Assembly (NCBI GenBank): GCA_026400105.1
Contig: JAPLPQ010000088.1
Span: 33,425 to 97,424, forward strand
Direction: 5' to 3'
From: Burkholderiales bacterium
Lineage (GTDB): Bacteria > Pseudomonadota > Gammaproteobacteria > Burkholderiales > Burkholderiaceae_C
DNA: 64,000 bases
Below are positions 1-64,000 of the stretch, piece after piece (within the stretch, counting starts at the first letter, position 1; every line of letters begins with the position of its first letter). The position numbers and the translations under genes are program-made. The notes below the pieces were generated by a model that saw nothing but the letters and a program-made list of their open reading frames with translations, was not told the origin of the DNA and searched no databases.

Positions 1-630
1 AACCAGCCGGCCGTCACGATCAAGGTGTTCCAGGGCGAGCGCGAAATCGCCGCCGGCAACAAGGCGCTGGGCGAGTTCAACCTCGAAGGCATCCCGCCGG
101 CCAGCCGTGGCACGCCGCAGATCGAAGTCTCGTTCGACATCGACGCCAACGGCATCCTGCATGTCGGCGCCAAGGACAAGGGCACCGGCAAGGAAAGCAA
201 GATCACGATCAAGGCCAACTCCGGCCTGTCGGAAGCCGAGATCGAGAAGATGGTCAAGGATGCCGAAGCCAACGCCGCCGAAGACCACAAGAAGGTCGAG
301 CTGGTGCAGGCGCGCAACCAGGGCGACGCCATGGTCAGCTCGGTCAAGAAGAGCCTGACCGAGTACGGCGACAAGATCGACGCCGCCGAGGAGACCGCGA
401 TCGAAGCCGCGATCAAGGAAGTCGAGGAAGCCATCAAGGGCGACGACAAGGCCGCCATCGAAGCCAAGACCGAAGCGCTGATGACCGTCAGCCAGAAGCT
501 CGGCGAGAAGATGTACGCCGACATGCAGGCCCAGCAGGGTGCTGCCGCTGCCGCCGGCTCGGAAGGCACCGCCCGTCCGGCCGACGACAATGTGGTCGAC
601 GCCGAGGTCAAGGAAGTCAAGAAGGACTGA
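1..630 (+). CDS. dnaK: Chaperone DnaK, C-terminal part (begins before window)
   Basis: [15 protein letters not shown]...[17 protein letters not shown]...[12 protein letters not shown] Hsp70 C-terminus; directly upstream of dnaJ. Confidence 0.98.
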
Positions 631-719
631 TCCTTCGTTCCTGACCTGAACACCGCCGCGCGCGGGTCTGCCGACCCGGCGCGGCGTTCGCACTATCAGC
701 CCTACCCCCTGCAAGCACC

Positions 720-1856
720 ATGGCCAAACGAGACTTTTACGAAATCCTGGGCGTCGGCAAGACCGCCAGCGACGACGAGATCAAGAAGGCGTATCGCAAG
801 CTGGCGATGAAGCACCACCCGGACCGCAACCAGGGTGACGCCTCCAAGGCCGCCGAAGAGAAGTTCAAGGAGGCCAAGGAAGCCTACGAGATGCTGAGCG
901 ACCCGCAAAAGCGCGCCGCCTACGACCAGTACGGCCACGCCGGCGTCGACCCGAACATGCGCGGCGGCCCGGGCGGCGCCGAGGGCTTCGGCGGCTTTGG
1001 CGATGCCTTTGGCGACATCTTCGGTGACATCTTTGGCGGCCAGCGTGGCGGTCAGCGCGGCGGCCGTCAGGTCTACCGCGGCAACGACCTGTCCTACGCG
1101 ATGGAGATCACGCTCGAGGAAGCCGCCGCCGGCAAGGACAGCCAGATCCGCATCCCGAGCTGGGACGAATGCGACACCTGCCACGGCAGCGGCGCCAAGC
1201 CCGGCACCAGCGCCAAGACCTGCAACACCTGCCAGGGCAGCGGCGCGGTGCAGATGCGCCAGGGCTTCTTCAGCGTGCAGCAGACCTGCCCGCATTGCCA
1301 CGGCAGCGGCAAGATCATCCCCGAGCCCTGCACCAGCTGCCACGGCCAGGGCAAGATCAAGAAGAACAAGACGCTCGAGATCAAGATCCCGGCCGGCATC
1401 GACGACGGCATGCGCATCCGCTCGGCCGGCAACGGCGAACCCGGACGCAACGGCGGCCCGGCCGGCGACCTGTTCATCGAGATCCGCGTCAAGCGCCACG
1501 AACTGTTCGAGCGCGACGGCGACGACCTGCACTGCAAGGTGCCGGTCAGCGTCACGACTGCGGCGCTCGGCGGCGAGATCGAGGTGCCGACCCTGGCCGG
1601 CAAGGCCGCGATCGACATCCCCGAAGGCACCCAGCACGGCAAGCAGTTCCGCCTGCGCGGCAAGGGCATCAAGGGCGTGCGCTCGAGCTACCCCGGCGAC
1701 CTCTACGTCCATGTCGATGTCGAGACCCCGGTCAAGCTGACCGAACACCAGCGCAAGCTGCTCAAGGAACTCGACGAATCGTTCAAGAAGGGCGGCCACA
1801 AGCACAGCCCGAACGACAAGGGCTGGTTCGACAAGTTCACCGAGTTCTTCTCTTAA
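720..1856 (+). CDS. dnaJ: Chaperone DnaJ
   Basis: J-domain with HPD, G/F-rich region, four CxxCxGxG repeats. Confidence 0.99.
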
Positions 1857-1882
1857 GACGAAGAACATGCTGAAATGGGCGC

Positions 1883-3247
1883 ATGAGCGTTCAGATCAGC
1901 TTCCTCGGCGGGGCCGGCACCGTGACCGGCTCCAAGTTCCTTGTCCAGCACCAGGACCAGCGCCTGCTAGTCGACTGCGGGCTGTTCCAGGGCTACAAGC
2001 AGCTGCGGCTGCGCAACTGGATGCCGCCGCCGGTGGCACCCGGCCAGATCGACGCGGTGGTGCTGACCCATGCCCACCTCGACCACAGCGGCTACCTGCC
2101 GCTGCTGGTGCGCGAAGGCTTCAAGGGCCGGGTCTGGTGCACGCCGGGCACGCGCGACCTGTGCGAGATCCTGCTGCCCGACTCGGGCCATATCCAGGAA
2201 GAAGATGCCGCCTTTGCCAACCTGCACGGCTTCTCCAAGCACCACCCGGCGCTGCCGCTCTACACCGTTGCCGACGCCAAGGCCAGCCTGGAGCGGCTGC
2301 AGACCGTGCCGCCCTTCCATGCCTTCGAGCCGCTGCCCGGCTGGCAGGCCAGGCTGCAGCCGGCCGGTCACATCATCGGTGCGGCCAGCCTGCTGATCGA
2401 GGTCGGCGGCAAGCGGCTGCTGTTCTCGGGCGACCTCGGGCGCTCGGACGACCTGCTGATGCTGCCGCCCGAAGCGCCACCCGGCGCTGACGCCGTGATC
2501 ATCGAGTCGACCTACGGCGACCGCGAGCATCCGTCACAGGACCTGCTCGACGAGCTGGCCCCGGCGCTCGCGCGCGTCGCGGCGCGCGGCGGCACGGCCG
2601 TGGTGCCGGTGTTCGCGGTCGGTCGGGCGCAGGCCCTGCTGCATGCGATCGCCCTGCTCAAGCAGCAGCACCGGCTGCCGCGCGGCCTGCCGGTCTACCT
2701 CGACAGCCCGATGGCAATCCACAGCACCGAAGTGTTCGCGCACCATCCGGGCGAACACCGGCTCGACGCCAGCCAGGTGCATGAGATGGCGCATGCCGCC
2801 ACCATGGTGCGCACGCCCGACGAATCCAAGGCCATCGCCACCATGCACGGCCCCAAGATCGTGCTGGCGGCCAGCGGCATGGCAACCGGCGGGCGCGTGC
2901 TGCACCACCTGGTGCAATACCTGGGTGATCACCGCAACATGGTGCTGCTGACCGGCTACCAGGCGCCGGGCACGCGCGGCGCCGCGCTGGTCAAGGGCAG
3001 CAGCACGCTGCGCATCCACGGCCAGGACCTGCCGGTGCGGGCCGAGGTCGTGCAGCTGCAGTCGGCCTCGGCCCATGCCGACGCGCGCCAGCTCATGACC
3101 TGGCTGCGCGCAGTGCCGGGCACACCGCACCGGGCCTTCGTGGTCCACGGCGACCTGGAAGCCTCGGACGCGCTGCGCCAGCGCATCGAGCGCGAGCTGC
3201 ACTGGCAAGCCGTCGTGCCCGAGCATGGGTCGAGCTGGCGGGTCTAG
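1883..3247 (+). CDS. Metallo-beta-lactamase/beta-CASP family ribonuclease (RNA specificity domain)
   Basis: LTHAHLDHSG, AGHIIG, FSGDLG, ESTYG, SAHAD, VHGD motifs. Confidence 0.9.
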   Translation: MSVQISFLGGAGTVTGSKFLVQHQDQRLLVDCGLFQGYKQLRLRNWMPPPVAPGQIDAVVLTHAHLDHSGYLPLLVREGFKGRVWCTPGTRDLCEILLPDSGHIQEEDAAFANLHGFSKHHPALPLYTVADAKASLERLQTVPPFHAFEPLPGWQARLQPAGHIIGAASLLIEVGGKRLLFSGDLGRSDDLLMLPPEAPPGADAVIIESTYGDREHPSQDLLDELAPALARVAARGGTAVVPVFAVGRAQALLHAIALLKQQHRLPRGLPVYLDSPMAIHSTEVFAHHPGEHRLDASQVHEMAHAATMVRTPDESKAIATMHGPKIVLAASGMATGGRVLHHLVQYLGDHRNMVLLTGYQAPGTRGAALVKGSSTLRIHGQDLPVRAEVVQLQSASAHADARQLMTWLRAVPGTPHRAFVVHGDLEASDALRQRIERELHWQAVVPEHGSSWRV

Positions 3248-3313
3248 CCAGGTTGCACTGGACCGACTCTTCCCCGGGAGAGGGTGGATTCTGGGCTAGA
3301 ATCCGGCATCAAT

Positions 3314-3387
3314 GCGGGTGTAGTTCAATGGCAGAACGGCAGCTTCCCAAGCTTCATACGAGGGTTCGATTCCCTTCACCCGCTCCA
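3314..3387 (+). tRNA. tRNA-Gly (anticodon CCC)
   Basis: 74 nt cloverleaf GCGGGTG...TT-CCC-AA...GGTTCGATTCC...CACCCGCTCCA with encoded CCA; TAGAAT -10-like element at 3297-3302. Confidence 0.97.
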
Positions 3388-3421
3388 TCTAGCCCTTTCA
3401 TAACGTCGCAAGACATCGCAT

Positions 3422-3455
3422 AAGCCGCTAATTCCCCTGGGAAAGCGGCTTTTTT
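3422..3455 (+). terminator. Rho-independent terminator after tRNA-Gly
   Basis: AAGCCGCT...AGCGGCTT stem followed by T-run. Confidence 0.7.
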
Positions 3456-3504
3456 GTCATCTTGCGTCACCGCATCGCGGCACCCGACCCACTGAACACC
3501 CCCC

Positions 3505-4374
3505 ATGAGCACCACCCCCTCCCGCCCCATCCTGGTCATCTACCACGGCGACTGCCCGGACGGCTTCGGCGCCGCCTATGCGGCCTGGCTCGCGCTCGGC
3601 GACCAGGCCGACTACCTGTCCTGCAAGCACGGCGACCCGGCACCCGACGTGAGCGGGCGCCAGGTCTACATCCTCGACTTCTCGTTTGCGCCCGCGGTGC
3701 TCGAGCAGATGCGCGCGCAGGCCGACTCGATCACGCTGCTGGACCACCACAAGACGGCACAGGACCAGCTGAGCTGCATGAGCTGCGGACCGAAGTTCTC
3801 GCTGCTGTTCGACCTGCAGAAGTCGGGCGCGCGGCTGGCCTGGGAGCATTTCCACCCGGGCCAGGCCGTGCCGTATCTGATCGCACGCATCGAGGACCGC
3901 GACCTCTGGAACTGGAAGTTCGAGGACAGCCGCGAGTTGCTGGCGGTGCTCGACACGCGCGGGTTCGACTTCCAGGCCTGGCACGCGCTGCGGCTGCAGG
4001 CCGATGAGCCGGCGGCGCGCCAGGCCCTGGTCGAACAGGGCAGCGCCCTGCGCCGCCAGTACGAAGGCCTGGTCGCCAGCGTGGCCAAGGGCGCGTTCGA
4101 GCTCACGCTGCTCGGGCACCAGACGCTGGCGGTCAACGCCGTGAGCGAATTCACCAGCGAGCTCGGCAACATCCTGGCCCTGCGCACCGGCAGCTTTGCC
4201 GTGGTGTTCAAGATCGACAGCCCCGAGTTCGTCAAGGTCAGCCTGCGCTCGCTGCGCAGCTTCGATGTGTCGCCGATCGCGCTGCGCTTCGGCGGCGGCG
4301 GCCACCCCCAGGCCAGCGCCTTCAGGCTGCCGATGAGCCGGTTTGCCGACTTCCTGGCCGGAACGCTCGAGTGA
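3505..4374 (+). CDS. DHH/DHHA1 family phosphoesterase (NrnB-like oligoribonuclease or nucleotide phosphodiesterase)
   Basis: YHGDCPDG, ILDFSF, LLDHHKT, FGGGGHPQAS motifs. Confidence 0.85.
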   Translation: MSTTPSRPILVIYHGDCPDGFGAAYAAWLALGDQADYLSCKHGDPAPDVSGRQVYILDFSFAPAVLEQMRAQADSITLLDHHKTAQDQLSCMSCGPKFSLLFDLQKSGARLAWEHFHPGQAVPYLIARIEDRDLWNWKFEDSRELLAVLDTRGFDFQAWHALRLQADEPAARQALVEQGSALRRQYEGLVASVAKGAFELTLLGHQTLAVNAVSEFTSELGNILALRTGSFAVVFKIDSPEFVKVSLRSLRSFDVSPIALRFGGGGHPQASAFRLPMSRFADFLAGTLE

Positions 4375-4512
4375 GCGGTCCCCGGCTGCCGCAGCAGCCG
4401 TATCAGCCCCAGGTCGAACCGGGATTCGGGCCGAGGAATAAGCCCCAGCCGTGACAAGGCTCGCGCCAGCAGGCATGCTGTCAAGACCTTGACCACTGAG
4501 CCAGGAGCACGC

Positions 4513-5412
4513 ATGCCGCATCCAGTCCCTCGTCCGACCGCCGCCGACTTCGATCAGGAGCTGCTGATCCTGTTCGATGCCTATGTGCATGGCGACATCG
4601 ACCGCCGCAGTTTCCTCGAGCGCGCGCGGCGCTTCGCGGTCGGCGGCCTGACAGCGGCCGGACTGCTCGCCGCGCTCAGCCCGGATTTCGCGCGCGCCCA
4701 GGTCGCGCCCGATGCCAGCGGCCTGCGCATCGAAACGATCACCATCGATTCGCCACAGGGCTACGGCAGCCTGCCGGGCTATCTGTGCCGGCCAGCAAAA
4801 GCCAGCGGTCCGCTGCCGGCGGTGCTGGTGGTGCACGAGAACCGCGGGCTCAATCCGCATATCGAGGATGTGACGCGCCGGCTGGCGCTCGAAGGCTATC
4901 TGGCGCTGGCGCCCGACGCGCTCGGGCCCCTGGGCGGCTATCCCGGCGACGAGGACAAGGCGCGCGCACTGTTCGGTCAGCTCGACCAGAACAAGACCCA
5001 GCAAGACATGCTGGCGGCCGCACAGGCGCTGCTGCGCCACCCCGACTCGAACGGCCGGCTCGGCGTGGTCGGTTTCTGCTGGGGCGGCAGCATCGCGCAC
5101 TGGCTGGCGACGCGTATGCCCGAACTGGCCGCCGCCGTGCCCTTCTATGGCAACCACCCGCCGGCCAGCGAGGCAGTCAAGGTCAAGGCGCCGCTGCTGA
5201 TCCATTTCGCCGACCAGGACGAGCGCATCAACGCGGCCTGGCCGGCCTACGAGGCCGCGCTCAAAGCCGCTGGCGCGCGCTTCGAGGCGCAGCGCTACCC
5301 CGGCACCCAGCATGGCTTTCACAACGACACGACGCCGCGCTACGACGCTGCGGCCGCACGCCTGGCCTGGTCGCGCACGCTCGACTTCCTGGCCCGGCAG
5401 CTCAAGGGCTGA
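4513..5412 (+). CDS. Dienelactone hydrolase family protein (YghX-like)
   Basis: N-terminal FDAYVHGDIDRRSFL, HENRGLNPHI, GFCWGG nucleophile, HGFHND. Confidence 0.9.
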   Translation: MPHPVPRPTAADFDQELLILFDAYVHGDIDRRSFLERARRFAVGGLTAAGLLAALSPDFARAQVAPDASGLRIETITIDSPQGYGSLPGYLCRPAKASGPLPAVLVVHENRGLNPHIEDVTRRLALEGYLALAPDALGPLGGYPGDEDKARALFGQLDQNKTQQDMLAAAQALLRHPDSNGRLGVVGFCWGGSIAHWLATRMPELAAAVPFYGNHPPASEAVKVKAPLLIHFADQDERINAAWPAYEAALKAAGARFEAQRYPGTQHGFHNDTTPRYDAAAARLAWSRTLDFLARQLKG

Positions 5413-5501
5413 GGGCTGAGGCCTGAACCCCGGGCTCGCGCTATGGTCGTGGCCTGATAAGCTGGGCGGCTTGAACCCTTGTCGTTCCCGCTCGAAAGAA
5501 G

Positions 5502-5921
5502 ATGGCCATGTCAAACCCGCCGCGCCCGGCTGACGATGCGCTGGCCCAGCGGGCCCGCCGCATCAAGAACTCGCTGGCCGACCTGAACGCCCGCATTGCC
5601 CGGCTGTCGATTTTTCTGCAGCTGCCGCTCGATACCGAAGCCCAGGTGCAACTGATCGTCGAGCGGACGCATCCGCTGTTCCAGCGGCATGACGCTCAGC
5701 AGGCGGGCGCCGCGGCAGGGGGCCAGCACCGGCAGGGACATGCGCTGGAGGAGTTGCGCGGCCTGCTGGTGCTGCGCTGCAAGGTGATGGCCAAGCTGCT
5801 TGACAATCTGGGACTGGAGCTGACCGGGCAGATCGTCAACCAGGCCGAGGACCATCTGGACCGGCTGGGCTTCAAGCCGGGTGCGGATGGCTTTCGCCTG
5901 CTGCCACGTACCGAACCCTAG
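5502..5921 (+). CDS. Hypothetical protein
   Basis: GC3-rich 139-aa ORF with purine-rich RBS-like sequence; no recognisable motif. Confidence 0.65.
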   Translation: MAMSNPPRPADDALAQRARRIKNSLADLNARIARLSIFLQLPLDTEAQVQLIVERTHPLFQRHDAQQAGAAAGGQHRQGHALEELRGLLVLRCKVMAKLLDNLGLELTGQIVNQAEDHLDRLGFKPGADGFRLLPRTEP

Positions 5922-5952
5922 GTCCGGCAAGTCCTTCAGGCCGGAAGCGTAT

Positions 5953-8220
5953 TCAGCGCTCCGGTCCGGCTGGCAGCGCAGGGCCGTCGATCGCCCGGAT
6001 CGCCATCCGGTAGCCCGCCTCGATCAGCCGGGTCAGGGTCTTGCCCGAGAAGTCGTAGCCGCTCGAAACGGGCTCGCCGGGCACGCTCTCGCGCACGATG
6101 CGGGTGATCTGCAGCGGCGCCTGCTGGCCCATCAGCTGGATGAAGTTCGGCTGATGCCGGAGGCGGTGGGCTTGCGCGGGCGACAGATCAGCCAGCATCT
6201 CGTGCACCAGCTGCTGGAAATCATGCACCAGGGTCTCGGTCTTGAGGTCGTTGCGGATGCGCTCGGCAAACAGGATTTCCTCGCGCCTGGCCATGACCTC
6301 GGTCAGGTTGCCCGGCAGGGCCTGGGCCTTGCCCGGATAGAGGTCGACGATGTAGACCCGCTTGCCGGCCGAGCCACAGCGTTCGATCACCTGCTCGAGC
6401 GGCGAGTTGCTGACGATGCCGCCGTCCCAGAAATGCCGGCCGGCGATCGTGGTCCAGGGAAACGCCGGCGGCAGGCTGCTGCTGGCCAGGACATGGTCGG
6501 CGCTGAGGTCGTCGACATAGCTGTCGAACACCACCAGCTCGCTGGTCTCGACGTCCACCGCGCTGACGATCAGCCGGACCGGGCTGGACTTCAGGCGCGC
6601 GAAATCGACATATTGTTCCAGCAGCCGCCGCGCCGGCGATAGGTCGTAGAGGCTGGTCCAGCGCGAGGACGATGGGTCGTCGCTCCAGAACGGCTTGAGC
6701 CAGCCGGGCTGGAAGAACTGCGGCACGCCAAGCAGGGCGACCTGCCCGCCGGCGACCATGCGCCGCAGGCCCTCGTCGGCCAGCTCCGGTGACTCGGTGC
6801 CGAGCTCGTGCCAGAAGGCCTGCAGCTGCTGCGCCGCATCGTCTGGATTGCCCGCGATGATCGCGCTGTTGATGGCGCCGATCGAAACGCCGGCCACGAT
6901 GTCGGGCCGGATGTCGCGCTGCTGCAAGGCCTGGATCGCGCCGCACTCGAAGGCGCCGAAGGCACCGCCGCCCTGCAGGATGTAGACGGTCTGGTTCGGG
7001 ATCTGGTCGAGCGCAAATTCGGGCTCGGACAGCCGCGGCTTGCTCGCGCGCAGATTGACCCGGTGCTTGATCAGGCTCTCCATCACCCGGGTCTCGCCGG
7101 CAGGACGCCCGAGCGAAAACAGCCCGCGCGGCACATCGTCCTGCAGGAAGATCGCCGCGTACGAGCCGGACTCGAGCGAGCCGCGCTCGATGCGCTCGTG
7201 CCCGGGCAAGATGCGCCCGAGCAGGTTGAAGCTCAGGTCGAACACATGGCTGTAGAAATAGCTGACCTCGCAGTAGGGCGCGCGCCGCCCCAGCATGTTG
7301 CGCGCGGCATGGCGGCCTTGCTTGAAGGCATTGTCCCAATGCTCGACATGGCGCTGGCAGTTGAACACGGTGTCGAAGAAGCTGCAGACATCGCCGACCG
7401 CATAGATGCCAGGCTGACTGGTCTGCAGGAAACGATCGACCCGGATGCCGTCCGCATCGAACAAGATGCCGCTGCCATGCAGGAACTCGGTGTTGGGCCT
7501 GACGCCCACCCCCAGCAGCACCAGGTCGCAGGCCAGGGTCAGGCCGGCGCGGGTCGTCACGGCCTCGACCGCCGCCTGGCCGTGAAACTGGACCGGCGTA
7601 TCGCCCAGCACCACCTCGACGCCTTGCTGCTCGAGCTTGGCCAGCAGATGGGACGAGAACTCCGGCAGCGCCAGGCTCTCGAGCAGCCGGCCATGCTCGA
7701 CCAGGGTGACCGACAGCCCGCGCTGGCGCAAGGCCGCGGCCACTTCGAGCCCGACAAAGCTGCCACCGATCACGACCGCGCGCCTTGCCTGCAGCGCGCG
7801 GGTGCGCAAGGCCTGCGCCTCGGCCAGGTTGTGCAGCAGGTGGATGCCCTCAAGCCCGGCGCCCGGGATCTCGAGCCGTTGCGCCGACGCGCCCGTGGCG
7901 AGCAGCAACTGGCCATAGGCGATCTCCTGCTGCGCCCCGATGCACAGCCGCTGGCGCGCGGGCTGAACCGAGGTCACCGCAGCGCCTGTCCTGACTTCGA
8001 TGCCGAGCTTTTCGTAGCCGGCCGCGTCCAGTACCCAGCGCGCCGACTCGGCCGGCTCGCTCGACAGGAAGGTCTTCGAGAGCGAACTCCGGTGATAGGG
8101 CAGCTGCGGCTCGGCGGCCAGCAGCAGCACGCTGCCCTGACCCCCTTCGGCGCGCAGGGTCTGGGCCGCAGTGGCTCCAGCGACCCCGCCGCCGACGATC
8201 ACATAGTCATAGCGCTTCAT
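5953..8220 (-). CDS. Fusion of FAD/NAD(P)H ferredoxin-reductase-like oxidoreductase with patatin-like phospholipase (DUF3734-like C-terminus)
   Basis: GGGVAG, ATG, GGSFVG and GD flavoprotein motifs; then GGGAFG, GVSIG and DGG patatin motifs in one frame; start taken at MKRYDY. Confidence 0.85.
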   Translation of the reverse strand: MKRYDYVIVGGGVAGATAAQTLRAEGGQGSVLLLAAEPQLPYHRSSLSKTFLSSEPAESARWVLDAAGYEKLGIEVRTGAAVTSVQPARQRLCIGAQQEIAYGQLLLATGASAQRLEIPGAGLEGIHLLHNLAEAQALRTRALQARRAVVIGGSFVGLEVAAALRQRGLSVTLVEHGRLLESLALPEFSSHLLAKLEQQGVEVVLGDTPVQFHGQAAVEAVTTRAGLTLACDLVLLGVGVRPNTEFLHGSGILFDADGIRVDRFLQTSQPGIYAVGDVCSFFDTVFNCQRHVEHWDNAFKQGRHAARNMLGRRAPYCEVSYFYSHVFDLSFNLLGRILPGHERIERGSLESGSYAAIFLQDDVPRGLFSLGRPAGETRVMESLIKHRVNLRASKPRLSEPEFALDQIPNQTVYILQGGGAFGAFECGAIQALQQRDIRPDIVAGVSIGAINSAIIAGNPDDAAQQLQAFWHELGTESPELADEGLRRMVAGGQVALLGVPQFFQPGWLKPFWSDDPSSSRWTSLYDLSPARRLLEQYVDFARLKSSPVRLIVSAVDVETSELVVFDSYVDDLSADHVLASSSLPPAFPWTTIAGRHFWDGGIVSNSPLEQVIERCGSAGKRVYIVDLYPGKAQALPGNLTEVMARREEILFAERIRNDLKTETLVHDFQQLVHEMLADLSPAQAHRLRHQPNFIQLMGQQAPLQITRIVRESVPGEPVSSGYDFSGKTLTRLIEAGYRMAIRAIDGPALPAGPER

Positions 8221-8307
8221 CTTCGAATGTCTCATCTGGGATACAGGGCCAGCATAGCTGACCAGCTGCACCTTGGCGCCAGTGCATGACAGGCCTGCCC
8301 GCCCACG

Positions 8308-8325
8308 GCGTCATCCGCGCGACAT
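8308..8325 (+). promoter_or_regulatory. Putative Pho box upstream of phytase-like gene
   Basis: GCGTCAT-ccgc-GCGACAT, 11-bp period, resembles CTGTCAT-N4-CTGTCAY. Confidence 0.5.
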
Positions 8326-8374
8326 GAACGCTCGCTACGCTGGACAGGTACTTTTCTCATCAGCTGCAGACCCC

Positions 8375-9739
8375 ATGAATCTCCGCCCCCTGACCCTCGC
8401 GATCATCCTGACCCTGGGCACCAGCGCCGCTCTGGCCCAGACCGAAGTCGGCGCCACCCTGGCCGGCCACGCCTATCTGGCGGCCGACACCACCGTGGCC
8501 GCGCCGCGCGATGCCGGTCCGCTGTTCGCCACCAGCGGCAAGTTCGCCAACGGCAAGCGCCAGCGCGTGACCGAGCTCGGCAGCGTGCCGGCCAACACCT
8601 TCGTCGGTGACCCCAAGCAACCGCGCGCCTCCGGCGGCTTCCTGCCGGTCAAGGGCCAGTCGGTGCAGGGCTTCTCGGGCATCGTTTCGCTCGGCCATGA
8701 CGAATTCCTGACCCTGACCGACAACGGCTTCGGCAACAAGATCAACTCGATGGACGCGCTGCTGATGGTGCACCGCGTCAAGGCCGACTGGGCCAGCGGC
8801 AAGGTCAAGCGACTCAAGACCACCTTCCTGCACGACCCCGAGCGCAAGGTGCCGTTCTTCATCCAGAACGAGAACAGCAGCCAGCGCTACCTGACCGGCT
8901 CCGACTTCGACATCGAATCGATCCAGCGCATCGGCAAGGAATGGTGGATCGGCGAGGAGTTCGGCCCCTATGTGCTGCGCACCGACGAGCAGGGCAAGGT
9001 GCTGGGCGTGATCGAGACCGTGGTCGGCGGCAAGTCCTACCAGAGCCCCGACCATTACCTGCACGCGCGCCCGGCCACGCCAGCGCCGCTACCCTTCAAT
9101 GTGCGCCGCTCGGGCGGCTTCGAGCCGATGGCACGCTCGCAGGACGGCAGCAAGCTCTACCCGATGTTCGAGTGGCCGCTGTGGGATGCCCAGACCAATG
9201 GCTACGAAAGCCACCAGGGCAAGCCCTACACCCGCATCCTCGAGCTCGACGTGGCAAGCCAGCGCTACAGCGACCAGCAGTGGAAATACCGCTTCGAGCA
9301 GGCCGGCAACGTGGCGGCCGACTTCCAGCTGATCGGTGCGACCACCGGCCTGGTGATCGAGCGCGACGATGCGTCGGAAGGCGTGGCCCCGACCTGCCCG
9401 GGCCAGCCGCGCACCGACTGCTTCACCCACCCGGCCCAGTTCAAGCGCATCTACAAGATCGACCTGGCGCAGACCGACGCCGATGGCTTCGTCAAGAAGA
9501 TCGCCTACATCGACCTGACCCGCATCGCCAATCCCAAGGGTCTGGCGCGCCTGGGTGACAACAGCGCAACCTTCGCCCTGCCCCACCTCGGCCCCGAGGG
9601 CCTGACCCTGGTCGATGACGAACATATCGCGGTCGTCAACGACAACAACTTCCCCTACTCCTCGGGCCGCACCCTGGGCCAGCCCGACCACAACGAGATC
9701 ACGCTGCTCAACGTCAAGGCGCTGATCGAGGCCCAGTAA
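8375..9739 (+). CDS. Exported 'esterase-like activity of phytase' family protein
   Basis: Signal peptide (ALA-Q); QGFSG, TDNGFG, DFDIES, EEFGPY, NDNNFP motifs. Confidence 0.85.
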   Translation: MNLRPLTLAIILTLGTSAALAQTEVGATLAGHAYLAADTTVAAPRDAGPLFATSGKFANGKRQRVTELGSVPANTFVGDPKQPRASGGFLPVKGQSVQGFSGIVSLGHDEFLTLTDNGFGNKINSMDALLMVHRVKADWASGKVKRLKTTFLHDPERKVPFFIQNENSSQRYLTGSDFDIESIQRIGKEWWIGEEFGPYVLRTDEQGKVLGVIETVVGGKSYQSPDHYLHARPATPAPLPFNVRRSGGFEPMARSQDGSKLYPMFEWPLWDAQTNGYESHQGKPYTRILELDVASQRYSDQQWKYRFEQAGNVAADFQLIGATTGLVIERDDASEGVAPTCPGQPRTDCFTHPAQFKRIYKIDLAQTDADGFVKKIAYIDLTRIANPKGLARLGDNSATFALPHLGPEGLTLVDDEHIAVVNDNNFPYSSGRTLGQPDHNEITLLNVKALIEAQ

Positions 9740-9793
9740 ACCCGGCTGCCCTGCGCCTGGCGCGGCCGATCCTGGCCGCCCGGGCGGACCCAC

Positions 9794-11104
9794 TCAAAAA
9801 CTGGCCGACTTGGCGTTGCGCAGCCGCCGACGCTCGAAACGCTTGAGCACGACATAGGTCCCGAGCCCGACCAGCGCCGAACCCACGATGAAGCCGCCAT
9901 AGGCGACCGGCCAGGGCAGGCCTGAGGTCATCATCGAGAACTCCGACATGCCGCCGATGCCGGCCAGCACGTTGATCGGCATGAAGACCACGCTCAGGAT
10001 GGTCAGCTGGTTGACTCGCTTGTTCTGGTTGATGTTGATGAAGCCGATCGTCGCGTCCATCAGGAAGTTGATCTTGTCGAACAGGAAGGCGGTGTGGCTG
10101 TTGAGCGAGTCGATGTTGCGCAGGATCTGCTTGGCATCCTCCATCTGCGGCGCGGTCAGCAGCCGGCCGCGCATCAGGAAGTTGAGCGCGCGCTGCGTGT
10201 CGAGGATGTTGGAGCGGATGCGGCCGTTCTGGTCCTCCTCCTCGGCGATGTCGGACAGGATCGAGGCCGCCTGCTCGTCGCTGACCGACTCGTTGAGCAC
10301 CAGCTTGCCGACCTTGGCCAGGATGGCATAACTGTTCTCGAGCGAATCGGCCGAGCATTCGACATCGGCGCCGTAGAGGTCGAGCAGCACGTCGACAGCA
10401 TCGGTCACATAGCCCGGCTGGGTTCTGGCCAGCCGGCGCTGGAGCCGGAACACCGGCAGGTCCTCCTCGCGCAGCGAGAACAATATGCCCCGGTGCAGCA
10501 CGAAGGCCACCGGCACGCTGCGCGAATCGCCGGCGCGGTCGAGCAGGAAGTTCGAGTGCAGGTGAATCGCGTCGTTGTCCTCGATGTGAAAGCGCGCGCT
10601 GACCTCGAGATCGGTCACATCGAGCGGATCGGGCAGCTCGGCGCCAAAATGGGCTCCGATGTAGGCGCGCTGCGCCTTGCTGGCGTGAATCAGGTCGACC
10701 CAGACCGGACGCACGCCGTCGAGGTCGCGCTTGCCGGCGTAAGGCATCTGGCGCAGCTTGCCGTCGACCAGCTCGAAGATGCTGATCTTGCTGCCCTCGA
10801 TGTCGGGCTCGCGGCCGCCGGCCAGCTCGAGCCGGCGCTCATCCGACATCTCCCACAGGATGTCATTGATGCGCGCCTCTGGGATGCGCTGCCAGAGCTC
10901 ACTGGCCTGCTCGAGCGAGAGTCCGTCCAGGATCTCGCCGAGCTCGACGGCGGTCTGACTCTTGATCGCGTTCGACATCTCGGCCTCGTGCTGCTTGTGC
11001 ACCAGCACCTCGGCGACCTCGTGACGCGACATCTTCTGGCTGCGGACGACCTGATCGACCAGCCGTTGTTTTTCCAGCATTTCCTTGAATTTTTCTATCG
11101 ACAT
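9794..11104 (-). CDS. corA: CorA family Mg/Co transporter with N-terminal MgtE_N-like extension
   Basis: WVDL, SARF, KINFLMDATIGFININQN, two C-terminal TM helices with GGMSEF; about 95-aa helical N-terminal extension. Confidence 0.85.
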   Translation of the reverse strand: MSIEKFKEMLEKQRLVDQVVRSQKMSRHEVAEVLVHKQHEAEMSNAIKSQTAVELGEILDGLSLEQASELWQRIPEARINDILWEMSDERRLELAGGREPDIEGSKISIFELVDGKLRQMPYAGKRDLDGVRPVWVDLIHASKAQRAYIGAHFGAELPDPLDVTDLEVSARFHIEDNDAIHLHSNFLLDRAGDSRSVPVAFVLHRGILFSLREEDLPVFRLQRRLARTQPGYVTDAVDVLLDLYGADVECSADSLENSYAILAKVGKLVLNESVSDEQAASILSDIAEEEDQNGRIRSNILDTQRALNFLMRGRLLTAPQMEDAKQILRNIDSLNSHTAFLFDKINFLMDATIGFININQNKRVNQLTILSVVFMPINVLAGIGGMSEFSMMTSGLPWPVAYGGFIVGSALVGLGTYVVLKRFERRRLRNAKSASF

Positions 11105-11262
11105 GGCTGGTGACTCATGGGAGGGCGCATGGAAGCAGCGGCGCGGGATGAAGCAGGACCCCCCTTGGGTCCATGCCCGGATTATCGGTGCCCAGCCGGG
11201 GACATCGCGCTCGCGCTAGAGTATCAATTGCTTGTGACAGACAATAACCCAGGAGACCCCCC

Positions 11263-11670
11263 GTGAGTGAACGCGAAGCCATCATTCCCCCCGGCATGGA
11301 AGCCGTCTACCAGAACATCCGCTACGCGCCTGCGGTGCGCGCCGGCAACACGCTCTACATCTCGGGCCAGATCGGGCGCAACGAGCAGATGCAACTGGTC
11401 GAGGACAAGGAAGCGCAGTTCGTGCAAACCTTCGAGAACCTCAAGAAGGTGCTGCAGACGGCCGGCGCGAGCTTCGACGACATTGTCGACGTGACGAGCT
11501 TTCACACCGACATGCGCGACCTACCGCTCTACATGAAGGTGCGCGACCGCTATTTCACGGCCAACTTCCCGGCCTGGACCGCCATCGGTGCGGCCCAGCT
11601 CTGCGGCCAGCCGGGCTACTTCCTCGAAGTCAAGGCGATTGCGGTGCTGCCGCAGCAGCGCGCCTGCTGA
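11263..11670 (+). CDS. RidA/YjgF/UK114 family protein
   Basis: YAPAVRAGNTLYISGQIG, FPAWTAIG, LEVKAIA; AGGAG RBS with GTG start. Confidence 0.9.
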   Translation: MSEREAIIPPGMEAVYQNIRYAPAVRAGNTLYISGQIGRNEQMQLVEDKEAQFVQTFENLKKVLQTAGASFDDIVDVTSFHTDMRDLPLYMKVRDRYFTANFPAWTAIGAAQLCGQPGYFLEVKAIAVLPQQRAC

Positions 11671-11757
11671 ACGAAGCCAATCGCGCCAGGCTCCAGGCTA
11701 CAGGTGCATGCGCGCCATCGCTGACAATAGCGGGGCCAAACCAGCCCCCCCTTGCGC

Positions 11758-12468
11758 ATGCCAGATCGTTCCCGCCCCTGCTCCACCAGCCCCCCCCACC
11801 CGGCCCCGCCCGCATCGGTGCTGGCCCTGACCGCTCCGGTCGCCATGGGCTATATCCCGCTCGGCGCCGTGTTCGGCTTCCTGTTCGTGCAGGCCGGCGG
11901 GCACTGGTCGCTGGCCTGGCTCTCGAGCCTGCTGATCTATGCCGGGGCCGCGCAGTACATGATGATCCCGATGCTGGCCGCCGGCATGCCGCTGGCCGCG
12001 ATCGCACTCGCCACTCTGGTGGTCAACCTGCGCCATGTCTTCTACGGCCTGTCGCTGCTCGAGCGGTTGCCGCGCGGGCGGCTGCTGCGCGCCTACATGG
12101 CCTTCACGCTGACCGACGAAACCTATTCGATCCTGACCACGCTGCCCGCAAGCACCCCGGCGCGCCAGATGGCGCTGCTGGCCCTGCTCAATCATGGCTG
12201 GTGGATGCTGGGCACGGCGCTCGGGGCGCTGATCGGCAGCCAGGCCCGCCTCACGCTGGCTGGCCTGGACTTCGTGCTTGCCGCGCTGTTCGCGGTGCTG
12301 ACAGTCGAGCAATGGCGCAGCCGGCGCAATGCCACGCCGGTCTGGGTCGCGCTGGCGGCCTATGCACTGGCCTATCCGGTCGCGCCCCAGCATGCGCTGG
12401 TGCTGGCGATCGCCCTGAGCCTGGCCGCCGGTTTCTGGCTGGCAGAAAAGTCCCACGCCGATGATTGA
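11758..12468 (+). CDS. azlC: AzlC family branched-chain amino acid exporter permease
   Basis: GYIPLGAVFG, YAGAAQ, VNLRHVFYG, LTDETY; start uncertain. Confidence 0.9.
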   Translation: MPDRSRPCSTSPPHPAPPASVLALTAPVAMGYIPLGAVFGFLFVQAGGHWSLAWLSSLLIYAGAAQYMMIPMLAAGMPLAAIALATLVVNLRHVFYGLSLLERLPRGRLLRAYMAFTLTDETYSILTTLPASTPARQMALLALLNHGWWMLGTALGALIGSQARLTLAGLDFVLAALFAVLTVEQWRSRRNATPVWVALAAYALAYPVAPQHALVLAIALSLAAGFWLAEKSHADD

Positions 12469-12790
12469 AACCTATTACGCGATCGCCGTCATTGCCCTGA
12501 TGGCGCTGATCACCTTCGCGCTGCGCGCCCTGCCCTTCGTCGCCTCGCGCTGGCTGCAAAGCCACCCGGCGGTGCGCAGGCTCGGACGCTTCCTGCCGCT
12601 GGCCATCATGACCCTGCTGTTGCTGCACACGCTGGTGGGCTCGGCGCGCCAGCATGCGGCCGGACCCTGGCCCGAACTGCTCTGCGCGGGCCTGGCGGCC
12701 TGGCTGCAATGGCGCAGCCGCAACCCGCTGCTGAGCATCCTGGCCGGTACCGGCCTCTATGTGCTGCTGCGCAACCTCGGCGCGAGCTGA
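12461..12790 (+). CDS. azlD: AzlD family protein
   Basis: TFALRALPF, LGRFLPLAIM, LLSILAGT; overlaps azlC end. Confidence 0.85.
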   Translation: MIETYYAIAVIALMALITFALRALPFVASRWLQSHPAVRRLGRFLPLAIMTLLLLHTLVGSARQHAAGPWPELLCAGLAAWLQWRSRNPLLSILAGTGLYVLLRNLGAS

Positions 12791-12814
12791 GCAGCGGCGG
12801 CTTGACAGGTGACC

Positions 12815-13051
12815 ATGCCCGGCGACAGCCCCAAACCACGCGGCCAGCGGCTGCCGGTCATCAACCTCAAGCGCTGCACCGGTTGCGGCTGGTGCGTGGC
12901 CGCCTGCCCGCTCGACCTGCTCTCGCTCGAACGCACCGGCTGGAAGAAGCATTCGACGCTGAACGAGGCAGAGCGCTGTACCGGCTGCGCCTACTGCGCG
13001 ATCCGCTGCCCGTTTGGCGTCATCACGATGCAAGAACCTGGCGCCGAGTAG
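12815..13051 (+). CDS. 2x[4Fe-4S] ferredoxin
   Basis: Two CxxCxxCxxxCP motifs. Confidence 0.9.
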   Translation: MPGDSPKPRGQRLPVINLKRCTGCGWCVAACPLDLLSLERTGWKKHSTLNEAERCTGCAYCAIRCPFGVITMQEPGAE

Positions 13052-13103
13052 CCGGCTGGGCAATGGTGCCCAGCGACAGACCGGCCGCTGGGGCCCGTCA
13101 GGC

Positions 13104-13343
13104 TCAGCCCTCGACCACCAGCGTGGTCTCGAGCACGTCGCCGCCCGCGGGATCGAGCGTGGTCAAGGTCAGGCCGGCAGCGGCCGAGACTTCATCATCG
13201 TCCGGCCAGTCGAGATCCTCGGGCGGACCGTCGTACTCGGCCACGAGCTTGTAGAGCTCGCCGATCACGCTCTCGTCGCCGGCGTAGCCCTGGTGCTGGA
13301 GCGTGAAATTGATGCCACTCTTGGTGATCACGATGTCGTCCAT
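13104..13343 (-). CDS. Small acidic hypothetical protein (79 aa)
   Basis: GGAGGG RBS before ATG (MDDIVITKSG...), GC3-rich codons. Confidence 0.6.
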   Translation of the reverse strand: MDDIVITKSGINFTLQHQGYAGDESVIGELYKLVAEYDGPPEDLDWPDDDEVSAAAGLTLTTLDPAGGDVLETTLVVEG

Positions 13344-13461
13344 GGCGCCCTCCCCCTGGTTGGTTTGCCTTGCTGTGCCGATGGTCGGACAAGCAGAAGC
13401 CGGCGTCAAGGGCGTTGCAACCGCTGCCACCGATCATTTCAATCAAATGTAGAGGGGCATC

Positions 13462-13869
13462 TTATGCACATGTCTGGAAGCAAAAACAGCATTCCGACCC
13501 CTTGCGACACCGCTCCGTCACAATCGAATGCACAGCTGTCAAGTATTTGATTTGGTTGATGTTTTTATAGTGCCTATTTTATGGGCAAACCACTTCCAGC
13601 GCCTTTTCCCAGAGGGGCGAAGCAAATGGTCCACGACTTACCCACAATGTTATCCACAGAAATTCTGGGCAACTCACGAATTTCGTGAAAAATCAATGAC
13701 TTGGCAAAGTCTTTAAAGTCGGCACGCAAACCCTGGCCGGACGCTGCACGCAGGGGCAAATCCGGCAGAGTCGAAAAGCCGGATCGATCCGCCACCGCAG
13801 CAAAGCCCCGCTACACTGACGGCCCGAAACCGGGGTCTATAATGTTTTGATTCTGGCGCCTGATCCACA
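13462..13869. promoter_or_regulatory. AT-rich DnaA-box cluster flanked by two IHF consensus sites
   Basis: TTATGCACA 13462-70, TTACCCACA 13638-46, TTATCCACA 13650-58, TGATCCACA 13861-69; WATCAANNNNTTR at 13540-52 (-) and 13691-703 (+). Confidence 0.7.
13838..13843 (+). promoter_or_regulatory. Sigma70 -10 element upstream of trxA
   Basis: Perfect TATAAT 65 bp before the start codon. Confidence 0.5.
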
Positions 13870-13908
13870 GGTGCTCATCAAGCAACCGCGAACCGATCCA
13901 GACTAGCC

Positions 13909-14241
13909 ATGGCCAACGAGCTGATCAAACAAGTTACCGACGCAACCTTCGAAACCGAAGTCCTCAATGCCGGCTCGCCGGTGCTGGTCGACTTCTGGGC
14001 CGAGTGGTGCGGTCCCTGCAAGATGATTGCTCCGATCCTCGACGAGGTCGCCACCAGCTACAACGGCAAGCTGCAGGTCGCGAAGATGAACGTCGACGAC
14101 AACCGCGAAGTTCCGGCCAAGTTCGGTATCCGCGGCATCCCGACGCTGATGCTGTTCAAGGACGGCCAGCTCGCCGCCACCAAGGTCGGCGCGCTGAGCA
14201 AGGCCCAGCTGACGGCCTTCATCGACCAGCAACTGGTCTGA
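13909..14241 (+). CDS. trxA: Thioredoxin 1
   Basis: WCGPC active site; upstream of rho. Confidence 0.98.
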
Positions 14242-14404
14242 CACGAGATCCAGCCGCTCCGGTGCAAGGCCGGGGCGGTTTCCTGTCATAATGGCCCATC
14301 ACAGCGCCGGACAGGCCCTCCCCCTTTAGATGTCACGCGCCAGCTCAGCCGCGTCGACATCCACCCCCCATCACTTACACGACTCCCGCTGCGGAGTAAC
14401 GTCC

Positions 14405-15667
<1,263 letters not shown>

Positions 15668-15755
15668 GGCTATAATCCGAGGCTTTTGGCGGAAAGTTCA
15701 TCTGGAATAGGCCGGATGCGGCTGCCGCCGCTGAACATATTTACTAGGAAATGCG

Positions 15756-16013
15756 ATGAAAGAAGGCATTCACCCCAACTACCGCGACGTCTGCTTCGTG
15801 GACCTGTCCAACGGCTTCAAGTTCGTGACCCGCTCCTGCGCCAACACGAAAGAGATGATCGACATGGAAGACGGCCGCAAGCTGCCGCTGTTCAAGCTGG
15901 ATACCTCGAGCGAATCGCACCCGTTCTACACCGGTACCCAGAAGTCGGTCGACAGCATGGGTGGTCGCGTGGAGAAGTTCCGCAACCGCTTCGGCCGCAC
16001 CACCGCCAAGTAA
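15756..16013 (+). CDS. rpmE2: 50S ribosomal protein L31 type B
   Basis: MKEGIHPNY...[10 protein letters not shown]...[11 protein letters not shown]; lacks the Zn-ribbon cysteine set. Confidence 0.95.
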
Positions 16014-16036
16014 TTCTTGGTCGCTTGCGAGCACGG

Positions 16037-16066
16037 AAAAAAGCAGCCTCAGGGCTGCTTTTTTTT
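16037..16066. terminator. Bidirectional intrinsic terminator after rpmE2
   Basis: A-run, GCAGCC/GGCTGC stem, T-run. Confidence 0.8.
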
Positions 16067-16080
16067 ATACTGGAGCCACG

Positions 16081-17796
16081 GTGCCTGACCTGCATTCCCC
16101 TACCCCCGCGATCGTCGCCCAGCTGGCGGCGCGCCGGCTGCCGCGCTGGGTCCTGCTGCTGCTCGGACTGATCTACGTGCTGCCCGGCCTGCTGGGCCGC
16201 CAGCCCTGGAGCGGGCCGGATCTGGCCTCCTTCGGTGTCATGCTCGACATGGCGCAGGGTTCGGGCGACTGGCTGCACCCGCAGGTGCTCGGCGAGCGCG
16301 CGGCGGTCCAGGCCTGGCTGCCCTACTGGCTCGGTGCCGCCAGCATCAAGCTGCTGCCCTTCCTGCCAGCCGATCTGGCCGCACGCCTGCCCTACGGGTT
16401 GCTGCTCGCGCTGGCACTGAATTGCACCTGGATGGCGACCTACCACCTGGCCCGCCTGCCCAACGCGCAGCCGGTGGCGTTCGCCTTTGGCGGCGAAGCC
16501 AGCCCGCAGGACTATGCGCGCGCACTGGCCGATGCGGCGCTGCTGGCGCTGGTCGCCAGCCTGGGGCTGGCCCAGCTCGCGCATGAATCCACGCCCGACG
16601 CCGCGCAGCTGGCTTTTGCCTCGCTGCTGCTCTATGCCTGCGCCCGCCTCGCGAGTCCGAACGCCCAATGGCGCGGACTCAGCGCGGCGGCCTGGTGGCT
16701 GGGCGCGGTCGGCCTGGCGCTCAGTGGCGCCCCCTGGATCGGCCTGGTGCTGGGCATGGGCTGGCTGATCTGGTCACTGACCATAGTCCGATCGGGCCCC
16801 AGGGGAATGGGCGATGTCTGGCTGCTGGTTTTCTGCGCTTCCGGTACCTTGCTGGCGGCGCTGCTGGCCTGGCAGCTCGAACTGCCGCGCCGCTTCGAGC
16901 AACTCAGCGACTGGGCGGCCTGGACCGACCTGACGCACTGGCGTCGCTTTGGCCGCCTGCTGCTCTGGTTCAGCTGGCCGGCCGGCCTGCTGGCACTGCT
17001 GACGGTCTGGCGCTGGCGCCGGCGCCTGGGCAACACCCACCTGCTGCTGCCGCTCTGGTTCGCCGCCGTCGGCATGGCCTCATGCTGGCTGCTCGATGCC
17101 AGCGATCGCGCGCTGCTGCTGGCGCTGCCGGCGCTGGCTTGCCTGGCCGCCTTCGCGCTGCCGACCTTGTCGCGCAGCGTGACCGCGCTGGTCGACTGGT
17201 TCGCGCTGCTGTTCTTCAGCGGCTGCGCGCTGATGATCTGGTTCTACTGGCTGGCGCTGCAGACCGGCACGCCGCCCAAGCCCGCAGCCAACGTGCTGCG
17301 CCTGCTGCCCGGCTTCAAGCCGGAACTGGACTGGACGCTGCTGCTGCCGGCCCTGCTCGGCACGCTGGCCTGGCTCGGTGCGCTGGCCTGGCGGCTCGGC
17401 CGCTACCGGCCGGCACTCTGGAAGGGACTGGTGCTGTCGGCTGGCGGCAGCACGCTGTGCTGGCTGCTGCTGATGACGCTCTGGCTGCCGGCATTGAACT
17501 ACGGCATGGGACAGGAGCCGATCTCGCGGCGCATCGCGGCCTTGACGCCCGAGTCCAGCTGCGTGCTGGTGCACGGGCTCAGTGCCTCGCAGATCACGGG
17601 CCTGCAGTACCACGGCGGCCTCGAGCTCGAGCGCGCCCGCCGGCAGCGCCGCAGCGACTGCAGACTGCTGGTCGTCGAGCCCAAGGCCATCAATACGCTG
17701 GCGCAGACGGTCGACCTGTCGCAGTGGCGCGCCTTGCGCAAGGTACCGCGCTTGCGCGAGAACCGCGACGGGTTGCTGGTCTACCTCAGGCGCTGA
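16081..17796 (+). CDS. ArnT/PMT (GT-C)-like polytopic membrane protein
   Basis: YVLPGLLGRQPW, LAHESTPD, many TM segments. Confidence 0.7.
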   Translation: MPDLHSPTPAIVAQLAARRLPRWVLLLLGLIYVLPGLLGRQPWSGPDLASFGVMLDMAQGSGDWLHPQVLGERAAVQAWLPYWLGAASIKLLPFLPADLAARLPYGLLLALALNCTWMATYHLARLPNAQPVAFAFGGEASPQDYARALADAALLALVASLGLAQLAHESTPDAAQLAFASLLLYACARLASPNAQWRGLSAAAWWLGAVGLALSGAPWIGLVLGMGWLIWSLTIVRSGPRGMGDVWLLVFCASGTLLAALLAWQLELPRRFEQLSDWAAWTDLTHWRRFGRLLLWFSWPAGLLALLTVWRWRRRLGNTHLLLPLWFAAVGMASCWLLDASDRALLLALPALACLAAFALPTLSRSVTALVDWFALLFFSGCALMIWFYWLALQTGTPPKPAANVLRLLPGFKPELDWTLLLPALLGTLAWLGALAWRLGRYRPALWKGLVLSAGGSTLCWLLLMTLWLPALNYGMGQEPISRRIAALTPESSCVLVHGLSASQITGLQYHGGLELERARRQRRSDCRLLVVEPKAINTLAQTVDLSQWRALRKVPRLRENRDGLLVYLRR

Positions 17797-19140
17797 TCAG
17801 GCGCTGCTGGCGGCTGCGACCGGCGCGTCGAGCGAGCGAATCCGGCTCGCGGGCAGCAGGATGCGGAAGGTCGAGCCCTGGCCGACCACGCTGTCGATGC
17901 GCAACTGGCCGCCATGGCGTTGCACCACATGCTTGACGATGGCCAGGCCCAGGCCCGTGCCGCCGGTATCGCGCGAACGGCTGCGATCGACGCGGTAGAA
18001 GCGCTCGGTCAGGCGCGGGATATGCTCGGCCTCGATGCCAGGGCCGGTGTCACTGACCCAGTACTCGGCCCCGCCCGGTGCCAGTCGACGCCAGCCGGCT
18101 CGGATCCGGCCGCCAGCAGGGGTGTAGCGCACCGCATTGCTGAGCAGATTCGACATCGCGCTGAGCAGCTCGGTGCGGGAACCGGCCAGCTCGAAATCCG
18201 GGCCGGCATCGGCACAGACGTCGTGCGAACCGTCAGCGATCAGATCGGACAGCACCCGCCCGTCCTCGATCACATGGTCGAGCAGTTCATGCGCCGAGAT
18301 CCACTCGGCGGTGCCGGGTGCCGGCGTGCCCTCCAGGCGCGACAACAGCAACAGGTCATTGACCAGCGTCATCATGCGCTGCGACTGCTGGTTCATCAGC
18401 AGCAGATAGCGTTCGCGCTCCTCGGCTGACAGGTCGTAGCTCAGCAGGGTCTCGATGAAACCGCTCAAGACCGTCAGCGGCGTGCGGATCTCGTGCGAGA
18501 CATTGGCGACAAAATCGCGCCGCATGGTATCGGCCAGCTCGAAACTGGTGATGTCGCGCGTCAGCAGCAGCTTGTTGCCAAAGCCGTAGGAATGAAGCTG
18601 GAGCGAAATCCGGGTCGGCTGGGCCCCGGCCAGGGCACGCATCTGGATTTCGACCGGTTGCGAGTAATCAGCGCCATTGAGATAGGCGATGAAGGCCGGA
18701 TCGCGCACCAGGTTGCGCAGGTGCTGACCCAGGTCGCGCTTGACATCGAAGCCCAGATGATCGGCCACCGCCTGGTTGCACAGGATGATGCGCTCGGCGC
18801 TGTCGAGCACCAGCAAGCCGTTGGGCGAGGCCTCGAAGGCCGCGATCAGCTGCTGCAGCCGGTCCTCGACCTTGCGGGTCTCGCGCTGGAGCAGCTTGAA
18901 GCCCTTCTGGCTGCGCTCGACCAGCTCGGTCCAGTCGTCAGGCAGATCGGGCGCCGCGGCAGGGTGGCCCTGGCGCAACCAGTCACGAAAACGCCCGAGC
19001 CGGTGCTGGTCGATCATCAACCAGACCATGGCCCCGGTGCCGGCGCCACCGATCAGCTGCAGCGGCTCGGCATCGAGTGCCAGCGCGGCGCAACCGCCGG
19101 TTGCCGTCAATGCCAACAGCTCGATCAGACGCCTGATCAT
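17797..19140 (-). CDS. phoR: Phosphate regulon sensor kinase PhoR
   Basis: MRRDFVANVSHEIRTPLTV, PAS-like domain, ERFYRVDRSRSR, GGTGLGLAI. Confidence 0.97.
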   Translation of the reverse strand: MIRRLIELLALTATGGCAALALDAEPLQLIGGAGTGAMVWLMIDQHRLGRFRDWLRQGHPAAAPDLPDDWTELVERSQKGFKLLQRETRKVEDRLQQLIAAFEASPNGLLVLDSAERIILCNQAVADHLGFDVKRDLGQHLRNLVRDPAFIAYLNGADYSQPVEIQMRALAGAQPTRISLQLHSYGFGNKLLLTRDITSFELADTMRRDFVANVSHEIRTPLTVLSGFIETLLSYDLSAEERERYLLLMNQQSQRMMTLVNDLLLLSRLEGTPAPGTAEWISAHELLDHVIEDGRVLSDLIADGSHDVCADAGPDFELAGSRTELLSAMSNLLSNAVRYTPAGGRIRAGWRRLAPGGAEYWVSDTGPGIEAEHIPRLTERFYRVDRSRSRDTGGTGLGLAIVKHVVQRHGGQLRIDSVVGQGSTFRILLPASRIRSLDAPVAAASSA

Positions 19141-19865
19141 GCCGAGGCAGCGATGCCGGCCTTGGCCAGCTTGAGCACGGCCTGGGCGCTCAGGCGATAA
19201 CCGGCACCGCGCACGGTCTCGATCATCTTGCCCGCCTCGCCGAGCGACTCGCGCAGGCGCTTGACATGCACGTCGACCGTGCGCTCCTCGATGAACACAT
19301 GGTCACCCCAGACCCGGTCCAGCAGCGAACCGCGCGTGTGCACGCGCTCGGGGTGCTTCATGAGGAAATGCAGCAGCTTGAACTCGGTCGGGCCGACCTT
19401 GAGCTCGCGCCCCTGGTGGCTGACGCGGTAGGTCGCGGCATCGAGGTGCAGCTCGCCGACCTGGACCGAATCGTTGACGATTTCGGGCGCGCGGCGACGC
19501 AGGACGGCGCGGATGCGCGCGAGCAGCTCATGGGTCGAGAACGGCTTGGTGACATAGTCGTCGGCCCCGGCATCGAGTCCCTGCACCTTGTCCGACTCCT
19601 CGGTCCGAGCCGTCAGCATGATGATGGGAACCGGCTTGGTGCGCTCCTGCGAGCGCCAGCGCTTGGCCAGCGCGACACCGCTCTCGCCCGGCAGCATCCA
19701 GTCGAGCAGGACGACATCAGGCAGGACGGCATCGATCTCGCGTTGCGCAGCGGCACCGTCGAACACCACCGTGGGGGCAAAGCCGTTGTGGCGCAGGTTG
19801 ACAGCGATCAGTTCAGCGATCGCCGGCTCGTCCTCCACCACCAGCACGCGCGGCATCTTCCTCAT
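19137..19865 (-). CDS. phoB: Phosphate regulon response regulator PhoB
   Basis: LLDWMLPG, GPTEFKLLHF, ERTVDVHVKRLR. Confidence 0.98.
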   Translation of the reverse strand: MRKMPRVLVVEDEPAIAELIAVNLRHNGFAPTVVFDGAAAQREIDAVLPDVVLLDWMLPGESGVALAKRWRSQERTKPVPIIMLTARTEESDKVQGLDAGADDYVTKPFSTHELLARIRAVLRRRAPEIVNDSVQVGELHLDAATYRVSHQGRELKVGPTEFKLLHFLMKHPERVHTRGSLLDRVWGDHVFIEERTVDVHVKRLRESLGEAGKMIETVRGAGYRLSAQAVLKLAKAGIAASA

Positions 19866-20563
19866 TTGATGGCAGCCTCCCGCTCCGCTTCCGTGGTGTG
19901 ACGGACATCGGCGCCCTTGGCGATGTAGATCACCGCCTCGGCAATGTTGGCGGCGTGGTCGCCGATGCGCTCGATCGCGCGGGCCAGGAACATCAGGTTG
20001 AGCCCTGAGCTGATGGTGCGCGGATCTTCCATCATGTAGGTCAGCAGCTTGCGCGTCAGGCCTTCATGCTCGACGTCGATGGCCTCGTCGCCCTTGATCA
20101 CGGCCAGGGCAGCCTTGACGTCCATGCGGGCGAAGGCATCGAGCGAGCGGTGCAGCAGGTCGGAAGCCAGGCTGCCGGCCACGCGCAGCTCGGTGGTCGG
20201 CAGCGCGCGCGGCATGCCGTTGTCCAGCGTGGACTTGAGCATCTTGGCGATGGTGCAGACCTCGTCGCCGGCGCGCTCGAGGTTGATGATGATGCGGGCG
20301 GTGCCGACCAGCAGGCGCAGGTCGCGCGCGGTCGGCTGGCGCCGGCTCATGGTCGAGGTCACGTCATGGTCGATCTGCACTTCCATGCGGTTGACCTTGT
20401 CCTCGATCTCGAGCACCTGGGTGCAGGTCTCGGCGCTCAGGTGCGACAGCGCGTAGAGCACCTGCTGCAGCTGCGACTCGACCACGCCGCCCATCTCGAG
20501 CACCTGGGTCGAGATGCGGTTGAGCTCGGCGTCGAACTGACTGGAGATATGCTTTTCAACCAT
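19862..20563 (-). CDS. phoU: Phosphate signalling protein PhoU
   Basis: MVEKHISSQFDAEL, RRQPTARDLR, ERIGDHAANIAE. Confidence 0.96.
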   Translation of the reverse strand: MVEKHISSQFDAELNRISTQVLEMGGVVESQLQQVLYALSHLSAETCTQVLEIEDKVNRMEVQIDHDVTSTMSRRQPTARDLRLLVGTARIIINLERAGDEVCTIAKMLKSTLDNGMPRALPTTELRVAGSLASDLLHRSLDAFARMDVKAALAVIKGDEAIDVEHEGLTRKLLTYMMEDPRTISSGLNLMFLARAIERIGDHAANIAEAVIYIAKGADVRHTTEAEREAAIK

Positions 20564-20565
20564 GA

Positions 20566-21342
20566 TCAACCAAACCTTCCGGTGATGTAGTCTTCGGTTT
20601 CGCTGCGCTGGGGCTTGAAGAAGATCTGCTCGGTGGTGCCGTACTCGACCAGGTTGCCCAGGTACATGTAGGCGGTGAAGTCCGAGCAGCGCGCGGCCTG
20701 CTGCATGTTGTGGGTCACGATCGCGATCGTGTAGTCCTTCTTGAGCTCGTGCACCAGCTCCTCGACCTTGCCGGTCGAGATCGGGTCGAGCGCCGAGGTC
20801 GGCTCGTCGAGCAGCAGCACCTTGGGCTTGACCGCCACGCTGCGCGCGATGCACAGGCGCTGCTGCTGACCGCCCGACAGCGACAGGCCGCTTTGCTGCA
20901 GCTTGTCTTTGGCTTCGTTCCAGAGCGCGGACTTGGTCAGCGCCCATTCGACGCGGTCATCCATGTCGGACTTGCTCAGGTTCTCGTACAGCTTGACGCC
21001 GAAGGCGATGTTGTCATAGATCGACATCGGGAACGGCGTGGGCTTCTGGAACACCATGCCGATGCGCGCGCGCAGCAGGTTCAAGTCCTGCTTGGGGTCG
21101 AGCACGTTGTTGCCGTAGAAGTTGATCTCGCCCTCGGCACGCTGGCCCGGATACAGGCTGTACATGCGGTTGAGCGTGCGCAGCAAGGTGGACTTGCCGC
21201 AGCCCGACGGACCGATGAAGGCGGTGACCTTGTGCTCGGCGATGTCGAGGTTGATGTTCTTGAGGCCCTGGAACTTGCCGTAGTAGAAGTTCAGGTTGCG
21301 CACCTCGATGGCGTTCTTGAGCTCGGGGGTGGTGGCGGTCAT
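20566..21342 (-). CDS. pstB: Phosphate ABC transporter ATPase
   Basis: [38 protein letters not shown]. Confidence 0.98.
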
Positions 21343-21403
21343 GAGAGGGGGTTCTCGCTGAAGGGGTTCAGGTGGAGGATCGGGTTCGGGCGGGCGAGAC
21401 AGC

Positions 21404-22264
21404 TCAGCCGGCCACCTTTTCGCGGAAGAAGACGCGGGCCAGGATGTTGAGCACCAGCACGGTCATGGTGATCAGCAGCGCGCCGCCCCAGGCCAGACGG
21501 ATCCAGTTGTCGTAGGGACTCATGGCGAACTGGTAGATCACGACCGGCAGATTGGCGATCGGCTTGGACATGTCCGAGCTGAAGAACTGGTTGTTCAGCG
21601 CGGTGAACAGCAGCGGTGCGGTCTCGCCGCTGATGCGGGCGATGGCCAGCAGCAAGCCGGTGATGACGCCGCTCTTGGCTGCGCGCAGGGTGATGAAGGT
21701 GGCGACCTTCCAGCGCGGCGCGCCGAGACCGAAGGCGGCTTCGCGCAGCGTCGGCGGGACCAGGCGCAGCATGTTCTCGGTGGTGCGGACCATGACGGGA
21801 ATCGCGATCAGCGACAGCGCGATGGTGCCGGCCCAGCCCGAGAAGTGACCGACCTGGGCCACGAAGATCGCGTAGACGAACAGGCCCAGCACGATCGAGG
21901 GTGCCGACAGCATGATGTCGGTCACGAAGCGGGTCAGCTCGGCGGTCTTGCTCTGGTCGCCGTATTCGGCCAGATAGACGCCGGCGAAGACGCCGATCGG
22001 GGTCGCGATCAGGATCGTGAAGCCCACGATCAGCAGGCTGCCGTAGATGGCGTTGGCCAGACCGCCGCCCTCGGTGCCGGGAGCCGGGGTCGACTGGGTG
22101 AACATGTTCCAGTCCAGCGCGGCCAGGCCATTGGCGAACAGCACGCTGAGAATCCAGAGCAGCACGACCAGGCCCAGCACCATGGCGGCCATGGACAGGG
22201 TCAGGCCGATGGAGTTGACCATCTTGCGACGGCGGTACAGGAGGGAAGTATTTTGCATATCCAT
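21404..22264 (-). CDS. pstA: Phosphate ABC transporter permease
   Basis: [27 protein letters not shown]. Confidence 0.97.
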
Positions 22265-22292
22265 GTTTATCTCGCGGGTGAGTGGCCCTTGA

Positions 22293-23291
22293 TCAGTTGC
22301 CCTTGGCCTTTTCGGCGCGGATCAGCATGACCTTGGCGATGGCCAGCACGAAGAAGGTGATCACGAACAGCAGGAAACCGAGACCGAACAGGGCCGACAT
22401 GTGCATGTCGGCGGCTTCACCGAACTCGTTGGCCAGGGTCGAGGCGATCGAGGTGCCGGGTGCAAACAGCGAAGCGCTGAGCTTGTTCGAGTTGCCGATC
22501 ACGAAGGTCACGGCCATGGTCTCGCCCAGGGCGCGGCCCAGGCCCAGCATGACGCCGCCGACGACGCCCTTTTGCGTGTAGGGCAGCACCACGTTGCGCA
22601 CCACTTCCCAGGTCGTGCAACCCAGGCCGTAAGCCGATTCGCGCAGGATCGGGGGCACGATCTCGAACACGTCGCGCATCACCGCGGCGACGAAGGGCAG
22701 CACCATGAAGGCCAGCACCAGGCCGGCGGCCAGGATGCCGATGCCGTTCATCGCGCCACCGAAGAAGGTGCCGATCAGCGGCATCTGGCCCAGGGTGGAT
22801 TGCAGCGCGGGCTGGCCGTGTTCGGCAAACAGCGGGGCGAAGATGAAGAGGCCGAACATGCCGTAGATGATGGACGGCACCGCGGCCAGCAGTTCGACCG
22901 CAGTGCCCAGCGGGCGACGCAGCCAGACCGGGCAGGTCTCGGTCAGGAACAGGGCGACACCGAAGGACAGCGGCACGGCGATCAGCAGCGCGATGGTCGC
23001 GCTGGCCAGGGTGCCGACGACGGCGATCGCGGCACCGAATTCCTCATTGACGATGTCCCATTCGACACGCCAGATGAACTCGAAACCGAATTTCTGGAAA
23101 GCTGGCCAGGCATTGACGAACAGCGAGACGATGATGCCCAGCAATGCGACCAGCACGATCAGCGAAAAGGTCAGCGTGATCTTGTGAAAGAGAAAATCCT
23201 GGATTTGCTGGCGCTTGACGATCGAGAGCATGCGCTGCTCGTCACGTCCGGCGGCTGCCTCGGGTAGGCTCATGGTAGCTCCCACGCTCAT
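22293..23291 (-). CDS. pstC: Phosphate ABC transporter permease
   Basis: ELLAAVPSIIYG, LGRALGETMAVT, TLANEFGEA. Confidence 0.97.
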   Translation of the reverse strand: MSVGATMSLPEAAAGRDEQRMLSIVKRQQIQDFLFHKITLTFSLIVLVALLGIIVSLFVNAWPAFQKFGFEFIWRVEWDIVNEEFGAAIAVVGTLASATIALLIAVPLSFGVALFLTETCPVWLRRPLGTAVELLAAVPSIIYGMFGLFIFAPLFAEHGQPALQSTLGQMPLIGTFFGGAMNGIGILAAGLVLAFMVLPFVAAVMRDVFEIVPPILRESAYGLGCTTWEVVRNVVLPYTQKGVVGGVMLGLGRALGETMAVTFVIGNSNKLSASLFAPGTSIASTLANEFGEAADMHMSALFGLGFLLFVITFFVLAIAKVMLIRAEKAKGN

Positions 23292-23321
23292 GGTGTGTGA
23301 TGTGTTGAGTTGAAGAAACAG

Positions 23322-23356
23322 GCATTGCGCCAGCGTGACGGATCACGGGCGCAATG
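23322..23356. repeat. Stem-loop between pstS and pstC (possible mRNA stabiliser or partial terminator)
   Basis: CATTGCGCC...GGCGCAATG inverted repeat. Confidence 0.5.
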
Positions 23357-23377
23357 TCTGGGGAAGCTCGAAGCCTC

Positions 23378-24409
23378 TTACTTGATCTGCGACCAGACCT
23401 TGCTCTGGATCTGGGCGGTCACGGCGTCAGGCATCGGCACGTAGTCGAGATCGATGGCCAGCTTCTTGCCGTTCTTGAAGGCCCAGGAGAAGAACTTCAG
23501 GGCTTCTTGCGAAGCGGCCTTGTCTTCCGGGCTCTTGTACATCAGGATGAAGGAAGCGGTCGTGACGGGCCAGCTGTTGGCACCCTTGGCATCGACCATC
23601 GACACTCCCATGCCCGGCACGCTGTTCCAGTCCACGCCAGCAGCGGCAGCCGAGAAGGTGGTGTCGTCAGGCTTGACGTACTTGCCGTCCTTGTTCTGCA
23701 GCTGCATGTAGTTCATGTTGTTCTTCTTCACGTAGGCGTACTCGACGTAGCCCAGTGCGCCCTTGACACGGTTGACGTTGGCGGCGACGCCTTCGTTGCC
23801 CTTGCCGCCGACGGAGGAGTCAGCCGGCCACTTGACGGCGGCGCCCTTGCCCACCTTGTCGGCCCATTCCTTGCTGACAGCGCTCAGGTAATCGGTCCAG
23901 TTGAAGGTGGTGCCCGAACCGTCGGCGCGGTGCACGATGGTGATGGACTGGTCAGGCAGGTTCTTGCCCGGGTTCAGTGCGACCAGCTTGGCGTCGTTCC
24001 ACTTGGTGATCTTGCCCAGGAACATGTCGGCCAGCACGGTGCCCGACACACGCAGCTCGCCCGGCTGGAAGCCTTCGAGGTTGATCACGGGCACGGTGCC
24101 GCCGATGATGGCCGGGAACTGGATCATGCCGTCGCGGTCGAGCTCTTCACCCTTGACCGGTGCGTCGGTGGCGCCGAAAGTCACGGTCTTGGCGCGGATC
24201 TGCTTGATGCCACCCGAGGAACCGATCGACTGGTAGTTCAGGCCGACACCGGTTTCCTTCTTGTAGACCTCGGCCCACTTGGCGTACATCGGATACGGGA
24301 AAGTAGCACCGGCGCCGGTGATGTCGGCAGCAGCAGCAAAGGTCGGCAGCGCGAAGCTGGTGACAGCGACGGCAGCGGCTGCGATGGACTTGAGGAAATG
24401 GCGTTTCAT
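23378..24409 (-). CDS. pstS: Phosphate ABC transporter substrate-binding protein
   Basis: Signal peptide, ITGAGATFP, YQSIGSSGGI, RADGSGTT. Confidence 0.98.
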   Translation of the reverse strand: MKRHFLKSIAAAAVAVTSFALPTFAAAADITGAGATFPYPMYAKWAEVYKKETGVGLNYQSIGSSGGIKQIRAKTVTFGATDAPVKGEELDRDGMIQFPAIIGGTVPVINLEGFQPGELRVSGTVLADMFLGKITKWNDAKLVALNPGKNLPDQSITIVHRADGSGTTFNWTDYLSAVSKEWADKVGKGAAVKWPADSSVGGKGNEGVAANVNRVKGALGYVEYAYVKKNNMNYMQLQNKDGKYVKPDDTTFSAAAAGVDWNSVPGMGVSMVDAKGANSWPVTTASFILMYKSPEDKAASQEALKFFSWAFKNGKKLAIDLDYVPMPDAVTAQIQSKVWSQIK

Positions 24410-24464
24410 GATCGACGTCCTTTCGGATGAGTGGGTTCGGTAGTCCTGACTTTATGCCTGATAT

Positions 24465-24482
24465 GTGACATATCGATGACAT
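24465..24482 (-). promoter_or_regulatory. Pho box of pstSCAB-phoUBR
   Basis: Minus strand ATGTCAT-cgat-ATGTCAC. Confidence 0.85.
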
Positions 24483-24598
24483 TATTTTCACAAAACTCCT
24501 GCATCGACAAGGCCGCAACAGTCTGCTTGCAATGAGGCAAGCGTCAGGCAGCCGGGAGGCCCGAGGTGGTATGCTGACGCGGAAATTTCCAAATAGAT

Positions 24599-26083
24599 AT
24601 GCAAAACGGAACCTTGCTGGCTGCGGTGGACCTCGGGTCCAACAGCTTTCGCCTTGAAATCGGCCGCTACGACTCGGGCCACATCGAACGAGTCGAATAT
24701 CTCAAGGAAACGGTGCGTCAGGGCAGCGGTCTCGACGAGAACAAGAACCTGAGCCTGGTGGCGATGGAGCGCGGCTGGGAATGCCTGGCCCGCTTCGCCG
24801 AGCGGCTGCAGGGCTTCCAGAAGTTCCAGGTGCGCGCGGTCGCGACGCAGACGCTGCGCGAGGCCAGAAACCGCGACGACTTCACGCGCCGCGCCCAGGA
24901 GGTACTGGGCTTTCCGATCGAGGTCGTCTCGGGTCACGAGGAAGCGCGGCTGATCTACCAGGGCGTGTCGCACCTGCTGCCGCAGTCGGACGAGAAGCGG
25001 CTGGTGATCGACATCGGCGGGCGCTCGACCGAGGTCATCCTGGGCCAGGGTTACAGCGCGAGCAAGATGGAGTCCTACCGCCTCGGCAGCGTGGCCTGGT
25101 CGTCGCGCTACTTTCCGCGCGGCCAGATCACGCAGCAGTCGCTGCAGACCTCGGAGATCGCGGCCAAGGCCGTGCTCGACGAGGCACTCGACGCCTACCC
25201 GGTCGGCAGCTGGGACACCGCCTACGGCAGCTCGGGCACGGTCGGCGCCGTGGCCGAGATCCTCACGCTCAACGGCTGGCCTTCGGGCCAGATCACGCGC
25301 GCCGGCCTCGACTGGCTGACCGACAAGTTGTTGCGCGCCGGCCACCCCGATCATCTGCGGCTCGAGGGGCTCAAGGACGACCGGCGCCCGGTGATCGGCG
25401 GCGGCATCGGCGTGCTGCGCGCGCTGTTCGATCTGTTCAAGCTCGAGAGCCTGGTCAAAGCGGAAGGTGCATTGCGCCAGGGCGCGCTCTACGACCTGAT
25501 CGACCGCGAGAACGATTCGACCGACGTGCGCGAGCGCACCGTGAACTGGTTGTGCGAACGTTATGGCGTTGACCAGCTCCATGCTGGCCGCGTCGGGCGG
25601 ATCGCAACCGAACTGTTCGCGCAGATCGCAGCTCCCGATCCCGACAATGCGCGCTATTCACAAAAGCTGGTCTGGGCGGCGCGACTGCACGAGATCGGCA
25701 CCCATATCTCGCACAGCGACATGCACCGCCATGGCGCCTACATCCTCGACCATGCCGATGCGCCTGGCTTCACGCTGCAGGAGCTGCACCGCATGAGCCA
25801 GCTGGTGCTGGGTCAGCGCGGCAAGCTGCGCAAGATCGAGGACATCCTGGACGACGAGTTGTTCGCCAAGCAGCTGCTCTGCCTGCGGCTGGCGGTGTTG
25901 CTGTGCCATGCGCGCAAGGACCCCGACATCACGCCGCTGCAGCTGAGCTACAAGTCACGCCAGTTCAAGCTGAGCGCCACGACCGGCTGGGCCCGTGGTT
26001 TTCCGCAGTCGGCCTGGCTGGTCGAGGAGGAAGTGGCGGCCTGGCAGAAATCGGGCTGGCGCTTCTCGGCCGACCTGGGCTGA
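24599..26083 (+). CDS. ppx: Exopolyphosphatase Ppx/GppA
   Basis: AAVDLGSNSFRL, DIGGRSTE, GALRQG, HEIG HD-like C-terminal domain. Confidence 0.95.
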   Translation: MQNGTLLAAVDLGSNSFRLEIGRYDSGHIERVEYLKETVRQGSGLDENKNLSLVAMERGWECLARFAERLQGFQKFQVRAVATQTLREARNRDDFTRRAQEVLGFPIEVVSGHEEARLIYQGVSHLLPQSDEKRLVIDIGGRSTEVILGQGYSASKMESYRLGSVAWSSRYFPRGQITQQSLQTSEIAAKAVLDEALDAYPVGSWDTAYGSSGTVGAVAEILTLNGWPSGQITRAGLDWLTDKLLRAGHPDHLRLEGLKDDRRPVIGGGIGVLRALFDLFKLESLVKAEGALRQGALYDLIDRENDSTDVRERTVNWLCERYGVDQLHAGRVGRIATELFAQIAAPDPDNARYSQKLVWAARLHEIGTHISHSDMHRHGAYILDHADAPGFTLQELHRMSQLVLGQRGKLRKIEDILDDELFAKQLLCLRLAVLLCHARKDPDITPLQLSYKSRQFKLSATTGWARGFPQSAWLVEEEVAAWQKSGWRFSADLG

Positions 26084-26156
26084 CCTGGGCTGGCAGCAAG
26101 CCCGGTCGCGGGCTGGATCGCAGCGTCTCGCCCGGCCTCCTCCCCTTCGCCCCCGC

Positions 26157-26179
26157 AACCGGCCACTGGCCGGTTTTTT
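26157..26179 (+). terminator. Intrinsic terminator after ppx
   Basis: AACCGGCCA/TGGCCGGTT stem plus T-run. Confidence 0.7.
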
Positions 26180-26235
26180 CATGCCTGTACCGGCGTACCG
26201 GCGGGACCTAGGACACGGTGGACAGGGCCAGGCGC

Positions 26236-26415
26236 TCAGGGCTGGTGGCGCGCGGACTCGGGCCAGCGACCGTAGTCGACGTAGGACGAGGCAACCGCGC
26301 CGAGCTGGTAGCGACCGACATCATGCGAAGCCGTGGCGGCCTCGGGACAGAACAGGCTGGAAAACCACTGCGACAAGGCCTGCAAAAGCGGCGAGCTGGC
26401 GATGGTGTGAAACAT
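26236..26415 (-). CDS. Unannotated 59-aa small protein (below ORF-track cutoff)
   Basis: MFHTIASSPLLQALSQWFSSLFCPEAATASHDVGRYQLGAVASSYVDYGRWPESARHQP; 49 of 59 codons end in G/C; GGA RBS-like sequence and TGcTAATAT extended -10 upstream. Confidence 0.55.
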   Translation of the reverse strand: MFHTIASSPLLQALSQWFSSLFCPEAATASHDVGRYQLGAVASSYVDYGRWPESARHQP

Positions 26416-26435
26416 GATTCCATTTTAATATTAGC

Positions 26436-26457
26436 AACGGTATATACCGTTTATACC
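26436..26457. promoter_or_regulatory. 16-bp palindrome overlapping 9-bp tandem repeats (operator-like)
   Basis: AACGGTATATACCGTT perfect palindrome; units GTATATAC-c and GTTTATAC-c. Confidence 0.6.
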
Positions 26458-26511
26458 GCGTAGAGGAATCATGTACACCCGTGGAAACCGTAGGTCAGCG
26501 CAGCACCAAAG

Positions 26512-26535
26512 AAAAAGCGCCCCGGAGGGCGCTTT
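26512..26535 (-). terminator. Intrinsic terminator after porin
   Basis: AAAAAGCGCCC-CCGGA-GGGCGCTTT. Confidence 0.75.
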
Positions 26536-26575
26536 CGCGTGAACCGGCCGGGCAGAACGATCTGCCCGAGCTGGA

Positions 26576-27619
26576 TCAGAAGACGTGACGGACGCCGACG
26601 GCCAGGGTGGTGATCTTGCCCAGATCGGCACCGGTGGTGTCGTTTTCCTTCTTGATGTTCTTGTAGCCGACATAGGCGTCGGTACGCTTGCTCAGCACGT
26701 AGTTGGCGGCCAGCGTGTAGCCGGTAGCCTTGTAGTCGGTGCCGGTGACGGCATCGTACTTGCTGTTGGCGTAGCCGAAGAAGACGTTGATGTTGGAGGC
26801 AACCGGAGCCTGGACACCGAAGTACAGGCTGTCGTTGTCGCCTTGCTTGACGCCAGCAGATTGCAGTTCCAGGGTCTGGTAGCCGCCGACCAGCTTGGCA
26901 ACGCCGAAGTCGTAGGAAGCCGCCAGCAGGTTGAAGGTCTTGTCTTCGGTCTTGCCGGTGGCGACAGCCGGGGTGCCGGCGGTCAGCTGGGACTCTTCCT
27001 TCTGGTAGCCGTAGCCGACCAGCAGCGGGCCGTTGGCATACTGCAGCGTCAGCGAGCTGTGGTTGGTGGCATCAGCCACGTTGGTCTTGTTCTCGCCGAA
27101 CGAGACAGCGACAGCGCCGCTGAAGCCGTTGAAGGTCGGGCTGACGTAAGCCACCGTGTTGTCGGTACGGCTGGTGTAATCGGCCTTGGCGTTCTTGATG
27201 GTGTCTTCGACCGGGCTGATGTTGGTGTCAGCGATCGGGTTGCTCTTGCCGCGCAGATCGTCGTACGGGGTGGCCATGCGGCCCAGAGCCACGGTACCGA
27301 AGTTGCCCGACAGGTTGATGCTGGACTCGCCCTTGAAGGCAACGCCATCCTGCACGCCGGTATCGGAGAGGAAGCGCTGCTCGAGCTTGAAGCCAGCCTT
27401 CAGGCCACCGCCCAGGTCCTCGGAACCCTTCATGCCCCAACGGTTGGACTTCAGGCCACCCGAGCCGACCACGGTCTGCGATTCAGCGGTTGCCGACTTG
27501 ATGGTGTCCTTGGTGGAGCCGACGTAAGCATCGACGATGCCATACAGCTGAACGGAGGATTGGGCCATGGCGGCACCGGAAGCGGCCAGCACGGCCAGGG
27601 CGATCAGACTCTTTTTCAT
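26576..27619 (-). CDS. Outer-membrane porin (betaproteobacterial Omp32/Gram-negative porin family)
   Basis: MKKSLIALAVLAASGAAMAQSSVQLYG, GSEDLGGGLKA, YVLSKRTDAY, terminal VGVRHVF. Confidence 0.95.
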   Translation of the reverse strand: MKKSLIALAVLAASGAAMAQSSVQLYGIVDAYVGSTKDTIKSATAESQTVVGSGGLKSNRWGMKGSEDLGGGLKAGFKLEQRFLSDTGVQDGVAFKGESSINLSGNFGTVALGRMATPYDDLRGKSNPIADTNISPVEDTIKNAKADYTSRTDNTVAYVSPTFNGFSGAVAVSFGENKTNVADATNHSSLTLQYANGPLLVGYGYQKEESQLTAGTPAVATGKTEDKTFNLLAASYDFGVAKLVGGYQTLELQSAGVKQGDNDSLYFGVQAPVASNINVFFGYANSKYDAVTGTDYKATGYTLAANYVLSKRTDAYVGYKNIKKENDTTGADLGKITTLAVGVRHVF

Positions 27620-27719
27620 GGAACGGGTTTCCTGTTGATTAAGACCGGGGGCTGCTGGTGCAACCCCTCTACTATCAGATCCACTGCCTGAGTGGATAGG
27701 GTAATTACCCCAGATTCCC

Positions 27720-27737
27720 GTGACATTTCTGAGACAG
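27720..27737 (-). promoter_or_regulatory. Putative Pho box upstream of porin
   Basis: Minus strand CTGTCTC-agaa-ATGTCAC. Confidence 0.55.
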
Positions 27738-27784
27738 GGGGCCTGAGTGTTGCCAAACAACAACACCCAGGCCCCACCCTGCCA

Positions 27785-28612
27785 TCAGGCCATGATGTGC
27801 AGGCCGGCGTCGACGTAGATCACGTCGCCCGTCATGCCCGAGGTCGCGCCGCTGACCAGGAAGGCGACCACGCGGCCGACTTCGGCGATGTCGACCAGGC
27901 GGCGGCCCGGCGAACGGGCCACGGCCTTGTCGATCAGCTCGTCGAACTGGTCGATGCCGGAAGAGGCGCGCGTGCGCAGCGGACCGGGCGAGACCGCGAA
28001 CACGCGGATGTCGCGCTCGCCGAGCTCGTTGGCCAGATAGCGCACCGAGGACTCGAGCGCGGCCTTGACCGGGCCCATCAGGTTGTAGTGATCCACCACC
28101 TTGTCGGCGCCGTGGTAGCTCATCGTGATCAGCGCGCCGCCCGGGTTCAGCAGCTTCTCGGCGTAATGGGCCATCTCGATGAAGCTGTGGCAGGAGACCT
28201 GCATCGCCTGCAGGAAACCCGCCTGCGAGCAGTCGGTGATGCGGCCGTGCAGGTCGGCGCGCGGGGCGAAGGCGATCGAGTGGATCACGAAGTCGAGCTT
28301 GCCCCACTCGCGCTCGATGCGTTCGAACACCGCCTGCATCTGGCCGGGCTGCATGACGTCGAGCGGCAGCAGCAAGTCGGCGTCGATCTGGCGGGCCAGC
28401 GGCTCGACATAGGTCTTGGCCTTGTCGTTGAGGTAGGTCAGCGCGATCTCGGCGCCAAAGGCACGCAGCTTGGCCGCACAGCCAAAGGCGATGCTGTCGC
28501 CGTTGGCCACGCCGACCACCAGGCCGCGCTTGCCCCGCAGCATGTCGCCGATGCGGGTGCTTTCATCCCAGACCTTGGGCAGGGGATCGTTGGAGTTCGG
28601 GTCCTTGAACAT
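27785..28612 (-). CDS. fabI: Enoyl-ACP/CoA reductase FabI-like
   Basis: GVANGDSIAFG, HSIAFAP, YNLMGPVKAALE, SPGPLRTRA; start MFKDP. Confidence 0.92.
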   Translation of the reverse strand: MFKDPNSNDPLPKVWDESTRIGDMLRGKRGLVVGVANGDSIAFGCAAKLRAFGAEIALTYLNDKAKTYVEPLARQIDADLLLPLDVMQPGQMQAVFERIEREWGKLDFVIHSIAFAPRADLHGRITDCSQAGFLQAMQVSCHSFIEMAHYAEKLLNPGGALITMSYHGADKVVDHYNLMGPVKAALESSVRYLANELGERDIRVFAVSPGPLRTRASSGIDQFDELIDKAVARSPGRRLVDIAEVGRVVAFLVSGATSGMTGDVIYVDAGLHIMA

Positions 28613-28643
28613 ATGCGGTTTCCTTGAAAGATGAAGGAGGGGC

Positions 28644-30569
28644 TCAGAGCGCCGCCTCGGCCTCGGCCCGGGTTTCGTAGATATGCGGCGCCAGCCCGCG
28701 CTCGCGGATCGCGGCGCCAAGCTTGTCGCGCAGGAAGGCGCTGGTGGTGTAGCGCGTGACCTGTCCGTAGTAGCGCTCGACCAGATCGGCGACGACCTGG
28801 GCATAGGCATCCATGGCCGGCTCGAGGATCTCGAAGCCGTCGTAGTTGACGACGACATCGACCCGGTGGCCGATGGCCTGGCATTGGCGCTCGACCGCGC
28901 CGCGCACGTCCTGCGCATCCTTCGGGCTGACCAGGCGCAGGCCCTGGAAGTTCAGGAACAGGCGGTTGCGCTCGGGCTGCCAGCTGATGCGCTCGAGCAG
29001 CGAGATCGCCAGCAGGCTGTCCTTCAGGCCCATCGGTTCGGGGCGGAAGATGCGCGCGTCCATCAGCACCGGCTGCCTGACAATCGGGCGGAATGCCATC
29101 TGCGACAGGATGTCGCGCTCGAGGTCGATGCCGGGCGCGATCTCGATCAGCTCCAGGCCTTCGGCGCTCAGCGCGAAGACGCAGCGCTCGGTCACGTAGA
29201 GCACCCGCTTGCCCAGGCGCGCCGCGTATTCGCCGCTGAAGGTGACCTGCTCGATCGCCTCGACGAACTTGCGGTGCTTGCCTTCTTGCAGGATACGCAA
29301 CTGGCCCTGCTCCACCGCGACCTTGAGGCCGCCAGCGCTGAAGGTGCCGATGAACACCACGGTGCGGCTGTTCTGGGTGATGTTGATGAAGCCGCCGGCG
29401 CCAGCGAGCTTGGGGCCGAAGCGGCTGACGTTGATGTTGCCGCGCGCATCGCATTCGGCCAGTCCGAGCACGGCCAGATCGAGGCCGCCGCCGTCGTAGA
29501 AGTCGAACTGCTGGTTCATGTCCAGCTGGGCGGTCGCGTTGGTCGAGCTGCCGAAGTTCAGGCCGCTGCCAGGCACGCCGCCGACCACGCCGGGCTCGGC
29601 GGTCAGCGTCATGTAGGACAGCAGGCGCTCCTCGTTGGCGATGTCGGCCACCCCTTCGGGCATGCCGATGCCGAGGTTGACCACCGCGTTGGGCATCAGC
29701 TCGAAGGCGGCGCGGCGCGCGATGATCTTGCGCTCGTCGAACGGCATCGGCGGCAGCGCATCGAGCGGCACGCGCATCTGGCCCGACAAGGCCGGGTTGT
29801 AGCCGGTGCCGTAGGTCTGCATGTGGTATTGGGGCCGGGCCTGCACCACGCAGTCGACCAGGATGCCCGGCACCTTGACCTGGCGCGCCGGCAGGCTGGC
29901 GCGCTCGCACAGGTATTCGACCTGGGCGATCACGATGCCACCGGAGTTCTTGACCGCGGTCGCGATCGCCAGCGTGTCCTGGGTCAGCGCCTCGCGCTCG
30001 ATCGACAGGTTGCCGTCCGGGTCGGCAATCGAGGCCCGGATGAAGGCGACCTGGGGCTTGGGCACGCGGTAGAACAGCAGCTCCTGGCCGGCCAGCTCGA
30101 TCACGCTGACCAGCTCCTCGGTGGTGCGGGCATTGACCTTGCCGCCCTGCAGCCGCGGGTCGACGAAGGTGCCCAGGCCGACGCGCGAGACATTGCCGGG
30201 CAGGCCGGCGGCGATGTCGCGGTACAGGTGCGAGATCACGCCCAGCGGCAGGTTCCAGGCCTCGATCCGGTTGTCCATCGCCATGGCGCCGAGCTTGGGC
30301 ACCAGGCCCCAGTGGCCGCCGATGGCGCGCTGGATCAGGCCATCGAGCGCGATGCGGTTGATCCCCTGCTCCTTGCCGTCGCCCGGTCCGCCGCCGAAGA
30401 TCAGCGTCAGCTCGCGCGGCGACTGGGTCGACTCGAAGCGCTGCTGCAAGGCCAGCAGCAGTTCGTCGGGCACGCCGACGACGCCAAAGCCCGAGCAGAC
30501 CAGGGTATCGCCGTCATGGATCAGGCCGATCGCCTGTTCGGCAGTGACAATCTTAGACTTCATGCTCAC
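28644..30569 (-). CDS. Acyl-CoA:acetate/propionate CoA-transferase (YdiF/Pct-like) with extra C-terminal domain
   Basis: GGHWGL, VGLGTFVDPR, VNLGIGMPEG, TAEPG, GAGGFINI, YVTERCVF. Confidence 0.9.
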   Translation of the reverse strand: MSMKSKIVTAEQAIGLIHDGDTLVCSGFGVVGVPDELLLALQQRFESTQSPRELTLIFGGGPGDGKEQGINRIALDGLIQRAIGGHWGLVPKLGAMAMDNRIEAWNLPLGVISHLYRDIAAGLPGNVSRVGLGTFVDPRLQGGKVNARTTEELVSVIELAGQELLFYRVPKPQVAFIRASIADPDGNLSIEREALTQDTLAIATAVKNSGGIVIAQVEYLCERASLPARQVKVPGILVDCVVQARPQYHMQTYGTGYNPALSGQMRVPLDALPPMPFDERKIIARRAAFELMPNAVVNLGIGMPEGVADIANEERLLSYMTLTAEPGVVGGVPGSGLNFGSSTNATAQLDMNQQFDFYDGGGLDLAVLGLAECDARGNINVSRFGPKLAGAGGFINITQNSRTVVFIGTFSAGGLKVAVEQGQLRILQEGKHRKFVEAIEQVTFSGEYAARLGKRVLYVTERCVFALSAEGLELIEIAPGIDLERDILSQMAFRPIVRQPVLMDARIFRPEPMGLKDSLLAISLLERISWQPERNRLFLNFQGLRLVSPKDAQDVRGAVERQCQAIGHRVDVVVNYDGFEILEPAMDAYAQVVADLVERYYGQVTRYTTSAFLRDKLGAAIRERGLAPHIYETRAEAEAAL

Positions 30570-33022
30570 TCCTGCGGCTTGTTGCGGGCCGCGGTCTTGC
30601 GCGCGGGCTTGGCGCCAGGCTGGCTGTCGGCGGCGCTGACTTCAGCCGCGCTGGCCGCGTCGGTCTCGCCCGTCGCCAGCTGAGGCGCGGGCTCGTCCTG
30701 CGGCGACAGGCTTTCGACAGCTTGTGTCTGCACCTGGCCCAGCAGCTGCTCCATGGCCTCGAACATGTGCAGCGAATGCGGCTCCATGTCGCTGCGATCG
30801 CCGACGACGAAGCGCACGCTCTCGAATGCCTGGTGGCGCTGCTCGGACAAGGGCAGCAGGCGGACCAGGCTGCGCAGGGCCTGTTCGGGCTCGAATTCGA
30901 CGATCACGGACTGCTCGTGGATCAGCGCGGCGCGGCGCTGGGCGCTGAGCTGGGCGAAAGGCGGCTCGGTGGTCAGCACCTGGGCCGAACGCTCGAGTCG
31001 ATCGCGCCGCACCGAGCCGCGGCTGTCAGCCAGCAACACCAGCATGCGGACCACCGCGGCTTCATAGCCGCCCTCGTCGATGGCTTCCAGGGTGGCTTGC
31101 ACCGTCGGCAGCCAGCGCAGTTCCTCGGGCTTCTTGCGCGTGCGCTCCTGTGCCATCGACTGGCCGAACCAGTTCATCCAGGGCGCGCCATAGATCGACA
31201 GGAAGCTCATCTCGTAGGCGCTGTCGCGCAGGTCGCGGTACAGGTCCATGCCTTGCGAGATCCCGTCCGCCAGGGTCTTTTGCCAGAGCAGCCAGGGGTT
31301 GCCGGCAGCCACCGGCTGGCGTTGCTCGCGGGCCTGGCCGGCCAGCGCGCCGACCGCGGCCATGGCCGGGTTCTCGTCCGAGAAGATGCGGCGGCTGACG
31401 CGGCTGGAGTTCATGTCGCGCAGCAGCTCGGCCGACTGCGGCGTCACCATGGACTGGACCAGGGGCCGGGCCGTCATCTCGTAAAGGTCGGCGCCCAGGC
31501 GCGACAGGCGCGCAACGGCACCAAAGCCGCGCTCGAGCTCGCGGTCGTTGGGCACCACCTCGAGGATGTCGCTCATCTTGCGATCGTGGAAGCTGACGAC
31601 GAAGCGCTCCTCGGCGCCCTCGCCTTCGCTGTGGTCGATCTTCATCTCGTAGAGACCGGGGGCGAGCGCCTCGAGGGTCTGCAGCGTCGAGGTGACCTCG
31701 GCGTGTTCCTTGCGGGCGATCGAGGACGAGACGAAGATGCCGAGGTGGCCGACCTTCTCGTGCACCATGTAGACGATGCGCTGGCCGCGGATGCGGATCT
31801 CGTTCTCGTCGGAATAGGTGTCGACGATCCAGTTCAGCGCCTGCTGCGGCGGCGTGATGTTGTCGCCCTTGCTGGCGAAGACGACGATCGGCGAGCGGAT
31901 GAACTTGAGGTCGAGGTGGCGGCCGGGCTCGAGTTCGGCCTCGCCGCGCGAGAGCTTGTTGCCGATGAAGATCTGCTCGACGATCCAGCGCATCTCGGAT
32001 TCGTTGAGGAAATGGAAGCCGCCCCACCAGCGCTCGAACTCGAGGAAGCTCTCGCGCGAGCGGTCGACGTTGGCGTAGAGGTCGTAGTACTTGCCGAAGA
32101 AGTTGCGGCTCGGGTTGAGCTGCTCGAAGTTGCTGACCAGGTGGGCACCGTCGAACTCGCCGTTGGCCAGGTCCATCGACAGCAGGGCCGGTGCGATGCC
32201 GCCCATCAGGCCGCCGTTGTAGCGCATCGGGTTGGCGCCGACCTGACCCGACCAGGTCGAGACCGGCGAGCCGTTGATGACCAGCGGGCCGGTGATGTCG
32301 GGGTTGGCTGCCGCCAGCACCAGGGTGGCCCAGCCGCCCTGGCAGTTGCCGACCACGATCGGGTTCGGCGCGTCGGGGTGGCGGCGCGAGATCTCGCGCA
32401 GGAACTCGGCTTCGGCGCGCATCACGTCGGCCAGGGTCTGGCCCGGCTCGGGATGCTGGCGGAACACCACGAAATAGACCGGATGGCCGCCGCGCAGGGC
32501 GACACCGACCTGGCTGTCGGGCTTGAAGCCGCCAATGCCGGCACCGTGGCCGGCGCGCGGGTCGATGATCATGAAGGGGCGCTTCCAGTCGCTGATCTTG
32601 CCGCCTTCGGGGTGCAGGATCTTGAGCAACTGGTAGTTGGCCGGACGCGCGAAATGACGCGCATCGAGCACGAGCTCGTAGTCATAGTCGAGCACCGGCG
32701 GCGTGCCAGCCTCCTCGTGCAGCTTGTCGTTGTTGGCGCGCTCGCGCAGCACGTCGACGGTCAGCGCGCTGCGCTGGGCCGCATCGATCAGGTATTGCGA
32801 GCTGTCGGCGACCAGGCTGCCGTCCTGCAGGCTCTGGACCAGGCCCTGCTGGGTCGCAAGACCGGAGCGCCAGAGTCCAAGCGTGCGCTCGGCATGGTTC
32901 TGGAAGATTTTTTGCGCGTGGGTCGCGCTGCAGCTCAACAGGCGCTGGATCTGAGCCGCATGTTCGGCTCGCTCCTGTGCCAGACGGGACGGCAGGTTGG
33001 CTGGGCTGTAATGGGATTGCAT
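30566..33022 (-). CDS. DUF3141 family PHA synthase/depolymerase-like alpha/beta hydrolase
   Basis: DPRAGHGAGIGGFK, GNCQGG, GDNITPPQQAL, GHLGIFVS. Confidence 0.85.
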   Translation of the reverse strand: MQSHYSPANLPSRLAQERAEHAAQIQRLLSCSATHAQKIFQNHAERTLGLWRSGLATQQGLVQSLQDGSLVADSSQYLIDAAQRSALTVDVLRERANNDKLHEEAGTPPVLDYDYELVLDARHFARPANYQLLKILHPEGGKISDWKRPFMIIDPRAGHGAGIGGFKPDSQVGVALRGGHPVYFVVFRQHPEPGQTLADVMRAEAEFLREISRRHPDAPNPIVVGNCQGGWATLVLAAANPDITGPLVINGSPVSTWSGQVGANPMRYNGGLMGGIAPALLSMDLANGEFDGAHLVSNFEQLNPSRNFFGKYYDLYANVDRSRESFLEFERWWGGFHFLNESEMRWIVEQIFIGNKLSRGEAELEPGRHLDLKFIRSPIVVFASKGDNITPPQQALNWIVDTYSDENEIRIRGQRIVYMVHEKVGHLGIFVSSSIARKEHAEVTSTLQTLEALAPGLYEMKIDHSEGEGAEERFVVSFHDRKMSDILEVVPNDRELERGFGAVARLSRLGADLYEMTARPLVQSMVTPQSAELLRDMNSSRVSRRIFSDENPAMAAVGALAGQAREQRQPVAAGNPWLLWQKTLADGISQGMDLYRDLRDSAYEMSFLSIYGAPWMNWFGQSMAQERTRKKPEELRWLPTVQATLEAIDEGGYEAAVVRMLVLLADSRGSVRRDRLERSAQVLTTEPPFAQLSAQRRAALIHEQSVIVEFEPEQALRSLVRLLPLSEQRHQAFESVRFVVGDRSDMEPHSLHMFEAMEQLLGQVQTQAVESLSPQDEPAPQLATGETDAASAAEVSAADSQPGAKPARKTAARNKPQE

Positions 33023-33058
33023 GGCGATCGGGGCTCTTGTAAGGGAAACAATAGAGAT

Positions 33059-34234
33059 TCAGGACAGGGCTGTCAGTTCCGCGGCGTGCTCGGCCAGCAT
33101 GCGCTCTTCGTCGGTGGCCAGCACCAGCACCCGCACCGAACTGCGCGGCAGGCTGATTTCCTCGGCGCCGGCCTGGTTGGCCGATTCGTCGAAATCGATG
33201 CCGAGCCAGCCCATGCTGCGCAACAGGCGGCTGCGCACCTCGGCCGAATGCTCGCCGATGCCGCCGGTCAGGACCAGCGCGTCGAGGCCGCCCAGGCTGG
33301 CGGCCAGGCCGCCGAGCTCGCGCCGGCATTGCTCGACGAAATAGTCGACTGCCTCGCGCGCCGACGGCAGGTCGCTGGCCAGCAGCACCCGCATGTCGTT
33401 GGACAGGCCCGACATGCCCTTGAGGCCGGAATTGCGATAGAGCAGATCGGTCAGGCTCTGCGCATTCATGCCACGCTCGCTGACCAGATAGAGCAGCACG
33501 CCCGGATCGATCTGGCCGCAGCGCGTGCCCATCGGCAGGCCGTCGAGCGCGGTGAAGCCCATGGTCGAGGCGACCGAGCGGCCGGCGCGCATGGCGCACA
33601 TCGAGGCGCCGTTGCCCAGGTGCGCCACGATGACCCGCCCCGCCAGCAGGCCGGGATGGCGGCTCTTGAGCTGGCGCGAGATGAACTCGTAGGACAGGCC
33701 GTGGAAGCCGTAGCGCCGGATGCCCTGCTCGTAGTACTGGCGCGGCAGCGCGAAGGTGTCGGACACGAACGGGTGGCTGCGGTGGAACGAGGTGTCGAAG
33801 CAGGCCACCTGCTGCGCCTGCGGAAACGCCAGGCGCGCCGCGTCGATGCCGGCCAGGTTGTGCGGCTGGTGCAGCGGTGCCAGCGGCACCAGCGTCTCGA
33901 GCTGGGCGCGATTCTCGTCGTCGAGCAGGATCGGCTCGACATGCTCGGCCCCGCCATGCACCACGCGATGGCTGACGGCCGCGACCTCGCGGTTCGGGAA
34001 GCTCAGGCGCAGCCAGTCCAGCACGCCTTGCAAGGCATGGCTGTGATCGGCCGCAGCGCCGTCGATGGGCTGCTCGTGGCGCTCGCCCGCGGTCGTGACC
34101 GCGGAAAAATGCGCGAGCTCGCCCAGGCCCTCGACCTGGCCGACGGCCAGGCGCTCGAGGCCCTGCGGGCGCGGCTCGAACAGCGCGAACTTGATCGAGG
34201 ACGAGCCGGCGTTGAGGGTCAGCAGCAAGCTCAT
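33059..34234 (-). CDS. ackA: Acetate/propionate kinase
   Basis: NAGSSSIKF, HRVVHGG, APLHQP, YGFHGLSY, HLGNGAS, TGGIGE. Confidence 0.95.
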   Translation of the reverse strand: MSLLLTLNAGSSSIKFALFEPRPQGLERLAVGQVEGLGELAHFSAVTTAGERHEQPIDGAAADHSHALQGVLDWLRLSFPNREVAAVSHRVVHGGAEHVEPILLDDENRAQLETLVPLAPLHQPHNLAGIDAARLAFPQAQQVACFDTSFHRSHPFVSDTFALPRQYYEQGIRRYGFHGLSYEFISRQLKSRHPGLLAGRVIVAHLGNGASMCAMRAGRSVASTMGFTALDGLPMGTRCGQIDPGVLLYLVSERGMNAQSLTDLLYRNSGLKGMSGLSNDMRVLLASDLPSAREAVDYFVEQCRRELGGLAASLGGLDALVLTGGIGEHSAEVRSRLLRSMGWLGIDFDESANQAGAEEISLPRSSVRVLVLATDEERMLAEHAAELTALS

Positions 34235-35655
34235 GCCTGCACCTCCAGGTCCTGCTCGATCGGGACGGCGCAGGCACCGGTCTGGCGCCAGTGGTCGTAC
34301 AGCAGCGCCAGCGCGCAGGAAGCCAGGCGCGAGCGGTCGTTGTCGGCACGGCTGGTCAGGATCACCGGCACGCGGGCGCCGACCACCAGGCCGGCGGCCT
34401 CGGCGCGCGCAACGAAGGTCAGCTCCTTGGCCAGCATGTTGCCGGCCTCGAGGTTCGGCACGATCAGCACCTCGGCGCGACCCGCGACCAGCGACTGGAT
34501 GCCCTTGGTGCGCGCGGCGTCGAGGTCGATCGCGTTGTCCATCGCCAGCGGCCCGTCGACGGTGCCGCCGCGGATCTGGCCGCGCTCGGCCATCTTGGAC
34601 AGCACGGCGGCGTCCAGCGTCGAGGGAATGCTGGTGTTGATGGTCTCGACCGCCGACAGGATGCCGACGCGCGGGCAATCCAGTCCGCAGGCACGCGCCA
34701 GGTCGATCGCGTTCTGCGTGATGTCGACCTTGGTCGTCAGGTCAGGCGCGATGTTGATCGCGGCATCCGAGATGAACAGCAGGTGGTCGAGCATCGGCGC
34801 GTCCATCACGAACACATGGCTGAGCCGGCTGTGGCCGCGCAGGCCGTGCTCCTTGCTGACGACCGCGGCGAGCAGCTCGTCGGAGTGGATCGCGCCCTTC
34901 ATGACCGCGCCGACCTCGCCCTTGCGCGCCATCGCGACGGCAGCCGCAGCTGCTGCGCGCGGGTCGGACTCGTGCACCTGGCGCCAGCCCGAGAGGTCGA
35001 TGCCGAGCTCGGCGGCGATGCGCGCCATGCGCTCGGCGTTGCCGACCAGCACCGGCTCGATCAGCCCTTCGCGTGCCGACAGCGCCAGTCCGCCCATCGA
35101 GTTGGCGTCTTCGGGACAGACGACCGCGGTCTTGAGCGCGGTCAGCTGGCGCGCGGCGTCGATCAGGCGGGCGAAATGGTCCTTGTTGCCCAGGATCAGC
35201 GGCGGCAGGTCACGCGCCACCACGAGCTGCGAGACCCGCGGCGCCTCGACCTCGGCCTCGCCCTCGCAGACCAGCTCGCCGGCCTCGGTGCTGATGCGGG
35301 TCGCGAAGCGCGCCAGCGGCTCGGGGCCCTTCTCGATGCAGGTCACGCTGACTTGCAGCCGGTCGCCGACCTGGACCCGGCGCTGGAAGCGCAGGTCCTG
35401 GCTGCGGTAGAGCGTGCCGGGACCCGGCAGCAGATTGCCCAGCACGGCCGACAGCAGCGAGCCGACCCACATCGATGGCGCCAGCGCCGGCAGCTGCGAC
35501 TGCGACTGTTCGGCTTCTGGCAGGTTGAGCGGATTTCGGTTGCCCGAGGCATGCGCGAACAGCAGCAGGTCCTGTTCGCTGCAGACACGCTCGAGCGTGG
35601 CGCTGGCACCGAGCTCAAGCTCCTGCCAGGTGGTATTTTTTCGGGGTAGGCTCAT
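34231..35655 (-). CDS. Bifunctional MaoC-like (R)-enoyl-CoA hydratase / phosphate acyltransferase
   Basis: N-terminal hot-dog domain (FAHASGNRNPL, LPGPGTLY); PTA/PTB domain (MKGAIH, DGPLAMDNAI, PNLEAGN, LTSRAD). Confidence 0.9.
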   Translation of the reverse strand: MSLPRKNTTWQELELGASATLERVCSEQDLLLFAHASGNRNPLNLPEAEQSQSQLPALAPSMWVGSLLSAVLGNLLPGPGTLYRSQDLRFQRRVQVGDRLQVSVTCIEKGPEPLARFATRISTEAGELVCEGEAEVEAPRVSQLVVARDLPPLILGNKDHFARLIDAARQLTALKTAVVCPEDANSMGGLALSAREGLIEPVLVGNAERMARIAAELGIDLSGWRQVHESDPRAAAAAAVAMARKGEVGAVMKGAIHSDELLAAVVSKEHGLRGHSRLSHVFVMDAPMLDHLLFISDAAINIAPDLTTKVDITQNAIDLARACGLDCPRVGILSAVETINTSIPSTLDAAVLSKMAERGQIRGGTVDGPLAMDNAIDLDAARTKGIQSLVAGRAEVLIVPNLEAGNMLAKELTFVARAEAAGLVVGARVPVILTSRADNDRSRLASCALALLYDHWRQTGACAVPIEQDLEVQA

Positions 35656-35682
35656 GTGTAATCCATCAATCAGGGTTAACCC

Positions 35683-35700
35683 ATGACAGCTTATTTACCA
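35683..35700 (-). promoter_or_regulatory. Possible Pho box upstream of MaoC-Pta operon
   Basis: Perfect CTGTCAT half-site with weak upstream half TGGTAAA at 11-bp spacing. Confidence 0.4.
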
Positions 35701-35747
35701 CATAAGTCAGAACGATTAATAAGCTACAAATAAGAAAAACAAACACC

Positions 35748-35783
35748 GGATATATTGTTTATACTGTTATCACAGTTAACAAC
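35748..35783 (+). repeat. Four degenerate 9-bp tandem repeats just upstream of RHH-like gene
   Basis: GGATATAT-t, GTTTATAC-t, GTTATCAC-a, GTTAACAA-c starting at 35748, 35757, 35766, 35775. Confidence 0.6.
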
Positions 35784-35795
35784 AGGTGCAAGCCC

Positions 35796-36254
35796 ATGAA
35801 TTCAAGCAAGAAAACCAAGCCCGAAGTCGCCAACGACAAGGACAAGAAGCCCAAACTGGTGCGCGACAGTTTCACGATTCCGAAGGAAGAATACGCCGCC
35901 ATCGAGGCTCTCAAGATCCGTGCCATGACCATGGGCCTGGCGATCAAGAAGAGCGAGTTGCTGCGCGCCGGGCTGATGGCGCTGACGGGCCTGAGCGATG
36001 CCAAGCTCAAGGTGGCACTGGTGGCGGTGCCGACGCTCAAGACCGGCCGCCCTTGCGCGCCGGACAGCGCTGCGCTGGCCGCGCCCGCTCAGGCCGAAGC
36101 CGCGCCCCAGGTGGCCGTCGCCAGCGCGGCACCCGCCACCCCGGATGCACCGGCACCAGCCGCCAAGGTGCCGGCCGCGCGCAAGAGCCGCAAGCCCAAG
36201 GCTGTGGCCGCCGCCGAGGCCGCCACTGCGCTGCCCGAGTCGAACCCCGCCTGA
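35796..36254 (+). CDS. Ribbon-helix-helix-like protein with Ala/Lys/Pro-rich tail
   Basis: KLVRDSFTIP (strand), EEYAAIEALKIRA (helix), KKSELLRAGLMAL (helix), followed by low-complexity A/P/K tail. Confidence 0.7.
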   Translation: MNSSKKTKPEVANDKDKKPKLVRDSFTIPKEEYAAIEALKIRAMTMGLAIKKSELLRAGLMALTGLSDAKLKVALVAVPTLKTGRPCAPDSAALAAPAQAEAAPQVAVASAAPATPDAPAPAAKVPAARKSRKPKAVAAAEAATALPESNPA

Positions 36255-36264
36255 AGCGGGTTCT

Positions 36265-36744
36265 TCAGAGGAATTCCGGGCTCTGGACCGTCAGGATGAC
36301 GGTCTGGCTGACCCCGTTGCGCTCGCGCTGGTGCAGCCACCAGAGCGCGCCCTTCTTGATCGAGCACTCCTGCTCGGACAGTCCCAGCAGCCGCGCCACC
36401 ACCCGGCCCAGCGTCGGCTGATGACCCACGATCAAGGTCGGATGCTGCAGCTGCGGCCACTGCAGCAGCTGCAGCAGGTCATCCGGGCTGGCATCGGGAC
36501 GCAGCGCATCGCTGAGCCGGTACTTGCGCCCCAGCGCCAGCACGGTCTGCTCGGTGCGCACGGCCGGACTCGACCAGATCCGCGCGTCCTCGGGCAGATT
36601 GCGCGCCAGCCAGTTCGACATGCGGGCGGCCTGCTTCTCGCCCTTGGCCGTCAGGCGCCGCGACAGGTCGCTGCCGCCGGTCTCCTCGTTGTCGGCCAGG
36701 TCCTCGGCCTCGGCGTGGCGCCACAAGATCAGGTCTGCATTCAT
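36265..36744 (-). CDS. sixA: SixA-like phosphohistidine phosphatase
   Basis: LILWRHAEA, SSPAVRTEQT, VGHQPTLG; ATGA overlap with ppk1. Confidence 0.9.
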   Translation of the reverse strand: MNADLILWRHAEAEDLADNEETGGSDLSRRLTAKGEKQAARMSNWLARNLPEDARIWSSPAVRTEQTVLALGRKYRLSDALRPDASPDDLLQLLQWPQLQHPTLIVGHQPTLGRVVARLLGLSEQECSIKKGALWWLHQRERNGVSQTVILTVQSPEFL

Positions 36745-38816
36745 GCCTTTCCTCCATAGCGCGCCATCAGTTGGGCTTGCGCCGAATGCGCGTGCGCGCG
36801 CGATTTGCTGTTGACCCCCTGGGCCCGGAGGTAGACGCCGTCGGGCTGCAGCAGCCAGGCATCGGTGTTGTCGGCCAGGCTCATCTCCAAGCATTCGTCG
36901 ATGATGCGCCGGCGCAGCGACGGATCCGTGACAGGCCAGGCCAGCTCGATGCGACGCAGCATGTTGCGGTTCATCCAGTCGGCGCTCGAGAGCCACAGGT
37001 CCTCCTGCTGGCCGGTCTGGAAGAAGAACACGCGCGAATGCTCGAGCAGCCGGCCGATGATCGAGCGCACCCGCACATTGTCGGTATGACCCGGCACGCC
37101 GGCGGGCAGGATGCAGGCACCGCGCACGATCACGTCGACCTTGACCCCGGCCTGCGAGGCCAGCGCCAGCGCGCGCGCCAGCGGCTCGTCGGTCAGGGCA
37201 TTCATCTTGAGCACGATGCGGGCGGGCTGGCCCGCGCGCGCCGCCTGTGCCGTGGCCTCGATCCGGTCGAGCATGGCCTTGTGCAGATGGAACGGCGCGA
37301 TCAGGGCTTTTTGCAGCCGCGACAGCCGGTTCTGGCTCGCCAGGTGCAGGAAGATCTGCTCGAGGTCGCCGGTCAGCGCATCGTCGGCCGTCAGATAGCT
37401 CAGGTCGGTGTAGAGCTTGGCCGTGCCGGGGTTGTAGTTGCCGGTCGAGACCTGGGCATAGCGGCGCAGGCGCCCCTGCTCGCGCCGCGTCACCAGCAGC
37501 ATCTTGGCATGGGTCTTGAGCCCGACGATGCCGTAGACCACCTGCGCGCCGACCGATTCGAGCAGCTCGGCGTTGTTGATGTTGGCCTCCTCGTCGAAGC
37601 GCGCCTTGAGCTCGACCACGGCCGTGACTTCCTTGCCACGGCGCACCGCCTCGCGCAGCAGCTCGGTCATCTCGCCCTTGCTGCCGGAGCGGTAGAGGGT
37701 CTGCTTGATCGCCAGCACGTTCGGGTCCTCGACCGCCTCGCGCAGGAAGTCCAGCACCGCGTCGAAGCTCTCGTAGGGCTGGTGGATCAGCACATCGCCC
37801 TGCTGCAGCCGGTCGAAGAAGGACTGGCCCGGTGTCAGCTGGATCGGCCAGCTCGGCTGGTAGCGCGTAAAGCGCAGCTCGGGCGCATCGACCAGGTCGA
37901 TCAGCTGGGTCATGCGCACCAGGTTGACCGAGCCGGCCACCTTGTAGAGCGCCTCGGGCGGCAGGTCGAACTGCTGCAACAGGAAGTCCGACAGGAAGTC
38001 CGAGCAGCCGGCCGAGACCTCGAGCCGCAGCGCGCGGCCGTAGTGGCGGTGCTGCAGGCCCACGCGCAGCGCGGTGCGCAGGTTCTTGACCTCCTCCTCG
38101 TCGACCGCGAGGTCGGAATGGCGGGTGACGCGGAACTGCGAGAACTCGGTCACCTGGCGACCCGGGAACAGGTCGCCCAGGTGGGCGCGGATCACGCTCG
38201 AGATCGAGACGAAATGCACCTGGCGCGAACCCTTGACGCCCGGCATGCGCAAGAAGCGCGGCAGCGACCTGGGCACCTTGACGATCGCGACCTCGTTCTC
38301 GCGCCCGAAGGCATCGCGCCCTGACAGCCGCACGATGAAGTTGAGCGACTTGTTGGCCACCTGCGGGAAGGGATGAGCCGGGTCGAGCCCGACCGGCAGC
38401 AGCAGCGGCTGCACTTCCTGGGTGAAGAACTCGCGCACCCAGCGACGCTGGCGCAGGTTGCGCTCGCCATGCGGCACGACCTTGATGCCGCGTTTCTCGA
38501 GCAGCGGCAGCAGCTCGCTGTTGTAGATCTGATATTGCTGATCGACCAGGCGATGCACATGCTCCGAGAGCTCGGCATAGCTCTGCACCGTCGCCGGACC
38601 GCGCTGCTCGTTGCTCAGGCGCGCGCTCAGGTGCGGCTCGAAGCGGACCTCGAAGAACTCGTCGAGGTTGGAGGAGACGATGGTCAGGTAGCGCAGCCGT
38701 TCGAGCAGTGGTACCTCGGTCCGGCGCGCCCAGTCCAGCACGCGCTCGTTGAAGGCCAGGATGCTCTGGTCACGATCAAGGAAGGGCACACGGGACAAAT
38801 GGGTAGCGACTGTCAT
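36741..38816 (-). CDS. ppk1: Polyphosphate kinase 1
   Basis: FNERVL, SSNLDEFFEVR, HPFP, ELKARFDEEAN, KTHAK, LEHSR, SADWMNRN. Confidence 0.97.
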   Translation of the reverse strand: MTVATHLSRVPFLDRDQSILAFNERVLDWARRTEVPLLERLRYLTIVSSNLDEFFEVRFEPHLSARLSNEQRGPATVQSYAELSEHVHRLVDQQYQIYNSELLPLLEKRGIKVVPHGERNLRQRRWVREFFTQEVQPLLLPVGLDPAHPFPQVANKSLNFIVRLSGRDAFGRENEVAIVKVPRSLPRFLRMPGVKGSRQVHFVSISSVIRAHLGDLFPGRQVTEFSQFRVTRHSDLAVDEEEVKNLRTALRVGLQHRHYGRALRLEVSAGCSDFLSDFLLQQFDLPPEALYKVAGSVNLVRMTQLIDLVDAPELRFTRYQPSWPIQLTPGQSFFDRLQQGDVLIHQPYESFDAVLDFLREAVEDPNVLAIKQTLYRSGSKGEMTELLREAVRRGKEVTAVVELKARFDEEANINNAELLESVGAQVVYGIVGLKTHAKMLLVTRREQGRLRRYAQVSTGNYNPGTAKLYTDLSYLTADDALTGDLEQIFLHLASQNRLSRLQKALIAPFHLHKAMLDRIEATAQAARAGQPARIVLKMNALTDEPLARALALASQAGVKVDVIVRGACILPAGVPGHTDNVRVRSIIGRLLEHSRVFFFQTGQQEDLWLSSADWMNRNMLRRIELAWPVTDPSLRRRIIDECLEMSLADNTDAWLLQPDGVYLRAQGVNSKSRAHAHSAQAQLMARYGGKA

Positions 38817-38876
38817 GAAAATCTGGCGGAATTCCGGAAAAACCTCGCATTATCCCCAGACATCATGCCCAACATG

Positions 38877-38894
38877 ATGAAAAAATGATGACAA
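38877..38894 (-). promoter_or_regulatory. Putative Pho box upstream of ppk1
   Basis: Minus strand TTGTCAT-catt-TTTTCAT. Confidence 0.55.
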
Positions 38895-38902
38895 AGGCCA
38901 GA

Positions 38903-39766
38903 TCAAGGCTCGGCAGCGGCAGTTTTTTCCGGCAAGGCCGCAGCCTTGGCATCCTGGGCCAGGACCCGCTCATCGGGCCAATGCACGATCTCGAGCCGGC
39001 CGTCCTGGTGCTCGACCAGCGCCGTCAGGCTCTCGACCCAGTCGCCATCGTTGCAATACAGCGTGCCATCGATGACGCGCATCTCGGCGCGGTGGATATG
39101 GCCGCAGACCACGCCATCGAGGCCGCGCTTGCGCGCCTCGGCCGCCACCGCCGACTCGAAGCTGCTGATGAAATTGACCGCGCCCTTGACCCGGTGCTTG
39201 AGGTATTGCGACAGCGACCAGTAGGGCAGGCCCAGACGGGCGCGCAGGCTGTTGAGATGGCGGTTGAGCCGCAGCGTGAACTCGTAGAGCGTGTCGCCCA
39301 GATAGGCCAGCCATTTGGCGTACTGGATCACGCCGTCGTAGAGGTCGCCATGCACGACCCACAGGCGCCTGCCGTCGGCGGTGGTGTGGATGGCCTCGGT
39401 CACGACCTCGACGCCGCCAAAATGATGATCGACGAAATGGCGCACGAACTCGTCGTGATTGCCCGGCACGAAGATCACGCGGCAGCCCTTGCGTACCCGG
39501 CGCAGGATCTTCTGCACCACATCGTTGTGCTCCTGCGGCCAGTACCAGCGCCGGCGCAGCTGCCAGCCGTCGATGATGTCGCCGACCAGATACAGGTGAT
39601 CGCTCGGGTTGGACTTCAGGAAGGACAGCAGCGCCTTGGCCTGGCAACCCTGGGTACCGAGGTGGACATCGGAAATGAAGATGCTGCGCAGCCGCGCACC
39701 CGACTCGCCGTGCGGCTCGGAGGCCGAGCTTTCACCACGACCCTCGAACAGATCGGCGGTACGCAT
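38903..39766 (-). CDS. PlcP-like metallophosphoesterase (phospholipase C of phosphate-stress lipid remodelling; often annotated LpxH-like)
   Basis: FISDVHLG, GDIIDGW, GNHD, HGD, CGHIH, NDGDWVESLTALVE. Confidence 0.8.
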   Translation of the reverse strand: MRTADLFEGRGESSASEPHGESGARLRSIFISDVHLGTQGCQAKALLSFLKSNPSDHLYLVGDIIDGWQLRRRWYWPQEHNDVVQKILRRVRKGCRVIFVPGNHDEFVRHFVDHHFGGVEVVTEAIHTTADGRRLWVVHGDLYDGVIQYAKWLAYLGDTLYEFTLRLNRHLNSLRARLGLPYWSLSQYLKHRVKGAVNFISSFESAVAAEARKRGLDGVVCGHIHRAEMRVIDGTLYCNDGDWVESLTALVEHQDGRLEIVHWPDERVLAQDAKAAALPEKTAAAEP

Positions 39767-40608
39767 CAGACCCCCAGGAAATGCTTGCGGTAGCGCTGCG
39801 GCAGCTCGGCCAGACGCATCATCATCGGCAGATCGGCCGCGTTGAAATCCGGGTCCCAGGCCGGCGCGCCCAGCACCTTGGCGCCCAGGCGCAGATAGCC
39901 CTTGATCAGCGCCGGGGGTTCGACGTCCAGGCTGTCGTCGAGCTTGTCGACCGGCAGCGGCAGGCGCGGGCGCACATGGTATTCGATCGCGGCCAGATGC
40001 TTTTCGCGCACCTGGCGCCAGATGCTGGCCGCGGCGTGGCCGCCGCCGATGATGCCGTGCGGACCCTCGTATTGCATCGGGATGCTGGCGCAGCCGATCA
40101 TGGTGTCGAGGTCGTTGCGGACCATGAAGCCGGCCAGCGCGCCCCACAGCGCCATGATCACGCCGCCATGGCGGTGCTCGGGATGGACGCAGCTGCGGCC
40201 GAGCTCGACCATCTTGTCGCGCAGCATGCGCAGCCGGGTCAGGTCGAACTCGGTATCGCTGTAGAAGCTGCCGACGCGCTTGGCCTGGGCCGGCGTCAGC
40301 AGGCGGTAGGTACCGATGACCTGACGCGTCGCACTGTCGCGCACCAGCAGATGCTCGCAGTAATCGTCGAACAGGTCGATGTCATGTCCCGGCACGGTCT
40401 TGGGCAGGCGCGCGCCCATCTCGCCGGCAAAGACCTCATACCTCAGACGCTGCGCTTCGCGAACTTCGTCTTGATGGCATGCCCAAGCCACTTCGATGCC
40501 ACTCTGGGACTTAGAAACCGGTGGGGTTGCGTCCAAGCCCGGATGAAGTGACCCCCTGGGCAGCGCAAGCGGCGAAAGTTCCAACGTGGGGGTGGGCAGT
40601 TCCTTCAT
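39766..40608 (-). CDS. OlsB-like GNAT N-acyltransferase (ornithine/amino-lipid synthesis)
   Basis: AQRLRYEVF, DLFDDYCEHL, GTYRLL, ELGRSCV, PPALIKGYLRLGA, DPDFNAAD. Confidence 0.85.
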   Translation of the reverse strand: MKELPTPTLELSPLALPRGSLHPGLDATPPVSKSQSGIEVAWACHQDEVREAQRLRYEVFAGEMGARLPKTVPGHDIDLFDDYCEHLLVRDSATRQVIGTYRLLTPAQAKRVGSFYSDTEFDLTRLRMLRDKMVELGRSCVHPEHRHGGVIMALWGALAGFMVRNDLDTMIGCASIPMQYEGPHGIIGGGHAAASIWRQVREKHLAAIEYHVRPRLPLPVDKLDDSLDVEPPALIKGYLRLGAKVLGAPAWDPDFNAADLPMMMRLAELPQRYRKHFLGV

Positions 40609-40656
40609 CTCGATCTCCTAATGTCATTCAGTTGCATCCCATTCTTGGCTTGGCGC

Positions 40657-40696
40657 ATGACGCCCAAATGGCCGATCGATGAACGATTCATGACAA
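40657..40696 (-). promoter_or_regulatory. Four-unit Pho-box array upstream of olsB-like/plcP-like genes
   Basis: Minus strand TTGTCAT, CGTTCAT, CGGCCAT, GCGTCAT at exact 11-bp period. Confidence 0.7.
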
Positions 40697-40725
40697 CGCA
40701 CTCAAAATGCCACTGACCCCAGCCT

Positions 40726-40754
40726 CCTTCATGCCAGCGTCACGAATTCGCCAC
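40726..40754 (+). promoter_or_regulatory. Possible Pho-box array upstream of lplT
   Basis: CCTTCAT, GCGTCAC, TCGCCAC at 11-bp period. Confidence 0.45.
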
Positions 40755-40842
40755 GGCCCCGACTTGTCAGCGCCCGATGATCTTCCATCGACCGATCAGA
40801 TGGAGCGCTATGACAACAAGAGCCACGGGCACAACTTCGCAC

Positions 40843-42066
40843 ATGCCCAAGGGGTTTTACTGGCTCATCCTGGCGCAATTCTTTTCAGCCCTGGCAGACA
40901 ACTCCCTGCTGATCGTCGCGATGGCCTTCCTGCACGAGCAGGGCTACCCGGCATGGTGGGCGCCGCTGCTCAAGTTCTCCTTCACCTGGGCCTATGTGCT
41001 GCTGGCCCCCGGCGTCGGGCATCTGGCCGACATGGCGCCCAAGGGCTGGCTGATGGGCTGGATGAATGCCGTCAAGCTCGCCGGCGCGCTCACCCTGCTG
41101 GCCGGGCTGCACCCGATACTGGCGTTCGCGCTGATCGGCATGGGTGCCTCGGCCTATGCCCCGGCCAAATATGGCCTGATCACCGAGACCGTGCCGCCCT
41201 CGCGCCTGGTCGCGGCAAATGGCTGGCTCGAAGTGACCGTGGTGCTGTCGGTGCTGCTCGGTACCGGTCTGGGCGGCCTGCTGGTGTCCGACCTCGCGGT
41301 CGGACTGCTGAGCCAGCTCTGGCCCAGCCCGCCGTCCTGGTGGGTCGATACCCGCCTGGCGGCAGCGTTCGCGCTGGTGCTGGTCCTCTATGCGCTGGCG
41401 GCCTTGCTCAATATCGGCGTGCCCAGGCGGGCGGCCAGGCGGCCAGTCGCGCGGCTCGAACTGCGGCCCCTGTTGCAGGACTTCCGCCAATCCAATCGCC
41501 AGCTCTGGCTCGATCCGCTGGGCGGGCTCTCGCTGGCCGTCACCACCCTGTTCTGGGGCGCGGGCGCGGTGCTGCAGTTCGCCGTGCTGCGCTGGGCACA
41601 GGACGTGATCGGACTCGCGCTGGACCGCGCCGCCTATCTGCAGGCCTGCGTGGCGATCGGCGTCGTGGTCGGGGCCGGCCTGGCCGCGCACCGCATCTCG
41701 CTGAACCGCGCCGCCAGCATGCTGCCCTGGGGCGTGGCGCTGGGCCTGCTGGTGGCGGCCAGCTCGCTGCTGACGGCACTCGAATGGGCGCTGCCCCTGC
41801 TGGTCGTGACCGGCGCGGTCGGTGGCCTGCTGGTGGTGCCGATGAATGCCCTGCTGCAATACCGCGGTCACCGTCTGCTGAGCCCGGGCCGCTCGATTGC
41901 GGTCCAGGGCTTCAACGAGAACCTCAGCGTGCTGGTGATGCTGGGCGTCTACACCCTGCTGCTCTGGCTCGGCCTGCCGATCGTGCCGCTGATGGTGGGC
42001 TTCGGCCTGCTGCTGGCCGCCGGCATGGCCGCCCTGATGCTGCAGCTCAGACTGAAGCGAGCCTGA
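40843..42066 (+). CDS. lplT: Lysophospholipid transporter LplT (MFS)
   Basis: AQFFSALADN, YAPAKYG, TTLFWG, VPMNALLQYRG, SIAVQGFNEN. Confidence 0.9.
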   Translation: MPKGFYWLILAQFFSALADNSLLIVAMAFLHEQGYPAWWAPLLKFSFTWAYVLLAPGVGHLADMAPKGWLMGWMNAVKLAGALTLLAGLHPILAFALIGMGASAYAPAKYGLITETVPPSRLVAANGWLEVTVVLSVLLGTGLGGLLVSDLAVGLLSQLWPSPPSWWVDTRLAAAFALVLVLYALAALLNIGVPRRAARRPVARLELRPLLQDFRQSNRQLWLDPLGGLSLAVTTLFWGAGAVLQFAVLRWAQDVIGLALDRAAYLQACVAIGVVVGAGLAAHRISLNRAASMLPWGVALGLLVAASSLLTALEWALPLLVVTGAVGGLLVVPMNALLQYRGHRLLSPGRSIAVQGFNENLSVLVMLGVYTLLLWLGLPIVPLMVGFGLLLAAGMAALMLQLRLKRA

Positions 42067-43288
42067 AACCCGAAGCCCCGAGCACCTGCTGCTCGATCAG
42101 GCGCTCCCAGATTGCCTCGACCTGCAGGCAGATATGGCTCCAGTCCAGCGCCAGCGTCGAGGCGCGCGCGCCCTGGCGCAACCGCGCGACCAGCTGCGGA
42201 TTGCCCGCCAGGTCGATGGCACGGCGCACGAAGGCATCGGGGTCGCCGACCGGAGCCAGCAAGCCGTTCTCGCCATGGTGGATCAGTTCGGCCGCTGCGG
42301 CATAGTCATAGGCCAGCACCGCCAGGCCGCTGGCCAGCGCCTCGGGCGTCACATTGCCATAGGTCTCGGTCAGGCTCGGAAACAGGAAGCAGTCGGCGCT
42401 GGCGTAATGCTCGGCCAGGTCGGTGCCGCTGCGCGAACCGGCCAGCACCACCTCGGGGCAGCGCTGCTGCAGCGCGGCCCGGTCCGGGCCGTCGCCGACC
42501 ACGACCAGGCGCAGCGCGGGGTTGACCTGACGCATGGCCTCGTAGCTGCGCAACAGCAGCTCCAGATTCTTCTCGGGCGCGATGCGTCCGACCGACAGCA
42601 CCACCTGCTCTTCCTCGCGCACGCCCCAGGACTCGCGCAAGGCCGCGCTGCGGCGGGCCGAGTCGAAGCGCTGGGTGTCGACACCGCGCGCGACCACCAG
42701 CAGGCGCTCGAAGCCCATGGCCTCGAGCTCGGACTGCAGCGAAGCGGTCGGCACCATGGTGCAATGGGCCTGGTTGTGAAAGCGCCTGAGGTAGGCAGCG
42801 ATCGGCTTTTGCAGCCAGCCGATGCCGTAATGGCGGCTGTAGGCATGGAAATTGGTGCGGAAATCCGTGCTGACCGGCAGCTTGAGCTTGCGCGCGGCCT
42901 GCAGCGCCGACCAGCCCAGCGGCCCCTCGGTCGCGATATGCACCAGGTCGGGCCGGCGCATGGTCCAGAGCCCGAGCAGCGCACGCTTGGCCGGCAGGCC
43001 CATGCGCAGGTGCGGGTAGCGCGGTATCGGCAGACCGCGCATCAGCACCTGCTCGGTCGGGTCCTGCTCGCCCGGTCCGGCATCGACAGCGGCCTGGCGC
43101 GGGCGCACCAGCTGGATGTCGTGGTGGCGTGCCTGCAACCCGCGCACCAGCCGGTCGATGGTCAGCGCGACACCGTTGACTTCGGGCGGATAGGTTTCCG
43201 TGACCAGGGCCACGCGCAGGGAACGGCGCTCGGGGGCGAAGTTTTCGACCAGCAGCGGGTCGCTCATGGATTGCATCATGGCAGCCAT
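42047..43288 (-). CDS. GT4 glycosyltransferase (Agt/MgtA-like diacylglycerol glycosyltransferase)
   Basis: TETYPPEVNGV, HIATEGPLG, VGRIAPEKN, FPSLTETYG; start uncertain. Confidence 0.85.
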   Translation of the reverse strand: MAAMMQSMSDPLLVENFAPERRSLRVALVTETYPPEVNGVALTIDRLVRGLQARHHDIQLVRPRQAAVDAGPGEQDPTEQVLMRGLPIPRYPHLRMGLPAKRALLGLWTMRRPDLVHIATEGPLGWSALQAARKLKLPVSTDFRTNFHAYSRHYGIGWLQKPIAAYLRRFHNQAHCTMVPTASLQSELEAMGFERLLVVARGVDTQRFDSARRSAALRESWGVREEEQVVLSVGRIAPEKNLELLLRSYEAMRQVNPALRLVVVGDGPDRAALQQRCPEVVLAGSRSGTDLAEHYASADCFLFPSLTETYGNVTPEALASGLAVLAYDYAAAAELIHHGENGLLAPVGDPDAFVRRAIDLAGNPQLVARLRQGARASTLALDWSHICLQVEAIWERLIEQQVLGASGFRLASV

Positions 43289-43302
43289 GCTCAGCCCGCT
43301 TG

Positions 43303-43320
43303 ATGACAGGCCTGCGACAA
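43303..43320 (-). promoter_or_regulatory. Putative Pho box upstream of GT4
   Basis: Minus strand TTGTCGC-aggc-CTGTCAT. Confidence 0.55.
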
Positions 43321-43372
43321 GCGCCGCCGCGCTGTCACGCCCCGATGCGACAACGGCATGAAGCCCGGCTGC

Positions 43373-43390
43373 TTGTCACCGTGATTTCAC
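43373..43390 (+). promoter_or_regulatory. Putative Pho box upstream of Mpo1-like gene
   Basis: TTGTCAC-cgtg-ATTTCAC. Confidence 0.55.
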
Positions 43391-43464
43391 GCAGCTTGAC
43401 CATGATCAATTGCGACCGCCCCGACAGGCGGGCAATCCTCACTCACCGAAAGAAGGACAACGGC

Positions 43465-44067
43465 GTGAAAGAATTTCTCCAAGACCTGCGGGTGCAGCGT
43501 TGGGACGACCATCGCTATTACCACCACAGTCGCATCAACCAGACGCTGCACCTGATCAGCGCGATCAGCTTCCTGCTGGCCTACGCCCTGCTGTTCACCG
43601 ATCCGGCCATGGCGGCGCTGGTGGCCTGGCTGGTCTCGATGCTGACCCGACAGAGCGGCCATTTCTTCTTCGAGCCCAAGGGCTACGACGAAATCAACCA
43701 GGCCACACATGAATACAAGGAAGACATCAAGGTCGGCTACAACCTGCAACGCAAGGTGGTGCTGATGGCGATCTGGGCCTTGTCGCCGCTGCTGCTGCTG
43801 TGGCAGGAAGACATGTTCGGCCTGATCGACCCCCATGCCGACTGGCGCGGCTTTGCCCACAACGTCGGCCTGATGTGGTTGGCGGTCGGCGTTGGCGGAC
43901 TGATCTTTCGCGTGCTGCAACTGTTCGCGCTCAAGGATCTGCGCACCGGCCTGGTCTGGGCCAGCAAGATCCTGACCGACCCCTTCCACGACATCATGCT
44001 CTATCACAAGGCACCGCTGTACCTGCTGCGCGGCCAGCTGCTCGACCCGGGCCACAAGGCCGGTTGA
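43465..44067 (+). CDS. His-rich membrane protein, Mpo1/DUF962-like
   Basis: DDHRYYHHSRINQTLH, RQSGHFFFE, about four TM helices; AAGGA RBS and GTG start. Confidence 0.65.
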   Translation: MKEFLQDLRVQRWDDHRYYHHSRINQTLHLISAISFLLAYALLFTDPAMAALVAWLVSMLTRQSGHFFFEPKGYDEINQATHEYKEDIKVGYNLQRKVVLMAIWALSPLLLLWQEDMFGLIDPHADWRGFAHNVGLMWLAVGVGGLIFRVLQLFALKDLRTGLVWASKILTDPFHDIMLYHKAPLYLLRGQLLDPGHKAG

Positions 44068-44119
44068 ACCTGCAGCGGGCCTGCTGGCCCGCTCGCGCCC
44101 ACTGCCGGGCAAGGACCAG

Positions 44120-44153
44120 AAAAGCCGCCTCGACTTGTGATCGAAGCGGCTTT
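44120..44153. terminator. Bidirectional terminator-like hairpin between convergent genes
   Basis: AAAGCCGC...GCGGCTTT. Confidence 0.55.
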
Positions 44154-44191
44154 GCTACTTCAGGACCGCCCGCGGGCCCAGGCCGGCAAGC

Positions 44192-45841
44192 TCAGTGCCA
44201 GCCCAGCTTGTGGGCCAGCATCTCGCGCAGCAGACGGCGCCGGATCGACTGGTGCGTCAGTTCGGGCCCGCTCCACCACCAGCCATCGGCCTGCATGCGC
44301 CGGCAAGCCTCGACGAAACGGCGCGTGACCTCGGCCATGTCGGCGTCGCTGTAGTTGAGGCTGAAGATGAAACGGCCGGTCCCGACCCAGCTCAGCGCCA
44401 GGCCCTGCTCGCGCAGGTAATACTGCAGCAGCCAGTGGTAGCGCGAGGGCTGGGTATAGTTGACGGTCCAGATGGTCGACAGCGCCTCGACCTGCAGCGG
44501 CAGGCCGGCCTGCTGCAAGGCCTGGTTGAAGGCCTGGACGCGCGCGCCCCAGCACTCGTCGAGACCCTGGTAGATCGCCTGCACCTCGGGCCTGCGCAGC
44601 CGGCGCAGGAAGGCGTGCATGGCCCCCATCACATAGGGATGGGCATTGAAGGTGCCGCGCGCAAAGCACAGGTCAGCCGGGCGCTCGGGCTTGAAGCGGC
44701 GCATCAGTGCCGCCTTGCCGCAGACCACGCCGACCGGGAAACCACCGCCCAGGGACTTGCCGTAGGTCACCAGATCGGCCTGGACGCCGAAATACTCCTG
44801 CGCGCCGCCCGCTGCGAGCCGGAAGCCGACGAACACCTCGTCGAGGATCAGCACGATGCCGCGCTCGCTGCAGACCTGGCGCAGCTGGCGCAGCCAGTCG
44901 GTGTAGGCGGCACGGTCGAAGCCGGCGCTGCGGCTGCCGTCGACCAGGGTCGAATCGCCCGGCGCGTTGCGGTTCGGGTGCAGCGCCTGCAGCGGGTTGA
45001 CCAGCACGCAGGCGATGTCCTTGCGCGTGCGCAGCACCTGCAGGGCACGCGGGTCCATGTCATTGAGCGTATAGGTCTCGCGCGGCGGCAGCGGATTGCC
45101 GGGGCCGGGCTGCACGTCCTCCCACCAGCCATGGTAGGCCCCGGTGAAGCGCACCAGATGCTTCTTGCCGGTGTGATAGCGCGCCAGGCGCACCGCCTGC
45201 ATCACGGCCTCGGTGCCCGACATGTGAAAGCTCACCTCGTCCAGGCCCGAGAGCTCGCGCAGCCACTCGATGTTCTCGGCCACGCAGGGGTGGTAGCCGC
45301 CCAGCACGGGACCGAGCGCGGAGCCGAGGCGCGCGCCCTCCTCCATGCACTGCTTGTAGAAGTCGACGCCGAAGATGTTGACGCCGTAGGAGCCGGCCAG
45401 GTCGTAATAGCGCTGGCCGTCGAGGTCCTGCAGCTGCACGCCCTCGGCCGACTGCCAGAAAGCGCCCACCGGCAGCTGCTCGCGCGCATAGGCGCTGAAC
45501 TGGAACGGCACGCGGTAGCGCCCGGTCAACTGCAGGTCGGACAGGCCCTCGCGCGCCTGTGCCGTCAGCGCCAGCGAGCGCGGCGAACCCTCGCGCAGGC
45601 TGCGCGACAACCGCGCGAAACCGGCCCGGCGCCGGGTCTGCACCTCGGGCGGCGCGTCATCGACGGCAAAGAATTCATCCTCGCCATAGGAATAGCCCGG
45701 CAGCAGGCGCGCAATGCGCTTGGCCATGCGCGAATGCCCGGCCAGCGAGGGGTGCTTGGCGCGCGAAAGCTGGAGTCGCCGGCGCAGCCAGGGGAAACCA
45801 GCCACCAGGGCGCCGGCGGTCATTGCGATCTCAACGGACAT
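44192..45841 (-). CDS. Class III PLP aminotransferase (GSA-aminomutase-like fold) with N-terminal extension
   Basis: SGTEA, GAYHG, DEVFVGFR, GKSLGGG (PLP lysine), GTFNAHP. Confidence 0.88.
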   Translation of the reverse strand: MSVEIAMTAGALVAGFPWLRRRLQLSRAKHPSLAGHSRMAKRIARLLPGYSYGEDEFFAVDDAPPEVQTRRRAGFARLSRSLREGSPRSLALTAQAREGLSDLQLTGRYRVPFQFSAYAREQLPVGAFWQSAEGVQLQDLDGQRYYDLAGSYGVNIFGVDFYKQCMEEGARLGSALGPVLGGYHPCVAENIEWLRELSGLDEVSFHMSGTEAVMQAVRLARYHTGKKHLVRFTGAYHGWWEDVQPGPGNPLPPRETYTLNDMDPRALQVLRTRKDIACVLVNPLQALHPNRNAPGDSTLVDGSRSAGFDRAAYTDWLRQLRQVCSERGIVLILDEVFVGFRLAAGGAQEYFGVQADLVTYGKSLGGGFPVGVVCGKAALMRRFKPERPADLCFARGTFNAHPYVMGAMHAFLRRLRRPEVQAIYQGLDECWGARVQAFNQALQQAGLPLQVEALSTIWTVNYTQPSRYHWLLQYYLREQGLALSWVGTGRFIFSLNYSDADMAEVTRRFVEACRRMQADGWWWSGPELTHQSIRRRLLREMLAHKLGWH

Positions 45842-45898
45842 GTCATGAGCCTTTCAAAGTGAACGGTGACAGTTGTACGCATCGCTTTTGACAAGACC

Positions 45899-46792
45899 AT
45901 GAATAACCACCGACTGCGCGACCGCCTGCTGATGCAGGAAGACCTGAACTTCCTGCTGACCAACCGCGTACCCCGCATCGCGCTGACCCATCTGATGGGC
46001 TGGTACAGCCAGCTGCGCAGCCCGCTGCTGACCCGGTTCTCGCTCGCGGCCTGGCGCCTGTTCACCGAGCTCGACCTCAGCGAATCGAAGCAGCAGCAGT
46101 TCGACAGCCTGCACGACTGCTTCACGCGCGAGCTCAAGGCCGGGGCACGCCCGAGCGACCCGCGCCCCGGGATCATCGCCAGCCCGAGCGACGCCATCGT
46201 CGGCGCCTGCGGCCAGCTCGAGGGCACGCGGGCGCTGCAGGCCAAGGGCATGGATTACGAACTGCACGAACTGCTGGGCTCGCGCGAACTGCCCGAGCGC
46301 TTTGCCGGTGGCAGCTATGTCACCTTGCGCCTGACCTCGAGCATGTACCACCGCTTCCATGCGCCGCATGACATCGAGGTCGACCGCGTGACCTATATCT
46401 CGGGCGACACCTGGAACGTGAATCCGATCGCGCTCAAGCGGGTCGAGCGCCTGTTCTGCCGCAACGAGCGCGCGGTGATCGAGGCCAGGCTACAGTCCGA
46501 CGGCCAGCCGCTGCTGCTGGTGCCGGTGGCAGCGATCCTGGTCGCCAGCATGCGCTTCACCTTCATCGATGTGCTGCTGAACCTGCGCTACCGCGGACCG
46601 AACGTGATTCCCTGCCAGGCCAGGCTGGCCAAGGGGCAGGAAATGGGCTGGTTCGAGCATGGCTCGACCATCATCGTGATCACACCGCCCGGCATGGAAC
46701 TGGCCGACGGCATCGCCAGCGGCAGCCGGCTGCGCGCGGGCCAAGCCTTGTTGCGCCGGGCAGAGCCAGGAGAGCCGCATGAGCACGATTGA
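45899..46792 (+). CDS. Phosphatidylserine decarboxylase-type pyruvoyl enzyme
   Basis: FTRELK, SPSD, YHRFHAP, NER, HGSTII self-cleavage motif. Confidence 0.85.
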   Translation: MNNHRLRDRLLMQEDLNFLLTNRVPRIALTHLMGWYSQLRSPLLTRFSLAAWRLFTELDLSESKQQQFDSLHDCFTRELKAGARPSDPRPGIIASPSDAIVGACGQLEGTRALQAKGMDYELHELLGSRELPERFAGGSYVTLRLTSSMYHRFHAPHDIEVDRVTYISGDTWNVNPIALKRVERLFCRNERAVIEARLQSDGQPLLLVPVAAILVASMRFTFIDVLLNLRYRGPNVIPCQARLAKGQEMGWFEHGSTIIVITPPGMELADGIASGSRLRAGQALLRRAEPGEPHEHD

Positions 46793-47909
46793 CCTCGTCT
46801 ACTTCAATGCCGGCGGTGGACATCTGGCCTCGGCGCAGGCGCTGCTGGGCGTGTTGCAGGCGCAGGACGCGCGCTGGCAGGTACGCCTGGTCAACCTGTT
46901 CGAGGTGCTCGACCCGCAGGACCGGTTTCGCAAGCTGACCGGCAGCGCGCCCGAGGACTGGTACAACCGGCGCCTGGCGCGCGGCTGGACCCTGGGCATG
47001 ACGCAGGAGCTCAAGCTGCTGCAGGGCGTGATCAGGCTGGCCCACCCGAAGCTGACGCGCCAGCTGCAGCAGCACTGGCTGCGCACCGAACCCGATATCG
47101 TGGTTTCGCTGGTGCCCAACTTCAACCGCTCGCTCTATGAGAGCCTGGACTCGGCGCTGCCGGGCCGGCCCTATGTGACCGTGCTGACGGACCTGGCCGA
47201 CCTGCCGCCGCATTTCTGGATCGAACCGGGCCAGGCCCAGCATTTCATCTGCGGCACGCCCAGAGCGGTCGAGCAGGCCCGGGCCCAGGGCCATGCCGAA
47301 GACCGCATCCATGCCACTTCGGGCATGATCATCCGGCCCGACTTCTACCGTCCGAAAATGGCCGACCGGGCGCAGCAGCGCCTGCGCAACGGCCTGGACC
47401 CGCAGCGCGAGACCGGCATCGTGATGTTTGGCGGTCATGGCTCCAAGGCCATGCTGGGCATTGCGCGCCGGCTGGCGGACCAGCAACTGATCCTGGTCTG
47501 CGGCCACAACCGCGCGCTGGCCCGGCAACTGCGCGCCGAGCCGGCCTCGGCACCGCGGCTGGTGGTCGAATTCAGTCGCGACATTCCCTACTACATGCAG
47601 CTGGCCGATTACTTCATCGGCAAGCCCGGCCCGGGCAGCCTCAGCGAGGCGGTGCAACAAGGCCTGCCGGTGATCGTGGTCGACAACGCCTGGACCATGC
47701 CGCAGGAGCGCTACAACGCCGACTGGGTGCGCGAACAGGGTCTGGGCGTGGTCCACAACAGCCTGCGCACCCTGGCTGACGCCGTCCAGCAGCTGACGGC
47801 CAAGCTGGACGACTACCGGGCCAACGTCAGCCGGATCGACAACCAGGCCCTGTTCGAGATCCCGCCCCTGCTGAGCCAGATCCTCGAGCGCTCGCGCGTG
47901 GTCGAGTAA
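46779..47909 (+). CDS. MGDG-synthase/UgtP-like GT28 glycosyltransferase
   Basis: AGGGHLASA, VTVLTD, VCGHN, GKPGPGSLSEA, PQERYNA; overlaps the psd-like stop. Confidence 0.82.
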   Translation: MSTIDLVYFNAGGGHLASAQALLGVLQAQDARWQVRLVNLFEVLDPQDRFRKLTGSAPEDWYNRRLARGWTLGMTQELKLLQGVIRLAHPKLTRQLQQHWLRTEPDIVVSLVPNFNRSLYESLDSALPGRPYVTVLTDLADLPPHFWIEPGQAQHFICGTPRAVEQARAQGHAEDRIHATSGMIIRPDFYRPKMADRAQQRLRNGLDPQRETGIVMFGGHGSKAMLGIARRLADQQLILVCGHNRALARQLRAEPASAPRLVVEFSRDIPYYMQLADYFIGKPGPGSLSEAVQQGLPVIVVDNAWTMPQERYNADWVREQGLGVVHNSLRTLADAVQQLTAKLDDYRANVSRIDNQALFEIPPLLSQILERSRVVE

Positions 47910-47968
47910 TTCCTGAAAGCCCGTTGAGCCAGCCAACGCTACCACCCAGTCCACCTGAAAAATCAGTC

Positions 47969-48472
47969 ATGAGCGAAACCCCGCAAATATCACCACTGGA
48001 CCCAGCCGACAGCGAGGCGCTGAACGCTGCAGCGACCGTGCTTGTCAATGCCTTCAACGAGCCGGGACGCTACAGCATCGAGCGCATACAGGCTGTGCTC
48101 CAGCCAGCCGAAACACCCTTCTACCGGCGTTTCTACATCGCCCGGCTGGATGGCGAGGTGGTGGGAGCAGGCGGCATCAAGGCGGCAGACTGGGCATCGA
48201 ACACGCATGTGTTGTATCTGTCTGCGGTCGCCGAGCAGGCGCGCGGTCGCGGCATCGCCCGCGCGCTGGTGCAGGCCCGCATCGACTGGGTGCGCAGCCA
48301 ATACCCGACGGGCACCTTGCTGGTCTCGACCCGCCACCGCAAGCGCTTTACCCAGTTCGGCTTCAATCCCCTCGGCGAGGCGGAAGAGTTCGGACGCACG
48401 CTGATGATGTTGTCCCTGGGCCAGGACCGTGAGCCCGCCATCAAAGTGAACCGTAGCGCCGTCTCTCGCTGA
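47969..48472 (+). CDS. GNAT family acetyltransferase
   Basis: VAEQARGRGIARAL acetyl-CoA motif, FTQFGF. Confidence 0.75.
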   Translation: MSETPQISPLDPADSEALNAAATVLVNAFNEPGRYSIERIQAVLQPAETPFYRRFYIARLDGEVVGAGGIKAADWASNTHVLYLSAVAEQARGRGIARALVQARIDWVRSQYPTGTLLVSTRHRKRFTQFGFNPLGEAEEFGRTLMMLSLGQDREPAIKVNRSAVSR

Positions 48473-48497
48473 CGGCTCTAGCGGCGCATGACATGAA

Positions 48498-48523
48498 CAG
48501 GGGCCCGCAAGAGCCCCTGCTTT
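48498..48523. terminator. Terminator-like hairpin between convergent genes
   Basis: CAGGGGC...GCCCCTG then TTT. Confidence 0.5.
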
Positions 48524-48524
48524 G

Positions 48525-49517
48525 TTACTGCTTGACGATCACCGGCTGGATATTGAAGACATGCTGGGTCTTGGGTTCGACCACGACGCGCACCCAGTGG
48601 ATCGACGGGCTGCCGAAGGTCTGCAGACGGGTCAGATTAGGCAGCAGCTTGGTCGGGCTGTAGAGCGGCTTGTCGACCTTGAAGAAATGCGTGTCGCCAT
48701 GCACCAGCAGCACCTGGCCGTCAAAGTATTCGGTTTCGCTCACCAGCGCGTCAACAAAACGACGGTAGGCGCTGACACCCTTGGCCTGGCTTTCGTCGAC
48801 AGACTCGGTCTCGGGCAGGTCGAAACCCGGATCGGCCTGCATCACGACCACGATGCCGCGTGACTTCATGGCGCTGGCCTTGGCAAAGCCCTCGCGCAGC
48901 CAGGTGATGTTGGCGGCATCGCGCTCGACATACTCGGCATTGGCCGCCTCGCACTGGCTGGGGCTGCGCACGCTCTTCTCGCCGCATTCATACTCGTTGA
49001 GCACCAGGTTGTTGTTCGATCCCGGGATGTTGAGGGTCAGGAACGTGATGTCACGGTGCTGGAAACGGGAGTTCTCGACGAACTTCTCGCCCAGCTTGCC
49101 CTGGCGAGCCAGATCCATCTGACGCTGGCCGAGGCTGCGCGTGCTCGGGATCATGACCTTGCGCAGATGGTCAAGGCGCTCAAGCGGATCGAAGCCACCA
49201 TTGTTCTTGCGGTGGCAATCGGTCCATTCGTTGTCGCCAGGCACATAGACCACGGGCTGCCTGATCTGGCCGAACATCTGCAACGCCTGGGTATAGACCT
49301 CGTCGCTGCAAACGGAGCTGCCGTCCTTGATGTCGCCATCGTAGATCGAGAAGGCAATGTCGGAGCTGTTGATGCTGCGCAGCAGGGCCGGCATCTTGGC
49401 CTCGTCACCCGCCTTCTTGTAAGGCATGTCGCCCCACAGGCCAAAGGAGAACGACTGGGCTTGTGCGGCAGCCGCACAGAGCGAAAAGACAAATCCGGCA
49501 ATCACGCGCTTGTTCAT
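48525..49517 (-). CDS. Exported calcineurin-like metallophosphoesterase (uncharacterised)
   Basis: Signal peptide (AQA-Q), GDMPY, DGDIKDG, PGDNEWTDC, HGDTH. Confidence 0.75.
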   Translation of the reverse strand: MNKRVIAGFVFSLCAAAAQAQSFSFGLWGDMPYKKAGDEAKMPALLRSINSSDIAFSIYDGDIKDGSSVCSDEVYTQALQMFGQIRQPVVYVPGDNEWTDCHRKNNGGFDPLERLDHLRKVMIPSTRSLGQRQMDLARQGKLGEKFVENSRFQHRDITFLTLNIPGSNNNLVLNEYECGEKSVRSPSQCEAANAEYVERDAANITWLREGFAKASAMKSRGIVVVMQADPGFDLPETESVDESQAKGVSAYRRFVDALVSETEYFDGQVLLVHGDTHFFKVDKPLYSPTKLLPNLTRLQTFGSPSIHWVRVVVEPKTQHVFNIQPVIVKQ

Positions 49518-49732
49518 AGTTTCAGGCTCCAAATTTCTCGCATATTAGCAAGTTGACAAGACAGTCCCATGAAACCCGCCGGCTTGTTTTGGCCTGGAGC
49601 GCGAATGGAGCGGGTCGACCGTCATGCACATGACACCAGACGGACGTGACCGTGACACAGTGCCGCGCAAATGATGGCAGCCGACCCTGCCCAGCAGGTG
49701 ATTCCTCACCACCCTGCACTGAAACCTTGAAC

Positions 49733-50863
49733 ATGAAACTCAAAGCTTCCATCGCGCTCCTGTCACTGGCCCTGCTGCAAGCCTGCGGCGATGGCGAACC
49801 CGCCTTCCAGACCCTGTCGGGCGAGGCCCCTCTGGTGATCGGTCACCGCGGTGCCAGCGGCGAGCGCCCGGAGCACACGCTGGCGTCCTATCAGCTCGCC
49901 ATCGACCAGGGTGCCGACTTCATCGAGCCCGATCTGGTGCTGACCAAGGACGGCGTCATGATCGCCCGTCACGAACCGATGCTCGGCGGCACGACCGACG
50001 TCGCGACCAAGTTCCCGGCGCGCAAGACCAAGAAGATGGTCGACGGCGTCGAGACCGATGACTGGTTCGCCAGCGACTTCACGCTGGCCGAGATCAAGAC
50101 GCTGCGCGCGATCCAGGCCCGCTCGGGCCGCTCGACCGCCTATGACGGTCAATTCCAGATCCCGACCCTCGACGAGGTGATCGCGCTGGCCAAGGAACAG
50201 TCGAGCAAGACCGGCCGCACCATCGGCATCTACCCCGAGGTCAAGCACTCGACCTTCCACGCCGCCCTGTTCGGTGCCAACCTGTTCGAAGACAAGCTGG
50301 TCAGCACCCTACACGCCGCCTACGGCAACACTGACAAGGCGCCGGTCTTCATCCAGTCGTTCGAGGTCTCGAACCTGCAGTACCTCAACAGCAAGACCGA
50401 CATCAAGCTGGTGCAGCTGATCGACGCCGACGACGTCAAGGACGACGGCAGCATGTCCCTGGTCGCGCCCTACCACAAGCCCTACGACTTCGTGGTCAAG
50501 GGTGACTCGCGCAGCTTCGGTGACCTGGTCAAGCCCGCCGGCCTCGACTTCATCAAGACCTATGCCGACGCCGTCGGCCCCTGGAAGCCCTACCTGGTCA
50601 AGACCGTCAACGACGGCGTCGAGCGCAGCGGCGACAGCACCCTGACCATCAACGACCGTCGCGTCGACGGCAGCACCGGCGTGATCGAGAACGCGCACGC
50701 GCGTGGCCTGCTGGTCCATACCTGGACCTTCCGCAACGACGCCAGCGGCTACGGCTTCAAGGACCCCAAGGCTGAAATGGCGTACTACATGAAGCTCGGC
50801 GTCGACGGCGTGTTCACCGACTTCCCGGCCACCGGCGTGGCCGCGCTCAACACCCTGCGCTGA
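49733..50863 (+). CDS. glpQ: Glycerophosphodiester phosphodiesterase, lipoprotein
   Basis: LQAC lipobox, HRGASG.RPEHT, IEPDLV.TKDG, IQSFE, DGVFTDFP. Confidence 0.9.
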   Translation: MKLKASIALLSLALLQACGDGEPAFQTLSGEAPLVIGHRGASGERPEHTLASYQLAIDQGADFIEPDLVLTKDGVMIARHEPMLGGTTDVATKFPARKTKKMVDGVETDDWFASDFTLAEIKTLRAIQARSGRSTAYDGQFQIPTLDEVIALAKEQSSKTGRTIGIYPEVKHSTFHAALFGANLFEDKLVSTLHAAYGNTDKAPVFIQSFEVSNLQYLNSKTDIKLVQLIDADDVKDDGSMSLVAPYHKPYDFVVKGDSRSFGDLVKPAGLDFIKTYADAVGPWKPYLVKTVNDGVERSGDSTLTINDRRVDGSTGVIENAHARGLLVHTWTFRNDASGYGFKDPKAEMAYYMKLGVDGVFTDFPATGVAALNTLR

Positions 50864-50867
50864 GCCT

Positions 50868-51485
50868 TCAGGCCTCGAGCCAGTCGCAGATCAGCTGCCA
50901 CTGCTCGAGGTCCTTGGCCACCTGGCCCGGTGGCACATCGAACAGGGTCAGGCCACGCATGGCCAGCCGGATGTAGTTCTGGGTATCGCGCAGATAACCC
51001 AGCACCGGCAGTCCCAAGCCCTGGCAGAAATCGCGCAGATTCTCGGACGAGAGGGTGCGCTGATCAACCCGCATGCCGACCACGGCAATGTCGAGCCCGG
51101 CCGCACGCCGGCGCTCCTGCAGGTCATCGACGAAGGCGCGCGTGGCCAGCATGTCGAACGGACTGGGCTGCAGCGGGATCAGCAGCTTGTCGGCGCGCTT
51201 GAGCACCTCCTTGATCTGCTTGCCGTGCAGTCCGCCCGGCGTGTCGATCACCACATGGCTGATGCCCTTGGGCGGACGCAATTCATCGCTCGACGAAGCA
51301 TCCCAGGACTGGATCGGTCGCGCATCGGCCGGTCGCATCCCGAGCCAGGCGCTGGCGGACTGCTGGATGTCGGCATCTCCGAGCATCACCTGATGGCCGC
51401 GCCGGGCCAGATAGCCCGCCACGTTGGTGGCCAGGGTGGATTTGCCCACCCCACCCTTGGGATTGGCGACGACGATAACGGTCAT
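50868..51485 (-). CDS. Orphan ParA/MinD family ATPase (short, type Ib-like)
   Basis: KGGVGKST deviant Walker A, DADIQQS, IDTPG; no parB nearby. Confidence 0.88.
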   Translation of the reverse strand: MTVIVVANPKGGVGKSTLATNVAGYLARRGHQVMLGDADIQQSASAWLGMRPADARPIQSWDASSSDELRPPKGISHVVIDTPGGLHGKQIKEVLKRADKLLIPLQPSPFDMLATRAFVDDLQERRRAAGLDIAVVGMRVDQRTLSSENLRDFCQGLGLPVLGYLRDTQNYIRLAMRGLTLFDVPPGQVAKDLEQWQLICDWLEA

Positions 51486-51567
51486 GACTCTGTTCCTTGT
51501 GCGGCTGCCTGCGCAGCGCGAGGCCATTATCTTAGGCCTGCAGCCGCCCCGATGGATGGCATCTTTT

Positions 51568-51585
51568 TTGTCACCCAAATGACAT
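51568..51585. promoter_or_regulatory. Putative Pho box in parA/ppk2 divergent region
   Basis: TTGTCAC-ccaa-ATGACAT (reads ATGTCAT on the minus strand). Confidence 0.5.
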
Positions 51586-51627
51586 ATTAACTACCTAAGA
51601 TCGGAGAACATTTATTTTGGGATAGCC

Positions 51628-52554
51628 ATGGCCGCCTCCAACCACGACGAACTGATCAAGCGCATCGAGCGCGACTTGCTCGACAGCTACGATGAAGAGC
51701 TGGAACTGGAAATCGAGGATCGCAACCCGGATGCGCTGGGGGTCGACCTCGGCGGAGCCGACAGCAACACCGACGAGCACAAGGCCCATCGGATGGCCTA
51801 TTTCCGCGAGCTGTTCAAGCTGCAGGGCGAACTCGTCAAGCTGCAGGACTGGGTGGCAGCGAGCAAGCAGAAAGTCGTGATCCTGTTCGAAGGCCGGGAC
51901 GCTGCCGGCAAGGGCGGCGTGATCAAGCGCATCACCCAGCGCCTGAACCCGCGCGTCTGCCGCACCGTCGCGCTGCCGGCGCCCAACGACCGCGAACGCA
52001 CCCAGTGGTATTTCCAGCGCTATGTGGCCCATCTGCCGGCGGCCGGCGAGATGGTGCTGTTCGACCGCAGCTGGTACAACCGCGCCGGCGTCGAGAAGGT
52101 CATGGGCTTTTGCAGCGATGACGAGTACGAGGAGTTCTACCGCTCGGTGCCTGAATTCGAGCGCATGCTGGTGCGCTCCGGCATCCGGGTCATCAAGTAC
52201 TGGTTCTCGATCAGCGACGACGAACAGCACCTGCGCTTCCTGGGCCGGATCCACGATCCGCTTAAGCAGTGGAAGCTCAGTCCGATGGACCTCGAGTCGC
52301 GCCGGCGCTGGGAGGATTACACCCAGGTCAAGGAAACCATGCTCGAGCGCACCCATATCGAGGAGGCGCGCTGGTGGATCGTCGCGGCCGACGACAAGAA
52401 AAAGGCACGCCTGAACTGCATCCATCACCTGCTGACCCAGTTCGATTACCACGAGATCGAGAAGCCGGAAGTCGTGCTGCCCAAGCGCGAGCGCAACCCC
52501 GACTACATCCGCCACCCCGTACCTGACTCCATGATCGTGCCGGCGATTTATTGA
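51628..52554 (+). CDS. ppk2: Polyphosphate kinase 2 (single-domain, class I-like)
   Basis: FEGRDAAGKGG, FDRSWYNRAGVE, KQWKLSPMD, DDKKKARLN. Confidence 0.97.
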   Translation: MAASNHDELIKRIERDLLDSYDEELELEIEDRNPDALGVDLGGADSNTDEHKAHRMAYFRELFKLQGELVKLQDWVAASKQKVVILFEGRDAAGKGGVIKRITQRLNPRVCRTVALPAPNDRERTQWYFQRYVAHLPAAGEMVLFDRSWYNRAGVEKVMGFCSDDEYEEFYRSVPEFERMLVRSGIRVIKYWFSISDDEQHLRFLGRIHDPLKQWKLSPMDLESRRRWEDYTQVKETMLERTHIEEARWWIVAADDKKKARLNCIHHLLTQFDYHEIEKPEVVLPKRERNPDYIRHPVPDSMIVPAIY

Positions 52555-52568
52555 TGATAATCACGCCC

Positions 52569-53075
52569 ATGATCGATCACCCGCCCATCAATGTCCTGTT
52601 CCTGTGCAGCCACAACGCGGCGCGCAGCCTGCTGGCCGAAGCCATCCTGAACCATGTCGGCGGCGCACGTTTTCGCGCCTTCTCGGCCGGTACCGAGCCG
52701 GCCAGCGACCAGCAGCCGCATCCCTTGACGCTCGAGGCACTGCAAAGCGCTGGCGTGGACACGACGGGCCTGCGCAGCAAGAGCTGGGACGAGTTCACCG
52801 GCTCCGACGCGCCGCCGATGGATCTGGTCATCACGGTCTGCGACGATGCCCATGGCGAGACCTGCCCGGTCTGGCCCGGTCATCCGGCCACCGCGCACTG
52901 GTCCTTCCCCGATCCGATGCAGGTCCAGGGCGACCGCGATGCGCTGCTCGAGATGTTCAAGCAGATCATGCACCGCATGCACCAGCGGCTCGAACTGTTC
53001 ATGAACCTGCCGCTGTCCAGCCTGGACCGGCTGGTGCTCGAAAGCCACGCCCGGGAAGTCGCCGCGCAGCACTGA
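52569..53075 (+). CDS. arsC: Arsenate reductase ArsC (LMW-PTP fold)
   Basis: FLCSHNAARS CX5R, SKSWDEF, TVCD...CPVWPG...HW. Confidence 0.88.
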   Translation: MIDHPPINVLFLCSHNAARSLLAEAILNHVGGARFRAFSAGTEPASDQQPHPLTLEALQSAGVDTTGLRSKSWDEFTGSDAPPMDLVITVCDDAHGETCPVWPGHPATAHWSFPDPMQVQGDRDALLEMFKQIMHRMHQRLELFMNLPLSSLDRLVLESHAREVAAQH

Positions 53076-53097
53076 GCCCTGCAGCGCAGCCACACCG

Positions 53098-53130
53098 AGG
53101 CCGCCGGCTATTTGCCGGGCGGCCTTTTTT
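53098..53130 (+). terminator. Intrinsic terminator after arsC
   Basis: AGGCCGCC...GGCGGCCT plus T-run. Confidence 0.65.
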
Positions 53131-53155
53131 CATGGCTCAGATGGCGCGGCTCAGC

Positions 53156-54031
53156 TCAGGCTTGCGCCAGCATCGCCTGCCAGACCTTGATCGCGTCGAC
53201 CGTCTCGCGCACATCGTGCACGCGCACGATGCGGGCACCGCGCTCGACGGCCAGCAGATGCGCCGCCACGCTGGCCGCCGCGCGCTCGCGCGGGACTTCG
53301 CGGCCGGTCACGGCGCCAAGCGAGGACTTGCGCGACCAGCCCGACAGCAGCGGATAGCCCAGCGCGAGCAGCTCAGGCTGGCGCGCCAGCAGCGCGAAGT
53401 TCTGCGCCACCGTCTTGCCAAAGCCGATGCCGTAATCGAGCACGAGGCGTTCGGGCGCCACGCCCTGGGCCCGCAGCCGCTCGGCGCGCTGGCGCAGGAA
53501 GTCCACCACCTGCGGCACCACATCACCCGCCATCGGCGCGATCTGCATGCTGCGGGGCTCCAGGTGCATGTGCATCAGGCAGACACCGCAGGACGGATGG
53601 CGCGCCACCACCTCGACGCCGCTGCCCTGCCCGTGTTCGAACGGCCGCTGCAGCGCCCAGACATCGTTGATGATGTCGGCGCCCAGGTCCAGGCAGGCCT
53701 GCATGACCTCGGGCTTGTAGGTGTCGATCGACAGCGGCACGCCGAGCTTGAGCGCCAGGCGCAACACCGGCAGCACGCGGTCGAGCTCGTCTTGCAGCGA
53801 CACCGGCGGCGCACCCGGGCGGGTCGACTCGCCGCCGATGTCGAGGATGGTCGCGCCGTCCTTCAGCAACTGCTCGGCATGGGCTAGCGCGCTGCGCGGG
53901 TCATCGTGCCGGCCACCGTCCGAGAACGAATCGGGCGTGACGTTGACGATGCCCATGACCTGGGGCTGGCTCAGGTCGATCTCGAAGCGGGTGGTTTGCC
54001 AGACAGGGGCTGGGTGCAGTTCGGCGGTCAT
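53156..54031 (-). CDS. folP: Dihydropteroate synthase
   Basis: MGIVNVTPDSFSDGG, IGGESTRPG, SRKS, RVHDV. Confidence 0.97.
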   Translation of the reverse strand: MTAELHPAPVWQTTRFEIDLSQPQVMGIVNVTPDSFSDGGRHDDPRSALAHAEQLLKDGATILDIGGESTRPGAPPVSLQDELDRVLPVLRLALKLGVPLSIDTYKPEVMQACLDLGADIINDVWALQRPFEHGQGSGVEVVARHPSCGVCLMHMHLEPRSMQIAPMAGDVVPQVVDFLRQRAERLRAQGVAPERLVLDYGIGFGKTVAQNFALLARQPELLALGYPLLSGWSRKSSLGAVTGREVPRERAAASVAAHLLAVERGARIVRVHDVRETVDAIKVWQAMLAQA

Positions 54032-54074
54032 GTCGGGGGCGCAGGGCGGGTGCTGCAAGCAGGAAAAAGGAATG

Positions 54075-54098
54075 AAAAAACCGGGGACAGGCCCCGGT
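54075..54098 (-). terminator. Intrinsic terminator after ftsH
   Basis: ACCGGGG/CCCCGGT stem with U-run on the minus strand. Confidence 0.6.
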
Positions 54099-54116
54099 CG
54101 GATGATGCTGGGCGCT

Positions 54117-56033
<1,917 letters not shown>

Positions 56034-56067
56034 AACGGACTCCCGAACGAAAACGCGATGTACTGAT

Positions 56068-56095
56068 AGATTGGCGCCATTCTAGGTCTTTCAAG
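56068..56095 (-). promoter_or_regulatory. Putative sigma32 promoter for ftsH
   Basis: CTTGAA-N13-CGCCAATCT versus consensus CTTGAA-N13-17-CCCCATNT. Confidence 0.5.
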
Positions 56096-56160
56096 CGCCG
56101 GGCTGACACCCAGGGTTCAGAACCCTGCAGATGCCTGGGATAGAAAGAATCGATGCTCGC

Positions 56161-56829
56161 TCACTTGAGACCGATTCCGACCAAAAAGGTTTCAGAAGAT
56201 TTGTCGCGCGAGGACTTGGGCTTGATCGGCTTGACCAGCTTGAAGCTGTCCTTGAACAGCTTGACCATGTCCTGGTAGGCGCCGCCGTGGAAGATCTTGA
56301 CCACCAGCGCGCCATCGGGCTTGAGGTGAGCCTTGGAGAAATCGACCGCCAGCTCGATCAGCAGCGCGATGCGCGCGGCATCGACCGAATCGATGCCCGA
56401 CAGGTTGGGCGCCATGTCCGACACCACGGTGTCGACCAGGCGGTGGCTGCCGTCGGGCAGCTGCAGCTTGGCCTCGAGCTCGGCCAGCACCGCTTCCTCG
56501 CGGAAGTCGCCCTGGATGAACTGCACGCCCTCGATCGGCTCCATCGGCAGCAGGTCGAGGCCGATGATCATGCCGTTGAGCTCGCCGACGGCGGCGCCGG
56601 TCGGCGACAGGCGCCGGCGCAGGTACTGGCTCCAGGCCCCCGGCGCGCAGCCCAGGTCGACCACACAGTGACCGGGCCGGATCAGGTGGAAGGTTTCGTC
56701 GATTTCCTTGAGCTTGTAGGCCGCGCGCGCGCGGTAACCCTCTCTGACGGCCAGTTTGACCCAGGGATCGTTGACATGTTGATTCAGCCAGGCCTTGTTG
56801 ACCTTCTTGCTCTGCGTTTTTACTTTCAT
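56161..56829 (-). CDS. rlmE: 23S rRNA Um2552 methyltransferase
   Basis: [33 protein letters not shown]. Confidence 0.96.
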
Positions 56830-56933
56830 TCAGCCTCGATTGTCACACGTTGGCCACCATCTTGCCCGCGGTCCACTTATCGAGCACGCAGCAGAAGTCC
56901 CACCGAGCGCGCGCGATCCGGGATAATCGCATC

Positions 56934-57410
56934 ATGCCTCAAATTATTCTGACTCCTGCCCAGCGCAAACCCTTCCGCTCGGACGCCCACCATCTCGACC
57001 CGGTCGTGCTGATCGGCGGTGATGGTCTGACCGAAGCCGTCAAAAGGGAAGTCGACGCCGCGCTCAAGGCCCATGGCCTGATCAAGGTGCGCGTGTTCTC
57101 GGACGACCGCGACCAGCGCACCGCCTACCTCGAGCAGCTGGCCGAGGAACTCGACGCCGCGGCGATCCAGCATATCGGCAAGCTGCTGGTGCTGTGGCGC
57201 CCGATCCCCGAGAAGGAACGCGCCATCGACGAGGACCGCATGCCGGGCCCGCGCGATGTCAAGGTCCTCAAGTACAGCTCCAAGGGCGGCCAGCGCCCCG
57301 AGGTCAAGCAGGTCCGCGTGCTCGGCAACGAGCGCCTGACCTTCGGCGGCCTGGTCAAGCGCGCCAAGAAGCCGACCCAGAAGAGCAGCAAGAAGGCGCA
57401 CCAGAAGTGA
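56934..57410 (+). CDS. yhbY: YhbY/CRM-domain RNA-binding protein
   Basis: AHHLDPVVLIG, HGLIKVRV, IGKLLVLWR. Confidence 0.92.
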   Translation: MPQIILTPAQRKPFRSDAHHLDPVVLIGGDGLTEAVKREVDAALKAHGLIKVRVFSDDRDQRTAYLEQLAEELDAAAIQHIGKLLVLWRPIPEKERAIDEDRMPGPRDVKVLKYSSKGGQRPEVKQVRVLGNERLTFGGLVKRAKKPTQKSSKKAHQK

Positions 57411-57469
57411 TGCCGGCGTCCCTGGCGGACGCGTCTGGCTGCCGGCTGTTCGCCGGCAGCACCCTTTCA

Positions 57470-57494
57470 GGCCAACCGCAAGGTTGGCTTTTTT
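57470..57494 (+). terminator. Intrinsic terminator after yhbY
   Basis: GCCAACC-GCAA-GGTTGGC plus T-run. Confidence 0.8.
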
Positions 57495-57579
57495 GTTTGC
57501 GCGCCGGGCAGCGACAGCGCCTGATAATCTCCAATCCAGCTACCTTGCAATCCTGCGCCACCGGCCTCAACTGCCCAAA

Positions 57580-59661
57580 ATGAACGCCACCACCGCCCCC
57601 GAATCCGCCGCCTTGCTCGACGCCGCCAATCCGCTGCTCGACTTCACCGATCTGCCGCTGTTCGACGCCATCCGCCCCGAGCAGGTCGAGCCGGCCATCG
57701 ACCAGTTGCTGCAGGCCGCCGAGGCGGCACTCGAGCAGGTGACGGCAGCCGACTTTGCGGCCGACTGGCAGGCGATGGCGCTGGTGCTCGATGTCGCGAC
57801 CGAGCACCTGGGTCGCGCCTGGGGCGCGGTCAGCCACCTCAACAGCGTGGCCGACACGCCCGAGCTGCGCGCGGCCTACAACGCCGCGCTGCCCAAGGTG
57901 ACCGAATTCTGGACCCGACTCGGTGCTGACGAACGGCTCTATGCCAAGTACAAGGCGATGGACCCGGCCCGGCTCAATGCCGAACAGATCCAGGCCCGCA
58001 CCAACGCGCTGCGCGGTTTCGTGCTGGGCGGCGCCGAGCTGCAGGGCGAGGCCAAGGAACGCTTCGCCGCGCTCCAGGAGCGCCAGGCCGAACTGGGCCA
58101 GAAGTTCAGCGAGAACGCGCTCGACGCGACCGACGCCTGGAGCTATTACGCCAGCACCGAGGAGCTCGACGGCGTGCCGGCCGACACGCTGGCGGCCACC
58201 CGCGCCGCCGCCGAGGCTGAAGGCCAGGCCGGCCACAAGCTCACGCTCAAGCTGCCTTGCTACCTGCCGCTGATGCAGTTCGGCCGCAACCGGGCCCTGC
58301 GCGAGAAGCTCTACCGCGCCTACGGCACCCGCGCCAGCGAGCAGGCCGAAGGCGATGCGGTCAAGTTCGACAACAGCGCCATCATCCGCGAGCTGCTGGC
58401 GCTGCGCCAGGAGGAAGCCCAGCTGCTGGGCTACCCGCATTTCGCCGCCGTGTCGCTGGTGCCCAAGATGGCCGAATCGGCCGAACAGGTGGTGACCTTC
58501 CTGCGCGAACTGGGCCAGAAAGCCCGCCCCTATGCCGAGCGCGACCTGGCCGACATGCGCGCCTTCGCGGCCGAGTCGCTCGGCCTGACCGACCCGCAGG
58601 CCTGGGACTGGCCCTACATCGGCGAGCAGCTGCGCCAGGCGCGCTACGCCTACAGCGAGCAGGACGTCAAGCCCTACTTCACCGCGCCCAAGGTGCTCGA
58701 AGGCCTGTTCAAGATCGTCGAGACCCTGTTCGAGGTCCAGATCCGCGCCGACCAGGCACCGGTCTGGCATCCGGGCGTCAAGTTCTTCCGGCTCGAGCGC
58801 GCCGGCCAGCTGATCGGCCAGTTCTACCTCGACCCGGGCGCGCGCTCGGGCAAGCGCGGCGGCGCCTGGATGGATGACGTGCGCGCGCGCTGGCTGCGCC
58901 CCGACAACGCCCGCCTGCAGACGCCGGTGGCCCAGCTGGTCTGCAACTTCTCGGAAGCCGTCGGCGACAAGCCGGCGCTGCTGACCCACGACGATGTCAT
59001 CACGCTGTTCCACGAGTTCGGCCACGGCCTGCATCACCTGCTGACCCAGATCCAGGAACACGATGTGTCGGGCATCAGCGGCGTCGAATGGGACGCGGTC
59101 GAGCTGCCGAGCCAGTTCATGGAGAACTTCTGCTGGGAATGGGATGTGCTCTCGGGCATGACGGCCCATGTCGAGACCGGCGCGCCGCTGCCGCGCGAAC
59201 TGTTCGACAAGATGCTGGCGGCCAAGAACTTCCAGAGCGGCCTGCAGACGCTGCGCCAGATCGAGTTCTCGCTGTTCGACATGCTGCTGCACAGCGGCGC
59301 GGCGGCAGACGGCGACTTCATGGCGCTGCAGCAGCAGGTGCGCGACGAGGTCGCGCTGATCCAGCCGCCGGCCTACAGCCGCACGCCGCACACCTTCAGC
59401 CATATCTTCGCGGGCGGCTACGCGGCGGGCTACTACAGCTACAAATGGGCCGAGGTGCTGAGCGCCGACGCCTACGCGGCATTCGAGGAGGCGGCTCCGG
59501 CCAACGGCGGCAGCACGCTGGACGTCGAGACCGGCCGGCGCTTCCGGCGCGAGCTGCTCGAGGTCGGCGGCAGCCGGCCGGCAATGGACTCGTTCAAGGC
59601 CTTCCGCGGCCGCGAGCCCGCGCTCGACGCGCTCTTGCGCCACCAGGGCATGGCGGACTAA
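57580..59661 (+). CDS. prlC: Oligopeptidase A (M3A)
   Basis: NPLLD, KRGGAWM, HEFGHGLH, ELPSQ, GGYAAGYYSYKWAE. Confidence 0.95.
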   Translation: MNATTAPESAALLDAANPLLDFTDLPLFDAIRPEQVEPAIDQLLQAAEAALEQVTAADFAADWQAMALVLDVATEHLGRAWGAVSHLNSVADTPELRAAYNAALPKVTEFWTRLGADERLYAKYKAMDPARLNAEQIQARTNALRGFVLGGAELQGEAKERFAALQERQAELGQKFSENALDATDAWSYYASTEELDGVPADTLAATRAAAEAEGQAGHKLTLKLPCYLPLMQFGRNRALREKLYRAYGTRASEQAEGDAVKFDNSAIIRELLALRQEEAQLLGYPHFAAVSLVPKMAESAEQVVTFLRELGQKARPYAERDLADMRAFAAESLGLTDPQAWDWPYIGEQLRQARYAYSEQDVKPYFTAPKVLEGLFKIVETLFEVQIRADQAPVWHPGVKFFRLERAGQLIGQFYLDPGARSGKRGGAWMDDVRARWLRPDNARLQTPVAQLVCNFSEAVGDKPALLTHDDVITLFHEFGHGLHHLLTQIQEHDVSGISGVEWDAVELPSQFMENFCWEWDVLSGMTAHVETGAPLPRELFDKMLAAKNFQSGLQTLRQIEFSLFDMLLHSGAAADGDFMALQQQVRDEVALIQPPAYSRTPHTFSHIFAGGYAAGYYSYKWAEVLSADAYAAFEEAAPANGGSTLDVETGRRFRRELLEVGGSRPAMDSFKAFRGREPALDALLRHQGMAD

Positions 59662-59707
59662 GATCCTTGTCCAGGGGCTAGCCAAGCCCCCGCAGGAAGG
59701 ATCATCG

Positions 59708-61453
59708 ATGCAGGCTGTTGCCACAAACGGGCGGATTGCCTCTTGCCTATTGGCGCTGGCGATCCAGGCTGGCGCGCTGGCGCCGGCCGGCCTGCAGGCA
59801 GCCGAAGCCTTGCCGCAGGCGTCCGAGGCCGCTAGCCAGCGGCGCCTGCTGGTCAAGTTCAAGCCGGGCGCTTCCGGGATCGACGCCGCGGCGTTGCCGG
59901 CCAGGACGGCACAGCTGGCCATCAGCGACCTGTCGCAGCGCCTGCCATCCGGCGCGCCGGGACGGCCCCCGGTGCAGCTGGTGCTGCAGCGGTCGATCAG
60001 CGCCCAGCTGCATGTCGTGCTGACCGATCGCGGGCTGAACCAGACCGAGATGCTGCAGCTGATCGAGCAGCTGCAGCGCGACCCGCTGGTCGAATACGCC
60101 GAGATCGACCCGCGCATCAAGCCCCAGTTCGTACCCAACGACCCGCTCTACGGCTCGCGCCAGTGGAACCTGCAGCCGCCCGGCCCGGGAAGCGAAGGGG
60201 GTGCCAATCTGCCCGGGGCCTGGGATGCGGCGCGTGGCGAGGTCGCGCCCGGACAGGGCATAGTGGTGGCGGTGATCGATACCGGGCTGCGGCCTCATGT
60301 CGACCTGGCCTCCAGGCTGCTGCCGGGCTATGACTTCATCAGCGACGCCAGCATTGCCAACGATCTCGATGCGCAATGGGACAGCGACGCGAGCGATCCC
60401 GGCGACTGGATCAGCCTGCGCGACAGCGAAACCGCCGAGTTCTCCGGCTGCGCGGTCAGTCCGAGCAGCTGGCACGGCACGATGATGGCCGGCACGATCG
60501 CGGCCGTGACGGGCAACAGCCTCGGGATAGCGGGCATGGCACCGGGCGCGCGGCTGTTGCCGGTGCGCGTGTTCGGCAAATGCGGCGGCTATCTGTCCGA
60601 CGCCATCACCGGGGTCTACTGGGCGGTCGGGCTGGAATTGCCCAGCCTGCCCGATCCGATGCGCGCACCGCCGCTCAACCCCTACCCCGCGCGCGTGATC
60701 AACCTGAGCATGGCTGCTGCGGGCAGTTGCAGCGCGGCATTCCAGGAAGCGGTCGATCGGGTCCGGGCCCGGGGCGCCGTCGTGGTCGCAGCCACCGGCA
60801 ACCAGGACGATATGCAGGCCGGCAAGGCGCTGAGCCAGCCCGCCAATTGCCGGGGCGTGATCGCGGTCACGGCCCATACCCGGCGCGGCGACCTGGCTTA
60901 CTATGCCAACGCCAGCGCCAGCACCACGCTCAGCGCACCGGGCGGCGGCTTCGGCATCAACCAGCTGGCCAACGATGGCGACTCGATCACCAGCCTGGGC
61001 AACAGCGGCCTGACCTCGCCGCTGTCCGACAGCTATGGCGAAGTGCGCGGCACCAGCATCGCGGCGGCCCATGTGTCGGGCCTGGCGGCGCTGCTGCTCG
61101 GCATGCAACCGAACCTGAGCCCGGACCAGCTCCGGGTCGTGCTGACCCGCTCGGCGCGCGCCTATCCAGCCGACAGCTATTGCCAGGTCAGCGCGGTCTG
61201 TGGCGCCGGCATGCTCGATGCGGAGGCGGCCGTGCGTTGGCTGCAGGCCAACCCGGCACCGGTCGTGCCGCCCGACAACAGCGGCAGCGACCAGACTGGC
61301 GGCGGCGGCGGTGGTGCGGCGGGATGGCCGGAATGGCTACTGCTGCTCTCAGCCGTCCTGCTGTCAGGCGCCACGCGCCGGCGACGCCAGCCGGGCCCCG
61401 GCCCGCATCAGGCAGGCCGCCAGCAGGCCACCGGCCAGGCCGGCGGCATGTGA
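59708..61453 (+). CDS. Secreted S8 subtilisin-like serine protease with GlyGly-CTERM sorting signal
   Basis: Signal peptide; VIDTG, HGT, GTSIA triad; GGGGGG-hydrophobic-RRRR tail. Confidence 0.88.
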   Translation: MQAVATNGRIASCLLALAIQAGALAPAGLQAAEALPQASEAASQRRLLVKFKPGASGIDAAALPARTAQLAISDLSQRLPSGAPGRPPVQLVLQRSISAQLHVVLTDRGLNQTEMLQLIEQLQRDPLVEYAEIDPRIKPQFVPNDPLYGSRQWNLQPPGPGSEGGANLPGAWDAARGEVAPGQGIVVAVIDTGLRPHVDLASRLLPGYDFISDASIANDLDAQWDSDASDPGDWISLRDSETAEFSGCAVSPSSWHGTMMAGTIAAVTGNSLGIAGMAPGARLLPVRVFGKCGGYLSDAITGVYWAVGLELPSLPDPMRAPPLNPYPARVINLSMAAAGSCSAAFQEAVDRVRARGAVVVAATGNQDDMQAGKALSQPANCRGVIAVTAHTRRGDLAYYANASASTTLSAPGGGFGINQLANDGDSITSLGNSGLTSPLSDSYGEVRGTSIAAAHVSGLAALLLGMQPNLSPDQLRVVLTRSARAYPADSYCQVSAVCGAGMLDAEAAVRWLQANPAPVVPPDNSGSDQTGGGGGGAAGWPEWLLLLSAVLLSGATRRRRQPGPGPHQAGRQQATGQAGGM

Positions 61454-61969
61454 CGGCCAGTAGACCGCGAAGCTCCAGGCCGATGGCAGCAGGCCGGCCG
61501 ACTCGAGCCCGACCTTGAGCCCGAGCAGGCCCAGCATGATCCAGGGCCAGGCTGGCGGCGGGCCGATTTGCGCCGCTTCATGCAGCGCGGCTGAAGCCCC
61601 CCGCAGGACTGCTGCGCCCGAACCGTGCCGACGACCGGCAAGCCAGGCTGCCGCCCCACCGAGCCAGCCATGCAGGGCACCCGAGAGGCCGGCGTAATAA
61701 GCGCAGCCAGGGTCGAGGGCGATCACGGCCGCCACGCCGGCCACGGCGCCGGCCAGCAAGCCGCACTGGAGCGGCGTCGACAACCAGGGCCGCAGCAGCC
61801 AGGCGATCAGCAGCAGCGCGGCGGCATTGGCCAGCGCATGGGTCAGGCTCAGATGGACCCACTGGGCCGACAGCAGCTGCCACCAGGCGCCCTGCTCGAA
61901 GCGCGCACGCTCGAAACGCCAAGCGGCTGGCAGACCCGGCCAGAGCTGCAACACCAGCAGCAGCGGCAC
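61364..61969 (-). CDS. Rhombosortase-like rhomboid protease
   Basis: WWQLLSAQWVHLSLTHALAN, YAGLSGALHG (GxSG), SHAAGLAGG; start uncertain. Confidence 0.8.
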   Translation of the reverse strand: MPLLLVLQLWPGLPAAWRFERARFEQGAWWQLLSAQWVHLSLTHALANAAALLLIAWLLRPWLSTPLQCGLLAGAVAGVAAVIALDPGCAYYAGLSGALHGWLGGAAAWLAGRRHGSGAAVLRGASAALHEAAQIGPPPAWPWIMLGLLGLKVGLESAGLLPSAWSFAVYWPSHAAGLAGGLLAACLMRAGARLASPARGA

Positions 61970-62031
61970 CTGCAGCGCCAGCGGCGGCAGGCTTGAAAGG
62001 CCGCCGCGTCCGGACCGGGCCCGATACAGGC

Positions 62032-62718
62032 TCAGTACTCCAGCGTCTTGACGCCGTCGCGGGTGCCGAGCAGGCAGACGCCGGCCTTCTGGAACGCGAA
62101 CACCCCGACCGTCACGACACCGGGCCAGTTGTTGACCTGGGCCTCGAAGGCCAGCGGATCGGCGATGCGCAGCCCGGTCACGTCGAGGATATGCTGGCCG
62201 TTGTCGGTCACCAGCGGCGCGCCATCCTTCAGGCGCAGCGTCGCGCTACCACCCATTGCGGCGAACTGGCGCGCGATGCGCTGCGCGGCCATCGGGATCA
62301 CCTCGACCGGCAGCGGGAACTGGCCGAGCTGCTCGACCAGCTTGGACTCGTCGGCGATGCAGACGAACAGCTTGGACTGGGCCGCGACGATCTTCTCGCG
62401 CGTCAGCGCCGCGCCGCCGCCCTTGACCATGTGGCCCTGGCCGTCGATCTCGTCGGCGCCGTCGATGTAGACCGCCAGCTGCTCGACCTCGTTGCTGTCG
62501 AAGACCGGGATGCCGAGCGCCTGCAGGCGCAAGGTCGAGGCCTCGGAGCTCGAGACCGCGCCCTTGATGCTGTCCTTGATCGTCGCCAGCGCATCGATGA
62601 ACTTGTTGACGGTCGAGCCGGTGCCGACGCCGACGATCTCGCCGGGCACGACATAGCGCAGCGCGGCCTGGCCGACCAGGGTCTTGAGTTCGTCTTGGGT
62701 CAGTGGGGAGTGGGTCAT
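62032..62718 (-). CDS. rpiA: Ribose-5-phosphate isomerase A
   Basis: [23 protein letters not shown]. Confidence 0.98.
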
Positions 62719-62783
62719 GAGTGCAATCTGGGACAATTTGAGGATTGGGCCGCGTCTGGCCCGTCATGACCGGTGATTATCCA

Positions 62784-63836
62784 ATGTCCCTGCCCTACTC
62801 GCTTGCCCGCCCTTTCCTGTTCAAGATGGACCCGGAAGCGGCCCATGAACTGACCCTGGACAGGCTGGCCCAGCTCCAGAACACGCCGCTGATGTGCCTG
62901 GCGCGCCAGCAGCAGGTCAGCGACCCGGTCCGGCTGGCCGGCCTGGACTTCCCGAACCGGGTCGGACTGGCCGCCGGCCTGGACAAGAACGCGCGCTGCA
63001 TCGACGCCTGGGGCGCACTGGGCTTCGGCTTCGTCGAGGTCGGCACCGTGACGCCCAAGGGCCAGCCCGGCAACCCCAAGCCGCGCATGTTCCGCCTGCC
63101 CGAGAAGAACGCGCTGATCAACCGGCTGGGCTTCAACAACGAGGGCCTCGACGCCTTCATCGCCAACGTCAAGCGCTCGCAGCTGCGCCAGCAGCCGAAA
63201 AAAGGCGGCATGCTGCTGGGCCTGAACATCGGCAAGAACGCGGCGACACCGATCGAGCGCGCGACCGACGATTACCTGATCTGCCTCGAAGGCGTCTACC
63301 CGCATGCCGACTACGTGACGGTCAACATCTCGAGCCCCAACACCAAGAACCTGCGCGAGCTGCAAAGCGACGAGGCGCTCGACCAGTTGCTCGGCGCGCT
63401 GGCGGCCAAGCGGGCCGAGCTGGCGGACAAGCTGGGCGCCTACAAGCCGGTGTTCGTCAAGATCGCGCCCGACCTCGACCAGGCGCAGATCGCGGTGATC
63501 GCCGACACGCTGAAACGCCACGGCATGGACGGCGTGGTCGCGACCAACACCACGCTGAGCCGCGAGGCGGTCAAGGGACTGCCGCATGCCGAGGAGGCCG
63601 GCGGCCTGTCGGGCGCACCGGTGCTGGAAGCCAGCAACGCCGTGATCCGCCAGCTGCGCGCGCGACTCGGCAAGGGCTATCCGATCATCGGCGTCGGCGG
63701 CATCCTGAGCGGCGCCGACGCGCTGAGCAAGATCGAGGCCGGCGCCGACGTGGTGCAGGTCTACAGCGGACTGATCTACAGCGGCCCGGCACTGGTGACC
63801 GAAGCCGCGCTCGCGCTCAAGAACGGCAGGGCCTGA
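62784..63836 (+). CDS. pyrD: Dihydroorotate dehydrogenase (quinone)
   Basis: [29 protein letters not shown]. Confidence 0.98.
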
Positions 63837-63840
63837 AGCC

Positions 63841-64000
63841 ATGACGACCGAGGCACAACTGGGCTTTTTCGGGCTCGCGCTGCTGCTGGGCCTGAGCCCG
63901 GGACCGGACAACCTGTTCGTGCTGATGCAGTCGGCCACGCAGGGCCGGCGCGCCGGCCTGCTCGTGACGCTGGGGCTGTGCACCGGCTTGCTCGCGCACA
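63841..64000 (+). CDS. LysE/RhtB family exporter, N-terminal part (runs off window)
   Basis: MTTEAQLGFFGLALLLGLSPGPDNLFVLMQSATQGRRAG. Confidence 0.85.
   Translation, partial: MTTEAQLGFFGLALLLGLSPGPDNLFVLMQSATQGRRAGLLVTLGLCTGLLAH

Follow-up and report, generated by a model that had tools for sequence, protein, structure and literature searches.

A co-inherited gene module of proteobacteria that may form a phosphorus-free amine lipid under phosphate starvation

Genes and features of the locus

The window, that is, the whole 64,000-nucleotide stretch of Burkholderiales DNA that was analysed, carries a trio of genes termed here Mpo1L, AT and PSD2. Profile searches bear out the positions and family assignments of four open reading frames, the trio and a GT28-type glycosyltransferase gene, that a first-pass annotation had placed at 43373-47909. 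A second glycosyltransferase gene, GT4, is situated directly to the left of this interval, outside its coordinates, and is divergent from the Mpo1L gene. The features are as follows.

38903-39769, minus strand: PlcP-like (LpxH-related) metallophosphoesterase; Pfam Metallophos match, NCBIfam LpxH-like match under the cut-off
40777-42066, plus strand: LplT lysophospholipid transporter (MFS); NF008397 at 466 bits, cut-off 297
42047-43288, minus strand: Agt/Mgs-like GT4 lipid glycosyltransferase; Pfam GT4/GT1 domains
43303-43390, no strand assigned: Pho-box-like repeats of the divergent GT4/Mpo1L promoter, TTGTCGCAGGCCTGTCAT on the minus strand at 43303-43320 and TTGTCAC-N4-ATTTCAC at 43373-43390
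43462-44067, plus strand: Mpo1L, a Mpo1/DUF962-like, His-rich integral membrane protein of ~200 aa; sub-threshold PF06127 match
44192-45841, minus strand: AT, a class III PLP aminotransferase of 549 aa with a conserved N-terminal extension; PF00202 at 126.7 bits
45840-45857, plus strand: Pho-box-like site ATGTCAT-N4-CTTTCAA of the AT/PSD2 promoter, overlapping the AT start codon
45866-46792, plus strand: PSD2, a PSD-family pyruvoyl decarboxylase paralogue with an HGST site; PF02666 at 182.9 bits
46779-47909, plus strand: GT28-type (MurG/UgtP/MGDG-synthase-like) glycosyltransferase; PF04101 at 31.5 bits

The lipid-remodelling context proposed in the first-pass annotation is real: ppk1, the PlcP-like metallophosphoesterase, an OlsB-like gene, LplT, GT4 and GDPD are all present in the window. 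The PlcP-like enzyme is the presumed source of diacylglycerol, and the locus has both a predicted PlcP-type phosphoesterase and a predicted GT4 lipid glycosyltransferase together with Pho-box-like promoters. A terminator-like hairpin is found at 48498-48519, after the GNAT gene that follows GT28. The AT gene is on the minus strand, a detail not given in the first-pass annotation.

Pho-like repeats had been proposed at the promoters, and they are found at the three sites listed (43303-43320, 43373-43390 and 45840-45857), the last of these in the 24 bp that separate the start of AT from that of the divergent PSD2 gene. Relatives carry an orthologous box, CTGTCAC-N4-YTTTCAC, in the GT4/Mpo1L promoter, and the CATGTCATCAACCTTTCAA element of the AT/PSD2 gap recurs in related genera. 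A strict Pho-box regular expression matches 16 of 52 GT4/Mpo1L intergenic regions, compared with 0.6 expected, and 13 of 86 AT-PSD2 intergenic regions, compared with 0.3 expected; across genera, the two divergent promoters hold 25- to 40-fold more Pho-box-like sites than expected. The weight lies with this cross-genome enrichment and with where the hits fall, and not with the count over the whole window (6 found, 3.9 expected), which is not significant. A sigma-70 consensus promoter was not found in the region.

Co-inheritance, gene order and distribution

Two hundred genera of the family of the source organism were surveyed. Mpo1L, AT and PSD2 are present in an identical set of 49 of the 200 genomes, and a GT4 orthologue (at least 53% identity) is adjacent to the trio in all 49; as related genomes, the carriers are non-independent samples. 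The layout is [Mpo1L>][<AT][PSD2>] in nearly all carriers. Co-occurrence beyond the source genome, on which the first-pass reading depended, extends across the alpha-, beta- and gammaproteobacteria, with at least 595 loci. Carriers include a quarter of the genera in one large betaproteobacterial family, as well as Bradyrhizobium, Methylobacterium and small-genome planktonic lineages. Among cultured carriers are Malikia granosa, Tepidicella xavieri, Curvibacter gracilis and Bradyrhizobium embrapense.

Among 54 distinct loci with flanking sequences, AT is found in 53, PSD2 in 52, a GT4-type gene in 48, a methyltransferase gene (MT) in 17, plcP within 10 kb in 16 and the UDP-glucose 6-dehydrogenase gene (ugd) in 10. 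PlcP and UDP-glucose 6-dehydrogenase genes are frequent neighbours of the trio, as is a PmtA-like N-methyltransferase gene in alphaproteobacteria. LplT is adjacent in 6 of the 54 loci and is a frequent neighbour of GT4. An adjacent GT4 is absent from six loci, and ugd adjoins the trio in only ~19% of them.

In a distant small-genome family the genes form a single operon, with AT, a GT4 fusion, PSD2 and Mpo1L followed by UDP-glucose 6-dehydrogenase (657 bits). Gene order is reshuffled here and linkage is kept, which argues for one pathway, and the presence of ugd in the operon points to glucuronate. Overall, ugd is found within the operon in two unrelated arrangements. Two variant genomes were detected: one of the same genus (G076), where plcP and the entire 40.7-50.9 kb segment (40702-50877) are missing, and another (G111) that retains plcP, olsB and GT4 and lacks the trio. 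These variants suggest that the trio is an extra on top of a basic PlcP/GT4 set.

The conserved unit consists of GT4, Mpo1L, AT and PSD2. This differs from the four-gene module of the first-pass annotation, which had GT28 in place of GT4. What stands of that proposal is a co-conserved and uncharacterised module tied to lipid remodelling under Pi starvation; the glycosyltransferase that is truly co-inherited with the trio is GT4 at 42047-43288, and GT28 is not part of the core. The annotation also knew of no described pathway with such a combination, and a literature search turned up neither the trio nor blr4581-type genes nor any amino-uronosyl/aminopentosyl diacylglycerol lipid.

The encoded proteins

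The best NCBIfam matches of GT4 are lipid glycosyltransferases, under their cut-offs. In one GT4 fusion (L113), the N-terminal 530 amino acids are without a match in Pfam or among PDB sequences; by eye this part appears PHP-phosphoesterase-like.

The conserved part of Mpo1L spans 43462-44067, within a reading frame open from 43300. The protein matches PF06127 at 21-22 bits, under the cut-off of 24, and all 20 orthologues compared match sub-threshold as well (best E 7.2e-5); its Atlas neighbours are 'DUF962' clusters. These 20 orthologues share H17, H21, H30, H67, D15, D16, E71, D173 and D177 without exception, and H176 in at least 90%; mean column identity is ~72%. The AF2 model is all-helical (pLDDT 85.6). 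A Foldseek search of the model against the PDB gave nothing at E <= 0.001, and a wide VIA-align search gave a best Z of 3.9, with no match to a solved fold. The subfamily is sharply delimited: a 400-genome phylum sample is without matches between E 1e-40 and the 1e-5 cut-off, and no weak homologues were found in its 371 non-carriers. Yeast Mpo1, a 2-hydroxy fatty acid dioxygenase of the PF06127/DUF962 family, is likewise a small, His-rich, helical membrane protein. The family match of Mpo1L is weak but consistent. Mpo1L is the candidate metal-dependent oxidase. It could otherwise be an anchor or a substrate-presenting subunit, because it is found fused to a methyltransferase; MT::Mpo1L fusions recur in alphaproteobacteria. 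An apparent PSD::Mpo1L fusion (P0157) was discounted, as the PSD part is only a 39-residue fragment.

AT, which is present in 49 of the 200 genomes, has its core at residues 115-527, preceded by a conserved extension of ~114 aa with a hydrophobic start. The catalytic Lys K362, the PLP-binding Asp D334 and the motif S208-G-T-E are at least 97% conserved in 87 sequences. Assignment as HemL was rejected: the hemL models give 173-178 bits, far under cut-offs of 398 and 527, and a true hemL, the separate copy to be looked for according to the first-pass annotation, is present on contig C72 (577 bits, above cut-off). The best solved relative, ahead of the glutamate-1-semialdehyde (GSA) aminomutases, is the AMT domain of mycosubtilin synthase MycA (PDB 6KFM, E 3.6e-50; also 6KFU), whose substrate, a lipid-like acyl chain, is aminated at a beta-keto group. 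It and beta-transaminases, the nearest solved relatives, transaminate beta-keto/beta-amino acyl substrates. Unlike the MycA domain, AT stands alone, carries an N-terminal extension of its own and lies outside any PKS/NRPS, with no carrier protein nearby.

PSD2, whose start is possibly the ATG at 45900, scores above both family cut-offs (PF02666, 182.9 bits against 22; TIGR00163, 155.5 bits against 111.75). D109, H162 and H265-G-S267-T, which comprise the Asp/His/Ser(pyruvoyl) triad and the G-S-T self-cleavage site, are kept in 66 of 66 orthologues. The first-pass annotation had taken this protein for a specialised second copy, and a housekeeping psd is indeed found on contig C102. Two psd copies are present in five of five complete carrier genomes, and PSD2 is the second copy in every genome checked.

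Proposed pathway

A pathway can be inferred, with its substrate, the order of its steps and the carbon that is modified all conditional on predicted activities. The chances are judged about even that the locus is part of a PhoB-type, Pi-starvation module that edits the lipid head group of glucuronosyl-diacylglycerol. PlcP would free diacylglycerol from phospholipids, UDP-glucose 6-dehydrogenase would provide UDP-glucuronate, and the Agt-like GT4 would form glucuronosyl-diacylglycerol. Mpo1L, as an Fe-oxygenase-like protein, would introduce a keto group into the uronic-acid head group by oxidation, the membrane-associated AT would turn the keto group into an amine, and the pyruvoyl enzyme PSD2 would take off the carboxylate, to give a phosphorus-free amino-glycolipid that is cationic or PE-like. 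In alphaproteobacteria the PmtA-like methyltransferase would N-methylate this product to a PC-like lipid. GT28 would here belong to the same regulon as a further, optional glycosyltransferase.

Several observations are consistent with these steps. A 4-keto-uronate is a beta-keto acid, which fits the substrate type of the nearest solved relatives of AT. The alphaproteobacterial MT scores 162.8 bits with the PmtA model NF045882 (cut-off 390), and the next family is 80 bits lower; with the recurring MT::Mpo1L fusions, this would imply a PE-like amine product. The amino-glycolipid idea, already present in the first-pass annotation, is better grounded by the links to UDP-glucose dehydrogenase and the PmtA-like methyltransferase, and stays conditional. 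Head-group oxidation of GADG has precedent, as Pi-starved Burkholderia cenocepacia is reported to form GADG and, tentatively, keto-GADG, and Pseudomonas aeruginosa a GADG-minus-2 Da lipid (PMC13691135, PMC8528852).

The decarboxylation speaks against the pathway in this form. A pyranosidic glucuronate offers neither an alpha-hydroxyl nor an alpha-amino position that is free, so that PSD2 would have to decarboxylate a beta-amino acid, unless the sugar takes another form than is supposed here. Decarboxylation of a beta-amino acid is not known to have a precedent among pyruvoyl enzymes.

Alternative explanations

The trio might edit a lipid other than glucuronosyl-diacylglycerol, such as an ornithine or acyl-amino-acid lipid, a 2-hydroxy fatty acid, a glycosphingolipid or LPS, by converting a 2-hydroxy acid to a 2-oxo acid, a 2-amino acid and finally an amine. 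The canonical chemistries fit this route: 2-hydroxy acids are substrates of Mpo1, oxo acids of transaminases and lipid-linked alpha-amino acids of PSD. An olsB gene is found in this window and near the trio in 8 of the 54 loci, and MT-Mpo1L-AT-PSD occurs on a Sphingomonas plasmid where no glycosyltransferase gene adjoins it; sphingomonads produce glucuronosyl-ceramide. GT4, however, is linked to the trio far more often than olsB (48 against 8 of 54 loci), ugd enters the operon in its two unrelated arrangements, and ornithine lipids are without the free alpha-amine required for a pyruvoyl Schiff base. Such a substrate is considered unlikely.

Alternatively, PSD2 may be a phosphatidylserine decarboxylase isoenzyme that makes PE under Pi starvation, with AT and Mpo1L as unrelated neighbours. 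The score above the TIGR00163 equivalog cut-off and the complete set of catalytic residues are as expected for such an enzyme, and PGAP labels an orthologue 'archaetidylserine decarboxylase'. In E. coli PSD the side chains of Tyr137 and Ser166 bind the lipid phosphate; both are replaced in PSD2, by R155 and N184, in 66 of 66 orthologues, so that Arg, Asn and His are invariably at the positions of E. coli Tyr137, Ser166 and Leu252. The housekeeping PSD of the same genome retains Tyr, Ser and Leu. The change of Tyr137 to Arg was rejected as decisive proof of a non-phosphate substrate, since Arg is also at this position in at least one presumed housekeeping PSD (hk_G213), which is a point for the isoenzyme; against it, the invariant N184 and H265 differ from all housekeeping copies compared. 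The PSD2 sequences also group in one tight clade, and long, well-supported branches set it apart from the housekeeping PSDs. Without exception PSD2 is a second copy; it is confined to 49 of the 200 genera and never found without AT and Mpo1L. Extra PE would, in addition, be of no obvious benefit under Pi starvation beside PlcP. An isoenzyme is therefore held to be improbable, and a neo-functionalised PSD paralogue is the best explanation suggested by these comparisons.

The version of the first-pass annotation, where Mpo1L, AT, PSD2 and GT28 are the functional unit, has in its favour that GT28 overlaps the PSD2 stop by 14 nt and is translationally coupled to PSD2 in the source genome, and that GT28 directly follows PSD2 in 7 of the 54 loci, sometimes with ugd or plcP next. 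The gene was termed MGDG-synthase-like; the PF04101 C-terminal domain is above its cut-off, and UgtP models give 63 bits with a cut-off of 500. The distribution of GT28 already largely refutes this version, which is highly improbable. GT28 is present in 29 of the 200 genomes, 13 of which are without the trio, and is missing from 33 of the 49 trio genomes. Where both occur, it adjoins PSD2 in only 7-8 of 16 genomes and is elsewhere in the genome in about half. Its phyletic pattern is independent of the trio, and GT28 is an accessory, optional member of the module.

Diamine pathways classically pair an aminotransferase with a decarboxylase, a layout also seen here. Synthesis or recycling of a soluble amine of the ethanolamine or polyamine type in place of a membrane lipid is nevertheless scarcely credible, as Mpo1L is an integral membrane protein, the PSD family works at the membrane (PMC7952604), the AT extension with its hydrophobic start is conserved and the neighbours are lipid enzymes.

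Relation to known systems

The trio probably converts a glucuronic-acid lipid to an undescribed phosphorus-free amine lipid at low phosphate. With PlcP-Agt remodelling in Sinorhizobium, Agrobacterium, SAR11, P. aeruginosa and B. cenocepacia (PMC4796936, PMC8528852, PMC13691135), the module shares a PlcP-like metallophosphoesterase, an Agt-like GT4, Pho-box-like promoters and a polyphosphate/GDPD neighbourhood, and MGDG and GADG are products that would also be expected here. The described systems end at MGDG/GADG and the unassigned GADG-minus-2H lipid, and are without the Mpo1-like/aminotransferase/PSD trio or a PmtA-like methyltransferase. Burkholderia and Pseudomonas are makers of keto-GADG/UGL.

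The PssA-Psd-PmtA pathway (PS to PE to PC) has a PSD-family pyruvoyl decarboxylase and a PmtA-like N-methyltransferase, the latter shared in alphaproteobacteria, and the same logic of amino acid head group to amine to methylated amine. The module differs in having no PssA, in the separate clade and substituted residues of PSD2 and in its phosphate-sparing context, and the amino acid would arise in situ by oxidation and transamination, not from serine. A similar logic may be seen in ArnA/ArnB, where UDP-glucuronate is converted by oxidation, decarboxylation and transamination to 4-amino-4-deoxy-L-arabinose, an amino-pentose that makes the envelope more positively charged. Arn uses a nucleotide sugar, an NAD-dependent SDR and a DegT-type aminotransferase, whereas the module has membrane proteins of unrelated families and transamination would precede decarboxylation. 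BtaA/BtaB, by enzymes unrelated to those of the module, likewise form a phosphorus-free, nitrogen-containing diacylglycerol lipid (the betaine lipid DGTS) with N-methylation under Pi starvation. BtaA (PF11899) is found in two of the 200 family genomes, both without the trio.

For bacteria of soils, fresh water and the sea, exchanging phospholipids for other lipids when phosphate runs short is a major adaptation, one tied to antibiotic tolerance and to survival inside cells. The surrogates known so far comprise neutral or anionic glycolipids, ornithine lipids and DGTS. To these the module would add a PE/PC-like surrogate that bears an amine and is the product of enzyme families with no earlier assignment. 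It is possible, if less than probable, that this is a new class of lipid, a cationic or zwitterionic, phosphorus-free amino-deoxy-uronosyl or -pentosyl diacylglycerol that is edited on the membrane lipid and N-methylated in alphaproteobacteria, with a PSD paralogue that decarboxylates a sugar amino acid and a glycolipid oxidase of the Mpo1 family. If true, this would be the first bacterial role for DUF962/Mpo1-like proteins and would provide a PSD-family enzyme with a substrate other than PS, as well as candidate genes behind unidentified amino-/glycolipids of lipidomic surveys. The current annotations, 'archaetidylserine decarboxylase', 'glutamate-1-semialdehyde aminomutase' and 'hypothetical protein', are misleading.

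Genes of the locus

The first-pass annotation had read four adjoining genes (Mpo1L, AT, PSD2 and GT28) as a module that may build a phosphorus-free amino-glycolipid. All four open reading frames are real and present in the window, and a second glycosyltransferase gene, GT4, lies just beyond them. The source genome is a MAG of 3.07 Mb (84% complete); the window is high in GC, and its AT shares 92% identity with the Malikia granosa enzyme, which makes the source a betaproteobacterium of Comamonadaceae type. The features are as follows.

42047-43288, minus strand: GT4, Agt/Mgs-like lipid glycosyltransferase
43303-43320 and 43373-43390: Pho-box-like repeats, GT4/Mpo1L promoter
43462-44067 (conserved part), plus strand: Mpo1L, Mpo1/DUF962-like membrane protein (PF06127 at 21-22 bits, below the cut-off of 24)
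44192-45841, minus strand: AT, class III aminotransferase, 549 aa
45840-45857: Pho-box-like repeat in the 24-bp AT/PSD2 gap, overlying the AT start
45866-46792, plus strand: PSD2, PSD-family decarboxylase with an HGST site
46779-47909, plus strand: GT28-type glycosyltransferase, overlapping the PSD2 stop by 14 nt

The surrounding genes are ppk1, a PlcP-like metallophosphoesterase, an OlsB-like acyltransferase, LplT, GT4, a GNAT acetyltransferase, an open reading frame of 335 aa and GDPD. The GNAT gene (47924-48472) is 3′ of GT28 and is followed by a terminator-like hairpin. The 335-aa frame (48525-49532) is on the opposite strand, and neither Pfam nor NCBIfam gives a match for it. Conservation of this frame and of the GNAT gene is confined to the closest relative (locus L031). 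The long PlcP frame (38903-40147) overlaps olsB (39766-40608) by ∼380 nt. Distant PlcP orthologues match over only ∼240-290 aa, so that plcP probably begins near 39769, directly at the olsB stop.

Co-inheritance and distribution

Within the family of the window, one genome was surveyed for each of 200 genera. AT, PSD2 and Mpo1L are each carried by the identical 49 genomes, with a near-universal layout in which AT is on the opposite strand between Mpo1L and PSD2. A few genomes depart from it, with Mpo1L 2-15 kb away, as do fragmented MAGs. A GT4 orthologue (at least 53% identity) adjoins the trio in 49/49 cases and occurs without it in a single further genome, G111; a sister GT4 group (46-51% identity) occurs independently. 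GT28 has a different pattern: it is present in 29 genomes, of which 16 carry the trio and 13 lack it, and adjoins PSD2 in only 7-8. The four genes inherited together are thus GT4, Mpo1L, AT and PSD2, with GT28 as an accessory. The first-pass annotation is partly supported: its general idea holds, but the fourth gene of the module is GT4 and not GT28.

A profile built from 20 Mpo1L orthologues detected at least 595 loci in a collection of species-representative genomes. Among them are loci of Comamonadaceae, Rhodocyclales (Methyloversatilis, Parazoarcus, Sulfuritalea), Bradyrhizobium, Methylobacterium aquaticum, Xanthobacteraceae, Steroidobacteraceae and planktonic Gammaproteobacteria. A 400-genome phylum sample contained Mpo1L in 29 genomes besides the window's own, and all matches had E < 1e-40: the subfamily has sharp limits. 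Only 178 of 1.84 billion 50%-identity representatives reached E <= 1e-30.

Neighbours were counted at 54 distinct loci with flanks of at least 6 kb on each side. AT is a neighbour in 53, PSD2 in 52 and a GT4-type gene in 48; less frequent are a SAM methyltransferase (17), plcP (16), UDP-glucose 6-dehydrogenase (ugd, 10), olsB (8), GT28 (7), ppk1 (7) and LplT (6). Gene order is variable. Several Comamonadaceae have the operon order PSD2-GT28-ugd, and in a small-genome family (GC 0.47-0.65) all genes share a strand, in the order AT, a protein of 893 aa whose C-terminal domain is GT4, PSD2, Mpo1L and a ugd product of 388 aa (657 bits on PRK15057). That linkage is kept despite the shuffled order is good evidence of a single pathway, and the recruitment of ugd on more than one occasion suggests UDP-glucuronate as a precursor.

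In the small-genome locus L113 (2344-5025; likewise L114, L115 and L123), GT4 forms the C-terminal third of the 893-aa protein. The N-terminal ∼530 aa display an HxH...D-type motif and have no match among Pfam families or PDB sequences; this part could be a phosphoesterase standing in for PlcP. Solitary Mpo1L copies without AT or PSD2 are also found, at L135 (B. diazoefficiens plasmid pNK6a) and in hits H1-H8. They lie amid transposases on conjugative plasmids of Bradyrhizobium and are annotated as 'Blr4581 protein' or hypothetical.

Properties of the enzymes

PSD2 aligned to E. coli PSD retains the Asp/His/Ser (pyruvoyl) set as D109, H162 and S267. In the E. coli structure the lipid phosphate is bound by the side chains of Tyr137 and Ser166, and His144 is the carboxylate partner (PMC7952604). 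At the two phosphate-binding positions PSD2 has Arg155 and Asn184 in 66/66 orthologues, and His precedes the cleavage site in 63/66; the housekeeping PSD of the window's genome has Tyr, Ser and Leu at these three positions. The signature is suggestive but not decisive, because in another compared genome (G213) the housekeeping PSD likewise has Arg in the place of Tyr137. Each of five complete carrier genomes, drawn from four families, contains exactly two PSD genes. In the PSD tree, PSD2 forms a tight, short-branched cluster that does not mirror species relationships; long and well-supported branches set it apart from the housekeeping PSDs.

AT retains the catalytic Lys362 and the PLP residues. 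Of solved structures, the one most closely related to it is the AMT domain of mycosubtilin synthase, an aminating domain that acts on a β-ketoacyl chain; GSA aminomutases and β-amino-acid transaminases come next. The orthologue alignment and a structure model show Mpo1L to be a His-rich membrane protein of helical structure; fold searches with the model found no solved structural relative. Public annotations are 'archaetidylserine decarboxylase' for PSD2, 'hypothetical protein' for Mpo1L, and 'aminotransferase class III-fold enzyme' or 'glutamate-1-semialdehyde aminomutase' for AT. Assignment of AT as HemL was rejected. A genuine hemL is on contig C72 and a second psd on contig C102 of the same genome; both checks proposed with the original module thus favour specialised paralogues.

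Proposed pathway

The locus belongs to the PlcP-Agt type of lipid remodelling, extended by three enzymes, Mpo1L, AT and PSD2; no description of the trio was found in the literature searched. In the proposed scheme, PlcP would free diacylglycerol, and Ugd with GT4 would convert it to glucuronosyl-diacylglycerol (GADG), which Agt enzymes make elsewhere (PMC8528852, PMC13691135). Mpo1L would then oxidise the head group, AT would aminate the resulting keto group and PSD2 would take off the carboxylate. Oxidised GADG species do exist: B. cenocepacia has a tentative keto-GADG, and a lipid of GADG-minus-2 Da is reported from P. aeruginosa (PMC13691135, PMC8528852). That an amine-bearing glycolipid is formed from a glucuronosyl lipid on Pi starvation is given about an even chance; any specific chemistry is less probable than this general model.

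One route would pass through C4, from a 4-keto intermediate (a β-keto acid) to the 4-amino compound. It fits the relatives of AT and mirrors the logic of ArnA/ArnB. It would require PSD2 to act on a β-amino acid, and no pyruvoyl precedent is known for such a decarboxylation. The alternative is a chain from α-hydroxy acid through α-oxo acid and α-amino acid to the amine. This is the better fit to Mpo1 and PSD chemistry, but its starting point would have to be a head group that offers a free α-hydroxy acid, and a pyranosidic glucuronate has none.

The general model gains a possible further step in alphaproteobacteria, including Bradyrhizobium, where the operon order is GT4-MT-Mpo1L. Among NCBIfam families, this methyltransferase (MT) best matches the phospholipid N-methyltransferase PmtA, with a score of 162.8 bits (below the cut-off) and an 80-bit lead. 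MT::Mpo1L fusions of ∼449 aa recur in several clusters of metagenomic proteins. Linkage and fusion of a PmtA-like MT to Mpo1L suggest that the product carries a PE-like primary amine, which the MT would methylate in phosphatidylcholine-rich lineages. In fusions P0126-P0130, P0136, P0137, P0139 and P0143 the PmtA-like domain is N-terminal and the Mpo1L domain C-terminal; several fusion clusters have 12-53 member sequences.

A Sphingomonas parapaucimobilis plasmid (L136, 8342-12434) carries MT-Mpo1L, AT and a PSD ('asd') and has no adjoining GT4. As Sphingomonas is known for glucuronosyl-ceramides, the acceptor lipid may differ between lineages.

Regulation

Pho-like sites similar to those at the GT4/Mpo1L promoter and in the AT/PSD2 gap precede olsB/LplT, ppk1/plcP and GDPD. 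The window-wide count of Pho boxes, 6 against 3.9 expected, is not significant. Across genera, a strict Pho-box pattern is found in 13/86 AT-PSD2 and 16/52 GT4-Mpo1L intergenic regions; random segments of matching size from these loci put the expectation at 0.3-0.6, with a maximum of 3. A sigma-70 consensus promoter was not found in the region, as would suit promoters that depend on an activator. The terminator-like hairpin, at 48498-48519, closes off a probable PSD2-GT28-GNAT unit. Within 45839-45900, only 24 bp separate the start codons annotated for AT and PSD2, and the two promoters must each be partly inside the other gene; PSD2 may instead start at the ATG at 45900.

Natural variants

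A genome of the same genus, G076, is syntenic in ppk1, olsB and the right flank. It lacks plcP (38818-39773) and the segment 40702-50877, a 10-kb block of LplT, GT4, the trio, GT28, GNAT, the 335-aa frame and GDPD; the lipid-remodelling island is thus variable within the genus. G111 retains plcP, olsB and GT4 and lacks the trio. From these two variants, the trio seems to be an extra fitted to a basic PlcP/GT4 kit. For BtaA of the DGTS route (PF11899), the survey of the family's 200 genera found only 2 with the gene, both without the trio.
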